Shown here: positions 1 to 64,000 of the stretch, piece after piece
Numbering within the stretch: position 1 is the stretch's first letter
How the letters are laid out: each line of letters opens with the position of its first letter
Origin: Synechococcus sp.
GTDB lineage: Bacteria; Cyanobacteriota; Cyanobacteriia; PCC-6307; Cyanobiaceae
Assembly (NCBI GenBank): GCA_047284725.1
Contig: JBJBEO010000001.1
Location: 824,203-888,202 of the forward strand
DNA: 64,000 bases
Direction: 5' to 3'
Notes under the pieces: generated by a model
Databases searched by the model: none
What the model saw: the letters and a program-made list of their open reading frames with translations, nothing else
What the model was told of the DNA's origin: nothing
Program-made: the position numbers and the translations under genes

Positions 1-1490
<1,490 letters not shown>

Positions 1491-1638
1491 GGGGCTGCAT
1501 GGAGGGCCTGATGGTCAACGTAGTCAGACCCAACCGATTGCGCCGTTGTCAGGGGCTGTATTTCAAAGACAGCCTGAATCGGTTCCGATCACTACATTGC
1601 GAGTGGTCAGGTTTGGGATCTTGAGTGCTTCTAAGTCG

Positions 1639-3246
1639 ATGTCGTGGTTGTCAGGCTATGACAATCAAGTGATCAATCCCGATCTCAATCAACGAGATCT
1701 GCGCACTGTTGTCGCTTCCAGCATTGCAATCAATCTGATTGTTCTGGCGATTCCGCTGTATATCAATCGCATTTACACCTCGGTGGTGCCTGAACAGGCC
1801 GGCGACAGCCTCGCCGGCATCACCCTGTTGCTGGCTGCTGTTCTCGTTCTTGATGTTCTGCTCAAAGCACTGCGGGCCTGGGTCCTCACCTGGCATGGTG
1901 CATCCCGTGAGCACCGACTGCGCATGGAGGCGGTGCGCGCACTGCTGGGCAGTTCCGTGTCAGCGGTGAGAGCGCAGCCCCTGAAGCTCCGCCTGTCACA
2001 GTTGCGCAGCCCAACGGTGCTTCGCAACCAGTTGGAGCAGCAATGGTTGGTGCGGCATGTCGACTTGCCGTTTGCCCTTGTCTATCTGTTGGTGCTGGGT
2101 TTGATCGGGGGCTGGTTGATTCTGCCGCCGTTGCTGCTCACTCCCCTGTTCATTGTGTTGGCGCGTCGCGCCGCTCGCGATGCTGTCAACGGCTACCGCT
2201 CGCATCATCACTACGAGGTGCAGCGCAACCAGCTCGTGGTCAATGGTTTGGCTCTGGCCTCCACTGTGAAAACCCTCAATCTGGAGGGCTTCTTGATACG
2301 CCGGCTGGAGCCGCTCCAGGAACGCGTCAGCTCCAGTGGTTTTGAACAGGAGTCGGCAACGGCCAGGTTGCAGAACCTGTCAGCCTTGTTTGCCCAGTTC
2401 AATCAACTCCTGATCGTCAGCGTGGGTGGGTTGCTGGTGATTCAGCAGGATCTGTCCACCGGTGCCCTGGCGGCTTGCACGCTGCTCAGTGGTCAGGTGG
2501 CGTCGCCCCTGGGCAAGTTGTTTGCCGCCGATGGGCAACGCGCCAGCCTTGAGCAGGCCTCCTCTGATCATCACGCCTTGCTGGCCTTGCCAGCCGAACC
2601 CAACCTGCTCACGGGTGTCGCACAACGACCCTCCCATCCCTCACTCGCGCTTCCAGGCGTTGTGCTCCAGCCGGGCGAGACGCTTGTGTGTGCTGGCGGA
2701 GAGCCTGGCCAATCGTCGCGCTTGATGTCGGCCCTTCATGCCTTGGAGGAACCGTTGGCATCGCGCTGCAGGTTTGGTGATCAACCCTTGTCGCAGTTCC
2801 GCAAGACCTGGCTCCGGCGCCAGATTGCCCTGCTGAAAACGGAGCCACAGCCGTTCCGCGCCACCTTGCTGGAATCGATGACCGGCTTTGAGGTGAATCG
2901 ACGGGCGGAAGCGGCCATCAGCCTGTGCCAGCGCCATGGTGTTGCCCCCCTGATTCAGGCCTTGCCGATGGGGTATGAAACCGTCGTCGGCGAGCAGCAG
3001 CAGTACCCGCTCGCCGCGGGGTTGCGGTTCCGAATTGGTGTGATTCAGGCCTTGCTTGATGACCCTTCCGTGCTGCTTCTGGATGGCACCTTCCCGTCGA
3101 TCAGTGCCGATGCGCTGCAGTGGTTCCTGGGCCTGGATGTGAACTGCGCCCGCTTGATCACGCTCAACAGCTTCCCCGCCGGCCTTCCTCCTGCGGTGCG
3201 CCAACTCAGTTGGCATGGCGACCAGATGGTGGAGGTGGCGTCATGA
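1639..3246 (+). CDS. Type I secretion ABC transporter subunit (TMD plus degenerate NBD)
   Basis: HlyB-like TMD (SSIAINLIVLAIPLYINRIY..., LSTGALAACTLL) and LPMGYETVVGE; Walker A/B and signature motifs are degenerate. Confidence 0.85.
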   Translation: MSWLSGYDNQVINPDLNQRDLRTVVASSIAINLIVLAIPLYINRIYTSVVPEQAGDSLAGITLLLAAVLVLDVLLKALRAWVLTWHGASREHRLRMEAVRALLGSSVSAVRAQPLKLRLSQLRSPTVLRNQLEQQWLVRHVDLPFALVYLLVLGLIGGWLILPPLLLTPLFIVLARRAARDAVNGYRSHHHYEVQRNQLVVNGLALASTVKTLNLEGFLIRRLEPLQERVSSSGFEQESATARLQNLSALFAQFNQLLIVSVGGLLVIQQDLSTGALAACTLLSGQVASPLGKLFAADGQRASLEQASSDHHALLALPAEPNLLTGVAQRPSHPSLALPGVVLQPGETLVCAGGEPGQSSRLMSALHALEEPLASRCRFGDQPLSQFRKTWLRRQIALLKTEPQPFRATLLESMTGFEVNRRAEAAISLCQRHGVAPLIQALPMGYETVVGEQQQYPLAAGLRFRIGVIQALLDDPSVLLLDGTFPSISADALQWFLGLDVNCARLITLNSFPAGLPPAVRQLSWHGDQMVEVAS

Positions 3247-5372
3247 TCACGCGCGATGAACTGTTTGCACGACTGACGGCCAGTCCGTCGGCCACCGCCA
3301 GGATGCTGCCTGCCTTGCTTGAGGGGCTGGGCTGGCTGGGTGAGCCTGTGCAGTTGCGCAACGCTCTGTGCGGCAGCCCGCAACAGATGGATGATGTGGA
3401 TCTGTTGAACACCTTGGCCAATCTTGGCTTCCGTTGGGATGTGCGCCGTCTGCGCGGAGTGCTCACGCCAGACACACTTCCACCGCTCGATTTCCCGGTC
3501 TTGATTCGATCTCAGCAGAGCCATGCGCTGACGCTGATTGAGGATCTTCAGTCGTTGAAAGAGGTTCTCCCCAGATTTCGACGTCTGTTCATTTACAGCT
3601 TTCGCTTTGAGCCCCATCGCGTCGCCGAACAGCGGCAGTGGTTTCAGGCGCTGGTGCTGCGTTTCCGCGGCAGCATTGCTGAGTTGTATGTGATGAGCTT
3701 TCTCATCAGCCTGCTCACCCTGGTGCTGCCCTTTTACATCCGGGCTGTGTACAACCTCGAAATTCCGGGGGGGCAGGTTGGCGACCTGTTTGGACTGTTG
3801 CCGTTTGCCCTGTTGGGGGTGGTGCTCCAGATCTGGTTGACGCAACGGCGGCAGGCCCGGCTGGCTGACCTGGGTGCCGAGCTGGATCTCACCATCAGCA
3901 TTCGGGTCATGGAAAAACTCATGCTGTTGCGCCTTCCTCAGCTGGAGCGCTACACGCCGCTCTCGCTGGCCAGCCGCCTGCGCAGCTTTCAGGGTTTGCG
4001 CTCGTATGTGACAGGCCCTTTGGCGCTCGCTGCACTGGATCTCCCCTTCATCGGGGTGTATCTGGTGGCCATCGCCGTGATGAGTGTGCCGCTGATGCTG
4101 CTCACCCTGGTGATGGTGCTGGTTTGTTTTGGTGGCGTCTATGTGGTGGGTCAGTTGGCGCGTTCGCTGCAGGAGCCATTACGCAGAAATCCAGCCAATC
4201 TTGAGCCGTTGCTGTTGGATCTTCTCGATCACTTCGAACGGGTGAAGCGCACGGGCGCGGAACGCCTGTGGAATGCCCGCATTGAGCAGGCGTCGAGTGA
4301 AGCGGCCATGCAGGGATTGGCGCCCCTGCGCCTGCAGCAGCTGCTCAATATCCTCACGGGTGAATTTGCTCAGCTCACGGGTGCCCTGGTGCTGGCCACA
4401 GGGGCTGGTCTGGCGATTGCGGGGGGCAGCGGCATCGAGCTGGGCACCATGATCGCGGCGATGTTTTTCGTGTGGCGTGTGTTCAGGCCCATCCAGATGG
4501 GCTATCAGGCCTTGAGCCGTTGGTCACAGATCAAGCCCAGCCTTGATCAGCTCAACCGCTTCATGGGGTCGGCTGATGTGGAACCCAGCACCTCCTTGAG
4601 TGATCCATGGGTGTTGCCCATGCCGCAGGGCAACGTTGAACTGAGCAATGTCACCCTGCGTTTGAACGCTCTGCAGGAACCCACCCTGTCTCAGGTGTCG
4701 ATCAAGATCCCTGCCGGCCAGTTGGTGGTGATCAGTGGTCCTGAGGGTTCAGGTCGTTCTGCACTGCTGCGGTTGATTGACGGTCAGATTCAGCCTGGCA
4801 GTGGTGTGCTTCGTTTCGATGGCACCGACTCCCGTCAGTTCCCTCTCTCGCAGCGGCGTCAGAGTGTGGACTTCCTGCCGGAGCAGCCCGGGTTGTTCAG
4901 CGCATCGCTGCGAGAAAACATGATGATCGTCGATCCCTTCACCGACGATCAGGCCATCACCCGCAGCCTGCGCGCCCTGGCGCTGGATGAACTGCTCGAA
5001 GGCCCAGGCTTGGATCGTCCGTTGAGCATGAAGGGTGAGCATTCCCTGCCTCCTTATCTCAGCCAGGGGATTGCGATTGCGCGCTTGCTGCTGGGACAGG
5101 CACCGATCCTGCTGTTGGATCAACCCTTCCGCCTTCTGGATCCACGGCGCCTTGAGGCGCTGCTCACCGTGCTGCAGCAACGCAAAGGACACGGCACCAC
5201 CCTTGTGGTCAGTGATGAGCCCCGTCTGTTGGAACTCGCCGATCAGATCATCGTGATGCGTTCCGGAACGGTGAGTTTCAGCGGCACGCCGCAGGAGCTG
5301 CTGGCAGCACAACAGAAAGCGGCGATGCAGCAGGCCGCGATGGGTGCCATGGCAGGTGCCGCCCAACCTTGA
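3243..5372 (+). CDS. Type I secretion ABC transporter subunit (N-terminal domain, TMD, degenerate NBD)
   Basis: ATGA overlap with the upstream gene; TMD with LDLPF motif; GPEGSGRS and ILLLDQP. Confidence 0.85.
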   Translation: MITRDELFARLTASPSATARMLPALLEGLGWLGEPVQLRNALCGSPQQMDDVDLLNTLANLGFRWDVRRLRGVLTPDTLPPLDFPVLIRSQQSHALTLIEDLQSLKEVLPRFRRLFIYSFRFEPHRVAEQRQWFQALVLRFRGSIAELYVMSFLISLLTLVLPFYIRAVYNLEIPGGQVGDLFGLLPFALLGVVLQIWLTQRRQARLADLGAELDLTISIRVMEKLMLLRLPQLERYTPLSLASRLRSFQGLRSYVTGPLALAALDLPFIGVYLVAIAVMSVPLMLLTLVMVLVCFGGVYVVGQLARSLQEPLRRNPANLEPLLLDLLDHFERVKRTGAERLWNARIEQASSEAAMQGLAPLRLQQLLNILTGEFAQLTGALVLATGAGLAIAGGSGIELGTMIAAMFFVWRVFRPIQMGYQALSRWSQIKPSLDQLNRFMGSADVEPSTSLSDPWVLPMPQGNVELSNVTLRLNALQEPTLSQVSIKIPAGQLVVISGPEGSGRSALLRLIDGQIQPGSGVLRFDGTDSRQFPLSQRRQSVDFLPEQPGLFSASLRENMMIVDPFTDDQAITRSLRALALDELLEGPGLDRPLSMKGEHSLPPYLSQGIAIARLLLGQAPILLLDQPFRLLDPRRLEALLTVLQQRKGHGTTLVVSDEPRLLELADQIIVMRSGTVSFSGTPQELLAAQQKAAMQQAAMGAMAGAAQP

Positions 5373-5408
5373 GTCGGTTTTGTCTTCCAGTCCCTTGTCT
5401 TTTGTCTG

Positions 5409-6809
5409 ATGTCACCATCCACCACCACCCCAGCCTCCAGCACCACCCCAGCCTCCTCCAGCCAGCCCGGGTCTCCGGAGCCATCGTCGCAGCAATCGCT
5501 CTGGCAACTGCCCGTTGAAGCAACCAAGGCTGTCTTTGGCCATGGTCGGCGGGCGGAAGCCCTGTCCCTGGAGGCCGGTCAGGTTCCTCCCAATCTGTCC
5601 CGTTGGCTGCTTGGATCCACGGCCGTGTTGGCCGGATCGATTCTCGTGTCGGCGTTGGTGCCGATTCAGGATTATGTGGTCGCCTCCGGTGAGATTGAAC
5701 CCGCCGGTGATATTCAGAAGGTGCAGCATCTCGAAGGCGGCATCATTCGTGAGCAGTTGGTGGAGGAAGGTGAACGGGTGCGGAAAGGGGAGGTGTTGCT
5801 GCAATTGAATGAGGGGCAGATCGGCTCACAGCAGCAGCAGACCGCCACGCGGATCACCAATCTCACCCTGGAGCAGAGGGAATTGCGCCGGGCCTTGGGA
5901 GAGGAGGCCATGAATGCCCAGGCCCGCACACCGGCTACCCCATCTCCGGAGGTGGCCAAAGCCTATGCCGATCTGGTGCAGCACAAGGGTCTTGATATTC
6001 AGCGTCAGATCAAGGTGGCTGATCAGCGCTTGGCCACCTTGAAGGCCAAGCGCAGGGAGTATCTCGATGAAGTGTCCCTGTTGAAACAACAGACCAAGGC
6101 CTACGAAACACTCGATCAGGCTGGAGCGATTGCTCACAATGATGTGCTGGAAGCGGAGCGCAGGATCGCTTCCACTGAGACACTCCTGGCTGAGTTGGAT
6201 GGCACGATCAAGGAAACGGAGACGCAACGGTTTGAACTGCGCTCCAAGTTGAGAACCGACATCCTTGAACAGCTGGCCAGAGTCACCAGCGAGAAAGCTG
6301 AGCTGCAAAGTGTGCTTGGTGAGCAACTCGATGAGGTGGAGCGATTGCAGGTGCGCTCCCCTGTTGATGGCATTGTCAAGAGTTACACGGTGAAGACCAT
6401 TGGTGGCGTGATTGCCCCCGGCAGTGTGGTTGCCGAGGTGGTGCCCACGGGCGATCAGTTGGAAGGGTTTCTCAGGGTCAAACCTGCTGATATCGGCAAC
6501 GTCATGAAGGGGCAGAAAGTGCAACTCAAGGTTCAGGCCTACGACTACAGTCGCTACGGCACGATTCCTGGTGTTGTCAAATCGATTTCGGCCGGCACCT
6601 TTCAGGATGAAAAAACTGGAGAGCCTTACTACAAGGTTCGTGCTGCCTTGGATCGGGAATTTGCCGGCAAAACCAAAGGCCGCAATCTGTTGGTGCCTGG
6701 CATGACATTAACGGCTGACATTCTCACCGATCGCACCAATCTGTTGATGTATCTGCTGGGTCCGATCGGCCGAGGCTTTGGTGATGCTTTCCACGAACAA
6801 AGTTTGTGA
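5409..6809 (+). CDS. HlyD-family type I secretion periplasmic adaptor
   Basis: VQHLEGGII, coiled coil, VRSPVDGIV, YDYSRYGTIPG, PGMTLTADI. Confidence 0.92.
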   Translation: MSPSTTTPASSTTPASSSQPGSPEPSSQQSLWQLPVEATKAVFGHGRRAEALSLEAGQVPPNLSRWLLGSTAVLAGSILVSALVPIQDYVVASGEIEPAGDIQKVQHLEGGIIREQLVEEGERVRKGEVLLQLNEGQIGSQQQQTATRITNLTLEQRELRRALGEEAMNAQARTPATPSPEVAKAYADLVQHKGLDIQRQIKVADQRLATLKAKRREYLDEVSLLKQQTKAYETLDQAGAIAHNDVLEAERRIASTETLLAELDGTIKETETQRFELRSKLRTDILEQLARVTSEKAELQSVLGEQLDEVERLQVRSPVDGIVKSYTVKTIGGVIAPGSVVAEVVPTGDQLEGFLRVKPADIGNVMKGQKVQLKVQAYDYSRYGTIPGVVKSISAGTFQDEKTGEPYYKVRAALDREFAGKTKGRNLLVPGMTLTADILTDRTNLLMYLLGPIGRGFGDAFHEQSL

Positions 6810-6897
6810 GTGTCGCGTCAACGCCTCCGGTCAGGCTGCATGCTTGATGGCCCCCTGGATCGATCACCGTGACATCAAACCGAGCTGCCGAACCACG

Positions 6898-7740
6898 ATG
6901 ACCTTCGCGATTGCCAAAGCTGCCACCAGCCTCGCTGCCGCGATTCTCCTGGGCGCTTGCAGTGACGCCACCGACAAGGCTGATGCACCCGCCCCACGGT
7001 CCACGGCATCGGCCACCAGGATCTCGAAACCGCAGGGATGGACCAACGACAACGTCTTCCTCGGTCGATGGCAAGGGAACAGCACCGCCGGGCGAGCGGT
7101 GTTGGATGTGCTCACGCTGGAACCGAATCGGGTGCGCTGGGGGAACGCCGCGAATGGCTCCTGCGACAGCGACTACAGCGTTGAACAGATGCCCTGGGGG
7201 CGTCACGGGCGCTTCCCTGATCAGCTGGTTCCGCCCACGCAACCCACCGATCTGGTGTATGGCGTCGTCAGGCTCACCCTCCTACCACAACCGTGCAACA
7301 CCGGCGTTGCCGTGATCCAGTTGGCCAAGCCGATGGATGGATCAGGGGCCCTGCAGGTGGTGACCTACGACGCCGAGGGAGCGATCCGAGGCAACTACCC
7401 CGACCTTTCGGAGCTGCGTGCAGACCAGGCCCCGAAGCAGCCCCATGATGTTGGCGGCAGTCCCCCGATTGTCGACACGGCCAGGTTTCCGCTGACTTGC
7501 ACGCTCAATGCGATCGCCTCCACCTGCCGAACCGAGCCTGCAGCCAACGATGGGTTCACGGTCATCTTCAGCCACGCCGAAGGCCCGACCTTCACGTTCA
7601 CGCCGGTCGGTGCACCGACCACGGATCGACGTGAAATGGTCGATGGCACGGGCCAGCGGTGGGCGATGACTGGGCATCACACCTTTGAGCTGGAGGAGAT
7701 CGGTGGTTACGGCAACAGGATCACGGTCAGCAAACCCTGA
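6898..7740 (+). CDS. Hypothetical lipoprotein, apparently two domains
   Basis: Signal peptide with lipobox LLGA-C followed by an Ala/Pro linker. Confidence 0.65.
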   Translation: MTFAIAKAATSLAAAILLGACSDATDKADAPAPRSTASATRISKPQGWTNDNVFLGRWQGNSTAGRAVLDVLTLEPNRVRWGNAANGSCDSDYSVEQMPWGRHGRFPDQLVPPTQPTDLVYGVVRLTLLPQPCNTGVAVIQLAKPMDGSGALQVVTYDAEGAIRGNYPDLSELRADQAPKQPHDVGGSPPIVDTARFPLTCTLNAIASTCRTEPAANDGFTVIFSHAEGPTFTFTPVGAPTTDRREMVDGTGQRWAMTGHHTFELEEIGGYGNRITVSKP

Positions 7741-7836
7741 GCAGGAACGGGGTCTCCAGACAAGACGCCCAGGTGCCTGAAGGTATGCGTCTGGCGGCAG
7801 CGCTGCATTGATCAGGCTGCCGCTGGCGTGCCCGGC

Positions 7837-8561
7837 TTATTTGAACAGGGTTTGCAGTAGAACATTCACGGCAGCTCCCGTCACATCACCTGCCGTGGGC
7901 TGCCGGCTGCCGTTGTTCTGTGTGGCCACCAGTTTGTAATTCGCGAAGCGGAACACCCCGGTGTTGCCGTGATCCACGAAGGTCACAGGCCAGGTGCCCC
8001 CGAAGGAATCGGTGATGGTGTAGCTGTGCCCTCCTTGGCTGGTGAACAGATAGGTGTTGCCGTTGCCGAGATGGATGCGATACCGGCTGCTGTTGCCCTT
8101 CACCACTTGCTTGAGGTCACAGGGCCCATCGAACATCGGTCGGCCGCCCTCGCTGAGGCTGCACAATCCCGTTTGTTGAGCCACCTGCTTCTGAGGTTTT
8201 GGGGCGGGTTGCACGGAGGATGCGCCAAACAGCTGTTTGGTGAGCCGTTTGGCTTTGTTCCTGGCGTTCCAGCCATCATTCCAGCAGGTGCGCTGCTCAA
8301 CGCTGCAGGCCTGACCGGAGCTGAGTCTGAAATCGCGGCTTCTGGAAGCCCTGAGGTTCTGTGTCAGCCGATCCGCAGCTATTGCCCGAAATAGATCTTG
8401 GTGATTCCGATCGAGGGGCCAGCACTGTCGTAACAAACCTGACCAACCTGATCACACACTTCTCCCTTGCGGGGATAGCTGATTCCATCGCGCTGGGCCT
8501 GGGCTGCCAACGGGCTGATCACCAGTGTGGCAGCGCTGGCACAAGCAAAGAACACGCGCAT
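7837..8561 (-). pseudogene. Frameshifted YcgJ (Fels-1 prophage-like) family secreted protein
   Basis: Signal peptide plus GEVCDQVGQVCYD...ITKIYFGQ* in one frame continues as IAADRL...DFRLSSGQAC...RTCW in another; one missing A near 8381 would join them. Confidence 0.65.
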
Positions 8562-8715
8562 GAGATCTGTGCAGAACTTGTACTGGGAAAGTAGAGGATG
8601 TGTGCGCGAACGTGAGACATCGACGGTTTGGTTGTCATCAACGTGCATCCCATTCGCTTGCTGTAGGTGTAACCAGAAATCGTTGAATCCAACGCCATGA
8701 TTGCCGTCACGACAT

Positions 8716-8742
8716 AAAAAACCCCCGCCTTGCGGCGAGGGT
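8716..8742 (-). terminator. Rho-independent terminator of psbDC
   Basis: ACCCUCGCC-GCAA-GGCGGGGGU stem-loop followed by a U-tract, ~50 nt after the psbC stop. Confidence 0.85.
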
Positions 8743-8790
8743 GTGATGACGATCGTTGCTGGCGTGATGCCGTTCGAGTAATCGCGGGGA

Positions 8791-10179
8791 TCAGTCGAGG
8801 TCGGGCATGGCCAGGGTGGGCTCGGCCTGACGGTCGATGCCTTTTTCGAAACCGGCAGCAGCAGCGCGGGCGCGGCCGGCGTGCCAGAGGTGACCCACCA
8901 GGAAGAAGAAGGCAAGGACGAACTGGGTCGCAGCCAGCCACTGGCGGATGTTCACGAAGTTCACCGAGTTGGGCTCGGTGATGATGCCGCCCACAGAGTT
9001 GAGGGAAGCGTTGGGAGCGTGAGTCATGTACTCAGCTGCGCGACGCACCTGCCAAGGCTGGATGTCGTTCTGCAGCTTGTCGAGACTCAGGCCATTGGGG
9101 CCACGCAGGGGCTCCAGCCAGGGACCACGGAAGTCCCAGAAACGCATGGTCTCACCACCGAAGATGATCTCACCGGTCGGGGAGCGCATCAGGTACTTAC
9201 CAAGACCGGTGGGGCCCATGGCCGAACCGATGTTGGCGCCCAGGCGTTGGTCACGCACCAGGAAGGTGAAGCTCTGGGCCTGGGAGGACTCGGCGTTAGT
9301 GGGGCCGTAGAACTCCGAGGGGTAGGCGGTGTTGTTGAACCAGATGTAAGCCGAGGCGATGAAGCTCATGAAGCTCAGGGCACCGAGGCTGTAGCTCAGG
9401 TAGGCCTCACCATTCCAGATGAAGGCGCGACGCACCCAGCCGAAAGGCTTGGTGGTGACGTGCCAGATACCACCGGAGATCAGGGTCAGACCCAGCCAGA
9501 TGTGGCCACCGATGATGTCTTCCATGGAGTTCACACCGATGATCCAACCTTCGCCACCGAAGGGGGCGCGGAACAGATAACCGAAGATCACACCGGGATC
9601 GAGGGTGGGGTTGGTGATCAGGCGCACATCGCCACCACCGGGGGCCCAGGTGTCGTAAACACCGCCGAAGAACATGGCCTTGAAGACCAGCAGCAGGCAG
9701 CCGACGCCCAGAAGGATGAGGTGATAACCAATGATGTTGGTCATCTGGTTCTTGTCACGCCAGTCCTGGGAGAAGAACGTGGAGTAGTTCTCCAGAATCT
9801 CAGGACCACGCAGGGCGTGATAGAGGCCGCCGAGGCCAAGCACAGCGGAGCTGATCAAGTGAAGAACACCGACCACAAAGAAGGGATAGAGGTCGGTGAC
9901 TTCACCACCGGGTCCAACGCCGTACCCGAGGGTGGCGACGTGGGGGAACAGGATCAGACCCTGCTCATACATGGGCTTGTCGAAGGTGAAGTGGCTCACC
10001 TCGAACAGCATCATGGCGCCTGCCCAGAACACCATCAGGCCAGCATGGGCCACATGGGCACCAAGCAGACGACCTGACAGGTTGATCAGACGTGCATTAC
10101 CGGACCACCAGGCATAGCCAGTGGAGTCGAGGTCTTTGCCGCCAGTGGCGACAAGACCGGCATTAAAGGGCGTTTCCAC
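8791..10179 (-). CDS. psbC: Photosystem II CP43 protein
   Basis: GTG start VETPFN overlapping psb[23 protein letters not shown]. Confidence 0.98.
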
Positions 10180-11218
10180 GGGGCAGAACCTCTTCAGGGA
10201 AGACGAAGTTTTCGTGCGGCTGGTCAGCCGGTGCCATCCAGGCACGCAGACCTTCATTCAGAAGGATGTTCTTGGTGTAGAAGGTCTCGAATTCGGGATC
10301 TTCTGCAGCGCGGATCTCCTGGGACACGAAGTCATAGGCGCGCAGGTTGAGGGCCAGGCCGATGATGCCGATGGAGCTGGTCCACAGGCCCATCACAGGC
10401 ACGAACAGCATGAAGAAGTGCAGCCAGCGCTTGTTGGAGAAGGCGATCCCGAAGATCTGACTCCAGAAGCGGTTGGCGGTGACCATCGAATAGGTCTCTT
10501 CTTCCTGGGTGGGCTCGAACGCCTTGAAGGTGTTGGCCTGCTCGCCGTCCTCAAACAGGGTGTTTTCCACGGTGGCGCCGTGAATGGCGCAGAGCAGTGC
10601 ACCGCCGAGGATGCCGGCGACGCCCATCATGTGGAAGGGATTCAGGGTCCAGTTGTGGAAGCCCTGAAGGAAGAGGAGGAAGCGGAAGATCGCAGCCACA
10701 CCGAAGGAGGGCGCGAAGAACCAGCTGCTCTGACCGAGGGGGTACATCAGGAAGACACTGACGAACACCGCGATCGGACCGGAGAAGGCGATGGCGTTGT
10801 AGGGGCGGATGCCGACCAGACGGGCGATCTCGAACTGACGCAGCATGAAGCCGATCAGAGCGAAAGCACCGTGCAGGGCCACGAAGGCCCAGAGGCCGCC
10901 GAGCTGACACCAGCGAACGAAGTCGCCCTGGGCTTCAGGGCCCCAGAGCAGAAGGAGGCTGTGACCCATCGCATCAGCGGGGGTGGACACAGCAGCGGTG
11001 AGGAAGTTGCAACCTTCCAGGTACGAAGAGGCAATGCCGTGGGTGTACCAGGAGGTGACAAAGGTGGTGCCTGTGAGCCAGCCACCGATGGCCAGGTAGG
11101 CCGTTGGGAACAGAAGGATGCCGGACCAGCCGACAAAAACGAAGCGGTCGCGCTTGAGCCAGTCATCGAGGACGTCGAACCATCCCCGCTGAGGCGCGCG
11201 TCCTACAGCGATCGTCAT
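10163..11218 (-). CDS. psbD: Photosystem II D2 protein
   Basis: MTIAVGR...[16 protein letters not shown]...[10 protein letters not shown]. Confidence 0.99.
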
Positions 11219-11451
11219 GAGAGTGAACGGTGCGGTTGTCCGCAGGCTGTGGGATACCCGGCGACCTTAACAATTTCAGTGGGGTGCGCGGGGGGGAAAT
11301 GCATCACCTGAAATCCGTTGTATCGAAACGGTTTTTCCAGGTTTCTTTCGTTTTCAGTCGGCGTCGGCTCGGCATCGGGCTCTGGCCTGCACCGCCCTCA
11401 CGACAGCCGCTTCCCCTAGCGGGTCACAATGGGCGCTTCCAAAGGGCATTC

Positions 11452-11988
11452 ATGTCTGCCGATCTGCTCGAACAGCCGGTTCTCGGCTCCCGTCGTCTCT
11501 CCAATGTGCTCGTGGCCTCGATGGTGAGCATTGGAGGGGTGGGCTTTCTGCTGGCGTCGCTGTCCAGCTACCTGGGACGTGATCTGCTGCCCCTCGGCCA
11601 TGCTGCCGCTCTGATCTTTGTGCCCCAGGGCCTGGTGATGGGGCTTTACAGCCTGGCAGCGGCCTTGCTTGCCACGTATCTGTGGTCGGTGATTGCCATC
11701 AACGTCGGGTCCGGCAGCAATCGATTCGACCGGGCCGCAGGCATTGTCACCATCTCCAGGCGTGGATTCCGTCAGCCGATCAACGTGGAGATACCGCTCA
11801 AAGACGTCAAGGCGGTGAAGGTGGAGGTGCGTGATGGTCTCAACCCGCGTCGCCGCATCTCGCTGCGGGTGCAGGGCCGACGTGACATGCCGCTCACCCG
11901 GGTCGGCGAACCGCTCCCCCTGGCTCAGCTCGAACAGGACGGTGCTGAACTGGCCCGATTCCTGGGCGTCAACCTCGAAGGACTCTGA
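11452..11988 (+). CDS. ycf4: Photosystem I assembly protein Ycf4
   Basis: [23 protein letters not shown]; position next to psbD. Confidence 0.95.
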
Positions 11989-11995
11989 AACTGCC

Positions 11996-12688
11996 ATGAC
12001 CCGTCGTTCCCTCTGGCGTTCCTGCTGGGCTGCTCTGCTTTGTCTTCCCTTGCTGGTGAGTTGCGCCAGCTCCACCACCGCATCGATTCCGTCCGGGTGT
12101 GAGCGTCCCGGCAGCACCTGTCTGAAGGGCAAAGCCACCGTGCTGCTCAGCACCAGCCGTGGTGCCATCACCCTCGAGCTCGATGGTGATGCCGCCCCCA
12201 TGACCGCCGGCAATTTCGCTGATCTGGTGCGCCGTGGCGTTTACAACGGCACCGTGTTCCACCGGGTGGTGCGTGAGCCCGTGCCCTTCGTGGTGCAGGG
12301 TGGTGACCCGGCGTCCAAGGATCCGAGTACGCCCAAAGCCGCCTACGGCCAGGGCAGCTTCATTGACCCCTCCACCGGCCAGGCCCGGTATGTGCCACTC
12401 GAGCTGAAATTCAAGGGAGAGGAGCAGCCCCGCTACGGCCGGGTCACAACCAATCCCAGTGAGTTGCTCAAAATCGAGCTGGCCCATGACAGGGGTGCCC
12501 TCGCCATGGCGCGTTCCCAGGCCCCTGATTCAGCGAGCGCCCAGTTCTATATCGCTCTGCGACCTTTGCCGGAACTCGATGGACGCTATGCCGTGTTCGG
12601 CCGGGTGGTGGATGGCATGGAGGTGGTGGATGCCATTCAGGCCGATAACCGCATCATCAAGGCTGAGCTGATCAGCACGACTCCTTAA
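11996..12688 (+). CDS. Cyclophilin-type peptidyl-prolyl isomerase (lipoprotein)
   Basis: FHRVV, FVVQGGDP, ALAMARS, SAQFYI, LDGRYAVFG. Confidence 0.93.
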   Translation: MTRRSLWRSCWAALLCLPLLVSCASSTTASIPSGCERPGSTCLKGKATVLLSTSRGAITLELDGDAAPMTAGNFADLVRRGVYNGTVFHRVVREPVPFVVQGGDPASKDPSTPKAAYGQGSFIDPSTGQARYVPLELKFKGEEQPRYGRVTTNPSELLKIELAHDRGALAMARSQAPDSASAQFYIALRPLPELDGRYAVFGRVVDGMEVVDAIQADNRIIKAELISTTP

Positions 12689-12697
12689 CCCTGTGAC

Positions 12698-13228
12698 TCA
12701 GGCGGGTACCCGTCCGCCTGTGATCGCTTCCTTGAGCAGTTCCGTGTTCACACCGGAGGCCCGCTCGAGGGCCACCTTGCCGGTGCGGGCAATTTCAAGA
12801 ATGCCGTAGGGTCCCATCAGACGCTCCAAGGCAACAAGCTTGCCCGGGTCGCCCACCACTTCCAGCGTGAGGGCATCGTCGGCGACATCCACCACCTTGG
12901 CGCGGAACACTTGCACCAATTCGAGAATGGCGCTGCGTTGATCAGGTGGTGCCGACACCTTCAGCAGCATCAGCTCCCGTTCCACCGCTGGAATCTGCGA
13001 CAGGTCGAGCACCTGAAGCACATTCACCAGCTTGTCGAGCTGTTTGGTCATCTGCTGCAGGGTGTTCTGGTCACCCTCCACCACCATCGTCAGCCGCGAG
13101 CGACCGTCAGCCTCGGCCGGACCCACCGCCAGGCTGTCGATGTTGAAGCCACGACGGGCGAACAATCCGGCGATGCGGCTGAGTGCACCGGATTCGTCTT
13201 CCACCAGCACGGACAGGGTGTGCTTCAT
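12698..13228 (-). CDS. ilvN: Acetolactate synthase small subunit
   Basis: [33 protein letters not shown]. Confidence 0.95.
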
Positions 13229-14256
13229 GCCCCTCGATTCGTTTGCAGCGGATGTGTGCATCCCAAGTTACGGTCCAGCCAGTTCAGCAGCACCTCCAGG
13301 AAGGCCTCGGGGGTTTCATCGTGGGGGCAATGCCCGCTCGCATCAATCACTTCCAGGTCGATCCAGGGGTGCTGCTGCCGGAGGCGTTCACCGATCAGCA
13401 GGGGGACAAATCGATCCTCCCTGCCCCACAGCAGCAGCAGGGGAATCGACTGGGGAAGGGCGGCCAGTCGTTCCATCAGGGCCGGTGCTGTGGCACCCCG
13501 GGGCCGCAGCGCCATACCGATGCTCATCGCCCTCAGCGCCCGTGAAGCCGTGCGTCGCCTGGCAGGAGCGGCAATCAGTTGATGCAGGTCACGATCGTGG
13601 CGGATGGAGCGGTGGTAGGCCCCCTGAAGTCCGAGGCGGATCAGGGCTGTGCGGCTGATCAGTGGCACCAGCAGGCCCAGGGGCAGAAGGCGCATCGACA
13701 CCACCACCAGCGGACGCCTCAGGCGGCGCCAGAATCGGGCGCGACGCAGGGGCAGTGGCTGCATCAGCGCTGGATCCGGCAGGGGTGCCGCGGCAACGGC
13801 CGCCACCAGCTCAGGGCGGAGCACGGCCGTGGTGAGGGCCGTCAGCCCCCCCAGTGAGTTGCCCACCAGCACCGCAGGTTCGTTGGCAGTGGCCCCCACC
13901 ACCTGCTCGAGAAACGCGCTGAGTTGCCTGGCCCAGAGCCGATTGTCGATCGGCCGCCGGTGCTGATGAGCCGGTTGATCGGAGCGGCCAAAGCCGATCA
14001 GATCAAGGCCGTACACCCGAAAGCCTGCAGCCGTGAGGGGTGCAGCGGTGTGACGCCAGTGATCACTGCTGGCTCCGAACCCATGCAGCAGCACCAGGGG
14101 GCGGCCCTGCTCAGGCCCGAGCACGCGCCAGTGGCTGTCGAGACCCTGCCAGTGCCAACGGGCACTCTCCCCCCAGTCGATGCCGGTGAGACCCCCCTGC
14201 CCGGCAGTCTGGAGAGCGGTTGCATCCAAGGGCGTCTGAGCCACCACAACACCCAC
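13225..14256 (-). CDS. Alpha/beta fold hydrolase
   Basis: LLHGFG, GNSLGG nucleophile elbow, GHCPHDE; start uncertain. Confidence 0.9.
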
Positions 14257-15417
14257 TATCGCGAAGGCGCTGTGGCTCTCGACCTGGGCGAGGGCTTCTT
14301 CCGGCCGGATTCCCGTCCGTCAAGGGATCTGTCGGTGTTGCTGGCCGCCTGGACGCTGCAACAGCGTCAGGGCCGTGCCTGCCGATGGCTGGATCTGATG
14401 GCGGGGTGTGGAATCCGAGCCCTGCGCTGGGGCGTCGAGGCCCTGTCGGCGGGGGGGCACCCCGACACAGCGGTGGACCTCACGGTGAACGATGCTGATG
14501 AGGACAGGCAGCCCCTGCTGCTGCGCAACCTGCAGCCCCTGAGGTCTGGGCCGCTCAGCCTGCGCTGTCTGCACCAACCCGCCGAGGTGCTGCTGCGCCG
14601 GGCGTACCTCGATCGGCACCACTTCGACCTCATCGACCTCGACGCCTTCGGGTGTCCCAACGGCCTGTTGCAGGCCACGCTGGAGGTGTTGGCCTGGAAT
14701 GGCGTTCTGCTGCTGGCCAGCACCGATGGCCGTTCCCCCACAGGTCACGATCGTTCAGCGGCCGTGCGCCGTTTTGGGGCTGCAGCGCGCGTGCATCCCG
14801 CCAGCTGGGAACTCGCCCTGCGTCTGCAGCTCGCGGCTCTCGCCAGGGAAGCCTGGTTGCTGGGCCGCGGCCTGCAGCCTCTGGCCTGCTTCAGCGACGG
14901 CCGCACGTTTCGCCTGGCCGTACGGGTCACCAAACGCGCCGTCGCGAAGGAAGAACAGCAGCTGGGGTTCCTGGCCCGCTGTGACGCCTGTGGCGATCAG
15001 GCTGTCCAGACACTGCTGGGGCTGCAGGGGTGGCGTGCCTGTGCCTGTGGGGCGGGCCGTGGTCGCTGGGCGGTCAGTGGTCCGCTCTGGCTCGGCCCAC
15101 TCCAGGCGCCGGCTGTGCTCGCTGAGCTTGTGTCGCTTGCAGGCAGCCTGCCTGAGACCCTCTCCTCCGAAGGGAGGCGGCTGTTGCAGCGGCTAAAGGA
15201 TGATCCAGGTGTGCCGTCGACCTGTTGGTCAACGGCCGAGCTGGCCCATCGTTTGCAGCTCCCGGGGCCGCCGCCGATCCGTGCTCTGGTCGCTGACCTT
15301 CAGGCTGCGGGATTTCATGCCGGCTGCAGTGGCGTGATGGCTGGACAGCTCCGAACGGATGCTCCTCTCGACAGCTTGTTGCAGATCTGCCGCCATCAGG
15401 GCCAGAAGGATCGTTAA
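14236..15417 (+). CDS. tRNA (guanine-N2,N2)-dimethyltransferase, Trm1-like
   Basis: [31 protein letters not shown], CxxC, GPLWLG, RTDAP; start uncertain (14236 CTG or 14272 GTG). Confidence 0.8.
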
Positions 15418-15445
15418 ATGGGGTCTGAAACGAATTGCCCCACCC

Positions 15446-15544
15446 ATGGCCGCGGAGATTTTTGGAACTGCTGCAATCTTCTGGGTTCTGATCCCCGTGG
15501 GTCTGGTTGGAGGTGCCCTCCTGCTCAAGCTGCAGGGTGACTGA
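15446..15544 (+). CDS. petM: Cytochrome b6f subunit PetM
   Basis: [32 protein letters not shown]. Confidence 0.93.
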
Positions 15545-15620
15545 TCGGGTTCTTCCCGTCCTTCACTCACCGATCGGGAATTCCTCCAACTAGGCTCCAT
15601 CTCTTGTGCGAACGAACCCC

Positions 15621-16583
15621 ATGCAGGTTCTGGTGGTTGGAGCAACTGGCACCCTTGGCCGGCAGATTGCCCGCCAGGCCTTGGACGCCGGCCATCAGGT
15701 GCGTTGCATGGTCCGCACGCCTCGCAAAGCCTCCTTTCTGCAGGAATGGGGCTGCGAGCTCACCCGTGGCGATCTGCTCGAGCCGGCCAGCCTGGATTAC
15801 GCCCTGGAGGGGATGGAGGCGGTGATTGATGCTTCCACCAGTCGCCCTGACGATCCGCGCAGCGTCTACGAAACCGACTGGGACGGCAAGCTCAATCTCC
15901 TTCGTGCCTGCGACAAGGCAGGCGTGAAGCGGTTTGTTTTTCTGTCCCTCCTGGCGGCCGCCAAGCACCGTCAGGTGCCGCTGATGGACATCAAATATTG
16001 CACCGAACAGCTGCTCCAAGACTCTGAGTTCGATTACACAATCCTGCAGGGTGCGGCGTTCATGCAGGGTGTGATCGGCCAGTTCGCCATTCCTGTGCTT
16101 GACAGTCAGACGGTATGGGTCAGTGGCAGTCCGACCGCCATCGCCTACATGAACACGCAGGATCTGGCCCGCTTTGCGGTGGCAGCGCTGCAGCGCGATC
16201 AGACGATTCGCAAGAGTTTTGCCGTGGTGGGTCCCAAGGCCTGGAACACCGGTGAAGTGGTGCAACTCTGCGAGCGATACAGCGGTAAATCAGCGCGCGT
16301 CTTCCGTGTACCGCCCGTGTTGATGCAGTTGATGCAGGGTGCCTGCAACTTCTTCGAGCCGGCGGTGAATGTTGCGGAACGCCTGGCGTTTGCAGACGTC
16401 ACAGGCGGCGGCGAACGCCTTGATGCACCGATGGAAGCCTCGTACGAAGCCTTTGGTCTTGATCCCTCAGACACCACCACCCTCGAGGATTACATCAAGG
16501 AGTACTACGACACCATCCTCAAGCGGCTCAAAGCGATGGAGGCCGATCTCGATAAGGATGCCAAGAAGAAACTTCCCTTCTGA
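15621..16583 (+). CDS. ycf39: Ycf39/NmrA-like NAD(P)-binding protein
   Basis: VLVVGATGTLGRQI Rossmann motif; follows petM. Confidence 0.85.
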   Translation: MQVLVVGATGTLGRQIARQALDAGHQVRCMVRTPRKASFLQEWGCELTRGDLLEPASLDYALEGMEAVIDASTSRPDDPRSVYETDWDGKLNLLRACDKAGVKRFVFLSLLAAAKHRQVPLMDIKYCTEQLLQDSEFDYTILQGAAFMQGVIGQFAIPVLDSQTVWVSGSPTAIAYMNTQDLARFAVAALQRDQTIRKSFAVVGPKAWNTGEVVQLCERYSGKSARVFRVPPVLMQLMQGACNFFEPAVNVAERLAFADVTGGGERLDAPMEASYEAFGLDPSDTTTLEDYIKEYYDTILKRLKAMEADLDKDAKKKLPF

Positions 16584-16719
16584 GCGTCTTTCCTCACGAC
16601 TCTTTCCGCCCTTTTTCCGCCCTTGTTGATCACTGGCTGATCAGCCAGCCAGCTGCCATCTAGTGCAGATGTACTGGTTTGCTGGTTACAGTGGACCTGC
16701 CTTGTCGTCTGCCTGTTCG

Positions 16720-16935
16720 ATGTCTGTCGCCCAAGTGAAAAATCTCCAGCGTCGGCTCGACAACCTTCATCGTGAGGCCGAGCAAGAGCTCACCAGGGTG
16801 TGTGGTCACGACCTGTGGCGAACCCTTGGCTTTGATGCCTTTGATGGCCTCGAGGATGCTGCCCGTCGCGCCACGGCCAATTACTACTACGGCCAATGGC
16901 AGACGGTCAGAGAGCTGATTGACGCGCTTGGCTGA
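16720..16935 (+). CDS. Hypothetical protein (71 aa)
   Basis: MSVAQVKNLQRRLDNL...ANYYYGQ; compact ORF with typical codon usage. Confidence 0.7.
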   Translation: MSVAQVKNLQRRLDNLHREAEQELTRVCGHDLWRTLGFDAFDGLEDAARRATANYYYGQWQTVRELIDALG

Positions 16936-16999
16936 GGGCTCGGGACAGTCCGTTGCCTTGCTTGGATAGGAGGCCGTCCGGTTTGTTGGTTTGGCGCCC

Positions 17000-17797
17000 A
17001 TGAGCAGCTGTTGTGGACCCTCAGCCCCCCTCGATCAGACCAGGGCTGTCGATGCGCGCTATGGAGCTGCGGCGCAAGAACAGGAGGCTTGCCTTTGCAC
17101 CCCTGTGGCCTTCAATCCGAAATGGTTGGAGGTGATTCCGGCGGATGTGGTGGAGCGTGATTACGGCTGCGGCGATCCCACCCGTTGGGTGGAGACCGGT
17201 GACACGGTGCTCGACCTTGGCAGTGGCAGCGGTAAGAACGCCTTCATTTGTGCCCAGGTGGTCGGGGCCACGGGCGCGGTGATCGGCGTCGATCGCAATG
17301 CCGACATGCTGGAGCTCTCCAGGGGAGCCTCTCCCTTGGTGGCCGACCGGATTGGCTACAGCAATGTGACCTTTCTGGAGGGGGCGATTGAAGCCCTGGA
17401 TGCCCCCGGCGTTGGAGGCGATCCATTGGTGGCGGACTCCAGTGTGGATGTCGTTCTGAGCAACTGCGTGCTCAATCTGGTGAATCCATCCGCCAGGCAG
17501 CATCTGTTGGCGAATATCCGCAGGGTGCTGCGACCCGGCGGTCGTGTGGCCATCAGTGACATTGTCTGTGACCGTCCTGTACCCATGGCTCTGCAGCAGG
17601 ATCCGGATCTCTGGAGTGGTTGTATCAGCGGCGCCTGGGAGGAGCAGGTCTTTCTCGATGATTTTGAGGCGCTCGGCTTTGAGAATGTGACCTACGCCGA
17701 TCGTTCCTCCACGCCATGGAAGGTGGTGGAGGGGATTGCGTTTCGCGCTGTCACCCTCGTGGGAGTTTTGCCTGGTGGCGCCCGCTCCTGTTGCTGA
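17000..17797 (+). CDS. ArsM-like SAM-dependent methyltransferase
   Basis: DYGCGDP, VLDLGSGSG, SNCVLNL, LRPGG, WSGCISGA; CC pairs at both termini. Confidence 0.75.
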   Translation: MSSCCGPSAPLDQTRAVDARYGAAAQEQEACLCTPVAFNPKWLEVIPADVVERDYGCGDPTRWVETGDTVLDLGSGSGKNAFICAQVVGATGAVIGVDRNADMLELSRGASPLVADRIGYSNVTFLEGAIEALDAPGVGGDPLVADSSVDVVLSNCVLNLVNPSARQHLLANIRRVLRPGGRVAISDIVCDRPVPMALQQDPDLWSGCISGAWEEQVFLDDFEALGFENVTYADRSSTPWKVVEGIAFRAVTLVGVLPGGARSCC

Positions 17798-18404
17798 GCA
17801 GCCGCCGCAGCCGCTGCTCTTCGCCGTTGGTCACGGATCTCCAGTCTCCAGGTCTCAATCCGCGCAGATCCAGCGGCGGTTGGCCATCCATCAGATCGAT
17901 GCTGATGCGCAGCAGGCGCAGCGTTGGTAAACCAACCGCAGCGGTCATGCGCCTCACCTGGCGGTTTCGGCCTTCGCGCAGGGACAGTTCGATCCAGCTG
18001 GTGGGAATGCTGGCCCGATAGCGGATCGGTGGATCCCGTGGTGGCAAGCGTTGGCAGCGGGCCGCGATGATGCTTTTGGCCCGTGCCGGCAGTGTGCGAC
18101 GGCCCTGGATGATCAGGCCCTGCCGGAGTTGCTGGAGCTGATCATCCGTGGTCTCGCCTTCCACCTGGGCCCAGTAGGTGCGCCAGTGGCCAAATCTGGG
18201 GTCGGTTAACCGCTGTTGCAGCCTGCCCTCGCTGGTGAGCAGTAGTAAGCCTTCACTGTCCGCATCCAGGCGGCCAGCGGCATACACCCCAGGAACTTGC
18301 ACCAGATCAGCCAGGCATGTCCAACGACTGCCGGGCTCTGGGGTGAACTGGCTTAAGACCCCGTATGGCTTGTTGAGCAGGATGGTGCTTGGAGCTTGGG
18401 GCAT
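17751..18404 (-). CDS. rRNA pseudouridine synthase (RluE/RsuA family)
   Basis: LNKPYGVLSQF, AGRLDADSEGLLLLT, EGRNRQVRRM. Confidence 0.92.
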   Translation of the reverse strand: MPQAPSTILLNKPYGVLSQFTPEPGSRWTCLADLVQVPGVYAAGRLDADSEGLLLLTSEGRLQQRLTDPRFGHWRTYWAQVEGETTDDQLQQLRQGLIIQGRRTLPARAKSIIAARCQRLPPRDPPIRYRASIPTSWIELSLREGRNRQVRRMTAAVGLPTLRLLRISIDLMDGQPPLDLRGLRPGDWRSVTNGEEQRLRRLLSNRSGRHQAKLPRG

Positions 18405-18492
18405 GGCTCAGAAACGGCCTGCGCTGAGACCAGCCGCGCAGAGCCATTCACATCCTGAACAGACACGTCCACCGTGTCTTGATCCACGTGGC

Positions 18493-18585
18493 TCAGATCG
18501 AACTCTGGCGCGCCCGCCAGAGATTGACCACGCCGATGGAGATGAGCAGGAGGCCAAGATCGAGGCTGAGGGGCGGCAGGACCAT
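18493..18585 (-). CDS. Putative 30-aa single-TM small protein
   Basis: Manual translation MVLPPLSLDLGLLLISIGVVNLWRARQSSI*; below the ORF-track cutoff. Confidence 0.45.
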   Translation of the reverse strand: MVLPPLSLDLGLLLISIGVVNLWRARQSSI

Positions 18586-18691
18586 GGCGTCGCTAAGTCG
18601 CAAAAAGGAACTGAGACCTTAGAGACAAACGTTCGATGTCCGTGCGGGTGGCCACCTAAAGTGGCTCAACGACTGAACGCAAGCCCATCGC

Positions 18692-18961
18692 ATGATCGAA
18701 ACCTCGGGTGTGATCGAAAAAGAGCAGGGCAATGGGTTTTACCTGGTGACCCTCGAGCAGCCCGCAGGTCACCAGTGCCTTTGCCGTGCTGCCGGCAAGC
18801 TCACCAAGTTCCGCATCAAGTTGTTGGCTGGTGACAAGGTGCTGGTGGAGATCAGCCCCTACGACCTCACCCGTGGTCGGATCACCTACAGGGAACGCAA
18901 CGCTGGAGCACCCGGTGGCCGACCTGGCGGTAACCGTCCCGGTGGACCACGCCGTCGCTGA
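18692..18961 (+). CDS. infA: Translation initiation factor IF-1
   Basis: IKLLAGDKVLVEISPYDLTRGRITYR with a G/P/R-rich tail. Confidence 0.95.
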   Translation: MIETSGVIEKEQGNGFYLVTLEQPAGHQCLCRAAGKLTKFRIKLLAGDKVLVEISPYDLTRGRITYRERNAGAPGGRPGGNRPGGPRRR

Positions 18962-19056
18962 TCTCCCCCAAGCGGATTGTCTTGAACCATTCGTTGCAAG
19001 CCAGCACTCGTTTCGAGCTGCCGGCTTTGTTGTGAGGTGATCGGTGACGTGATCGC

Positions 19057-20469
19057 TCAGGTGGCAGCGGTTTGGAGCAGTTGTTCGATCGCAGCTTTGA
19101 ATTCACTGCGTTGTTTCACGCCGCGCCATTGTTGCTTCAGTTCCTTGTCGTGGAACAGCTGCACCGTTGGCGTGCCATTGACGCCCGCTTGCTCGGCGAT
19201 GGCCTGGTCGGCTTCGATGTCGATCTCGATGCCCTGGGCTCGGCCTTCGAGTTCATCCAGCACTCGCTTCAACTGCGGTTTCAGCACATGGCAGGGCCCG
19301 CAGCTGGGGGAGGTGTACACGACCAGCAAGGGGTTGGTGCTGTCGTGGTAAAGCTTGCGTAGGGCGTAACTTCCCTTCTGCCAGAGGCCGCTGGGGTCAT
19401 AGGTGGCCTCGGTGACAGGTTCGCTCGTTTGAGGGGTCTCAGCCTTCTGGGGCTCAACATTGTCGCGGCTGACCAGGCGGGCCAGGTTGTGATGACTGAG
19501 CCAGCGCTCGGCTGCCAGTGCTGCCTGGCAACCGCTGCCGGCGGCGGTGATTCCCTGGCGCCATTCGGCATCGGCGACGTCGCCCGCGGCATAGACCCCT
19601 TCCACGGAGGTTTCGGGTCGCCCAGGCTCGGTCACCAGGTATCCCTTGGCGTCGCAGTCAATCTGCCCTCGAAGTAACTCGGTGTTGGGGGTGTGGCCAA
19701 TGGCATAGAACAGACCTCGCACCGAGAGGCTGCTGACGTCCTCGGTGTTGCGGTTGCGGATGGTGAGGCTGCTCAACCAGTCGTCGCCCTCGGCATCGAC
19801 CACCTCACTGTTCCAATGCACGGTGATCTGGGGGTTCGCCAGCACCCGATCAGCCATGGCGGCACTGGCGCGCAGGTGCTCGGAGCGCACCAGCAGGTGC
19901 ACGTGGCTGCCGTATTTCGTGAGGTACACCGCTTCTTCACAGGCGGAATCGCCGCCGCCCACCACAGCCAGTTCTTCCTTGCGGAACTGGGGTGTCGCGC
20001 CGTCGCAGATGGCACAGGCGCTGATCCCGCGACTCCAGAACCGCTGTTCGCTTGGGAGGCCCAGTCTGTTGGCGCTGGCACCGGTGGCGATGATCACCGA
20101 CTGCGCCTGGATTGTTTGCCCATCAGCCTGGAGACGATAAGGGCGTCTGCTCAGGTCGATCAGGTCGGCGTCGGCTTCCAGTAAACGGGTCCCCCAGCGT
20201 TCGGCCTGAGCTTTCATCAGGTCCATCAGGTCAGGACCGAGAACGCCATCGGGAAAACCTGGAAAATTTTCAACGTGGGTGGTGGTCATCAGCTGACCGC
20301 CGGGGATCCCTCCCCGTTGAAACCCTGTGATCAGCAGCGGATTAAGGTTGGCACGAGCGGCATAAATGGCTGCTGTGTAGCCGGCGGGACCGGAGCCCAC
20401 GATCACAAGATTTTCCACTGCGCCCTCAGACCTTTGCTGAGAGGCATCAGGCAGCCCGGAGGCGTTCAT
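19057..20469 (-). CDS. trxB: Thioredoxin-disulfide reductase with fused C-terminal thioredoxin (NTRC type)
   Basis: [21 protein letters not shown]-terminal CGPC domain. Confidence 0.95.
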
Positions 20470-20652
20470 CGTTAAGGCGGACAGGGTATGAGTTGACCCT
20501 AGAGGCTCGGGCTGGCGTTCTGACGAGGACCCTGGTGAGCCCCTCGGTGAGCCGTTCTGGCTTCAGGCGGCCTGGTTGAACAACAAGATGAGAAAGAGGT
20601 GATGTTTTTATGAAGAAACGGGGGTTTAATCCTTTGCTTCTTAAGAGTGTCT

Positions 20653-20901
20653 TCAGATTTCGAGGCGACCTTCGTTGTTGCTGCTCTGTTCGAAGCGGTG
20701 GCGTTTGCTTGGACTGCGCGGGGTCATCAAGACGGAGGCCTCAAGCAGCTCATCATCTTCGCCAAGGCAGGTGATCCATTCCTGGAATTCCTGCGTAATT
20801 GCGTAACTGTCCTCGTAGCGCTCAGCGCTGTCGAGGACTGCCATTCTTGTACTTGCCCAGCAGGTTGCGACGCTGACTCGACGTTCGATTGCTGCGTCCA
20901 T
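20653..20901 (-). CDS. Hypothetical protein
   Basis: 82-aa ORF filling the gap between trxB and the helicase. Confidence 0.65.
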   Translation of the reverse strand: MDAAIERRVSVATCWASTRMAVLDSAERYEDSYAITQEFQEWITCLGEDDELLEASVLMTPRSPSKRHRFEQSSNNEGRLEI

Positions 20902-20997
20902 GATCTGCTCCCAGATGTCACCAGGCTGCTACTCGATGGGTCCCCATCGGGCCTGAATGCGTCAGAACTTCGCATTTTTCTATGAGCAATGTTGTTG

Positions 20998-22482
20998 TCA
21001 TTGCTGCAGGAATTGGGGGAGTTCTGGGGTCCGCAACCGGATCACGGCACCGGCACCGTCGTTGACGGCCTCCAGCGGCAGGCTGGGGCCTCGCCAGGAG
21101 CCGCAGCCCGATTCGTCGTCTGCATCGGCAGGTTGGTCGCGTCGGATGCGATAGGGCTCCGACAGTGACCAGCTGCGGGCGTAGCCCATCAGGAGGGGAT
21201 CGGCGGGGGCAAAGATGTAGGAGGCATCGCGGGGGATGGACTCCATTGCAGATCGTTCCGACGACATCCTCACGGCGCGGGTGATCCCCTGGACGAAGCG
21301 GCTGCGCGTCACGACCGTGGTCAGGTAGGCCACCACCCGCAGGCGAGGAGCGTCAAACCCTTCGGCACACATGTCGATGCTCACCAGCCAGTCGGCATTG
21401 CCGTCTTGAAACTGCGCCAGCCTTGTGGCGGCATCGGGGTCCTGGGAATGCACCAGGCTGACGCGGTCACCTTCCTCCTCCAGTAGACGGCCGATGGCGC
21501 TGGCGTGGTCGATGTCGCGGGCGATCACGAGGCCCCCGGCCCGCGGGTGGCTGTTTCGGACCCGCTCCAGCTGCCGCCTGGCCCTGAGCAACAGTTGCAG
21601 GGCGATGCTGCTGGAATCAGACAGGCGAATGGCCCTGCGCAGGTTGCGGGCACGCCAACTCTCCCGTTGCTCGGCAGACAAGGGCGAAACGTCCCGGTCA
21701 GGCATGCCCTCTCGCCTGTGTTCCACCCAGCCGTCCTGAAAACGAAATTCCAGAGGTCTCACATCGCCGGCGGCAATCAGTTCTCTGGGTTCCACGCAAA
21801 GGTCGGGACTGATCTGCTCGACAAGTTCGCCCTGCGCTTCGACCCGCACGCGTCTGGCGGCGCAGAACGCCAGGTTGTCGGCGCGGAAGGGTGTGCCGGT
21901 AAGACCAAGCCGTAATCGGCAGCCATGGCTGAGATCTAGAAAGGTGCGCCCCCAGATCGGTCCATCGGGTTCGTCGGGATCCACGCCGAGGTGATGCGCT
22001 TCGTCGGCGATGGCCAGGAGATCTGAACCTGCCCAGCCCTTGAGTGCGCCCGGTAAGGCCTCGAGGTGGCGCCCGGCCGCTTGATAGGTCAGCAACCAAC
22101 CATCGGCCGCGGCCAGGTCCTTGGCCTCGGCAGCGGCCGACCAGTCCGCCAGGGTGAGCCCCAGCCTTGAGGCTGCTCCACGCCATTGCCGCAGGATCGA
22201 GGTGCGGTGGCAGAACACCACCAATTTGCACAGCCGACCCTCAGCCTGCATGGCCTGAAAGGCCAGCAACGTCCCGAGTGTTTTGCCGGCTCCAGGGCCT
22301 GCATGCACCAGCACATCTCTGCCATGGCCGCTGGTCGGATCCAGGCGACGGCGCAGCAGCTGAATCAGCTGTTGTTGCCACACCCGCGGCCTGATGCGTT
22401 GTCGCTCCGAATCGGAACCGAGGGAGAAAGACGTTGCTGCGATGGCCCTGGTCAGGAATATGAGTCTTTCTAACCATTCCAA
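20998..22482 (-). CDS. DEAD/DEAH-box (SF2) helicase
   Basis: AGPGAGKT, DEAHH, LTGTPFR, EGFDAP, QGITRAVR; start uncertain. Confidence 0.9.
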   Translation of the reverse strand: MEWLERLIFLTRAIAATSFSLGSDSERQRIRPRVWQQQLIQLLRRRLDPTSGHGRDVLVHAGPGAGKTLGTLLAFQAMQAEGRLCKLVVFCHRTSILRQWRGAASRLGLTLADWSAAAEAKDLAAADGWLLTYQAAGRHLEALPGALKGWAGSDLLAIADEAHHLGVDPDEPDGPIWGRTFLDLSHGCRLRLGLTGTPFRADNLAFCAARRVRVEAQGELVEQISPDLCVEPRELIAAGDVRPLEFRFQDGWVEHRREGMPDRDVSPLSAEQRESWRARNLRRAIRLSDSSSIALQLLLRARRQLERVRNSHPRAGGLVIARDIDHASAIGRLLEEEGDRVSLVHSQDPDAATRLAQFQDGNADWLVSIDMCAEGFDAPRLRVVAYLTTVVTRSRFVQGITRAVRMSSERSAMESIPRDASYIFAPADPLLMGYARSWSLSEPYRIRRDQPADADDESGCGSWRGPSLPLEAVNDGAGAVIRLRTPELPQFLQQ

Positions 22483-22542
22483 ATGGCTGTGGCATCCCTA
22501 GCTTCCGGCCATCAGCCCTGAGGCTGTGCATCTCCGATCACC

Positions 22543-22719
22543 ATGGCCAGCCGTCGCCTGCCTCCTGGATCCAACCCCCGAGAGCGCGAGTTGCTGGAGG
22601 ATTGCTGGGGGGCTGACTGCGATATCGATCCGTTGATCCTGCGGGCTCGACTGCACCACCATCAGGGCCGCCGCTATCTGGCCACGGCCCTCGAACAGGA
22701 AGTGATGCCCCTCTTCTGA
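22543..22719 (+). CDS. Hypothetical small protein (58 aa)
   Basis: Manual translation MASRRLPPGSNPRERELLEDCWGADCDIDPLILRARL...EQEVMPLF*; fills the intergenic gap. Confidence 0.6.
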   Translation: MASRRLPPGSNPRERELLEDCWGADCDIDPLILRARLHHHQGRRYLATALEQEVMPLF

Positions 22720-22729
22720 TCCGACGGCC

Positions 22730-23308
22730 TCAGAGCGCGTCGTGATGATTGGCCAACAGCTGTTCCACTTCCTGGAGCCCTTCCTTCGATGCGTCCCGGG
22801 CCAGTTCGAAGTTGCCGTCGGCGCTGTCCAGCAGCTCGGCTGCGCAGCGATCCAGCAGGTCCTCGCGTTGTTCCGAGAGAAGACTGAGAAGCTCTGTTTT
22901 GATCAGGTGCTGCACGGCCTGGCGTTGGAGGTGCTGGGCGCTGGCTTCCTCGAAGGTGCCCTGCACCAGCTCCTGGATGAACAGCTGGTGCACTTCGCTG
23001 CTGCGCAGAAAGCTTTCGGTCGCATTGATGATGCCGTCCACCAGGGCGCGATCGGGCTCTGCGTTCTCTTCGGCCAGCTTGAACTCCCAGTCGAGATGGC
23101 GCCGTTGCCATCCGGCGGCGTGCAGGCTGGGCATCACCGTTTGGGTGAATGTGTCGACCGACATTTCATAAATCCGTTCCGCCAGCCGTTCGCACCATTC
23201 CCTGCCGTGTTCCTTGAGCACCTCGCGCATGGCTTGTTGCTCAACGGCATGACCGCCGTGATGGCTGTGACAGACGCCGTCAGGACATTCGATCGCCTTG
23301 AGGCCCAT
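22730..23308 (-). CDS. Hypothetical helical protein with N-terminal Cys/His motif
   Basis: MGLKAIECPDGVCHSHHGGH... Confidence 0.75.
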   Translation of the reverse strand: MGLKAIECPDGVCHSHHGGHAVEQQAMREVLKEHGREWCERLAERIYEMSVDTFTQTVMPSLHAAGWQRRHLDWEFKLAEENAEPDRALVDGIINATESFLRSSEVHQLFIQELVQGTFEEASAQHLQRQAVQHLIKTELLSLLSEQREDLLDRCAAELLDSADGNFELARDASKEGLQEVEQLLANHHDAL

Positions 23309-23426
23309 GAATTTGCAGCGGAGATTCTCTTGGCTTAGCCAGCGCGTCAGGACCACCACGCAATCTTCAGGAAAGCTGCGGTAAGCGAAACCGCGACCCC
23401 GTAATCTCGCTTGGGTCGGCGGCGTC

Positions 23427-24572
23427 TTGATCTTGCCCAGACTTTTCATACCTGTTGAGACAGCAGCGGCGGAAACCCGCGTGGCTGCTTCCCCTGAAAC
23501 CGTTAAAAAGTTCATCAGCCTCGGCTGTTCGGTTGCGATCGAACGCGGCGCCGGTGCGTCTGCGGGTTTCGTTGATTCCGCTTACAGCGACGCTGGTGCA
23601 GACGTCGTGGCCGTCGGAGATGGTCAGGCCTGGAGCCAGGCCGATCTGCTGCTGTGTGTGCAAACACCAGAGCCCAGAAGCCTCACCAGACTTCGCCGCG
23701 GTGCTGTGGTGGTGGGTCTGTTGTCTCCCTACAGCAATCAAGCGCTGACTGCAGCGCTTCAGACTGGTGGCCTCTCGGCCATGGCTCTTGAGCTGTTGCC
23801 TCGCATCAGCCGTGCCCAGTCGGCAGATGCTCTGTCCTCGCAGGCCAATATCGCCGGTTACAAGGCCGTCTTGCTCGGATCTGCCGCTCTCGACCGTTAT
23901 TTCCCGATGCTGATGACGGCAGCGGGCACCGTGCAGCCGGCCAAGGTGGTGATTCTCGGAGCCGGTGTGGCTGGCCTTCAAGCCGTGGCCACCGCCCGAC
24001 GGCTTGGCGCTGTGGTGTTCGTGAGTGACATTCGCCCTGCCGTGAAGGAGCAGGTGGAGTCGCTCGGTGCCCGCTTCATCGAGCCCCCTGAAACGGACGA
24101 CAAGCCGTCTGAATCCGGTGGCTATGCCAAGCAGGCCTCTGAAGCCTTCCTGGCGGCCCAGCGTCAGAAGCTGTCGGATCAGTTGGCGGAAGCCGATGTG
24201 GCGATCTGCACCGCGCAGGTGCCTGGTCGCCGTGCGCCGCGCTTGATCAGCGAAGACATGCTGGATCGCATGCGCCCCGGTGCTGTGGTGGTGGATCTTG
24301 CCGTGGCTCAGGGGGGTAACTGCGCCGATACCAAGCCTTCCCAGACCGTGGATCGCAAGGGCGTGAAGCTGATCGGCGCCAATGATCTTCCCTGCACGGT
24401 GCCGAATCACGCCAGTGCGCTCTATGCCCGCAACCTGCTGGCCCTGTTGGAGCCCACCCTGAAGGATGGGCAGTTCAACCTCGACACGGAGGATGAGCTG
24501 ATCGCCGGTTGTCTGATTGCGCACGACGGCAGCATCCGTCGCGGCGACGTTCTCACCCCTGGAGCCAACTGA
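23427..24572 (+). CDS. pntA: NAD(P) transhydrogenase alpha subunit, domain I
   Basis: ETRVAASP, DALSSQANIAGY, GAGVAGL. Confidence 0.95.
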   Translation: MILPRLFIPVETAAAETRVAASPETVKKFISLGCSVAIERGAGASAGFVDSAYSDAGADVVAVGDGQAWSQADLLLCVQTPEPRSLTRLRRGAVVVGLLSPYSNQALTAALQTGGLSAMALELLPRISRAQSADALSSQANIAGYKAVLLGSAALDRYFPMLMTAAGTVQPAKVVILGAGVAGLQAVATARRLGAVVFVSDIRPAVKEQVESLGARFIEPPETDDKPSESGGYAKQASEAFLAAQRQKLSDQLAEADVAICTAQVPGRRAPRLISEDMLDRMRPGAVVVDLAVAQGGNCADTKPSQTVDRKGVKLIGANDLPCTVPNHASALYARNLLALLEPTLKDGQFNLDTEDELIAGCLIAHDGSIRRGDVLTPGAN

Positions 24573-24877
24573 TGGATTCAATCTTTGTGAATGCCTTGTG
24601 GGTTCTGCTGCTGGGCAGCCTCCTGGGCCTTGAACTGATCGGCAAGGTGCCTCCCACCCTGCACACGCCACTGATGAGTGGCGCCAATGCCATCTCCGGG
24701 ATCACGGTGCTCGCGGCTCTGACGGCGATCATCAAGTCGAATGGAAGCATCCCTCTGCTGGTGCTCGGTTCTGTGTCCCTGGGCTTCGCCCTTTTCAACG
24801 TGATCGGTGGCTTCCTGGTGACCGATCGAATGCTCGCCATGTTCAGCCGTAAGCCCGCCCGCAAGGAGAACCGTTGA
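24572..24877 (+). CDS. pntA: NAD(P) transhydrogenase alpha subunit, membrane part
   Basis: LHTPLMSGANAISG, GGFLVTDRML. Confidence 0.93.
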   Translation: MDSIFVNALWVLLLGSLLGLELIGKVPPTLHTPLMSGANAISGITVLAALTAIIKSNGSIPLLVLGSVSLGFALFNVIGGFLVTDRMLAMFSRKPARKENR

Positions 24878-26298
24878 TGGACTTTCTTCAATACGCCATC
24901 GACCTGGTCGCCATCCTGTTGCTGGCACTGGGCATCAAAGGATTGTCGAAGGTGCGTTCCGCCCGGGGCGCCAACCAATTGGCCGCAGTCGCCATGGCCC
25001 TGGCCGTGCTCGGTCTGCTGATTCATTACCTCGGCACGACGGGTATCAGCACTGCCGCCTGGACCTGGATCATCAGCGGCACCCTTGTCGGCGGTGTGCT
25101 TGGAGCCATCACGGCCCAGCGGGTGCCAATGACCTCCATGCCCGAGACCGTCGCCCTGTTCAACGGTTGCGGTGGCATGTCCTCGCTGCTGGTGGCTCTG
25201 GCGGCAGCCTTCTTCCCTGCTGCTCTCGATGCCAGCGGCATGGTTGCCGTCGTCTCGATTGTGATCTCGGTGTTCGTCGGATCGATCACCTTCACCGGCT
25301 CAATCGTGGCCATGGCCAAGCTTCAGGGCTGGCTCTCGACGCCGGCCTGGATGCAGAGCAAGGCACGTCATTTCGTCAACATCGCCCTGGCTGTGGCTTG
25401 TCTCGCGGCCGCGGTTGATCTGATTGCCCAGGGCGGCACGAGTGCCGAGGCCCTCTGGTTACTCGTCATCGCCTCGAGCGTGCTCGGCATCGGCGTCACC
25501 CTGCCGATCGGCGGGGCCGACATGCCCGTGGTGATTTCACTTCTCAACAGCTACTCCGGTGTGGCCGCTGCTGCCGCCGGCTTCGTGGTGGGCAGCCAGC
25601 TGCTGATCGTGGCGGGCGCCATGGTGGGTGCCGCCGGCCTGATCCTCACGCAGGTGATGTGCAATGGCATGAACCGCTCCCTGGTGTCGGTGCTCTTCGG
25701 CGGCGCTCTGGGTGCTTCCGCTGCCTCCGGCGGCGGTGGTGGCGAGTACACCAACATCACCAGCTGCAGTGTCGAAGAATGTGCGCTCACGCTTGAAGCT
25801 GCAGAGCGGGTGGTGATTGTTCCTGGGTACGGCCTCGCCGTGGCTCAGGCCCAACACACCCTGCGGGAGGTCACCCGGTCGCTTGAGGCGGCAGGCATTC
25901 AGGTGGATTACGCCATTCACCCGGTGGCTGGTCGCATGCCCGGTCACATGAACGTCCTGCTTGCGGAGGCCGATGTGCCCTATGAGCAGCTCAAGGAGAT
26001 GGATGTGATCAATCCCGAGTTCCCAGCCACCGATGTGGTGCTGGTGCTGGGCGCGAACGACGTGGTCAACCCCCAGGCCAAGAACGACCCGCAGTCGCCT
26101 CTCTACGGCATGCCTGTGCTTGATGTCCAGCAGGCCCGCACCGTGTTCGTGGTCAAGCGCGGCATGAGCGCTGGTTATTCCGGCATCAAGAACGACCTGT
26201 TCGAGTTGGGCAACACCTCCATGGTGTTTGGCGATGCCAAGAAGGTGCTGGGTGATTTGCTCGGTGAGCTCAAGGAGCTCGGCGTCGGCAAGAAGTGA
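24877..26298 (+). CDS. pntB: NAD(P) transhydrogenase beta subunit
   Basis: SLLNSYSG, HPVAGRMPGHMNVLLAEA, GANDVVNP. Confidence 0.97.
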   Translation: MDFLQYAIDLVAILLLALGIKGLSKVRSARGANQLAAVAMALAVLGLLIHYLGTTGISTAAWTWIISGTLVGGVLGAITAQRVPMTSMPETVALFNGCGGMSSLLVALAAAFFPAALDASGMVAVVSIVISVFVGSITFTGSIVAMAKLQGWLSTPAWMQSKARHFVNIALAVACLAAAVDLIAQGGTSAEALWLLVIASSVLGIGVTLPIGGADMPVVISLLNSYSGVAAAAAGFVVGSQLLIVAGAMVGAAGLILTQVMCNGMNRSLVSVLFGGALGASAASGGGGGEYTNITSCSVEECALTLEAAERVVIVPGYGLAVAQAQHTLREVTRSLEAAGIQVDYAIHPVAGRMPGHMNVLLAEADVPYEQLKEMDVINPEFPATDVVLVLGANDVVNPQAKNDPQSPLYGMPVLDVQQARTVFVVKRGMSAGYSGIKNDLFELGNTSMVFGDAKKVLGDLLGELKELGVGKK

Positions 26299-26308
26299 AT
26301 CCGTTCTC

Positions 26309-27469
26309 GTGAGCCCCCGCACGTCCAGCGGCGCGGATGACCCCCAGCTGCTGCGGCAGCTGAGGGTCTCTCCCTATCGGCAACGCCTGCCGTGGCTGGG
26401 GGGGGATCTGCAGACCCTGCGCGACACGCTGCGGCCGGTGCACTTTCCTCAGGATCAAGGGGAACCGATCACGATTTCTGTGCCGGCGCTTGCCAGTGGT
26501 GCCGCCGGTGCTGGTGCCCTGCTCGCTTACCTCGACCGTCCGCTCCAGGCGCATCACGCTGGCGGTGTGACGCACGGGGCAGATCACAGCCGGGTCCGAG
26601 GTCTTGTGGTGGTGTTGCACGGCCTGGGGGGGTCCAGTCGCCGTGCTGGTTTGCGGCGGCTGGGTCTCAGCCTGCAGGGCGCTGGATTCGCCGTGTTGCG
26701 TCTCAACCTGCGCGGTGCGGATCCTGGACGCCATCTGGCAGGAGGTACCTATGCAGCTGCATGCAACAGCGATCTGCTGCCCGTCTTGGCAAGGGCCCGC
26801 CTTCTGGCGGCTGAGCTGGGCCAGGAGTCCGCGGCGCAAGGGCCCTTACCGGTCTACGGGGCAGGGATTTCCCTGGGGGGCACCATGCTGCTCAATGCCT
26901 GTCTAGCCTCGCCAGGCTGTCTGGATGCGCTGATCTGTGCCAGCAGCCCTCTGGATCTGGGGGCCTGCAGCGCTTCGATTGAGCGCCCTCGCAACCGCCT
27001 CTATCAGCGCTGGCTTCTGCAACGGCTGGTGCGTCAGACCCTGGCAGATCCTTTTGGGGTGAGCGTCGAGGAAGAGCAGAGCCTCCGGGGGGATCCCCCC
27101 CGCAGTATCCGGGCCTTTGATGCGGCCGTGACCGCTCCCCGTTGGGGGTTCGCGTCCGTTGAGGACTACTACCGAGGGGCTTCGCCTCTCCCTCGCCTGC
27201 TCGAGTGTCCGGCGCATCTGCCTCCCACCCTGCTGTTGCAGGCAGACGATGATCCCTGGGTGCCGGCCGCCGCAGCCCGTCAGCTCCAAGCTGCCCTGTC
27301 TGCCTCCCCCCTGGCCCCCGATCGCGATCGCCTGGCGGTGCTGCTCACGGCGCAGGGTGGCCACAACGGTTTCCATGGGCCCGGCGACAGCGTGAGGTGG
27401 GGTTGCTGGTCCGATCGGTTGGCCTGCGCCTGGCTCCAACGCAGGAGTGAGCGGGATCAGGTCTGGTGA
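26309..27469 (+). CDS. YheT-family alpha/beta hydrolase
   Basis: GGDLQT, HGLGGSS, GISLGG, DDPWVP, GGHNGF. Confidence 0.85.
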   Translation: MSPRTSSGADDPQLLRQLRVSPYRQRLPWLGGDLQTLRDTLRPVHFPQDQGEPITISVPALASGAAGAGALLAYLDRPLQAHHAGGVTHGADHSRVRGLVVVLHGLGGSSRRAGLRRLGLSLQGAGFAVLRLNLRGADPGRHLAGGTYAAACNSDLLPVLARARLLAAELGQESAAQGPLPVYGAGISLGGTMLLNACLASPGCLDALICASSPLDLGACSASIERPRNRLYQRWLLQRLVRQTLADPFGVSVEEEQSLRGDPPRSIRAFDAAVTAPRWGFASVEDYYRGASPLPRLLECPAHLPPTLLLQADDDPWVPAAAARQLQAALSASPLAPDRDRLAVLLTAQGGHNGFHGPGDSVRWGCWSDRLACAWLQRRSERDQVW

Positions 27470-27810
27470 CGGCCTGATCGGTCAGAGGTCAGGGGTGTCT
27501 CTTTGAGGACCCACTCCCAGCGGGGCTGGCCGCCCAGCAGGTGCTCGTGCACGATGCACTCCAGTCGCTGTGGAGTGACGCCGCCGTACCAGATCCCTTC
27601 GGGCCAGATCAGCAGCACCGGACCTTGGGCGCACACCCGCAGACAATCCACCTTGGAGCGCAGGACGATGCCCTCTGGGCGCTTGGGGTTCTCCAGATCC
27701 AGTTCGCGGGTCAGACGTTTGAGGGTCTCCCAGGTCTGAGCTCCCTGGCGGGGATCACAGCACTTGGCCTTCGCGGGCGTCGCGCAGAGCAGGAGGTGGT
27801 GTTGGATCAC
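27457..27810 (-). CDS. Thioredoxin-like [2Fe-2S] ferredoxin
   Basis: LLLCA...CC...CLRVC..GP....WPEGIWY. Confidence 0.85.
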   Translation of the reverse strand: MIQHHLLLCATPAKAKCCDPRQGAQTWETLKRLTRELDLENPKRPEGIVLRSKVDCLRVCAQGPVLLIWPEGIWYGGVTPQRLECIVHEHLLGGQPRWEWVLKETPLTSDRSGRHQT

Positions 27811-27848
27811 TGGCTGACCCTCACGGTTGGTGTCCGGGTGGCTGTCAA

Positions 27849-29093
27849 TTAAGCAGCAATGGCCGAGGGCATCCGTCGCGTGCCACGCTTCACCTGCTCG
27901 CGCACCACCTGTCGCGCCCACTGATCCACGGCCAGAACATCATCGAGCTGGGGATGGTCGATCAGGTCGCCCTTGTGGCGTTCACAGGCTGCTTCGATCA
28001 CGGTGGGAATATCAAGAAAGTGGATCTTCTCTTCCAGGAACTGGGCCACCGCCTCTTCATTGGCCGCATTCATCACCGCAGGCATGGTGCCGCCGGCGCG
28101 ACCGGCTGCATAAGCCAGTTGCATGCAGGGGTACTTCGCGGGGTCGGGCCTGCGGAAGGTGAGGCTGCCCACGTCCGCAAGATCGAGCCGGCGCCAAGGG
28201 GTGTCCAGCCGTTCAGGCCAGCTCATGCAATAGAGGATCGGCAGTTTCATATCGGGCCATCCCAATTGCGCCAACACGGAGGAATCCGCAAGCTCGATCA
28301 TGGAGTGGATGATCGACTGGGGATGGATCACGATCTCGATGTGGTCGTAATCCAGGCCGAAGAGATAGTGGGCTTCGATCACCTCCAGACCCTTGTTCAT
28401 CAGGGAGGCGGAGTCGACGGTGATCTTGCGACCCATGCTCCAGTTGGGATGCGAAGTCGCATCGGCCACCGTTGCATTTTCCAGGTCCGCCGCGTTCCAG
28501 TCGCGGAAGGCGCCTCCGGAGGCCGTCAGCTGGATCCGGCGCAGTCCGGGGGTGGGCACTCCCGTGGACAGGCGTGCGTTCTCGGCCCAGGGTGTGCCCT
28601 GCAGGCACTGGAAGATCGCGGAATGTTCGGAATCGGCGGGCAGGAGGCGGCTGCCGCTTTTCTTCAGTTCCGGCAGGACCACCGGACCGGCGGCAATCAG
28701 GGTCTCCTTGTTGGCCAGCGCCAGATCCTTGCCGGCGCGGATCGCCGCCAGGGTTGGCAACAGGCCTGCACAACCCACGATCCCGGTCACCACCAGATCG
28801 GCACTGTCCCATGACGCTGCCACGTTGAGCCCATCGGGACCGCCCAGCAGTTGGGGCAGTTGCGTGCCACGCACGCCCGCTGCGGCCAGGCGCTCCTTCA
28901 GATCCGTGAGCAGTGCGGTGTCTGCAAGGGCCACCACCTCTGGATGGTGCTGCTGGATCTGCTCCACCAGCAGCGGAAGGTTGCGGCCGGCGGTGAGAGC
29001 CACCACCTTGAATCGCTCAGGGAATTCCTGGACGATTTCCAGAGTCTGGGTGCCGATCGAGCCCGTGGAGCCCAGCACGCTGATGGCTTTCAC
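27849..29093 (-). CDS. dxr: 1-deoxy-D-xylulose-5-phosphate reductoisomerase
   Basis: [31 protein letters not shown]. Confidence 0.98.
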
Positions 29094-29169
29094 GTCGATC
29101 TGGCGAGGGGTTTCAGTTTCCCATGCCGAACCCTGGCAAACTTCGGCCAGAACGATGGAGAAGACGCGA

Positions 29170-30561
29170 ATGGCCGCGAAGGAGCACTGGCGCTCGGGTT
29201 TGGGGTTCGTGCTGGCCGCCGCCGGCAGCGCCGTGGGTCTGGGCAACCTCTGGGGTTTTGCCTATCGCGCCTCCCAGGGGGGCGGTGGGGCGTTTCTGTT
29301 GCTGTACCTGCTGATCGTGCTGGTGGTGTGTTTGCCGGTGCTGGTGGCTGAGATGGTCCTGGGGCGCAGCACTGGCCACAGCCCCCTGCTGGCACCGGTG
29401 ACCGCGGCGGGCAAGCGTTGGCAGCCCCTGGGCTGGCTGTTCATCGCCGCATCCTGCGGCATCCTGGCCTTCTATGCGGTGTTGATGGGCTGGACAGGGC
29501 ACACCCTGGTGCATGCCCTGCTGGTGGGACTTCCCGCGGATATGGGCGCCGCGAAAACCTTTTTCGGTGGTGTCAGCAGCGGTAACAGCGTGCTGCTGGG
29601 GCAGGGGTTCTCTCTTCTGCTGACCGCCTTGGTGGTGGCCACCGGCATTCAGGCTGGGATCGAGCGTCTGTCCCGCTGGGCGCTGCCTTTTCTGTTCCTC
29701 TTGTTGATCGGCCTGGTGATCTGGGCGTCAGGTCTCGAGGGGGCTGCCGCCGGTCGTCAGACCTTCCTGCTGGAGTTCGATCGCAGTCAGCTGCTCGATC
29801 TGACCACAATTCGCAATGCCTTTAACCAGGCCTTTTTCTCGATCGGTACCGGCATCGGCTGCATCCTGGCCTATGCGGCTTACCTCGATCGCCGTGCCCG
29901 CCTACCGCGGGAAGCGGTGGCGGTGGTGGGCATGGACACGGCCGTTGGCTTGTTGGCAGGGCTGGTGACCTTCCCGGTCGTGATGAGCTTCGGGCTTCAG
30001 GACACCATCAGCGCTTCCACGGTGGGCACTCTGTTCGTCGCTCTGCCCACAGGTCTGGCGTCGCTGGGGTTCACCGGGCGAGTGGTGGCGGTGCTGTTCT
30101 TCCTGCTGGCCTATCTGGCGGCCATTACCTCTGCGGTATCGCTGCTTGAGGTGCCTGTTGCCTCCTTGATGGATCGTCTGGGCTGGAGCCGTCGCAAGGC
30201 GGTCACCCTGGCTGCGGTGCTGATTTTCATCGCTGGTCTGCCGGCCGCCACCTCGGAATCCGCACTCGGTTTCATGGATGCGGTGTTTGGTGGGGTGCTG
30301 TTGATCGTCGGCGGTTTGTTGATTTCCTTGCTGATGGGGTGGAGCGCTCCCAGCCGTTTCCGTGAGGATCTCAGTCAGTCCGGCACGCCATTGGCTCTGC
30401 GTCGTTTGCTGCTGTTCTGTCTGCGCTGGGTGTCGCCGCTGGTGATTGCTTTCGGCCTTGTGGTCAGCCTCTGGGATCTTCTCGGGGGGTGGGCTGCATC
30501 CATCTGTCCGGTGCTCCCCTCCTGGCTCCCTCTCTCCTGGATCCTTTGCGCGTCTGCGTGA
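29170..30561 (+). CDS. Sodium-dependent transporter (NSS family)
   Basis: [18 protein letters not shown]...GGGAF. Confidence 0.93.
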
Positions 30562-30609
30562 GTCCACTCGGTTGAATCGTCATGCCCTCGGCGTCTGCAA
30601 CGCAGCTGC

Positions 30610-31035
30610 TCAGATCAGATCCTCCAGAAGTTGGGCCGAAAGCTGCACCTCCCTCAGAAAACAAAGGGAGGCCAGCATCATCAGGCCCATGGCGGTGATG
30701 AACAGGGGCACTACCACGGCCGTGAGATTGAGCTGAAAGACCACGCTCAGAAACATGGTCGCCACCACAGCGGCGATCAGCAGGGTGGTGGCGGTGAGGA
30801 GAGCAATCGCGCGGATCGTTAGCCGCATCCGTTGGCGATAGATGGTTCGCGTGCGTGCATCCAGACCATCACCACCGCTTGTCTCCTGGCGTGCCCGGGC
30901 CTGTCGGGTGGTGTCGACAATGCGGGCCAGTCGTCCTGAGAGCACATTCATCAACGCACCGATGCCCGCAAGGAGGAACACCGGTGCGACGGAGAGTTGG
31001 ATCGCTTTTGACAGGCTTTCCGGCTGCAGGTTCAC
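30610..31035 (-). CDS. DUF2721-like membrane protein
   Basis: IQLSVAPVFLL..., RLARIVD, FLREV. Confidence 0.8.
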   Translation of the reverse strand: MNLQPESLSKAIQLSVAPVFLLAGIGALMNVLSGRLARIVDTTRQARARQETSGGDGLDARTRTIYRQRMRLTIRAIALLTATTLLIAAVVATMFLSVVFQLNLTAVVVPLFITAMGLMMLASLCFLREVQLSAQLLEDLI

Positions 31036-31130
31036 GGCCGGAACGCTGACGTTGGGCGCAGCCTAGGTCTGCTGCTGCGTCGTTTCCGTTCTGGGCTCAG
31101 GTAGACAGGGGCCGTTCTTGAAGGTCGTTC

Positions 31131-31364
31131 ATGCTCTGGCTCAAACGTTGGAATTTCATCGAGAGGGCCAAGCTCGAGCGTCAGCTCTGGGAAGCATTTG
31201 AGCGGCGTGAGGATCTCGAGGCGATGGTGGAGACCCTGCGCCAGGCCGTTGACACTGGCAGCTCCGCGGATCTCGGTGGCGATCGCTTTCGACTGGAAGT
31301 CTGGACCACCACGCTGGGCCGCATCCGCAAGATCGAAGCGATGATGAAGGATCAGCAGCGCTGA
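31131..31364 (+). CDS. Hypothetical protein
   Basis: 77-aa ORF, helical, typical codon usage. Confidence 0.7.
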   Translation: MLWLKRWNFIERAKLERQLWEAFERREDLEAMVETLRQAVDTGSSADLGGDRFRLEVWTTTLGRIRKIEAMMKDQQR

Positions 31365-31371
31365 AAAGACC

Positions 31372-32874
31372 TCAGCTGCGCCGCCATTCCGTGATTCCGC
31401 CGGGTTTGTCGATCAGTTCGATGCCCTGGGCGGTGAGCTCCTCGCGGATGCGGTCGGCTTCGGCAAAGTTCTTGGCGGCCTTGGCCGCCTTGCGGGCTTC
31501 GATCGCTGCATCGATGGCTGCATCGATGGCTGCATCAGCGGCGTCGTCGCCTGCACCGCTGGCGGGTTGGAGCTCTTCGCGCAGGCCGATCACGGCGGCG
31601 AGTTCCCTCAGCAGCCTCCAGCGCTGGTGCAAGGCCTCCAGGTCGTTGTCGGCCTTCTCAGGCTGATCGCCCCTGTCGAGGCGGTTGGCCAGGCCACGCA
31701 GGGGGCGGGCCAGTTCGAACAGCACCGCCAGTGCACCGGAGCTGTTGAGGTCATCATCCATGGCGGCAATGAACCGCTGCTGCATGACAGCCAGGTCGCC
31801 CTGGACGAGGTCGCCAGCCCGTTGTGCATGGCTTTCCAGCGCCTCGGCGGCTGGCCAGCCCAGGGTCTGGGCATGCGCCCGGCCAAGCCCCAACGCCGCA
31901 TTGAGACCTTTCCAGCCGGTCGTGGCGGCTTCCAGTGCTTCGCCGGTGAAATCCAGGGGTTTGCGGTAATGGGCCTGGAGCACGAACAGGCGCAGCGTCA
32001 TCGCTGAGACGCCGCTTTCCAGCAGGGCGCGGATCGTGGTGAAGTTGCCCAGGGATTTGCTCATTTTTTCTCCGCCCACATTCACCATGCCGTTGTGGAG
32101 CCACACGCGGGCAAGATCGGTGCCGGTGGCGGCCTCCGACTGGGCGATTTCATTTTCGTGATGGGGGAACACCAGATCGGCGCCACCGAGGTGAATGTCG
32201 ATGGTGTCGCCCAGTTCCTCGCGCACCATCGCTGAGCATTCGATGTGCCAGCCGGGGCGCCCTTCACCCCAGGGAGAGGCGAAGCTCGTTTCACCGGGTT
32301 TGGCGCTTTTCCAGAGGGCGAAATCAAAGGGATGCTGTTTCCGCGCTTCCTCCGCATCGGCGACGCGGCCGTCCGCGTTGGTTTGCTGCTCGCTCAGGTC
32401 GCGGCCGCTGAGCTTGCCGTAACCCGCATGTTTCATCACCGCGAAATAGACATCGCCATCGGCGGAATACGCCGCGCCTTTCGCTTCAAGTTCACTGATC
32501 AGAGAGCGAATGCCATCGAGGCAGCGGGTCGCCCTGGGCATTCGATCCGGGCGCAGAATTCCCAGCGCATCCATGTCGGTATGGAAGGCCTCGATGTTGC
32601 GCTCGCTCACCGCCTCCATCGAGCTGTTCTCCTCGGCAGCGCGTTTGAGGATCTTGTCGTCGATGTCGGTGAAGTTCTGCACGAAGGTCACCGCGTAGCC
32701 ACGCCAGATCAGGTAACGGCGCAACACATCCCAGTTGATGTAACTGCGGGCGTGCCCGAGGTGGCACAGGTCGTAGACCGTGACGCCGCAGCAGTAGATG
32801 CTCACCTGCCCCTCCTTCAGGGGCTGAAACGGTTCCGTGCGGCGGGTGAGCGTGTTGGTGAACCGCAGGGACAC
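31372..32874 (-). CDS. cysS: Cysteine--tRNA ligase
   Basis: [23 protein letters not shown]. Confidence 0.98.
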
Positions 32875-32916
32875 AGGGATTGATCAGGCGCTGCCGGCGA
32901 GGTTACGGCGACGCCC

Positions 32917-35900
32917 CTACTTGGCTTCCATCCAGTTGTTGCCGCAGCCTGTTTCCACCACGAGGGGAACGCTCAGCTGAAGGGCATGCTCCATCGTCTG
33001 CACCACCAGTGTCCGAACCTCGTCGTGGGCAGCGGGGTCGACTTCGAGCACGAGTTCATCGTGTACCTGCAGCAGCAGCCGAGCCGGCAGCGCCTTTTGT
33101 TCAAGGGTCGTCTGGAGCTGCACCATCGCCAGCTTGATGATGTCGGCGCTGGAGCCCTGAATCGGTGCATTGGCGGCCGCCCGCAGTTGCTGCGCTTCCA
33201 TGCCACCGCGACGGGCCACATCGAGATCGATCTCCAGTGGGTCTTTGCCGAGCAGACGACCGAGACCATTGCGATCGAAATGGAAGGGCCGGCGGCGGCC
33301 AAGGATGGTTTCCACGTAGCCCTGGCTCAGTGCCAGGCGCTCCTGCAGTTCCAGGAAGGCAAACACGTTCGGGTAGCGCTGTTTGTATTTGGCGAGAAAC
33401 TCCTTGGCTTCCGCCTGACTGACGCCGGTTTCACGGGCGAAACGTTGGGCGCCCATCCCGTAGATCACACCGAAATTGATGGTTTTGCCCAGGCGCCGTT
33501 CATCGCTGCTCACGTCGTCTTTGTCGAGCAGTAAACGGGCTGTGAGGGCATGCACGTCCTCGCCGCTTTGATACGCCTGTTGGAGCACCTCTTCGCCGGA
33601 GAGATGGGTGAGGATGCGCAGCTCGATCTGGGAGTAATCGGCGCTCAGCAGTTGCCAGCCTTCCTGCGGCAGAAAAGCTTTGCGGATGCGGCGCGAAAAC
33701 TCCGTGCGCACGGGGATGTTCTGCAGGTTGGGGTTGCTGCTGCTGAGGCGGCCGGTGGCGGTCACCGCCTGGTTGAAATCGGTGTGCACCCGGCCCGTTT
33801 CGGCTTCCACCAGCTGGGGGAGGGCGTCCACGTACGTGCTCTTGAGCTTGCTCAGGACCCGATGCTCCAACAGCAAGGGCACCACGGGGTGGTCGCCCTC
33901 CAGTTTTTCCAGCACCGTGGCGTCGGTGCTCCAGCCGGTTTTGGTGCGCCGCGACTTCTTGCGATTGAGGCCGAGCGTGTCGAACAGCACCTCGCCCAAT
34001 TGTTTGGGCGAGGCGAGGTTGAAGCTGGTGCCTGCCACCTCCTGGGCTTCGGTTTCGAGACGCTCGAGCGTGGCACTCAGTTCTGCAGAGAGCGCGTTGA
34101 GATAGGGGACATCAATGCGGATCCCGGTTGCTTCCATCACGGCAAGCACCGGTTCCAGCGGCAGTTCCACCTGTTCCAGCAAGGCCGGTAGCCGCTCACC
34201 CATGCCATGGAGTTGGTGGTGCAGATCAAGAGCCAGGCGGCGGGTGAGATGCACATCCATGGCGCAGTAAAGCGCCGCTTGCGGGATCGGCACTTCAGCA
34301 AAATTGCTGGCTTTTCCGTCTTTGGCTTTGCCCACCAAATCGCTGAACAGGGTCGGCGTGATGCCGTACTCCCGCTCGGCCATCAGATCAAGGCTGTGTT
34401 TGGCCGCGGCATCCCGGAGGTAATCCGCCAGCAGGGTGTCCATCACCACCCCGGCGAGCATCAATCCATGACGGAGCAGGATCAGACGGTCGTACTTGGC
34501 GTTTTGAAGCGCCTTTGGGTGGTCTGCGCTGGCAAGCCAGGGGGCGAGCGCTTGCAGCACGGTCTCCAAGGCAAGCTGCTGACCTGGTGTCGGCGAGTCG
34601 TCGGATGCCGCTGCGTCGGAGGCGAGCGGTTCCTGGTCATCCCTGTGCCGGTGCCCGACGGGGAGGTATGCCAACTCAGTGCTCCCCGAACCCCAGCAGA
34701 CCCCCAGCCCCACCAGCTGAGCTCTGAATGGGTTGAGATCGGTGGTTTCGGTGTCGATGGCCACCGGTTGCTGGCGATCGCGGCATTGCTCCAACCGCTC
34801 CACCAGACCCTGAAGTTGATCGGTCGTCGTGATCACTTGCGGTTGCAACTGTGGCAGCGTCGGGCCTGATGGCGCGGCTGCATCGTCGACAACAGCGGCG
34901 TCGTTCTGGCTGGAGCTGGACTTGGATTGGTGCGTGGTGTCGCGCTCCAGCAGATGGCCATTGGCGTTCAGCCCACCCGGGGAGAAGGTGGCCACGAAGG
35001 CGGGAACCTGGCGCACCAGGCTGTTGAGCTCCAGGGCCTGGAGCCGTTCGGTGAGACCGTCGCCATCCACAGGCCCCAGTTCAAGCACGGGCTCCTGCGG
35101 CAGGGGGATATCCACGAGGATCTCGGCTAGCTGACGGGAGAGATAGGCGTTGTCGCGGTCATGGCTGAGCTTGCCCTTGAGCGCACCCTTGATCGCGCCG
35201 CGGCTGGCTTTGGGCCCTTCCTCCTCCACTTCGGCCAGCACCCGGTACACCGAATCCAGGTCTCCGTTCTCCTTCAGAAGGTTGATGGCGGTCTTGGGAC
35301 CGACCCCCTTCACACCAGGGATGTTGTCAGAGCTGTCACCGGTCAGGGCTTTGAGGTCGACGACCGAAGTCGGTGCGACGCCGAGCTTGGCGACGACGCC
35401 CTCTTCTTGAATCAGCGTCGGGCCGCTGCTCCTGGCATAGGGACCACCACCCATGTACATCACAGCGATGTCGCGGGCGTCATCCACGAGTTGAAACAGG
35501 TCGCGGTCGCCGCTGAGGATGCGGACACGCCAGCCTGCATCGGCGGCTCGATTGGCCAGGGTGCCCAGCACGTCATCCGCTTCAAAGCCGGGGGCGAGAC
35601 AGAGGGGCAGCTGCAGCTGTTCCCGCAGAATCTCCTGCAGTTGGTTGAGGTCCTGGAAGAAGACCTCAGGCGCCACATCTCGGTGCGCCTTGTAATTCGG
35701 GTCTGCTTTGTGCCGAAAGGTTGGCTCCGCCGTGTCGAAGGCGATGGCCACCCCTTGAGGGGTCAGGGTTTTGCAATTGTCGAGCAGGGCTTTGAGAAAG
35801 CCGTAGGTCACGCTCGTGGGAATGCCGTCCTTGGTGGCAAGCCCCCCTTCGCCCCCCTTGCTGAAGGCGTAGAAGCTGCGGAAGGCCAACGAGTGGCCGT

Positions 35901-35940
35901 CCACCAGCAGCAGCAGGGGTTTGTCGTTGGGGGTGCTCAT
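32917..35940 (-). CDS. polA: DNA polymerase I
   Basis: LVDGHSLAFR 5'-3' exonuclease, DTET 3'-5' exonuclease, ADYSQIELR, QVHDEL. Confidence 0.98.
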   Translation of the reverse strand: MSTPNDKPLLLLVDGHSLAFRSFYAFSKGGEGGLATKDGIPTSVTYGFLKALLDNCKTLTPQGVAIAFDTAEPTFRHKADPNYKAHRDVAPEVFFQDLNQLQEILREQLQLPLCLAPGFEADDVLGTLANRAADAGWRVRILSGDRDLFQLVDDARDIAVMYMGGGPYARSSGPTLIQEEGVVAKLGVAPTSVVDLKALTGDSSDNIPGVKGVGPKTAINLLKENGDLDSVYRVLAEVEEEGPKASRGAIKGALKGKLSHDRDNAYLSRQLAEILVDIPLPQEPVLELGPVDGDGLTERLQALELNSLVRQVPAFVATFSPGGLNANGHLLERDTTHQSKSSSSQNDAAVVDDAAAPSGPTLPQLQPQVITTTDQLQGLVERLEQCRDRQQPVAIDTETTDLNPFRAQLVGLGVCWGSGSTELAYLPVGHRHRDDQEPLASDAAASDDSPTPGQQLALETVLQALAPWLASADHPKALQNAKYDRLILLRHGLMLAGVVMDTLLADYLRDAAAKHSLDLMAEREYGITPTLFSDLVGKAKDGKASNFAEVPIPQAALYCAMDVHLTRRLALDLHHQLHGMGERLPALLEQVELPLEPVLAVMEATGIRIDVPYLNALSAELSATLERLETEAQEVAGTSFNLASPKQLGEVLFDTLGLNRKKSRRTKTGWSTDATVLEKLEGDHPVVPLLLEHRVLSKLKSTYVDALPQLVEAETGRVHTDFNQAVTATGRLSSSNPNLQNIPVRTEFSRRIRKAFLPQEGWQLLSADYSQIELRILTHLSGEEVLQQAYQSGEDVHALTARLLLDKDDVSSDERRLGKTINFGVIYGMGAQRFARETGVSQAEAKEFLAKYKQRYPNVFAFLELQERLALSQGYVETILGRRRPFHFDRNGLGRLLGKDPLEIDLDVARRGGMEAQQLRAAANAPIQGSSADIIKLAMVQLQTTLEQKALPARLLLQVHDELVLEVDPAAHDEVRTLVVQTMEHALQLSVPLVVETGCGNNWMEAK

Positions 35941-35981
35941 CGCTGAAGGGTGATGACGCAGCAGCCTCTCAGGCTGACAGC

Positions 35982-37157
35982 TCAGTCGCGTTGTTTCGCC
36001 CAAGGCGGCAGATCGATGAACACGGGCGTGCCGGATTGGAGGCCATTGACGATCGCCGTCTGACTGCCACTGCTGGAACCCAGTTCCACCGCCTGAAAGC
36101 TGGGTTGATTGTTGTCGCCCACCAGCAGAACACCTGGTTGGCCGTTCTCTGTGACGATCGCCACGGTGGGCACAAGCGTGCTTGCGGGCGTTCGTCCTGT
36201 CTGGAAGTCGACATCCACGGTCATGCCGATGCGAAGGTCAGAGGTGGCATTGACAAGGTCGAGTTCCACCTCAAAGGAGGTGACATTGTCAGTTTTGATC
36301 GCACGAGGGGCGATTTCCCGGACCTTGGCTTCGAAGCGTTGATCCGGGAACGCGTCGACGCGCACCATCGCTGTCTGGCCGACGCGGATGCGGCCGATGT
36401 CGCTCTCCGGCACCTTGGCCGCCACCTCAAGCCCCTCGGACAGTTCAACGATGGAAGAGCTGGTGGCGCCAGCGGTGGCAGAGGCGGTGGTGGTGGGCGT
36501 CACAAAAGCACCAGGCTCGGCAAAACGCTCGGTGACCAGTCCCGCAAAGGGCGCACGGATCAGGAGGTCGCTGCCTTCCACTCCCCGTTGCTCGATCCGT
36601 TCGTTCGCAGCGGTTAACGCGGCTTTGCTGGAGAGATAACGGGCTTTGTAGTCGTCGAGCTCGGCGGCGCTGATGGCGCCGCGGTCAAACAAGGTCTGGC
36701 GACGCTGGTAATCAGCCTGGCGGGCGTCGTAATCGGCCTGGGCCTGACGCCGCAGAGCTTCGAGTTCATCCAGCCGGTCGCGGAAATCTCCGGGGTCCAT
36801 GCGGGCCAGCAACTGCCCCTGAACCACCGCATCACCCTCATTCACCAGCAGGCTCTGCAGCAAGCCCTGCCGTTTGGGACTCACGTTGACACGCCTGACG
36901 GCCTCGAGCTCACCGCTCGCGGTGATCACCCCAGGAAGCGAGCCGTTTTCCGCCTTCACGGTGTAAGCGCTGACATCACGTGAGCCGTTGCGACCTGGCC
37001 CGAGCATCCAGATCGCTCCTCCGCCCACCACCAGGACAGCACCAGCGATCCACGCCCATGTGCGGCGGCGGCGGCGGCGTTGAAGACTGAGCTGGCGCAA
37101 AGCCGTCACGGTCCCGTCCGTGACTTGGGCAGGGCGCTGGCGGGTTGATGGGGCCAT
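35982..37157 (-). CDS. RND efflux periplasmic adaptor (MFP)
   Basis: N-terminal TM, VNEGDAV, IRAPFAG, VRVDAFP. Confidence 0.9.
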   Translation of the reverse strand: MAPSTRQRPAQVTDGTVTALRQLSLQRRRRRRTWAWIAGAVLVVGGGAIWMLGPGRNGSRDVSAYTVKAENGSLPGVITASGELEAVRRVNVSPKRQGLLQSLLVNEGDAVVQGQLLARMDPGDFRDRLDELEALRRQAQADYDARQADYQRRQTLFDRGAISAAELDDYKARYLSSKAALTAANERIEQRGVEGSDLLIRAPFAGLVTERFAEPGAFVTPTTTASATAGATSSSIVELSEGLEVAAKVPESDIGRIRVGQTAMVRVDAFPDQRFEAKVREIAPRAIKTDNVTSFEVELDLVNATSDLRIGMTVDVDFQTGRTPASTLVPTVAIVTENGQPGVLLVGDNNQPSFQAVELGSSSGSQTAIVNGLQSGTPVFIDLPPWAKQRD

Positions 37158-37260
37158 GGCCCTGGCTCCTTCATTGTTCTCAACAGTCTCGCGCGTCGAA
37201 GGCCCTGGTTGCGGTCAGGTGTGCAGATCCATCGAGTGCGACCCCAGGTAGATTCCCGCG

Positions 37261-38352
37261 ATGCTTAAAGCCGGAATCGTTGGCCTCCCCAACGTTGGGA
37301 AGTCGACCCTCTTCAACGCCCTGGTCGCCAACGCACAGGCCCAGGCCGCCAATTTTCCCTTCTGCACCATTGAGCCCAATGTCGGCACGGTGGCTGTGCC
37401 TGATGATCGCTTGCAGAAACTGTCGGATCTGAGCAACAGCCGGGAGCTCATCCCCACCCGGATGGAATTTGTTGATATCGCTGGCTTGGTGAAAGGTGCC
37501 AGTCAGGGCGAAGGTCTGGGCAACAAATTCCTGGCAAACATTCGCGAAGTCGACGCCATTGTGCATGTGGTGCGCTGTTTTGAAGACGACGATGTGATTC
37601 ATGTTTCAGGCGCTGTGGGCCCCGCCCGTGATGCCGAGGTGATCAACCTTGAGCTTGGTCTGGCGGATCTGGCCCAGATCGAAAAGCGCCGTGAGCGCCT
37701 CAAGAAACAGATGCGCACCAGCAAAGAGGCGCAGGTGGAGGATGCGGCCCTCGAGCGCATTCAAGAAGTGCTGGAGCAAGGTGGCGCGGCTCGCAGTGTG
37801 GAGCTGAGTGATGAAGAGATGGGACTGATCAAGCCCCTTGGATTGCTCACGGCGAAGCCGATCATTTATGCCACCAATGTCAGTGAAGACGATCTGGCCT
37901 CCGGCAATTCCTACTGCGAGGAAGTGCTGGCCCTGGCCGAGAAAGAGGGGGCTGAAACCGTCCGCATTTCCGCTCAGGTGGAAGCGGAGTTGATCGAGCT
38001 CGGCGATGACGAGCGTGCTGATTACCTGGAAGGTCTTGGCGTGAGCGAAGGAGGTCTGCAGAGTTTGATTCGGGCAACCTATCGGTTGTTAGGGCTTCGC
38101 ACATACTTCACCACTGGCGAGAAGGAAACCCGTGCCTGGACCTTCCGAGCGGGCATGACTGCTCCGCAGACGGCTGGAGTGATTCACACCGACTTCGAAC
38201 GTGGCTTCATTCGTGCTCAGACCATCGGCTGGGAGAAACTCCTGGAAGCAGGATCGTTGGCTGAAGCACGCAACAAAGGTTGGCTGCGCAGTGAAGGCAA
38301 GGAGTACGTCGTTGAAGAGGGCGACGTGATGGAGTTTCTGTTCAACGTCTGA
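37261..38352 (+). CDS. ychF: Redox-regulated ATPase YchF
   Basis: [34 protein letters not shown]. Confidence 0.98.
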
Positions 38353-38781
38353 ATCAGGGGCGTTGAGGGAAGCGATGGCTGGACTGCTGCTGTGGCGTAA
38401 GAGCTGCGGCGATCCCGATCAGATCAGGTCTTTGGCACTGCTTCCGATCTCAGCTGGCGGCTGCCGGGAGTCTTGCTCTGAGGTCCAATCGGCCCAGGGC
38501 TTCCAGGCTGGCTCTGTGGCTGGTACGGCCGCTTCCACCAAGGCATTGTCCGTCCAGTAGTCGGGGGACTCGAGGATGCCGAGATGCAAGAGACAGGCTG
38601 GTCCAGTCGACACGACTGAGGTCTACAGATTTTCTTCAGCATGGCCTGGCTCATCGCTCCGTGGCAACCTCTGGCGATCAGGTCGGACGAGCCTCTGATT
38701 CGGTCAAGCCGATTGTCTGATCCCATTACGGCTCACTGTCTGAACACACGCCGCAGCCCGTTGCTTGAGCGCTTGCTCTGT

Positions 38782-39021
38782 TTATTGGGGGGTGTTGTTG
38801 AGGTTGGCCCGATAGGTTTTGCAGTGATAGGACGAGTGTTTGACGCGCGTGTTGGCGTTGTTGGCACAGTTGAAACCTTCCCTGAATGAGGCACGCTTGG
38901 CCTCATCCAGTTGCGCAATGCCCAGCACTCCAAGCGCAATCAGCACCACTAACGCAATCCCCGCACCAGTGCCTTGGGGGTAAAGCCTCGGAAGTGTTGG
39001 CTGACGCACGTTCTTGGGCAT
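38782..39021 (-). CDS. Hypothetical membrane-anchored protein (possibly truncated)
   Basis: Single hydrophobic segment GIALVVLIALGVLGIA. Confidence 0.4.
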   Translation of the reverse strand: MPKNVRQPTLPRLYPQGTGAGIALVVLIALGVLGIAQLDEAKRASFREGFNCANNANTRVKHSSYHCKTYRANLNNTPQ

Positions 39022-39090
39022 GGGCAGAGTGGTTGTGACGTCTGGAGTGTGATGAACGTCTGAATTACTTCAACTGAACCGCAGGCTCCA

Positions 39091-39453
39091 TCACCATGTC
39101 GCCTTTTTGAGCGATTGATAGGTCTTCCATGTCAGGTCATTGTCGAGGCCTGCCACACCAAGAACGGTGACACCCATTTTTTGATCGCACTCAATTTCCA
39201 CGGATAAATACTCATTGGTGCTGTATCCGGACACCTTGCCGACTCGGTGCTTTGTTGAAAGGGTGTCGTCGTAGAACGAATCAATTCCCTCTTTCTGGAT
39301 TGCTTTTTTTGCTCCCGCAAGGCAATCCTCCACCTTGCCGCCGTGGGAGAAGGAGGTGACATACAGAAACGGTTTGGCGTTCACTGCGGGGGCGACTGCG
39401 AGCAGCACGGTGAACAGTGCACCCGTGGTGACGGTCAGTTTTGATTGGAACAT
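39091..39453 (-). CDS. Hypothetical secreted protein
   Basis: Signal peptide ending AVNA-K; two Cys; visibly more AT-rich than the flanks. Confidence 0.7.
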   Translation of the reverse strand: MFQSKLTVTTGALFTVLLAVAPAVNAKPFLYVTSFSHGGKVEDCLAGAKKAIQKEGIDSFYDDTLSTKHRVGKVSGYSTNEYLSVEIECDQKMGVTVLGVAGLDNDLTWKTYQSLKKATW

Positions 39454-39571
39454 CGCACCTGGGTGAAAACGCTTGAGCACCGTTGAGGGCATGGGATGGT
39501 CGTCGAGCTTGGGAATTGTCGCTCACCTTCAGACCACGGTCTTGGCGTCATCCCGCACGTTGAAGCCTGCA

Positions 39572-40948
39572 CTACCTCCTCCGCGGCTGTTGACGCGATC
39601 CCACAGGATCGCTCGATTCTTCAGGGATCCCCCCAGCCCCAAGGCTGGGTTCATCAAGCGAAGCTTGCAAAGGAAGAGCAGCGAGACCTGCCGTGTAGCG
39701 CGGTCGTACGCCATCGAGCAGAGGCAGGCTGAACAGGCAAAGGGCTGCCATCAGTAACCACAGCAAAAGACCGTGCCCTTGACTGTCAAGCAATGCGCCA
39801 GCCACCAGTGGTGCCCCGGTGGCACTGATGGCAAAGCATTGCGAGAACAACGCCATGGCGACCCCTCGATGCTCCAGAGGCGTTTCTTCAACCATGGCCT
39901 CTGCCGCTGTCGGTAGGAAGGCGGCTTTGCCGAAGGCCATTGGCAGCACTGCCAAAGCAATCAGGCTGACGCCACCACTCCAGAGGGCTGAGCACGCCAA
40001 AAGCACGCAGCCCGCAGCAAAGCTGCACAGGCCAATGCCCAATCCAAAGCGCAGGCTGCGTTGGGAGACCCAGTTCCCGACGGGCCACTGGAGCACCACC
40101 AGCCAGCCCAGTTCAAGGGCAAGAAGGGCGCCGCTCCAGGCTTCACTCAACGCGGGCCGTTCCAGGCCTCCGCGCACCAGATCGAGCGGCAGGGCACTTT
40201 GCAGCAGGGAGATCATTCCTGTCGCCACGATGCTCACCGCCAGGACGGGCACGAGTGGCACAAGCCACTGGAAACGTTGATGTGGTTCGGGCCGACGCGT
40301 CTGCTCTGCACCAACGGCATCCAGGTCTTGGTCGGTGATCAACGCCCGCCGTCCGTCGGGGAGCGGGCGCCAGGCCAGCACCACCAGCATGGTGAGGACG
40401 GCCATGGCCTCCACGACATACACCGCGCGAATCACGCCAAGAGCGGCCAGCAGTGCTCCACCCAGGGCACCGATGGCCACCCCGAAGGCATCGGCGCTGC
40501 GGGCCAGGGCATAGCCGCGGCTTGATGGACATCCGCCGCTGCTGAGGGGAACAGCCAATTCAATGGCTGGAAAATAGAGCCCTGCTGCAATGCCGATCAG
40601 CATCTGGCCGCAGAGGTAGCCGCTGAAGCTGGAGCTGGGCAGCAGCACCAGATCAGCCAGCAGTGCCAACACGGCCGCCGCGCGAACAGGCCAGGAGCAA
40701 CTCAGCCCTCGATCGAGCAGAACGCCGCAGAGCAGACGCACCACAGTGCCCACCAAGGCTGCCGCTGCCAGACCTTGTCCCACCTGGCTGGCGCTCAGGT
40801 CGACATGGTGAAAGATGATCGGGGTCATATAGATGACGCCACCCGCTCCGATCGAAGCGAGCAGACGGATCCACGCCACTTCCTGCAGCGCTGCGGGAAA
40901 CTGGTTCCACCAGTTCAAGGGCCTTGGCCTTGCGACGACGACGCTCAA
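39572..40948 (-). CDS. MFS transporter
   Basis: ~12 hydrophobic segments, GVLLDRG motif A-like; start uncertain. Confidence 0.85.
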   Translation of the reverse strand: MSVVVARPRPLNWWNQFPAALQEVAWIRLLASIGAGGVIYMTPIIFHHVDLSASQVGQGLAAAALVGTVVRLLCGVLLDRGLSCSWPVRAAAVLALLADLVLLPSSSFSGYLCGQMLIGIAAGLYFPAIELAVPLSSGGCPSSRGYALARSADAFGVAIGALGGALLAALGVIRAVYVVEAMAVLTMLVVLAWRPLPDGRRALITDQDLDAVGAEQTRRPEPHQRFQWLVPLVPVLAVSIVATGMISLLQSALPLDLVRGGLERPALSEAWSGALLALELGWLVVLQWPVGNWVSQRSLRFGLGIGLCSFAAGCVLLACSALWSGGVSLIALAVLPMAFGKAAFLPTAAEAMVEETPLEHRGVAMALFSQCFAISATGAPLVAGALLDSQGHGLLLWLLMAALCLFSLPLLDGVRPRYTAGLAALPLQASLDEPSLGAGGIPEESSDPVGSRQQPRRR

Positions 40949-42579
40949 CAGGACGACCCACGCGTTGGTGGGCGGAGAAGGGAGTGGTGTGCAGTCTGGT
41001 GGTTTCGTTGCTGACACCGCTGACGGCCCCCGCCTCCTTGCGGGCTGCTGAACAGCTGGAGGTGAGCATCGATGGGGTTGTGATCCCTGTTGAAATCAAC
41101 GATTTGCTCGCCTGGGCTCGTTCGGATGGGGAGTCCAACACTGAATTGGGAATCTGGCTGGATCTGATGGACCCAGCCAGCAGAAAGGGCATGCTTGAGC
41201 TGCTGCAGGCACCGTTGATCACGGATCGCAGCATGGCCCGTCAGATGCTGAAGAGTTGGGCCGGCCGGCGGCTGGTGGATGAAGTGGCCGACCTGGTGCA
41301 GGTCGATGACGACACGGTGGGCGTCACGGTGCTCAATACGCTCGAGCGCTTGCTCAACCGTCAGCCGCAGGTCAACAGCCTGGATCTGCTCGAAGCGTTG
41401 CCCGCCGAACGCGTGCGCCTCGATCTCGACGGCCTGGTGGATGCGGCCGATCAATGGCGCCAGCAACTCCAGCAGCAGCAGGCCCTGGTGCGGCGGCTCG
41501 ATCGGATCCCCATCAAGGTCGCCGATCCGGCCCTTGCAGTTGTTTCAGAGCAGGGGTCCGTCGCACAACCGGAGCAGCAGCTCTTGCCTGTGCTCCATCG
41601 CCGGCGACCGTTGCAGCTTCAGCTCTGGCAACCCACCCAGGGGATGCGTTCCCGTCTAGGCCATCAGCGACGCACCTGGATTGTGCTGATGCCCGGGTTG
41701 GGCGGAAGCCCCGACCATTTCCGCTGGCTTGGACGCCTCTTGCGTGCCAATGGCTGGCCCGTGGTGGTGCTCGAGCATCCCGGCAGCGATGCCGAAGCGG
41801 TGGATGCCTGGTTGCAGGGGAAAAGGCCTCCCCCGGGAGCAGAGGTGCTGCCCGATCGCCTCAAGGATCTCGACGCCGTTCTCGAGGCCAAGGCCTCTGG
41901 GGTGCTGCCTGTGGAGGGTGAGCGGTTGGTGCTGATCGGCCATTCCCTTGGTTCGCTCACCGCCTTGCTGGCCAGTGGACTGCGGCCTCGGTCGGGCCTG
42001 GATTGGCGATGTCAAAGGGCTCTTGATGACCTTCCCCTCAGCAATCTCTCCCGTTTGCTGCAGTGTCAGTTGACGGCCGTGAGCCTTCCCGAGAGCAAGG
42101 CCCCGGCTCAACTGGCGGGGGTGGTGGGCATGAACAGTTTCGGCAGCCTGCTCTGGCCGCGAAGGCGGCCTCAGCCCCTGCCCGTTCCGGCACTGTTCAC
42201 CGGAGGCACCCTCGATCTGATCACCCCGCCTCTGCAGGAGCAGCTGGAGCTCCTGCTGGCCACTGCGCCACAGCCCGGCAGTGCTGCGGTCCTGGTGGCA
42301 GGCGCGAGCCACTTCTCTCCGATCCGTGTGGAGGGGCAGGACGGCGACGGCCAGGGGGATGATCTCTTCCGGCTAGGGGAGGAGCTGGTGGGGGTGCAGC
42401 CGCTTGAGGTGCAGGCCTTGCTGGCCGACGAAATCGTGTCCTTTCTGGAAAGGATCGAGGCCAACAGCATGGCTTCAGAGCCTTTGGCTGCGGACGTTGG
42501 CCATCTCCATCGTCAGGTGGGCGAGCTGCATGTGCACCGCATCGATGCGAGCGCTGCGGCCGGGTTGATCAGTGAGTAG
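40924..42579 (+). CDS. Alpha/beta hydrolase with N-terminal DUF1400-like domain
   Basis: Signal plus AAEQL, PGLGG, HPGSD, GHSLG, GASHFS; start uncertain. Confidence 0.85.
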   Translation: MALRRRRSTGRPTRWWAEKGVVCSLVVSLLTPLTAPASLRAAEQLEVSIDGVVIPVEINDLLAWARSDGESNTELGIWLDLMDPASRKGMLELLQAPLITDRSMARQMLKSWAGRRLVDEVADLVQVDDDTVGVTVLNTLERLLNRQPQVNSLDLLEALPAERVRLDLDGLVDAADQWRQQLQQQQALVRRLDRIPIKVADPALAVVSEQGSVAQPEQQLLPVLHRRRPLQLQLWQPTQGMRSRLGHQRRTWIVLMPGLGGSPDHFRWLGRLLRANGWPVVVLEHPGSDAEAVDAWLQGKRPPPGAEVLPDRLKDLDAVLEAKASGVLPVEGERLVLIGHSLGSLTALLASGLRPRSGLDWRCQRALDDLPLSNLSRLLQCQLTAVSLPESKAPAQLAGVVGMNSFGSLLWPRRRPQPLPVPALFTGGTLDLITPPLQEQLELLLATAPQPGSAAVLVAGASHFSPIRVEGQDGDGQGDDLFRLGEELVGVQPLEVQALLADEIVSFLERIEANSMASEPLAADVGHLHRQVGELHVHRIDASAAAGLISE

Positions 42580-42609
42580 GGCCTTGTCGACGACGTCCTT
42601 GTGAGGAGC

Positions 42610-43629
42610 TCAGTAGCGGACCCGGGGATCGAGCAGAGCCACCAGCAGATCGACCATCACACTCACCATCACCACCAGGGCAGCCACCACCACCACAATC
42701 CCCTGCACCACGGGGTAGTCGCGCTGGTTGATGCTCTCCTGAAGCCGAAGGGCGATGCCAGGCCAGGAGAAGGTTACCTCAATCAGAAGGGCGCCACCGA
42801 TCAGGGACGCCACAGTGATGCCGGCGATGGTGAGGACCGGCAACATGGCATTGGGCAGGGCATGGCGCAGCACCACCTGGGCTTCACTGAGGCCGCGGCT
42901 CCTGGCCGCTTCCACGTAATCCGATCGCAAGGCCCGGCGCAGATTGAGGCGCAGCGCATTGGTGAACACGCCGCTGAGGAGAAGCCCCAGGGTGCAGGCC
43001 GGCAACACCAGATGGCGCAGGGCGCCGTTGAGGGCAACCCAGTCACCACTGATCAGGCTGTCGAGCAGCAGGAAGCCACTGCCACTGGGAGGGAGGAGGC
43101 TGGGGGGAAACCGTCCCCCCACAGGCAACCATCCCAGAATCACGGCAAAGAGCAGCTGCACCAGCATCGCCACCCAGAAAGGAGGCAGGGCGTAGGTGCC
43201 GATTCCGTAGAAACGACCGGCCAGATCGAGCTTGCCTTCAGGGCGGGCAATGCCGCTGAAACCCACGGCGAGGCCACTCACAGCTGCCACCAGCAGGGCC
43301 GTGAGACTGAGCTCAAGGCTGGCCGGCAGGGCTTTGGCAATGATCTGGCCCACCGGTTCCTGGTTGATCAGGGCTGAACCCAGGTCGCCATGAAGCAAAC
43401 CGTTGATGAAATCACCGTATTGCTGGAGTAAGGGCTGATCGAGACCGAGCCGTTCCCGCAGCAGGGCCTTGGCGGCGGCCGGGGCGCGGCTGCCCAGCAC
43501 GGCATCCACTGGATCGCCCGGGGCCACCCGCAGCAGCAGAAACACCAGCGTGGCGATCAGCCACAGCATCACGGGTGCCAGCGCCAGCCTGGTGGCGCAA
43601 TACCGCAGCAATTCACGCCCCCGTGCCAT
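42610..43629 (-). CDS. Peptide/nickel ABC transporter permease (DppB-like)
   Basis: PGDPV, YVEAARSRG EAA motif, RDYPVVQG. Confidence 0.92.
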   Translation of the reverse strand: MARGRELLRYCATRLALAPVMLWLIATLVFLLLRVAPGDPVDAVLGSRAPAAAKALLRERLGLDQPLLQQYGDFINGLLHGDLGSALINQEPVGQIIAKALPASLELSLTALLVAAVSGLAVGFSGIARPEGKLDLAGRFYGIGTYALPPFWVAMLVQLLFAVILGWLPVGGRFPPSLLPPSGSGFLLLDSLISGDWVALNGALRHLVLPACTLGLLLSGVFTNALRLNLRRALRSDYVEAARSRGLSEAQVVLRHALPNAMLPVLTIAGITVASLIGGALLIEVTFSWPGIALRLQESINQRDYPVVQGIVVVVAALVVMVSVMVDLLVALLDPRVRY

Positions 43630-45218
43630 CAGTGCTTCTCCCTCAGACGGGCCAGCATCAATTGACCACTGCCATCGAATTCGAGGGGCGCCAACCGTGT
43701 CTGGGCCCAGGCTTTCGGCGTCACCAGCCAAACCGGCAGATACGCGGCACCCTCAGCCGCTTCCCGATCGATCTGCAACAGCAGGTTCAGGCGCTTCTCC
43801 CCCAGCAGTGAATCGCTGCGGCGAAGGCTCTGTTCCAGGCCCGGGCGGGTCCAGAAGCTGCCACTGATCACCGCTTCCCCTTCTTCGCAGATGTCGCCCG
43901 AGGATTGCGTGCAACTGAGCAGCGGCGTCAGATAGGCCTCTGGGTCGGGATAGGAGCCCCCCCAATCGAGCATCACGGCCTTGAAGGCCCCTTCGCCCAG
44001 TTGGCGATAGACGGTGGTGGATTCCACTCCCTCCAGCTGGAGCACGATGCAGTCGGCCAGATCCCGGTTGAGCTGCGCTTGCCATGTGAGCGCCATGAGG
44101 CGATCAGAGGGCACGTTGGAGCGGTAGGTGAATGGCACCGTCAGGCGCTTCCCCTGGCAGTAGCCAGCCTTGCTCAACAAGGTGCGGGCACGCTCAGGGT
44201 TGTAGACGGGCCAGGGTTCCGGCTGGCCGCCGCGCAGGCTGGGGGGAACAAGCGACCGCAACGGTGTGCGTTGCTGGTGACTCACCCTGGCGCTGATCAG
44301 ATCACGGTCGAGGCTGTGGGCGAGACCCTGCCTCACCAACGGTTGTTGCAGGGGGGGGTGATTGCTGAGCAGTGTGACGTAGCCGATCTGAAGCGCCGGC
44401 CCAGCACTGGCCTGAAGCAGTCCCTGCTCCGCGCGGCGATCGAGGGCCAGGCGTTGGTCTTCGTCGAGGGAATCGGACAGAAGCACATCCACTTCACCAC
44501 TGCGCAGTGCACCGAATAACGCGGTGGAGTTACTCAGATTGATCAGGTCAAGACCACCGTTCTCCGGGGGAGGGCCCCAGTAACGGCGGAAAGGCACCAG
44601 GCGTTGCTGCGTGGCGCTGTAATTGCTCAGGCGGTAGGGGCCCGTCCCTACGAAGTTGTCGTTGAGAAAGCTGTCTTGGTGGTTGACGTAGGCCTTGGGT
44701 GAGATCGGTGTGAGGTACTGGGACGTGAGCAGACTTTCCAGTGAACTGGAGGGGCGATTCAGTCGGAGGCGCAGCACATAGGGCTGTGGCGTTTCAATCG
44801 TGCGGATGCGATCCCCCACCACGTAACTCTGGGTGCCGATCCGAAGGAAGCGGCGCAGGCTGAAAGCCATGGCCTCGGCGTCGAAGCGGCTGCCGTCGTG
44901 GAACAGCACATCCCGCCGAAGTGGAATGGTGACCGTCAGTCCTCCGTCGCTGAGCTGGGGCGGCTGCGACGCCAACTGCGGGCGGAGCGTTCCATCGGTG
45001 TCGCGCTTGTAGAGCGTGTCGCCAAGGGCGTTGAGCAGCTGAAGGGTGCCGTAGGTGCTGGCTTGGGCCGGGTCGAGCGAGGCAATGCGGCCGGCGCTGG
45101 CCACGGTGATCCGATCACTGGGGGAGTGGTGCTGGCAGGCCAGTTGACTGAAGCCAAGCCCTATCACCATGGCAGTGACTGTGCCTGCTCCTGTCCAGTG
45201 ACGATGGTGCGGCTGCAC
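43629..45218 (-). CDS. Peptide/nickel ABC transporter substrate-binding lipoprotein (family 5)
   Basis: LA-C lipobox, SLDPA, FHDGSRFDA, GTGPY; start uncertain. Confidence 0.9.
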   Translation of the reverse strand: MQPHHRHWTGAGTVTAMVIGLGFSQLACQHHSPSDRITVASAGRIASLDPAQASTYGTLQLLNALGDTLYKRDTDGTLRPQLASQPPQLSDGGLTVTIPLRRDVLFHDGSRFDAEAMAFSLRRFLRIGTQSYVVGDRIRTIETPQPYVLRLRLNRPSSSLESLLTSQYLTPISPKAYVNHQDSFLNDNFVGTGPYRLSNYSATQQRLVPFRRYWGPPPENGGLDLINLSNSTALFGALRSGEVDVLLSDSLDEDQRLALDRRAEQGLLQASAGPALQIGYVTLLSNHPPLQQPLVRQGLAHSLDRDLISARVSHQQRTPLRSLVPPSLRGGQPEPWPVYNPERARTLLSKAGYCQGKRLTVPFTYRSNVPSDRLMALTWQAQLNRDLADCIVLQLEGVESTTVYRQLGEGAFKAVMLDWGGSYPDPEAYLTPLLSCTQSSGDICEEGEAVISGSFWTRPGLEQSLRRSDSLLGEKRLNLLLQIDREAAEGAAYLPVWLVTPKAWAQTRLAPLEFDGSGQLMLARLREKH

Positions 45219-45245
45219 GTTGGAAGATGCCCTGTAGGCGTCTAT

Positions 45246-45464
45246 TCAAAGGCTGTTGATGGCTCCCTGGGCATCCTTGTGGTGATCTGAAGTGTCCGTC
45301 TGTTGGATGTCCCCTAAGGACACCTCAAACACATCGGATCCACCATGGGCCTGCAGCGGCCAGCGCCTCACCCAGCAGCGGTCGTGGCAATCATCAATGC
45401 CGATCACCTGGAACAGCTGTTGGCTGTCATCCAACTGAATGCAATCACCCTGATGCACATTCAT
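45246..45464 (-). CDS. Hypothetical protein
   Basis: MNVHQGDCIQL...FQVIGIDD..RCWVRRWP; SH3-like pattern. Confidence 0.6.
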   Translation of the reverse strand: MNVHQGDCIQLDDSQQLFQVIGIDDCHDRCWVRRWPLQAHGGSDVFEVSLGDIQQTDTSDHHKDAQGAINSL

Positions 45465-45639
45465 CGATGACGCTTCGCTCGGCTGCTCACAGCGTTGACC
45501 GTTGACGAGCATCAGTTCGTTCGACATGAACAGTGCAATGCACAGAACGGCGAATCCTGACCGTGTTAGGGCTGGATTGTTACCACTCTGCACGAAGGGG
45601 TGGTGGTGATGCGAGCTTTCGCTTCACGGGTGCGTTGCG

Positions 45640-46959
45640 TCAGAGGCAGCCCAGGTGAGCGGCAAGACCGCGCACGTCAGGCAAAGCCGTGATCGCATTC
45701 AGGGCAGTCCGCATGGAGCCGTTGTCGACTTCATGGGTGATGACAACGATCTCGGCGCCTGCATCGCTGGCATCGAATTGCACGATCGACTGGATCGAGA
45801 CGCCTTGCTCTCCGAAGCAGGAGCCGATGCGACCGATCACACCTGGGGTGTCATCGGTGGTGAAGCGCACGTAGTTGCGTTGATGGATCCGGTCGCTGTT
45901 CACCAGGCGGCAGGCTCGCCAGCTGCTGGCGGCGAGCAGAGGGTCGAGATTGCCGTCGCTGTCGTTGAGCTGACGGATGCCGGCGATGTTGAGGATGTCG
46001 GCGACCACGGCCGAGGCGGTGGGACCAGCCCCGGCCCCTGGGCCATAGAACATCACCTGGCCGATCGGATCGCCTTCCACCAGGATGGCGTTGTTCACAC
46101 CGTTCACTCCAGCGAGGGGATGGTCGCTGGGGACCAGGGTGGGTTGCACCCTGACCGCCAAGGGCTGGGATGTGGTGGCGCCTTCGCCAGCCTGATCGAC
46201 CCGTTCCGCCACCGCCAGCAACTTCACGCCGTAATCGAGTTGGGTGGCGTAATCCACGTCGCGGCTCTGCAGGTCGCTGATGCCAGCGGTGGGAATGCCA
46301 CTCCGATCGATCGGTCCGCCGAAGGCCAGGCCGGAGAGGATGGCGATCTTGTCGGCGGCATCCAGGCCGTCCACATCTGCTGCGGGATCGGCTTCGGCGT
46401 AGCCGAGATCCTGGGCGTCCTTTAGCACGGCGTTGTAATCGGCCCCCTCCTGGGCCATGCGCGTCAGGATGTAGTTGGTGGTGCCGTTGATGATGCCGCT
46501 GACCCGCTGAATCCGGTTGCCGCCCAGGGATTGTTTCAGCGGTTCGATGATCGGAATGCCTCCTCCGACAGCCGCTTCGATCAGCACGTAAACCCCGGCC
46601 GCCGCCGCTGCAGCGGCCATTTCCTCGCCATGGCGGGCAATCACCGCCTTGTTGGCTGTCACCACCGATTTGCCAGCGGCAATCGCGCGCATGATCAGGG
46701 TGCGGGCGGGCTCAATGCCGCCCATCACTTCCACCACAACCTGCACGTTGGGATCGTCAACCACGTCCTGGGGATCAGTGGTGAGCAAGCCAGGATCGAG
46801 CGCGACCGGTCGCGGCCGCTGCAGATCCCGCACGGCCACTCTGGCGATCTGCAGATCACCGATCAGGGGATGGCGTCCTTCCGGTGAGTTGAGGATGGCT
46901 GCCACCCCTGCGCCCACGGTGCCAAGTCCGAGTAGGCCGATGCCGATCCGTGTCGCCAT
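45640..46959 (-). CDS. hom: Homoserine dehydrogenase
   Basis: GLGTVG, VVTANK, GIINGTTNYIL, C-terminal ACT domain. Confidence 0.97.
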   Translation of the reverse strand: MATRIGIGLLGLGTVGAGVAAILNSPEGRHPLIGDLQIARVAVRDLQRPRPVALDPGLLTTDPQDVVDDPNVQVVVEVMGGIEPARTLIMRAIAAGKSVVTANKAVIARHGEEMAAAAAAAGVYVLIEAAVGGGIPIIEPLKQSLGGNRIQRVSGIINGTTNYILTRMAQEGADYNAVLKDAQDLGYAEADPAADVDGLDAADKIAILSGLAFGGPIDRSGIPTAGISDLQSRDVDYATQLDYGVKLLAVAERVDQAGEGATTSQPLAVRVQPTLVPSDHPLAGVNGVNNAILVEGDPIGQVMFYGPGAGAGPTASAVVADILNIAGIRQLNDSDGNLDPLLAASSWRACRLVNSDRIHQRNYVRFTTDDTPGVIGRIGSCFGEQGVSIQSIVQFDASDAGAEIVVITHEVDNGSMRTALNAITALPDVRGLAAHLGCL

Positions 46960-46995
46960 GGGATGTGTCCGTTCACGTCGCTCAGTGCAACGACT

Positions 46996-47457
46996 TTATG
47001 CAGAGGGGGTTGTGGCGCTGGGGTCGAGTCGTGACGCCTGGGCCTGCATCATGCGGAGGATGTTGAGGAAGCCATTGGCGCGGGATGGGGTGAGGCTGGC
47101 CTGCAGGCCCGTCGCGGCAATGAAGCTGGGGTCCACTGCGGTCACCTGGGCCGGCGTGAGACCGTCGAGGCCCTGGATCAGGAGGGCTAAGAGTCCCTTG
47201 GTGATCAGGGCATCGGAGGCGCCCTGCCAATGCAGAACGTTGTTCTCAAGTTTTGCGTCCACGAACACCTGAGAGACGCAACCTTGCACCTTGCGCTCCT
47301 CGGTCTGCAGCTCTTCCGGCATCGGGGCTAATTTTTTGCCCAGCCAAAGAACGTACTCGTAACGTTTGCGTGCGTCAGAAGTGCTGTTCAGCTTCTCCGC
47401 CAGCCGGTCGAGGGCGGCACTGCCGAAGCGGCTGCGGGCGCTGGCGGATGGATCCAT
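46996..47457 (-). CDS. sufE: SufE family Fe-S assembly protein
   Basis: VQGCVSQV, SDALITKGL, LTPSRANG. Confidence 0.93.
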   Translation of the reverse strand: MDPSASARSRFGSAALDRLAEKLNSTSDARKRYEYVLWLGKKLAPMPEELQTEERKVQGCVSQVFVDAKLENNVLHWQGASDALITKGLLALLIQGLDGLTPAQVTAVDPSFIAATGLQASLTPSRANGFLNILRMMQAQASRLDPSATTPSA

Positions 47458-47463
47458 GGCGGT

Positions 47464-47931
47464 TCAGCCCTGTCGCAAGCGTTGAACCCTACCGAGGAGA
47501 GCCAGAGAGATGCCGGCTCCAGCTCCGCCAAGCGCTGTGAGCAGGGGGCGGGCGCTGAAGGGGGCCTGGCTGACCGCATCAATCTGCACCTGGCCTTGAC
47601 GGATGGGCACGGTCAGATAGTCGCGGTGGCCCGGGCCGCCATCCACCTGCAGGTCCACCTCGCCATCGTCGAGAGCAGGGAGTTCAAGGGTGAGTTTGCC
47701 GTTTGCGTCCATGCGCCCCAGTTCCCGGCCAGGATTTCCATCGGCCTGCAGCAGTCGCACGATCGCTCCCTGGGCGGGTTCCCCGGTGGAAAAACCACTG
47801 CTCAACTCCAGTGAGCCGCTGAGGTACTGCAGGCTGGATTCGATCCCATGACTTTGCACCGCTGCAGGCCAGAGGCCACCCAGGGTGACTGCCGTGACTC
47901 CGAGCAGGAGATGGCGCAACGATCGGGGCAT
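47464..47931 (-). CDS. Exported, membrane-anchored protein resembling Ni/Co uptake accessory subunits (NikL/CbiL-like)
   Basis: Signal peptide then S-HG, FSTGEP, DANG, GGPGH, C-terminal TM; family assignment is from recall only. Confidence 0.55.
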   Translation of the reverse strand: MPRSLRHLLLGVTAVTLGGLWPAAVQSHGIESSLQYLSGSLELSSGFSTGEPAQGAIVRLLQADGNPGRELGRMDANGKLTLELPALDDGEVDLQVDGGPGHRDYLTVPIRQGQVQIDAVSQAPFSARPLLTALGGAGAGISLALLGRVQRLRQG

Positions 47932-47943
47932 GGTGATGGGGCC

Positions 47944-48024
47944 AGCGGTGGTTCCATCCTGCGGCCGATCTTGAGCAATGGGAAGGGGACCCGGTCATGC
48001 CCTGGTCGCCCAGGATCACCAGCT
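47944..48024 (-). promoter_or_regulatory. Candidate structured 5' leader RNA
   Basis: CCUGG-GCGA-CCAGG GNRA hairpin competes with a long-range AUCCUG/CAGGAU plus GGUG/CACC stem. Confidence 0.4.
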
Positions 48025-48029
48025 CGACC

Positions 48030-48608
48030 TCAGCTGCACCAGGTCACGCCTTGCTCGCACACCCATCCATGGAAGGGTTGATCCCATGGCTCCCTCGGTA
48101 AGCCTTCATGGCTGATGCAGCTGGTGGGCAGGACCACCAGGGCCTGTCGCTGCCGCCACGACGCTTCGCCCCGCAGCCGGTCGTAGTAGCCCCCGCCATA
48201 GCCCAGTCGAATGCCGCTGTGATCCACCGCGAGGGCAGGAACGAGCAGCAGCTGAAGCTGATGGGATTGCAGGGGGGGGCTTCCGATCGGCGCAGGAATG
48301 CCGCAGCCGTCACAGTCATCCAGTGGCCCTCCATCCCAGGGGCGATAGCTCATGCCCCCCTGGCCATCGCTGCAGGGCAGTGCCAATGACCATCCCCACA
48401 GATTCGGCAGGAGTGGCATCAGATCGGGCTCGCCCGGGAGTGGCCAGTAGAGCCCCAGGTGGCCGGCGTTCCGGGTGAAGCGTGGCTGGCTGTTGGATGG
48501 CAGCAGCAACTTCAGCACCGAAGCGCGGATCGCCTGGTCATCCCGCTGCCTGCGGAGCCTGCGGAACTGCCTCCGCAGGCTCTGTTTGTCCTGATCGGCA
48601 GCGCTCAT
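48030..48608 (-). CDS. 5-formyltetrahydrofolate cyclo-ligase
   Basis: LVPALAVD..GIRLGYGGGYYDR. Confidence 0.93.
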   Translation of the reverse strand: MSAADQDKQSLRRQFRRLRRQRDDQAIRASVLKLLLPSNSQPRFTRNAGHLGLYWPLPGEPDLMPLLPNLWGWSLALPCSDGQGGMSYRPWDGGPLDDCDGCGIPAPIGSPPLQSHQLQLLLVPALAVDHSGIRLGYGGGYYDRLRGEASWRQRQALVVLPTSCISHEGLPREPWDQPFHGWVCEQGVTWCS

Positions 48609-48776
48609 GGCAGCACGTCCCAGCGTCCCCTTGACGTCAGAGGGAGGACCAACGCGGTGGGGACGGGGTGACTGATGTGGGGGAAGGGGCGGTCGGCATC
48701 ACGCTGATCCACAGGGGCGTGCACGGGTGGCCATTTCTCTTTGAAGAAGATTCTCCTGTCAAAGCGCATTGAGCCA

Positions 48777-49073
48777 CTACGCAGCGTCCAGGCCGTCCAT
48801 TCCCCAGAGGACGTGACTGACTTGGTCAGCGTTGACCCAGCGGATCACGCCGTCATCGACATCGGCCACTTGAAACAGGCTGTTCATGGCCGGATCCCTG
48901 GCTCCGCCCTCGCACCAGACCACTTGGCCCATCCACCAGCCTGGATCATCCGTCTGTCCCATGGCCTTCAGGTTCTGAACCACGACGTAGTGACCAGGCC
49001 TGACACTCAAGAACGCTGGCGGTGGCTGCCCTTCGAGCGGATGGCCCTGACCTGCGCTGCGATCAATCGACAT
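48777..49073 (-). CDS. DUF3104 domain protein
   Basis: FLSVRPG..V, WWMGQV..CEGGARDP..SLFQVADVDDG.IRWVNAD. Confidence 0.85.
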   Translation of the reverse strand: MSIDRSAGQGHPLEGQPPPAFLSVRPGHYVVVQNLKAMGQTDDPGWWMGQVVWCEGGARDPAMNSLFQVADVDDGVIRWVNADQVSHVLWGMDGLDAA

Positions 49074-49074
49074 T

Positions 49075-49088
49075 GATACACCTGTTCT
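49075..49088. promoter_or_regulatory. LexA-like box
   Basis: GATAC-ACCT-GTTCT, one mismatch to the cyanobacterial RGTAC-N3D-GTWCB consensus, 1 bp from the DUF3104 ATG. Confidence 0.45.
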
Positions 49089-49207
49089 GTCTTCCGTTCT
49101 AGGCACGGTCTCCGTTTCAGGAATCAGCGAACCTGCTCACACGTGTAAGGGGATGCGACTGTCCACAGAGCTTGTGACTCTCCCGTGACTTTCCACAGAC
49201 CCGTTGG

Positions 49208-49693
49208 CTAGCGCCAGCGGCCATCGATGTGGCGGCACCCCTTCTCGGGAATCCAAAAGCCCTCCGCTGCCCGGATCAGCTCCAGCTTGTTGCGGTGGTG
49301 CCCGTAGTAGAGGCTGCTCCCCAGTCCGACGGTGAGGAGTTTGGTGTCGGCGTCGTTTGGAGCACGATCGCTGAAGCTTCTCAAAGGCACTCCGTTCTTG
49401 AAGACGATGACGGTGCCACCGCCTGGCTTGTCTTGCCCCGCGGTGGCTGCCGACCACCAGTTGCTGCCGTAGCCCTGATAGTTGCCCTCACGGAAGTGGA
49501 TGATCCAGTTGCCGTTGAGATAGACGGCGCCTTGGTATCCACCAATCCCATTGGTGGACGTGAACTGGATGCTGGCCTCTGGAATCACCTGACTGGTCCA
49601 GGTGCAGGAATAGGGGTAATGCTGCTGCGCGAAGGCCAGTGCTGGTGATAGAAGCAGGGCTCCGGCAACCAGAGGAGCAACTCCGTTGTTCAT
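49208..49693 (-). CDS. Hypothetical secreted protein
   Basis: Signal peptide ending AFA-Q; Cys near both ends. Confidence 0.7.
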   Translation of the reverse strand: MNNGVAPLVAGALLLSPALAFAQQHYPYSCTWTSQVIPEASIQFTSTNGIGGYQGAVYLNGNWIIHFREGNYQGYGSNWWSAATAGQDKPGGGTVIVFKNGVPLRSFSDRAPNDADTKLLTVGLGSSLYYGHHRNKLELIRAAEGFWIPEKGCRHIDGRWR

Positions 49694-49836
49694 CTGAGCT
49701 TTGACTGCACCAGGGGTTTGTCTATCAGGCCCCGTCCGAAAGGTGCCTGCCACGAGGGGTGGCAAGTTCTGCAGGGGTTGGCCCCTGATAAGAGTTCGAG
49801 ATGAGGGGACCTTATGGCTGAAGCCAGGTCAGAAAA

Positions 49837-49980
49837 TCATGTGCTTTTGATGATTTTAAATTCGAGGAACAAGGCCTCTGCCTCTGCGTAATCCTTGCTT
49901 GAGCGCAGTTCAAACACTTGCTGTTTCCACCAGTCCCAGGTGTCGATCTGAATCAGCGCAGCCAACATTTTTTCGCCCAT
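49837..49980 (-). CDS. Hypothetical small protein (47 aa)
   Basis: MGEKMLAALIQIDTWDWWKQQVFELRS...EAEALFLEF; amphipathic helices. Confidence 0.45.
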   Translation of the reverse strand: MGEKMLAALIQIDTWDWWKQQVFELRSSKDYAEAEALFLEFKIIKST

Positions 49981-50164
49981 CGCAGGCCTTGACGACTGAT
50001 TTGACGCTAGAGACAGAACCGTGGGCTGGAGGTGTTGTCCACTACAGATCGTAATCGTGCGGGTGCAGAAAGCTTCGAGTGACGAGGAGGCCAGGGTTGG
50101 GACTGGCCGCAATCGGAATCTGTCGTGACCAAGCCGTAGGTTGTGGTTTCGTGGATTGGTTGTT

Positions 50165-50590
50165 GTGCTGGCCAACAAGCTGGATTTGCAGTCCTGGAAA
50201 GTCAAGGGTCTCGTTGCGATTCTCTTTCTTGCTGCCTTGGTTCCTGTTGTCGGCAAAACACTTGTGGACAGCAGGTATCCCTCCTTGGAAAAAGCAGAGG
50301 AGGCGTGTATCGCTTGGCAGCAGTCTGGGAATGTCCATGAATCGCTCACAGACCGAGAGGCGTGGGATCTCTACGGCCGCGAAGTCGGGCAAGGCAGCTG
50401 TGACTATGTCACTCCATCGCTGACGCGAAGATTCTTTGCGCAGATGAATGGGAAAGAGCTCGTTAAATCTCGTTATTGCCTTAATAACAAGGCGACAAAC
50501 ACAATCGAAGGAAGAAGAAATGAAGCCATGGAAGTCGGATTGAACGGGGATAACGGAACCTATCAAGCTGAACAAACGTTCAGGTATTGA
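50165..50590 (+). CDS. Hypothetical membrane-anchored protein
   Basis: N-terminal TM, RYPS...AEEAC..W, SRYC, ends FRY; start uncertain. Confidence 0.6.
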   Translation: MLANKLDLQSWKVKGLVAILFLAALVPVVGKTLVDSRYPSLEKAEEACIAWQQSGNVHESLTDREAWDLYGREVGQGSCDYVTPSLTRRFFAQMNGKELVKSRYCLNNKATNTIEGRRNEAMEVGLNGDNGTYQAEQTFRY

Positions 50591-50695
50591 TCGCTATTGC
50601 CGACCGGGCACGATCAAACACAAGCTGTGGGGTGGCTGTCGTTGTGATCAAGGCGCTGAGCCTCAACAGCGTTGAGCCCTGGCGCGTCTTGGACT

Positions 50696-50890
50696 TCAGT
50701 TGAAGCTTGCGGTGAAGCGGTTCACCCGCAGGCTTCGATCTTTCTCTCTTTGGATCTCGCTCAGAATGAGGCTGAGGTAGCGATCGTCAGCACCGGTCTG
50801 CTGCTTGAGATCATTCAGGACATCATCGATCGCTCTCACCGCAGCCGGTATCTCATTCCTGAGGTGCTCCTTGGTCGGCTTGTAGGCCAC
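50696..50890 (-). CDS. Hypothetical small protein (64 aa)
   Basis: Compact helical ORF with GTG start. Confidence 0.55.
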   Translation of the reverse strand: MAYKPTKEHLRNEIPAAVRAIDDVLNDLKQQTGADDRYLSLILSEIQREKDRSLRVNRFTASFN

Positions 50891-51001
50891 GGGTTTGGAG
50901 CGAAAGAGTGATGAAGTTAACCAGCGTTTCCTTGCGCTGGCTTGATTGTGGGCGTTTGCAAAAGAACCAGACCGCCGGAGTGCGCATTGTCGTGTTGGCC
51001 T

Positions 51002-51484
51002 CTAGCGCTGAAACCAGCCCGTCAGCGCGACCGCCAAGGCATCGGCGGCATCATCCGGCCGCGGAGGCTCGCTCAGGTTCAGCTCCCGCATCACTGACTC
51101 CAGCACCTCGTCTTTGTCGGCGTGGCCGTTGCCGGTGAGGGCCTGTTTGATCTGCATCGGCGGGAATTCAAGGATCGGCAAGCCAAATCGGGTGAGGGTC
51201 ATGATCACCACACCCCTGGCCTGCACCACAGCGATGGTGTTGCTGGATCGATAGAAGAAGAACTTTTCGACTGCCGCCAGATCCGGCGTCCAGATCCGGA
51301 TCAACTGCCGCAGATCCCTGGCAATCTCCACCATCCGCTCGCCTTCGCTGCGACCGGGATCAGTCCGGATGATGCCGCAATCCACCATGCGCTGGCCTTC
51401 AACGCCTCTACCCGCATCGGGGTCGACATCGATCACGCCGTAGCCGACACGGGCAAGGCCTGGATCGATGCCGAGAATGCGCAT
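51002..51484 (-). CDS. ruvC: Holliday junction resolvase
   Basis: MRILGIDPG, AVE, DDAADALA. Confidence 0.96.
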   Translation of the reverse strand: MRILGIDPGLARVGYGVIDVDPDAGRGVEGQRMVDCGIIRTDPGRSEGERMVEIARDLRQLIRIWTPDLAAVEKFFFYRSSNTIAVVQARGVVIMTLTRFGLPILEFPPMQIKQALTGNGHADKDEVLESVMRELNLSEPPRPDDAADALAVALTGWFQR

Positions 51485-51500
51485 GGAGTGGCGCTCTGCC

Positions 51501-52589
51501 TCAGGCGGCTAAAGCCAGCTCGAAGTCGGCCGTGTCGGTGCTTTCGCTGCGCTCGAACACCTTGCAGAACACCTTCACCACCCGGTCGCCGGAGTCGACC
51601 TGCTCCAGGGGGTCTTTGCGCAGACGGTGACGCAGGCAGCAACAGGCCACCCGGGCCACATCGTCTTCACTGACCTCGGTGCGGCCCTCGAAGGCAGCCA
51701 GGGCACGGGCGGCACGGTTCGTGACGATGTCGCCACGGAGGCCATCCACATCCAGGTCTCCGCAGACGGCGGAGATGCGTAGACGCAGGTCATCGTCGAT
51801 GCGCACCTGATCGAGGCGCTGCTGAGCGTCCACCACCCGTTGCTGCAAAGCTTGCTGTCCGGCATCAACGCTGGCGCTGAAGGCCTCGGGGTCGGAGTCG
51901 AAGGCTGTGCGTTGATCCACCACCTGCACGCGCAGTTCCGGCTCGCGGACGGTACGCACCTCCACGCTCATGCCGAAGCGGTCGAGCAACTGGGGACGCA
52001 GCTCGCCTTCCTCGGGGTTGCCGGAGCCGATCAGCACAAACCGGGCGGGGTGACGCACCGACACGCCTTCCCGCTCCACGGTGTTCCAGCCGGAGGCGGC
52101 GGAATCGAGCAGCACGTCCACGAGGTGATCGTCGAGCAGGTTGACCTCGTCGACATAGAGCAGGCCGCGGTTGGCCTTCGCCAGCAGGCCGGGTTCGAAG
52201 GCCCGCACACCCTCACTAAGGGCTTTTTCGATATCGATCGTGCCGCACAGGCGATCTTCAGTGGCTCCCAGGGGCAGGTCGACCATCGGCACCTGGCGTT
52301 CCTCGGTCCCCAACGTTTCGCCATGTTCCATCCGTTCCCGAACATCACTGCTCTGCAGATCAGGATCGGTGGGTGAGCTGTTGTAGGGGTCGCCGGCGAC
52401 CACCTCGATGCCGGGCAGAAGATCAGCCAGAGCACGAATGGTGGTGGATTTGCCCGTGCCTCGGTCTCCCATGATCATCACGCCGCCGATCCGTGGATCG
52501 ATCACGTTGAGCAGCAGGGCGAGCTTCATCTCCTCCTGACCGATCACGGCGGTGAAGGGGAAAACCCTGCGCTTACGGGGTGCACTCAC
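51501..52589 (-). CDS. chlI: Magnesium chelatase subunit I
   Basis: FPFTAVIGQEEMK, GDRGTGKST, LYVDEVNLL, LRPQLLDRFG. Confidence 0.98.
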   Translation of the reverse strand: MSAPRKRRVFPFTAVIGQEEMKLALLLNVIDPRIGGVMIMGDRGTGKSTTIRALADLLPGIEVVAGDPYNSSPTDPDLQSSDVRERMEHGETLGTEERQVPMVDLPLGATEDRLCGTIDIEKALSEGVRAFEPGLLAKANRGLLYVDEVNLLDDHLVDVLLDSAASGWNTVEREGVSVRHPARFVLIGSGNPEEGELRPQLLDRFGMSVEVRTVREPELRVQVVDQRTAFDSDPEAFSASVDAGQQALQQRVVDAQQRLDQVRIDDDLRLRISAVCGDLDVDGLRGDIVTNRAARALAAFEGRTEVSEDDVARVACCCLRHRLRKDPLEQVDSGDRVVKVFCKVFERSESTDTADFELALAA

Positions 52590-54055
52590 GGGCTGACGCT
52601 CAATGATGGAATGGATTGTTTCACAGGCAGGATGGTCAGGACCTGAGGCGGCGTGGCATCGGCGGGATAAATCAAGCGAACACGCACAGCCCGTCGCTCG
52701 CCGGGCCCGAGGCTGACACGACCGAGTTCCGTTCCCGCCAGCCCCTGACGCAGCACCACGTGCAGCAAGCGCCTTCCGCCTGCGCTGCCTGAACTGCTGT
52801 CCATTCCCCTGACTTCCACAGGCCCGCGGAACATCACGGAACTGCGGGGAGGGTCTTGAAACTGCAGGCTGGTGGCTGTGCTCCCACTCTTGATGGGTGA
52901 TTCCAGGCTGATCGCCACCGTGCGGGCTTCAGCGCTGGAATTGAGCAGCGGCAGATGAAGGTCGTATTCCACCCCGTAGTTGCCATGGGCAGCCCAGGCG
53001 GTGCCTGGGCTGAACCGCTGCAATTCGGCGGTTTGCACCTGACCGGTGCCGAGATCGCCCCGCTCGAGGCTGCTGATCGGCCAAGAGATGGGGTGGTTCG
53101 GCAGGGCCAGGGTTGAGCGTTCAGGGTCGGTGACGGTCGCGCTCCAGCGCGTTCCCACCTGGATACCGCTGACGCGGGAGTACACCATCTTTCCGCGGCT
53201 TCCCCGTGGGGTGGGCTTGTGTTCCTTCGGGCTGAGCTGTCCAGACTGCAGCAGCGATTGCCATCGGTTCAGGGGCGGCGGGTTTGATGGGTCTCCCTGC
53301 GCCGCGACTGTGGCGAGGTGCACTGCCCCAGAGCTGCGCAGTCGCAACTGCAGATTGCGCCCATTGAGCAGCGGATCAAGACCCGCCACAGGGATGGGCA
53401 GCACCAGCAGGGTGCTGGCGGCGCCAGGTTGCAGTGTCCAGCGACCGGGGAGTTCCTGGGCGCGATCACCCCGCAGAAGATCACCCGCGACGCGACTGCC
53501 GGGGCCGGAGGCGATCGCTGCGCTGGTCTCAGGCATCACGGCCGGCAGGGGCAGAAACGGGGCTGCTGTCTGCTTGGGCTCCGTCGCCTGTGACAGGGAG
53601 GTGCTGCCTCCCACCAGCTCCAGGGTCACGGGCGATGGACCCACCGGTTGCGCCATCACCGCCAGCCACAGGGTGGAGTCGAGTTGCTCGACGCTGCCGG
53701 CATAGACGTGATGACTGAATAGATCGAAGCGGCCATTGAGGGCCTGATTGAGCCCCGGGCTTTGGGGAAATGTGGACAGCAGGATCCCATCGCCGGTGAT
53801 CAACTCGGGGTTGTTGTCGTTGACAACGAGCACCTGATCAAGGCCGCCAGGCAACGCTCGTACCTCCTGGGGTCGCTGGATCAGGCGTTTGGCAGGCGCT
53901 GTGGCGGCTGCTGAATTCGCCGCGTTGGCGCCCTGTTCAGCAGCAATCACGTTGAGGTCGAGGCCAAACCAGCTGAGGCTCAGGAGGCTGAGACTGAGTG
54001 GCAGCAAGGCCTGGCTGCGGGGTCTCGCGGTCATGGTGCTGCTGCCGTTCGCCAC
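52586..54055 (-). CDS. DUF3370-like secreted protein
   Basis: NPELI..DGILLSTF, FDLFSHH, AHGNYGVEY, YPADATPPQVLT. Confidence 0.8.
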   Translation of the reverse strand: MANGSSTMTARPRSQALLPLSLSLLSLSWFGLDLNVIAAEQGANAANSAAATAPAKRLIQRPQEVRALPGGLDQVLVVNDNNPELITGDGILLSTFPQSPGLNQALNGRFDLFSHHVYAGSVEQLDSTLWLAVMAQPVGPSPVTLELVGGSTSLSQATEPKQTAAPFLPLPAVMPETSAAIASGPGSRVAGDLLRGDRAQELPGRWTLQPGAASTLLVLPIPVAGLDPLLNGRNLQLRLRSSGAVHLATVAAQGDPSNPPPLNRWQSLLQSGQLSPKEHKPTPRGSRGKMVYSRVSGIQVGTRWSATVTDPERSTLALPNHPISWPISSLERGDLGTGQVQTAELQRFSPGTAWAAHGNYGVEYDLHLPLLNSSAEARTVAISLESPIKSGSTATSLQFQDPPRSSVMFRGPVEVRGMDSSSGSAGGRRLLHVVLRQGLAGTELGRVSLGPGERRAVRVRLIYPADATPPQVLTILPVKQSIPSLSVSP

Positions 54056-54072
54056 AGTTCTAGGGGGCCTGC

Positions 54073-55200
54073 TCAGTTCTGGCGGGGAGGTGCCGGTTTT
54101 GGCTTGAGCACGGGTGCCATGGCGGCGGCCATGGCGCGAATCAGCTCCGTGGAGCGGGGATCATTGAACGGACCCTTCACGAGGAAAGCGGCGACGGCCC
54201 GGCTGCCGTCGGGGAGTTCGATCAAGCCGGCGTCGGCGTAGGCGATGCCGATATCACCGGTTTTGTTGAAAACGCGATACCCCTTCACCATCAGGCTCTC
54301 ATCAGGTCGACCCTGTTCTCCCCCCAGGCCTTTGAGCAGTCCGCCGGGGAGAAGTCGGTTGGTCACCGAGGTGCCCATCACCTCGCGGAACAGGTCGCGG
54401 CTGCGGGTGCTGAGGGTTTGGCCTGTGTCGACCAGGGCGATGGTGCGCGCCAGATCGCGGGCGCTGGTGGTGTTGGTCCCCTCCAGGTCAGGCAGCCAGT
54501 TGTTCACCGCCGTGGCGCTGAGGCCGAGGGCATTGAACCGTTCGTTGATCACCTCCTTGCCGCCGACACGCTCGATCAGCAGGTTCGTGGCGGTGTTGTC
54601 GCTGATGCGAATCATTTCGGTGGCCACTTCATGGGTGGGGAAGCGGCTCCCCACAGGCCGGGTGGCCATCCAGCCAGCGCCGCCGCCCACCACCGTCTTG
54701 GTCATGGTGAGGGGCTCGTTCCAGCGCAACCGTCCCTCATCCAGCAGCTCCAGAGTGGCCAGCAGAATCGGTGTTTTGATCGAACTCGCAGCCGGAAGCG
54801 CGGTGTCGGGGCCGAGTTGGGCGTAGCGACCATCGTCGAGGACGAGCATGAAGGCGCTGACCTTGAGGTCCTTCTGCTGCGCAGCCAGCTGGGCCCAGCG
54901 CTTGCTCAGGGTGGTCATTTCCTGGCGCGTTTCGAAGCGGCCCAGGTCATTGCCCCAGGGCTGACTGGTCACCTTGCTGGCAAGGCTGGGTTCAGGGTTG
55001 TTCTTGGCTTGGTCGTCGTTGCTGGGCAGGCTCAACCACTCCGGCAGCTGCAGTTGGCCGGTTTCCACCTGCGGCGCCAGCATCTTGAGGGCGGATCCGG
55101 TGATCACGCCGAGGCCGATGCCCATCAGCATCAAGCGGAGCATCAGGCGCAGGGGTTTGCCCCATCCAGGTTGGTTGCGCTTTGAACGGCCGGTGCTCAC
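54073..55200 (-). CDS. Class A beta-lactamase-like serine hydrolase
   Basis: SSIK, SDN and KTG motifs; N-terminal TM. Confidence 0.9.
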   Translation of the reverse strand: MSTGRSKRNQPGWGKPLRLMLRLMLMGIGLGVITGSALKMLAPQVETGQLQLPEWLSLPSNDDQAKNNPEPSLASKVTSQPWGNDLGRFETRQEMTTLSKRWAQLAAQQKDLKVSAFMLVLDDGRYAQLGPDTALPAASSIKTPILLATLELLDEGRLRWNEPLTMTKTVVGGGAGWMATRPVGSRFPTHEVATEMIRISDNTATNLLIERVGGKEVINERFNALGLSATAVNNWLPDLEGTNTTSARDLARTIALVDTGQTLSTRSRDLFREVMGTSVTNRLLPGGLLKGLGGEQGRPDESLMVKGYRVFNKTGDIGIAYADAGLIELPDGSRAVAAFLVKGPFNDPRSTELIRAMAAAMAPVLKPKPAPPRQN

Positions 55201-55227
55201 CAGGGTTTGCGGAAGTGTGGCCAGAGA

Positions 55228-56001
55228 TTAGGGGCGGTGTTGCCGAACCGCCCAACGCAGCTGACGCACCATCCCCCTGAGCAGAGCCACTTCGTCGGCG
55301 CGGATCAGTCCTCGCTGCAGAAGCCCGCGCACCTTGGCCATGCGGGCCCTTGCGGTGTGATCCAGCAGGAAGCCCACCTCCAGCAGCAACTCCTGGGCGT
55401 CGATGAGACAGGCTTCGAGAACTTTTGGGCCGGCTGGCTCGCCGTCCGGCTCGGGACTGCCTTCAGGTCCGGTGGAGGCTGATGGCTGGATTTGTTCGGG
55501 GTTCAGGGCCGCTGCTCGAAGTCGTGCCACTTCATGCAGCATCACGGCAACGGCATGGGAGAGATTGAGAGATGGATATTTGTCATCGCTGTGCAGGCAG
55601 ATCACCCGCTGGCTGAGCAGCAATTCCTCGTTGGTGAGGCCGTGGTCTTCTCGTCCGAACACCAGGGCCTGGGGCTTCGCTGAGCGACCGCTGATCATCC
55701 ACGGCAGCACCGCCTCGGGCGGGCCAAGGGGAATGCTGCCGTGGTCGAGCCGGCCGGCGGTGGTCACCACCCGGCTGCAGTCGCTCACGGCCTCCAGCAG
55801 CGTGGGATAAAGGCGAGCTGCGTCGAGCACCGGCCGTCCATGCACGGCCATGCGTTGCGCTTCCGGGGCCTTGGGATCACAGCGCGGTGCCACCAGGCGC
55901 AGGTCATCGACCCCGAAGTTGGCGCAGAGTCGGGCGACACTCCCCACATTCAGCGGGCCTGCGGGCTCGACCAGCACCACGCAAAGAGGTGCCATTGCCA
56001 T
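55228..56001 (-). CDS. TrmJ/LasT-family SPOUT RNA methyltransferase
   Basis: VVLVEP...NVG, LVFGRED.GL, SLNLSHAV. Confidence 0.92.
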   Translation of the reverse strand: MAMAPLCVVLVEPAGPLNVGSVARLCANFGVDDLRLVAPRCDPKAPEAQRMAVHGRPVLDAARLYPTLLEAVSDCSRVVTTAGRLDHGSIPLGPPEAVLPWMISGRSAKPQALVFGREDHGLTNEELLLSQRVICLHSDDKYPSLNLSHAVAVMLHEVARLRAAALNPEQIQPSASTGPEGSPEPDGEPAGPKVLEACLIDAQELLLEVGFLLDHTARARMAKVRGLLQRGLIRADEVALLRGMVRQLRWAVRQHRP

Positions 56002-56399
56002 CACTCGTCAGCCGTGAACGACTCAAGGTGGGCGAGCAGATCGGCCATCTCCTGAGGGACCACTTCAAAGCGAGGCATCGGCGGGGTTGCTCCACTCACC
56101 ACCTGATGGATGATCTGTGGATCACTGAGCCGGTTACTCACGCCCCGGAGGCTGGGGCCGACCAGTCCCTGGCCGGCGATGCCATGGCAGCCAGCGCAGT
56201 TGATTCGGAACAACAAGCCGCCGTGTTCGGCATCACCATCGAGGGAACGGGTGGCGATCACATAGGGATTGCGAGCGGAGCTGCCCATCACCCAGAGCAT
56301 CAGCACCACACAGGCGAGGGCCGCCAAGGTGATCAAGCCAGCGATCAGTCCTCGCCGCCGTGGCTCCGTTGCTGCAGCAGTTGATGACGGAGCGGTCAC
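56001..56399 (-). CDS. cytM: Cytochrome cM
   Basis: N-terminal TM, CAGCH, PPMP; divergent from petG. Confidence 0.85.
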
Positions 56400-56455
56400 G
56401 ATTGCGTCGAAGCCATGGAACAATTGTGATCAAGTTTTCCATTGGGCGCGACACC

Positions 56456-56569
56456 ATGATCGAACCCCTGCTCTGCGGCATCGTGCTGGGTCTGATCCCT
56501 GTCACCCTTTTGGGCCTGTTTGTGGCAGCTTGGAACCAATACCGACGTGGCAGTGCTCTGGGGGGCTGA
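56456..56569 (+). CDS. petG: Cytochrome b6f subunit PetG
   Basis: [32 protein letters not shown]. Confidence 0.97.
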
Positions 56570-57131
56570 GAAACAGCACGCCACTGCTGCCATAGCGGCG
56601 TTGATCCAGATCCCGCCATCCTTCTGGGATGGCGGGTTTTTGTTTGTCGGCGTGCTCGCACAGCACGAGTGCATCAGGCCTTAGCCACTGGCCACTCACC
56701 AGGGCAGCAAGGCCGCGGCTGTAGAGGTTCGAGGCGTAGGGGGGGTCGAAATAGACCAGATCGAAGCCCGGATCGTCGTCAGGACGGCCATGCTCCAGCC
56801 ATGGGACGAGATCCCGCTGGACTACTACGATCTGAGCTGGTTCAGGCTGGCCTGTTGCTGTTGCGTTCAGATTGCTACGGCAGATGGCAGCTGCGCCGCT
56901 CTGCCGTTCAACGGCCACAACCCGCAGGGCGCCGCGCTGAAGGGCTTCGCACCCCATCACGCCGCTACCGCTGCAGAGATCGAGCCAATGGGACCCTCGC
57001 AGACGCTGCCCCAGAATGTTCATTACAGCCTCGCGGACCCTGGCGGTGGTGGGCCTGGTGTCGTCCCCTTTGGGGCTGCGTAGTTTGCGCCCCCCCGTCA
57101 GTCGTAACTGCGCCTGGCCTGGTTTGCTCAC
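56502..57131 (-). CDS. rsmD: 16S rRNA m2G966 methyltransferase
   Basis: [21 protein letters not shown]. Confidence 0.92.
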
Positions 57132-57763
57132 CGAGGTAAAGGGGCACCGTTGTCGAGCCAGGCGAGCCAGCGTTGCAGCAGGCGTTGACCGGCTTCACCT
57201 GATTTCTCTGGGTGAAACTGGCATGCACCCAGCCTGCGGCTCCAGACGGCTGCTGTCGCTGGAGACTGGCCGAATGGGGCCGTGGCGGTGAGGACGGACG
57301 CGTCGGTGGGATGGGCGGCGTAGGAGTGCACGAAGTACATCCATTCCTGATCGTGCTCAGAGCTCAACAGGGGTGAAGGAGTACAGGGCTGCAGGCGGGC
57401 CCAGCCCATGTGAGGAATGCGCTCGCCTTGATCATCCGGCAGTTTCTCCACCCGGCCAGGCAGGAGACCAAGACCGGGGCTGCTGCCTTCTGCGCTGCTG
57501 TCGAACAACAACTGCAAGCCAAGACAAATGCCGAGCAGGGGCCTGTCGTCGGTATGCCAACGCTGCAGATCGGGGACAAGGCCGGTGGCCGTGAGACGGG
57601 CCATTGCAGGGTCAAAGGACCCAACGCCAGGCAGGATCAGGGCATCGCAATGATCGAGGTCGCTGGGGTGGTGGACTGCAAGAAGGTCCACGCCAAAACG
57701 ACGAAAGGCAACCTGCACCGAGTGCAGATTGCCCATTCCGTAATCGATGAGACCGATCGTCAA
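57128..57763 (-). CDS. hisH: Imidazole glycerol phosphate synthase subunit HisH
   Basis: DYGMGNL, PGVG, GICLG, FVHSY, QFHPEKS. Confidence 0.97.
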   Translation of the reverse strand: MTIGLIDYGMGNLHSVQVAFRRFGVDLLAVHHPSDLDHCDALILPGVGSFDPAMARLTATGLVPDLQRWHTDDRPLLGICLGLQLLFDSSAEGSSPGLGLLPGRVEKLPDDQGERIPHMGWARLQPCTPSPLLSSEHDQEWMYFVHSYAAHPTDASVLTATAPFGQSPATAAVWSRRLGACQFHPEKSGEAGQRLLQRWLAWLDNGAPLPR

Positions 57764-57777
57764 GTTGACGACTGCAA

Positions 57778-58101
57778 TCAGAGGTACTTAGAGATCGTGC
57801 CAGAGAGGGTTGCCTTGGGCACGGCACCGACAACGGTGTCGACCTTCTGACCACCTTTGAACACCATCAGGGTGGGAATGCTGCGGATGCCGTATTGGCT
57901 GGCGACGTTGGGGTTCTCGTCGGTGTTCAGTTTGAAGACCTTGATCTTGCCTTCGAACTCCTTGGAGATTTCGTCCACGATCGGAGCCACCATGCGGCAA
58001 GGGCCGCACCATGGTGCCCAGAAATCCACCAGAACAGGAACATCGCTCTGAAGCACGTCCTGTTCGAAGGAAGCGTCGGTAACGGCAGCAGCGCTAGACA
58101 T
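57778..58101 (-). CDS. trxA: Thioredoxin
   Basis: WCGPC. Confidence 0.97.
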
Positions 58102-58209
58102 TCACGTGTCTGAATTGATGGGTTGAAACTTAGCAACGGTTTCGCCGCAATCCCAGGGATCCCGCTCGTTTTGAGGGGAACTGTGATCTGCTGGGCCTGC
58201 CTTGAAGAC

Positions 58210-58271
58210 AAAAAGCCCGAACGCGTCGGGCCGGGGGGTGTGAGGAGTGTGCAGGCCGAAGAGGCCTCCAC
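58210..58271 (-). ncRNA. yfr1: Yfr1 small RNA
   Basis: Diagnostic ACUCCUCACAC (58238-58248) between a 5' hairpin and a GCCCGA/UCGGGC-U5 terminator; TAATGT -10 at 58278-58283; canonical guaB-trxA location. Confidence 0.92.
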
Positions 58272-58331
58272 CCTCGAACATTACCGCCTGTCTCAGGTGG
58301 TCTCGGCCTCCGTAGACAGGCGTCGGTCTGC

Positions 58332-59495
58332 TTACTTGCCCATGCCCAGTTGCTGGGCTTTTTGATACACCTTGCCTTCCGTGAGTAGGGAGGGAGCGAC
58401 CACCACCTCCACCTGCTGCATCTCTTTGATCGTGCGAGCACCAAGGGTGCCCATGGAAGTTTTGAGGCAACCCAGGAGATTGTGCGTGCCGTCGTCGAGC
58501 TTGGCGGGGCCTCTGAGAATGCGCTCAAGGCTGCCGGTACTTCCCACGTTGATCCGGGTGCCACGGGGAAGCACAGGGCTTGGCGTGGCCATTCCCCAGT
58601 GGAAGCCGCGTCCAGGAGCCTCTTCGGCACGGGCAATGGGTGAACCGATCATCACGGCGTCGGCACCGCAGGCGATGCATTTGCAGATGTCTCCACCGGT
58701 GACGATGCCGCCATCAGCCACGATCGGAACATAACGACCACTTTCTTTCTGATAGTCGTCCCGTGCTGCGGCGCAGTCGGCTACCGCGGTGGCTTGCGGG
58801 ATTCCAACACCCAGAACACCACGGGATGTGCAAGCGGCACCTGGACCAATCCCCACCATCACACCGGCAGCACCAGCACGCATCAATTCAAGGGCGACGT
58901 CGTAGGTGACGCAATTGCCGATCACCACCGGCATGCCCATGTCACGGCAGAGGGCGGCAAGGTCGAGGGTTTCCTGACCAGCTGGCCCGATGTGGTTTGT
59001 TGACACCACAGTCGCTTGAACGAAGAAGAGATCGGCGCCGGCTTCAGCAATGGCTTTGCCAAAGCGAAGGGCGGCCACAGGGGTACCGCTCACAGCCGCG
59101 ATGCCGCCCTGGGCCTTGATGTCTTGGATCCGCTTGCGGATCAAGCTCTCCTGCACTGGCTGGCTGTAGATCTCCTGCATCAGGGGGACGAATTCGTCCT
59201 TGCCCACAGAGGCGATGCGGTCGAGAACAGCATTCGGATCGTCGTAGCGAGTCTGAACGCCCTCCAGGTTGATCACACCAAGGGCGCCAAGCTGGGACAG
59301 TTTCACGGCCATGCCCACATCGACAACGCCGTCCATGGCGCTGGCGATGATCGGGATCTCCCGTTCGATACCGCCGAGGCTCCAGCCGGTATCGGTGACC
59401 TCAGGATCAACAGTGCGTCCGCCTGGCACCAGGGCGATCTCGTCGATGCCATAGGCCCGGCGGACAACTTTGGAGCGACCAAGCTGAATGTTCAC
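58332..59495 (-). CDS. guaB: IMP dehydrogenase-related protein (GuaB3 type)
   Basis: [26 protein letters not shown]. Confidence 0.93.
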
Positions 59496-59590
59496 CGCAA
59501 GCCAATGAAAGATCCGGTCAAGCTAACAAGCGGCCACGGCCGACCTGGTGAGCCGGAACCCTCTAGGCAGTCGCGATCTGGCGTTGATGT

Positions 59591-60316
59591 TCAGCTCTTG
59601 CCACCGGTGAAGGCACGCCAGCCCTGGCGCAGGCCTTCGATCACTTGACGGCGCTCGTCACTGCGCACCAAGCGTGTGGCTGAAAACGAGATGGCTGAGC
59701 AGAGACCCACCAGCTCCAGCAGCCGTGGCGCTAAGGGAATGGCGCCGATGGCACTCAAAAGACCGGAATACACCTTCAGGATCAGGAGTAGGCCAATGAA
59801 GATGGCCAGCAGTCGCAGAGGTTGACGAGCCCGATTGATCTGCTCGCCGATGTCGTTGGCGTCAAACCAGTCTTTGATCTTCGCGGTGAGCAGATCCCAT
59901 TCACCGCCCTGACTGGTGGCGTTGCTGTTGGGTTGGCCTCCAGGGATCGTGATGCGCTCTGCAATCGCCGGATCAGCGGGAGGGGACGCCGGCGCGGGAG
60001 GGCTTGGTGGAATGGAGGCCGTTGAGGCCGCCTGGGTCGTGACTGCGGCGGCGTTGACCTCCGCAGCGGATGCCAGATGAGGTTCAGCCTCGATGCTTGC
60101 GGTGGTCGGTGCCGGCGTTGTGGTTTCGCTCAAGGCCTCGATCGCTGAAGGACTCGAGGCTGTTTCCTGCTGAAGGGCATCCTCGCCATCGGCAGGAGAG
60201 TCGGCTTGAACGGTTTGATGAGACGACGCGTCTTGATTGGCGCTGTCATTGGCCGTTGAAGAGCTTGCCGATGAGGGCGCCGTCTCTTGGTTGGAGAGAT
60301 TGAAGTCGGAGCTCAT
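59591..60316 (-). CDS. CAAD (CURT1-like) domain protein with long Ala/Pro/Ser-rich N-terminus
   Basis: Disordered N-terminus; C-terminal TM pair with IPLAPRLLELVG. Confidence 0.8.
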   Translation of the reverse strand: MSSDFNLSNQETAPSSASSSTANDSANQDASSHQTVQADSPADGEDALQQETASSPSAIEALSETTTPAPTTASIEAEPHLASAAEVNAAAVTTQAASTASIPPSPPAPASPPADPAIAERITIPGGQPNSNATSQGGEWDLLTAKIKDWFDANDIGEQINRARQPLRLLAIFIGLLLILKVYSGLLSAIGAIPLAPRLLELVGLCSAISFSATRLVRSDERRQVIEGLRQGWRAFTGGKS

Positions 60317-60454
60317 CGCAGCACGCTTTTTCCGCGGCGAGCTTAAGGGCACCAGGCCAGGACGACCTTGCCCTTTCCATGAATCGGTATTGATTGCAAT
60401 ACCTGGTAAGTCGAGACCTGCCGCGATAAAGTTGCTGAGGCTTTTAGGTCTTGT

Positions 60455-63058
60455 ATGGCGGATCCAGTGGGGCCCGGCAACGGCGGTCCCGGCGAGTCCG
60501 ACGACCGGATCATCCAGACGGATTTGCGCAACGAGATGTCGCGCTCCTATCTGGAGTACGCGATGAGCGTGATCGTCGGGCGAGCCCTGCCCGATGCGCG
60601 AGACGGTTTGAAGCCTGTGCATCGCCGCATCCTTTATGCGATGTACGAGCTGGGTCTCACCAGCGATCGTCCCTACAGAAAGTGTGCCCGTGTGGTGGGT
60701 GAGGTGCTGGGTAAGTACCACCCCCACGGCGATACGGCTGTCTACGACGCCCTGGTCCGGATGGCCCAGGACTTTTCCATGTCGATGCCCCTGATCGACG
60801 GGCACGGCAACTTCGGCTCGGTCGACAACGACCCGCCGGCCGCCATGCGATACACCGAATCGCGACTGAAGGCGCTCACTACGGACAGCCTTCTCGAAGA
60901 CATCGAGGCCGAAACCGTTGATTTCGCCGACAACTTTGATGGCTCCCAGCAGGAGCCCACGGTGCTGCCCGCCAGGATTCCACAGCTGCTGCTGAATGGC
61001 TCAGCGGGTATTGCGGTGGGCATGGCCACCAACATCCCTCCCCACAATCTTGGGGAACTCATTAATGGTCTGCTGGCCCTCATCGAGAACCCGGAGCTCG
61101 AGGACGAAGAGCTCATGCGCATCATCCCCGGGCCCGACTTCCCCACCGGCGGCCAGATTCTTGGCCGTACCGGCATCCGTGAGACGTATCTCAGCGGCCG
61201 CGGTTCGGTCACCATGCGCGGCGTGGCGGCGATTGAAACGATCGAAGCTCCTGGTCGCCCTGATCGGGATGCGGTGATCATCACCGAACTGCCCTACCAA
61301 ACCAACAAGGCGGCGTTGATCGAGCGCATTGCCGAGATGGTCAATGACAAAAAACTCGAGGGCATCTCCGATATTCGCGATGAAAGCGATCGGGATGGTA
61401 TGCGCATCGTGGTGGAGCTGCGCCGGGATGCCTACCCCCAGGTGGTGCTCAACAACCTGTTCAAGCTCACGCCACTGCAGAGCAATTTCAGCGCCCACAT
61501 GCTGGCGTTGGTGAACGGGGAGCCGATCCTGCTCACCCTGCGCAGGATGTTGCAGGTGTTCCTCGACTTCCGGGTCGAGACGATCGAGCGCCGTACCCGT
61601 TATCTGCTGCGCAAAGCGGAAGAGCGCGACCACATCCTCCTCGGTCTGTTGCTGGCCCTGGATCAGCTCGATCCGATCATTGCCCTGATCCGCGCCGCTC
61701 CCGATACCGCCACCGCCAAACAGCAGCTGCAAGATCGTCACGGTCTCAGTGACATTCAAGCCGACGCCATCCTCCAGATGCAGCTGCGCCGGCTGACGGC
61801 CCTTGAGGCCGACAAGATCCGCCTTGAGCACGAAGATCTTGTCACCAAGATCGCTGACTACAAAGACATCCTTGGCCGGCGTGAGCGGGTCTTCGGCATC
61901 ATCCAGGACGAGCTCACTCAGCTGCGCGACCGCTATCCGATCGAGCGGCGCACGGAAATTCTCAATATCGCCGCTGGCCTGGAAGACATCGATCTGATCG
62001 CCAACGAGCGTTCGGTGGTTCTGCTGACCGAAACCGGTTATCTCAAACGCATGCCGGTGAGTGAGTTTGAAGCCACCAGCCGCGGCACCCGCGGCAAGGC
62101 CGGGACCCGCAGCCAGGGTGAAGAAGCCGTGAAGCTGTTCATCAGCTGCAACGACCACGACACCCTGTTGCTGTTCAGTGATCGGGGCGTGTCCTACGCC
62201 CTGCCTGCCTATCGCGTGCCCCAGTGCAGCCGTACTGCCAAGGGCACCCCGGTGGTGCAGCTCTTGCCGATTCCCCGGGAGGAAGCGATCACCACGTTGC
62301 TGGCGGTGTCGGAGTTCAGTGACGACAGCGATCTGCTGATGCTCACCAGCGGTGGTTTCATCAAGCGCACCCGTCTCTCGGCGTTCAGCAACATTCGCTC
62401 CAATGGTCTGATCGCCATCAACCTGGAAGAGGGCGATGCCCTCACCTGGGTGCGGCAGGCGGTGCCCGGCGACAGCGTGCTGATCGGCACCAAAGCCGGC
62501 ATGACCATTCACTTCCGCCTGAGCGATGAGGAGCTCCGCCCTCTTGGACGCACTGCCCGTGGTGTGCGTTCAATGAATCTCCGTGACGGCGATGCCCTTG
62601 TGAGCATGGATGTGCTGCCGGTGGAGCTGGCCGACAAGGTGGCCCAGAGCAGTGAGGATGCTGCAGACGAGGACGAGGGGGCGACAGCTGAAGGCCCCTG
62701 GGTGTTGGTGGCCTCGGCCAGTGGCCTGGGCAAACGGGTGCCTGTGACCCAGTTCCGCCTGCAGAAACGCGCCGGCATGGGTCTCCGTGGCATGAAGTTC
62801 CGCAAAGAGGGCGACGAGCTGGTGGCGTTGAGGGTCCTCGGCGCAGGGGAGGAGCTGTTGTTGGTGAGCGAAAAGGGTGTGATTGTGCGCACCAGCGCCG
62901 ATGCCATTCCGCAGCAATCCCGTGCTGCTACTGGTGTGCGACTGCAGAAGCTCGACAAAGGCGACAGCCTGCTCAAGGTGGTGCTGGTGCCGCCGGAACC
63001 GGAATCCGACGAGGAGGATGCCGACGCCCCAGAGGCCAGCGCAGAGCAGGACAACTGA
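60455..63058 (+). CDS. gyrA: DNA gyrase subunit A
   Basis: [29 protein letters not shown]-terminal pinwheel repeats. Confidence 0.97.
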
Positions 63059-63060
63059 CC

Positions 63061-64000
63061 TTGCCGGACAACTGGGCTGGCCTCGATGTGTTGGTGCTGG
63101 GGGGCGGACCTGCTGCCCTCTGCATCGCCTCGGAACTGAACCAACGGGGTGTTGCGGTGGGGGGCATCGCCCCAGATCCGGTTGATGCTCCGTGGCCGAA
63201 CACCTACGGCATCTGGGCTGACGAACTGAGGGCGGTGGGTCTCGAGCACCTCCTGGAGCACCGCTGGAGCGACACCGTCAGTTACTTCGGAGAAGGCGGA
63301 TCAACGGCTCAGGATCAGGCCACAGCCCATGGGATTGACTATGGCCTGTTTGATCGCGCGGCCCTGCAGCGGCATTGGCTTGAGCGTGGCAAAGGGGTGG
63401 TGTGGCATCAGGACACCGCTGAACGGGTGGAGGTGCGTGGATCAATGACCACCGTCACCTGCACATCCGGCGACACGTTGACGGCGCGCCTGGTGATCGA
63501 TGCCTCCGGCTCGCGCACGCCCCACATTTCTCGCCCGGATCAGGGTCCGGTGGCGGGTCAGGCGGCCTACGGCGTGGTAGGGCGTTTCTCCCAACCGCCG
63601 ATTGAGGCAGGTCGGTTTGTGTTGATGGACTATCGCTGCGATCACCTCAGCGCAGCGCAGCGCCAGGAACCCCCCACGTTCCTGTATGCGATGGATCTGG
63701 GCGATGGGGTGTTCTTCGTGGAAGAAACCTCACTCGCTTTGGCACCAGGTGTTCCCTACGAGGTGCTCAAGCAACGGCTGCAGCAGCGCTTGCATCAGCG
63801 CGGCGTGGAGATCACCGAGGTGATCCACGAGGAGTTCTGCCTCTTCCCGATGAACCTGCCGCTGCCGGATCGCCGTCAGCCCGTGCTGGCTTTCGGGAGT
63901 GCGGCGAGCATGGTGCATCCCGCCTCCGGTTACATGGTGGGGGCATTGCTGCGGCGCGGTCCTGCCCTGGCCGCAGCTGTCGCCGATGCTCTCGCGAATC
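63061..64000 (+). CDS. crtL: Lycopene beta-cyclase (3'-truncated by window end)
   Basis: Manual translation from TTG 63061: DVLVLGGGPA, WPNTYGIW, LMDYR, PTFLYAM, FFVEETSL, MVHPASGY; absent from the ORF track. Confidence 0.92.
   Translation, partial: MPDNWAGLDVLVLGGGPAALCIASELNQRGVAVGGIAPDPVDAPWPNTYGIWADELRAVGLEHLLEHRWSDTVSYFGEGGSTAQDQATAHGIDYGLFDRAALQRHWLERGKGVVWHQDTAERVEVRGSMTTVTCTSGDTLTARLVIDASGSRTPHISRPDQGPVAGQAAYGVVGRFSQPPIEAGRFVLMDYRCDHLSAAQRQEPPTFLYAMDLGDGVFFVEETSLALAPGVPYEVLKQRLQQRLHQRGVEITEVIHEEFCLFPMNLPLPDRRQPVLAFGSAASMVHPASGYMVGALLRRGPALAAAVADALAN

Follow-up and report, generated by a model that had tools for sequence, protein, structure and literature searches.

To our knowledge, no type I secretion system (T1SS) studied so far works without ATP hydrolysis by its ABC protein. 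In heterodimeric exporters, one active site is normally retained and the degenerate site is structural, as set out in PMC7756269, and a sequence-only reading of the DNA analyzed here had made the same point in stating that such exporters normally keep one consensus site. For TmrAB, PMC7205462 describes translocation driven by ATP binding alone. MARTX T1SS combine two ABC proteins with one adaptor, both ABCs being required for a very large substrate (PMC3034196), and DDxP/T1SS-143 proteins are giant and modular with DDxP-ended repeats, their genes lying mostly beside T1SS genes (PMC7730722). In our literature search, we found no account of an ABC pair with both members degenerate, whether in T1SS or in picocyanobacteria. 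For Synechococcus itself, ABC-type transport genes are reportedly needed for export of SwmA and SwmB.

Here, we analyzed a locus in the window, i.e., a 64,000-nt stretch of a Synechococcus sp. genome, in which two degenerate ABC genes and an adaptor gene lie next to the gene of a giant repeat protein (Table 1). We best explain this locus, with a probability of roughly 0.55, as a heterodimeric translocon or anchor that derives from a T1SS, carries pseudo-ATPase domains and serves a giant DDxP/DUF5801 protein.

Table 1 Features of the locus, in positions of the window.
Feature	Position	Strand	Details
Giant cargo gene, 5' part	3..1490	-	First 496 codons; transcribed divergently from ABC1
Cargo N-terminal box	1341..1490	-	Form ..RRLxxLSNLHxGDRE..S.PEGA; alignment of three genera
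Divergent cargo/ABC1 intergenic region	1491..1638	.	148 bp; presumed promoters
ABC1	1639..3246	+	ATG at 1639, stop 3244-3246, 535 aa
ABC1 Walker A remnant GGEPGQSS	2695-2718	+	Pairs with GGSGSGKS of plant ABCB19, Lys to Ser
ABC1 Q-loop LLKTEP	2830-2847	+	LKTEP pairs with VNQEP of ABCB19
ABC1 signature LAAGL	3010-3024	+	Pairs with LSGGQ of ABCB19
ABC1 Walker B LLLDG	3073-3087	+	Pairs with LLLDE of ABCB19
ABC1 "switch" ITLNS	3157-3171	+	Motif placement uncertain
ABC2	3243..5372	+	ATG at 3243, stop 5370-5372, 709 aa
ABC2 Walker A GPEGSGRS	4737-4760	+	Arg codon CGT at 4755; pairs with GSSGSGKS of ABCB1
ABC2 Q-loop FLPEQP	4872-4889	+	Glu at Gln position, Gln one residue later
ABC2 signature LPPYL	5046-5060	+	Pairs with LSGGQ of plant ABCB1
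ABC2 Walker B LLLDQ	5109-5123	+	Gln codon CAA at 5121; ILLLDQ pairs with ILLLDE of ABCB1
ABC2 switch VVSDE	5205-5219	+	Asp codon at 5214; pairs with IIAHR of plant ABCB1
HlyD-family periplasmic adaptor (membrane-fusion protein)	5409..6809	+	466 aa; TIGR01843, HlyD_3

The three export genes contain no internal stops, and the ABC1/ABC2 junction reads GGAGGTGGCGTCATGA, which confirms the ATGA overlap; a GGAGG precedes it by 7 nt. The sequence-only reading was thus right that both ABC genes are full length and translationally coupled, and that a normal HlyD gene follows: the adaptor scored 277.6 bits against the NCBIfam profile TIGR01843 (curated cut-off 208.65) and 70.1 bits against Pfam HlyD_3. 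Across 22 loci, an ABC1 homologue was directly 5' of ABC2 in all, and an HlyD homologue directly 3' in 21. The genome encodes one TolC-like protein (PF02321, G000:C1:266248-267552; two OEP repeats, 98 and 95 bits), which would be the candidate outer-membrane factor for this system.

ABC1 is a half-transporter lacking an N-terminal domain, with a membrane domain (TMD, residues ~1-320) and a shortened degenerate ATPase domain (NBD, 321-535), while ABC2 is HlyB-like, with a putative C39-like domain (CLD, ~1-135, nt 3243-3647) ahead of its TMD (136-460) and its NBD (461-709), which is degenerate. Pfam ABC_membrane was present in both (55.8 bits in ABC1), and the ABC1 ATPase domain reached 24.6 bits with ABC_tran, just under the cut-off of 25. 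Neither protein attained the cut-off of a curated T1SS ABC family among TIGR03375 (693.1 bits), TIGR01842 (510.15) and TIGR01846 (725.55), the respective scores being 307.1, 190.6 and 160.3 bits for ABC2 and 190.4, 144.6 and 107.2 bits for ABC1. Pfam did not find a C39 domain in ABC2, and no conserved Cys occurred in the C39-like domain among aligned orthologues; by Foldseek, 701-725 columns were aligned between the whole ABC2 model, residues 1-135 included, and HlyB and PCAT1 at full length. AF2 models had a mean pLDDT of 81.8 for ABC2 and 88.6 for ABC1 (87-97 across its NBD blocks) and matched HlyB, PCAT1 and PrtD with TM scores of 0.63-0.83, the best fold match of ABC1 being HlyB (8dck_A, TM 0.82). 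Both NBD folds are predicted with confidence by these models, and in our best explanation the two domains are kept as folded structural modules, i.e., pseudo-ATPases.

Several observations bear on whether the two proteins work together. Co-folding of the two TMDs, in line with the heterodimer modeling that the sequence-only reading had proposed, scored 0.72 (best of three controls 0.00), a mark that 116 of 157 solved complexes attained, as did 2 of 215 mismatched pairs, although this pass may reflect likeness since like complexes have already been solved. Contacts agreed by at least 95% between runs, with partner pLDDT of 75-76. Some of the more distant relatives were ABC1-ABC2 fusions: of the 24 representatives of ~1250-1440 aa, 23 had an ABC1-like/CLD/ABC2-like arrangement, ABC1 matching best to the N half and ABC2 to the C half. 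Because such fused homologues exist, ABC1 and ABC2 are best read as one heterodimeric exporter-fold unit.

We assigned the ATPase motifs of this unit from alignments to the best matches, i.e., plant ABCB1 for ABC2 and plant ABCB19 for ABC1; HlyB and PrtD were listed matches only, and the motif pairing rests on the ABCB1 and ABCB19 alignments. The Walker A Lys, catalytic Glu, switch His and LSGGQ were all absent from both ABC1 and ABC2, and all motif coordinates given for the two proteins in the sequence-only reading matched when the letters were read again. Two of its motif assignments held in part: FLPEQP lies where it was placed in ABC2, but without Gln at the consensus position of a Q-loop, and ITLNS likewise sits at its given position in ABC1, but its identity as the switch is uncertain because the part of the domain beyond Walker B is shortened (46 residues, versus 70 in the canonical HlyB-type protein of the same genome). 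As judged from these residues, a consensus ATP-hydrolysis site cannot be assembled from ABC1 and ABC2.

This degeneracy extends well beyond one strain. For ABC2, 66 orthologue clusters (38-100% identity) retained the Lys in one case, the Glu in one and the His in none, while the glycine frame G-x-[ED]-G-x-G-x-[ST] and the Walker B Asp were mostly kept. For ABC1, Lys, Glu and His were each retained in 0 of 62 clusters, with none of the 62 rows showing a His where the switch was placed, and all clusters of both proteins were full length. Conservation of the substitutions among orthologues, which the sequence-only reading had left to be checked, is therefore found, and strain-specific decay can be ruled out since the orthologues likewise lack GKS/DE/H; from these alignments, the motif degeneracy is ancient and clade-wide. 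The window's clade A and clade B form a sister pair (SH-aLRT 100) that branches within a set of relatives retaining the residues. In the ABC2-like half of these distant relatives, 138 of 145 representatives had the Lys, 123 the Glu, 100 the His and 92 all three, and among 23 ABC1-like N halves of fused proteins the Lys occurred 13 times, the Glu 16 times and the His 8 times. Clade B ABC2, by comparison, showed Lys and a Walker B Asp-Asp in 18 of 18 sequences and no His, so that this sister clade, of which the window's genome holds a second copy, retains the ABC2 Lys alone. From this distribution, loss of the catalytic Glu and His probably predates the separation of the two picocyanobacterial clades, and loss of the Walker A Lys probably followed it in the clade of the window.

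Next, we evaluated selection through dN/dS (NG86) on two orthologue pairs with unsaturated dS, i.e., G236/G326 and G109/G310. The respective values were 0.077 and 0.081 for the ABC1 TMD, 0.225 and 0.183 for the ABC1 NBD, 0.079 and 0.079 for the ABC2 CLD, 0.044 and 0.036 for the ABC2 TMD, 0.100 and 0.110 for the ABC2 NBD, and 0.060 and 0.057 for HlyD, so that all domains of the three proteins are clearly under purifying selection; dN/dS is below 1 throughout (0.04-0.23), as the sequence-only reading had thought worth verifying. Since synonymous sites between the window and its nearest genome, G109, were saturated and dN/dS unusable, that comparison was replaced by the two within-genus pairs, and the ratios describe orthologues rather than the window strain. 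For a canonical HlyB-type ABC used as control, amino acid identity was 0.88 in the TMD and 0.81 in the NBD; an ML dS of 0.243 for the control NBD looks unreliable and was set aside.

A decaying, functionless locus could account for NBDs that evolve 2-3 times faster than the TMDs, for the in-frame stop in one of 15 window-type ABC2 copies (G255) and for stops in five sister-clade matches (G132, G087, G357, G309 and G268). This reading is already contradicted by the selection, intactness, fold and synteny results, i.e., low dN/dS, three intact genes in the window, full-length orthologue clusters, co-variation that yields confident fold predictions and cargo-transporter synteny conserved in at least four genera, and we regard it as very improbable; the earlier impression that the locus shows no sign of decay is borne out.

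Conserved remnants of the ATP site could instead indicate a nucleotide-dependent machine in which the ABC2 P-loop frame faces the FPLxxGLxFR region of ABC1, binding ATP or a different phosphate ligand and supporting very slow hydrolysis or a binding-only power stroke, which would suffice for a seldom-used exporter of a single giant protein. Given conservation of the glycine frame, the Walker B Asp and the Ser/Thr that follows the lost Lys, and Arg in place of that Lys in the window, ABC2 may still bind a nucleotide or phosphate to some extent or hydrolyze slowly in a non-canonical way: the frame, the Asp and the ABC1 signature region FPLxxGLxFR are maintained clade-wide, Arg occurs naturally at the Lys position in 9 of 23 fused N halves, clade B with its intact Walker A and Asp-Asp Walker B resembles a degenerate site, and TmrAB offers a precedent for translocation by binding alone (PMC7205462). 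However, the Lys position appears unconstrained (R, T, S, C or I, with K once in 66), most ABC2 orthologues carry an acidic residue inside the P-loop, the aromatic A-loop position is Leu in the window (VTLRL), and the P-loop is wholly missing from distant ABC1 orthologues. Overall, we consider such a non-canonical site unlikely.

Energy could also be supplied in trans, i.e., by a competent HlyB-type ABC encoded elsewhere that joins the degenerate heterodimer in an HlyD-scaffolded assembly. A third, consensus HlyB, for which the sequence-only reading had suggested a search, does exist in the genome at G000:C1:2418663-2421969 (~990-aa protein at G000:C1:2418663-2420717; GQSGSGKS, LSGGQ, MDE and H), ~1000-aa HlyB-type frames (motifs unread) occurred in five of five genomes checked, and the solved HlyB/D complexes 7sgr and 8dck reportedly hold several ABC dimers each. 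This gene has an adjacent membrane-fusion gene of its own, however, and its co-occurrence is uninformative since it is near-universal in the family, with or without a degenerate system; moreover, the folded NBDs of ABC1 and ABC2 occupy the docking place of any foreign NBD. Dependence on the sister-clade system was rejected: among genomes with the window-type system, clade B was also present in four of four in a first sample but in six of 15 in a wider one. With a clade B ABC2 as query, G236, G310, G326, G302 and G209 gave no clade B copy; all five have the window-type system and four are complete single contigs, so that borrowing from clade B ABC2 is not general and that system is not required. 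Taken together, supply in trans seems improbable to us.

The whole gene of the adjacent putative cargo (G000:C1:816144-825692) encodes 3160 aa without Cys, with ~15 identical repeats of ~164 aa that each have a DDGP end (15 DD.P matches), and reached 231 bits with PF19116 DUF5801 (cut-off 27). No RTX GGxGxD nonapeptide was found in it, and TIGR03660 (T1SS-143) scored 56.3 bits, below its cut-off of 66.05. Since its last 700 residues gave only DUF5801 in Pfam and nothing in NCBIfam, the C-terminal end is without a known signal domain; it is conserved within the genus only. At the opposite end, a 50-aa query with the N-terminal box matched 12 of 401 related genomes, all within the 15 that have a window-type ABC2 and each 1.8-4.2 kb from that gene, and found no match among database proteins of 869-2480 aa, a range that excludes giants. 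Judging from these matches, the box is specific to the window-type transporter, and as part of our best explanation the ABC1-ABC2-HlyD apparatus would be dedicated to the adjacent DDxP/DUF5801 giant as its putative cargo.

The conserved box and the Cys-less C39-like domain could also make a stable tether, and ABC proteins that do not transport are known (SUR and CFTR); the locus might accordingly have lost its secretion role and encode a trans-envelope anchor, sensor or regulator, to which the giant protein or its box attaches without being translocated. We give this little probability: no Sec-type signal was seen by eye at the cargo N terminus and the only export genes found beside it are ABC1, ABC2 and HlyD, and conservation is strongest in the membrane domains (dN/dS 0.04-0.08), as would be expected for a translocation path. 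Anchoring after secretion, moreover, is already part of our preferred explanation rather than opposed to it.

Regarding expression, six metatranscriptome runs contained 5-17% of sampled words, and four runs from one study yielded contigs of 151-398 nt at depths of 2-4.5 scattered over ABC1, ABC2 and HlyD (psbC depth 3900-12000 in the same runs). We did not accept these as transcription of the three genes since the libraries may contain DNA.

Under the pseudo-ATPase translocon that we favor, the ABC1/ABC2 heterodimer and the HlyD adaptor would form an inner-membrane and periplasmic apparatus, with the TolC-like protein completing the conduit. This apparatus would still handle the giant protein, because the C39-like and membrane domains are its most conserved parts, and would serve as a gated conduit and anchor that cycles rarely or is used once. 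Because neither ABC subunit retains the ATP-burning residues, another energy source may power export; vectorial movement could come from outside the ABC proteins, through extracellular folding of the acidic repeats (assumed to be Ca-dependent) and/or membrane potential. ATP hydrolysis would serve mainly to reset a cycling exporter and be dispensable in a rarely cycling or single-use conduit. More tentatively, and as a possibility in which we have limited confidence, this could be a T1SS working without any ATP hydrolysis, a single-use folding- and/or potential-driven translocon turned permanent anchor. The C39-like domain would grip the leader-like N-terminal box, the giant would thread out via ABC1/ABC2-HlyD-TolC, and the spent translocon would become a lasting surface-protein anchor; hydrolysis would be dispensable because the machine never resets, and would have been lost stepwise, Glu and His in the ancestor of both picocyanobacterial clades and Lys thereafter in the window's clade.

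A whole clade lacking both ATP sites, yet under purifying selection and with one identifiable cargo, constitutes a natural experiment on the role of ATP hydrolysis in protein export, i.e., power stroke, reset or gating, and bears on whether extracellular folding or membrane potential can move a megadalton-scale substrate. It also marks out a transporter-cargo pair (C39-like domain and N-terminal box) in picocyanobacteria, a group of worldwide ecological importance whose giant surface proteins have received little study.

Among known systems, the locus resembles the HlyB/HlyD/TolC T1SS (group 2) in the predicted CLD-TMD-NBD layout of ABC2, the exporter fold of ABC1, best matches to HlyB and PCAT1, the adjacent HlyD-family adaptor, a TolC-like gene elsewhere and a giant acidic repeat cargo next door. 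It differs in having two dissimilar ABC subunits rather than a homodimer, in scoring far under the curated T1SS ABC cut-offs without the four consensus ATPase elements, and in a cargo with a conserved N-terminal box instead of RTX nonapeptides. Like TmrAB, TM287/288, TAP and ABCC proteins, it comprises two different half-transporters, and clade B ABC2, with its intact Walker A, Asp-Asp Walker B and missing His, recalls heterodimers with one degenerate site; these keep one powering site, however, whereas the window pair has lost the would-be active site too. MARTX RtxB/RtxD/RtxE are alike by description in having two ABCs and one adaptor in an operon, but RtxB and RtxE are described as ATP-binding (PMC3034196) and the gene order is B-D-E as opposed to ABC1-ABC2-HlyD. 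The DDxP/T1SS-143 class shares DD.P-ended repeats, of which the window cargo has 15, although PMC7730722 contains no occurrence of cyanobacteria, the TIGR03660 match of the window cargo is sub-cut-off, and its N-terminal box is limited to the window-type transporter clade. Full-length homology, ABC1-like and CLD-ABC2-like halves, non-canonical signature motifs and an ABC1-like half prone to degenerate are shared with the wider two-ABC or fused "LPxGFxQR-signature" T1SS family (P0073-P0218), in which the ABC2-like half mostly keeps Lys, Glu and His, while the window's clade has lost them in both subunits.

The sequence-only reading described an intact type I secretion (T1SS)-like operon in which both ABC ATPases look catalytically dead, and all of its motifs and coordinates were reproduced on the sequence. 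In the 2.58-Mb single-contig genome that holds the window (G000), positions 1639-6809 are occupied by three co-directional genes, ABC1, ABC2, and HlyD. The translational coupling of the two ABC genes and the normal HlyD gene downstream were both borne out: the ABC1/ABC2 overlap is ATGA, with GGAGG 7 nt 5' of the ABC2 start, and HlyD passed TIGR01843, a curated model for T1SS adaptors, at 277.6 bits (cut-off 208.65). For both ABC proteins the best models were T1SS ABC models, yet scores fell far under the cut-offs (TIGR03375: 307.1 bits for ABC2 and 190.4 for ABC1 vs. 693.1), and the Pfam score of the ABC1 ATPase domain was just under its own threshold (24.6 vs. 25 bits). The one TolC-like gene of G000 lies outside the operon, and psbC- and psbD-like frames follow a few kb downstream; these frames, together with relatives named "Synechococcus sp." and "Prochlorococcaceae cyanobacterium", assign the genome to the picocyanobacteria. 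The 290-aa frame located there has a lipoprotein-like start (..LLGAC..) and gave no match in Pfam; in the related genome G109, psbC directly follows HlyD without this frame.

Features of the operon, its surroundings, and related loci of G000 (window positions unless a contig is given)
Feature	Position	Strand	Size	Remarks
Cargo gene	start at 1490, on to G000:C1:816144	-	3160 aa	divergent from ABC1
Cargo N-terminal box	1341-1490	-	first ~50 residues	..RRLxxLSNLHxGDRE..S.PEGA, conserved across genera
ABC1	1639-3246	+	535 aa	
ABC2	3243-5372	+	709 aa	
HlyD	5409-6809	+	466 aa	
290-aa frame	6868-7737	+	290 aa	between HlyD and psbC
YcgJ-family frame	7837-8436	-	199 aa	PF05666, 39.4 bits
Clade B locus ABC1-ABC2-HlyD	G000:C1:1079087-1084541			then 4781-codon repeat-protein frame (both within 1079087-1099036)
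Consensus HlyB-type ABC (locus L034)	G000:C1:2418663-2421969		~990 aa	long N-terminal extension; adjoins own 426-codon membrane-fusion gene

Motif equivalence was read from alignments to the best matches, plant ABCB1 and ABCB19, and the motif pairing rests on these alignments; HlyB and PrtD were also among the matches. Read this way, ABC2 carries GPEGSGRS at Walker A (Lys to Arg), LPPYL for the signature LSGGQ, D-Q for the Walker B D-E, Asp for the switch His, and Glu for the Q-loop Gln, and ABC1 carries GGEPGQSS (Lys to Ser), LAAGL, D-G, no switch residue that could be seen, and Thr, respectively. The C-terminal part of ABC1 is short, with 46 residues past Walker B vs. 70 in the canonical HlyB-type protein of G000. 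For clade A, i.e., systems with a window-type ABC2, these motifs predict that no consensus ATP site is possible, however ABC1 and ABC2 pair. Confident AlphaFold models from orthologue alignments reached a mean pLDDT of 81.8 for ABC2 and 88.6 for ABC1, with blocks of the ATPase domain (NBD) at 87-97 in ABC1 and mostly 83-94 in ABC2 (dips at 67-79), and the closest structures to both were HlyB in the HlyB/D complex, PCAT1, and PrtD.

The loss of the catalytic residues proved to be clade-wide. Among 66 ABC2 orthologue clusters from a database search (38-100% identity), a single one retains the Walker A Lys (R, T, S, C, or I in the rest), one has the catalytic Glu (Q, H, S, or D in the rest), and none has the switch His (mostly Asp); in 62 ABC1 sequences, Lys, Glu, and His all stood at 0, and a signature-region motif, FPLxxGLxFR, was conserved. 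In ABC2 orthologues the glycine frame of the P-loop, G-x-[ED]-G-x-G-x-[ST], mostly persists, as does the Asp of Walker B. Conservation of this frame, its Ser/Thr, and the Asp is consistent with a vestigial nucleotide or phosphate site that would still bind, or hydrolyze very slowly, but the Lys position is unconstrained and the P-loop contains an acidic residue, and we regard such a site as unlikely.

For dN/dS, the comparison of the window with its nearest genome, G109 (74% ABC2 identity), was dropped because synonymous sites were saturated, and two closer within-genus pairs were therefore used (G236/G326 and G109/G310), whose values are those of same-genus orthologues, not of the window's own strain. 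All operon regions were below 1 (0.036-0.225): 0.077 and 0.081 for the ABC1 membrane domain (TMD), 0.225 and 0.183 for its NBD, 0.079 in both pairs for the C39-like domain of ABC2, 0.044 and 0.036 for its TMD, 0.100 and 0.110 for its NBD, and 0.060 and 0.057 for HlyD. The NBDs are therefore under constraint, though 2-3 times weaker than that on the TMDs. Between G000 and G109, NBD identity was 0.81 for the canonical HlyB-type ABC, 0.63 for ABC2, and 0.53 for ABC1, with similar TMD identities, so that the canonical protein has by far the best-preserved NBD. The clade-wide pattern and purifying dN/dS upheld the earlier impression of no decay: judged from sequence, the double motif loss is a clade-wide selected state, the locus is very probably functional, and decay, contradicted by the selection data, is very improbable. 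One ABC2 copy of clade A contains an in-frame stop (G255:C3:3069-5165), and five stop-bearing copies are found among matches of the sister type, clade B (G132, G087, G357, G309, and G268); sporadic pseudogenization or errors in sequencing could account for them.

The cargo, a giant DDxP/DUF5801 repeat protein, is acidic (10.9% Asp) and cysteine-free, and contains ~15 DUF5801 modules of ~164 aa (PF19116, 231 bits) with the same amino-acid sequence, each closing with DDGP. Such perfect repeats suggest a recent expansion or ongoing homogenization. An eleven-Asn run lies near residue 145. The RTX nonapeptide, looked for in the cargo, was absent, and the T1SS-143 match was sub-threshold. The cargo matches the description of "DDxP proteins" in PMC7730722, whose genes mostly adjoin T1SS genes; cyanobacteria go unmentioned in that paper. 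The N-terminal box, as a 50-aa query, was found in 12 of 401 genomes, all of them among the 15 clade A genomes and in every case 1.8-4.2 kb from the ABC2 gene, and the same query had no match in the 386 genomes outside clade A. Three clade A genomes gave no box match: in two of them the operon lies at the edge of a contig, and the third is G209. The spacing of hydrophobic residues before "xG" in the box resembles that of double-glycine leaders. The N-terminal domain of ABC2 is well conserved (e.g., QLRNAL, LANLG), yet lacks a conserved Cys. The box might bind this C39-like, Cys-less domain.

Across 401 sampled genomes of the family, with two candidates scored per genome, clade A (at least 40% identity) was detected in 15 and clade B (28-35% identity) in ~40, including the second locus of G000, where ABC2 retains GKSGSGKS and has Walker B Asp-Asp without the switch His, and ABC1 has no P-loop. 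An ABC1 homologue lies upstream of ABC2 in 22 of 22 loci examined and a HlyD homologue downstream in 21, the exception being G058 (cargo-HlyD-ABC1-ABC2). All 18 clade B ABC2 sequences, a count that excludes the broken copy L009, carry Walker A GxxGxGK[ST] and Walker B Asp-Asp, with neither switch His nor signature, and the ABC1 Walker A Lys was present in 0 of 23 sequences from both clades together. In a maximum-likelihood tree, from a quick search on 66 hand-picked rows rooted on a single outgroup (the consensus HlyB-type ABC of G000), A and B were sisters (SH-aLRT of 100 for each clade and the joint stem), nested among residue-keeping relatives. In 145 more distant representatives of 50% clusters, Lys, Glu, and His were retained by 138, 123, and 100 of the ABC2-like NBDs, respectively, and the full set by 92; all three were missing in P0166, P0182, and P0209, a sign that complete loss also arose independently in lineages other than the picocyanobacterial clades. 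By parsimony, the simplest history would be a loss of Glu and His before the A/B split, and later of Lys in A.

ABC1 and ABC2 are best read as one heterodimer. Of 24 distant representatives of ~1250-1440 aa (P0073-P0102, P0133), 23 are fusions that run from an ABC1-like half through a C39-like domain to an ABC2-like half, the N half being best matched by ABC1 and the C half by ABC2. Of these 23 ABC1-like halves, 13 have the Lys and 9 an Arg, 16 have the Glu, and 8 have the His, so that by motif count the ABC1-like half is the degeneration-prone one in the fusions. Compared with this wider two-ABC family, in which one ATPase is degenerate, clade A goes further and has lost the residues of both. 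In four fusions read (P0073-P0076), the C39-like domain has a Cys in some (e.g., ..NCL..), and there it may be an active peptidase. Co-folding of the two TMDs scored 0.72 (best control 0.00), a mark that solved complexes attained in 116 of 157 cases and mismatched pairs in 2 of 215, with at least 95% contact agreement between runs and a partner pLDDT of 75-76, although this pass may reflect mere likeness to solved ABC exporter dimers.

Taken together, ABC1/ABC2/HlyD form a conserved, selected, and cargo-linked set whose NBDs are unable to build a consensus ATP site, and the pair probably performs no meaningful ATP hydrolysis. Our overall reading, held at a probability of roughly 0.55, is that of a cargo-linked export set with pseudo-ATPase NBDs, driven from outside the ABC proteins. 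The set would still handle the giant protein, with the NBDs as structural modules, and the machine would cycle rarely or just once, so that the reset function of hydrolysis would be dispensable. The force for movement would come from outside the ABC pair. Early HlyA export depends on proton-motive force. PMC7730722 restates that in T1SS the folding of RTX repeats, triggered by Ca, serves as a ratchet, and DUF5801 modules might conceivably behave likewise.

The energy could instead be supplied in trans by a consensus HlyB-type ABC. The third, consensus HlyB that was to be searched for is present in G000, and HlyB-type frames, motifs unread, occur in 5 of 5 genomes checked, but the clade B system is not required, and we consider this supply quite improbable. 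Each relative checked carries 1-5 ABC frames of similar length (~980-1100 aa). A non-secretory role of the set, as an anchor or regulator, is given a similarly low probability, and an externally driven export set remains our preferred reading. Among known systems, MARTX systems have two ABC proteins (PMC3034196), and the large T1SS review PMC8277102, in the part available to us, reports degenerate sites only for TmrAB-like exporters; in the literature we searched, itself available in part, no paper evidently described a T1SS-like system in which both sites are degenerate. Heterodimeric exporters, as the sequence-only reading had stated in agreement with the available part of PMC7756269, retain one active site, whereas the clade A pair of the window lacks any consensus site.
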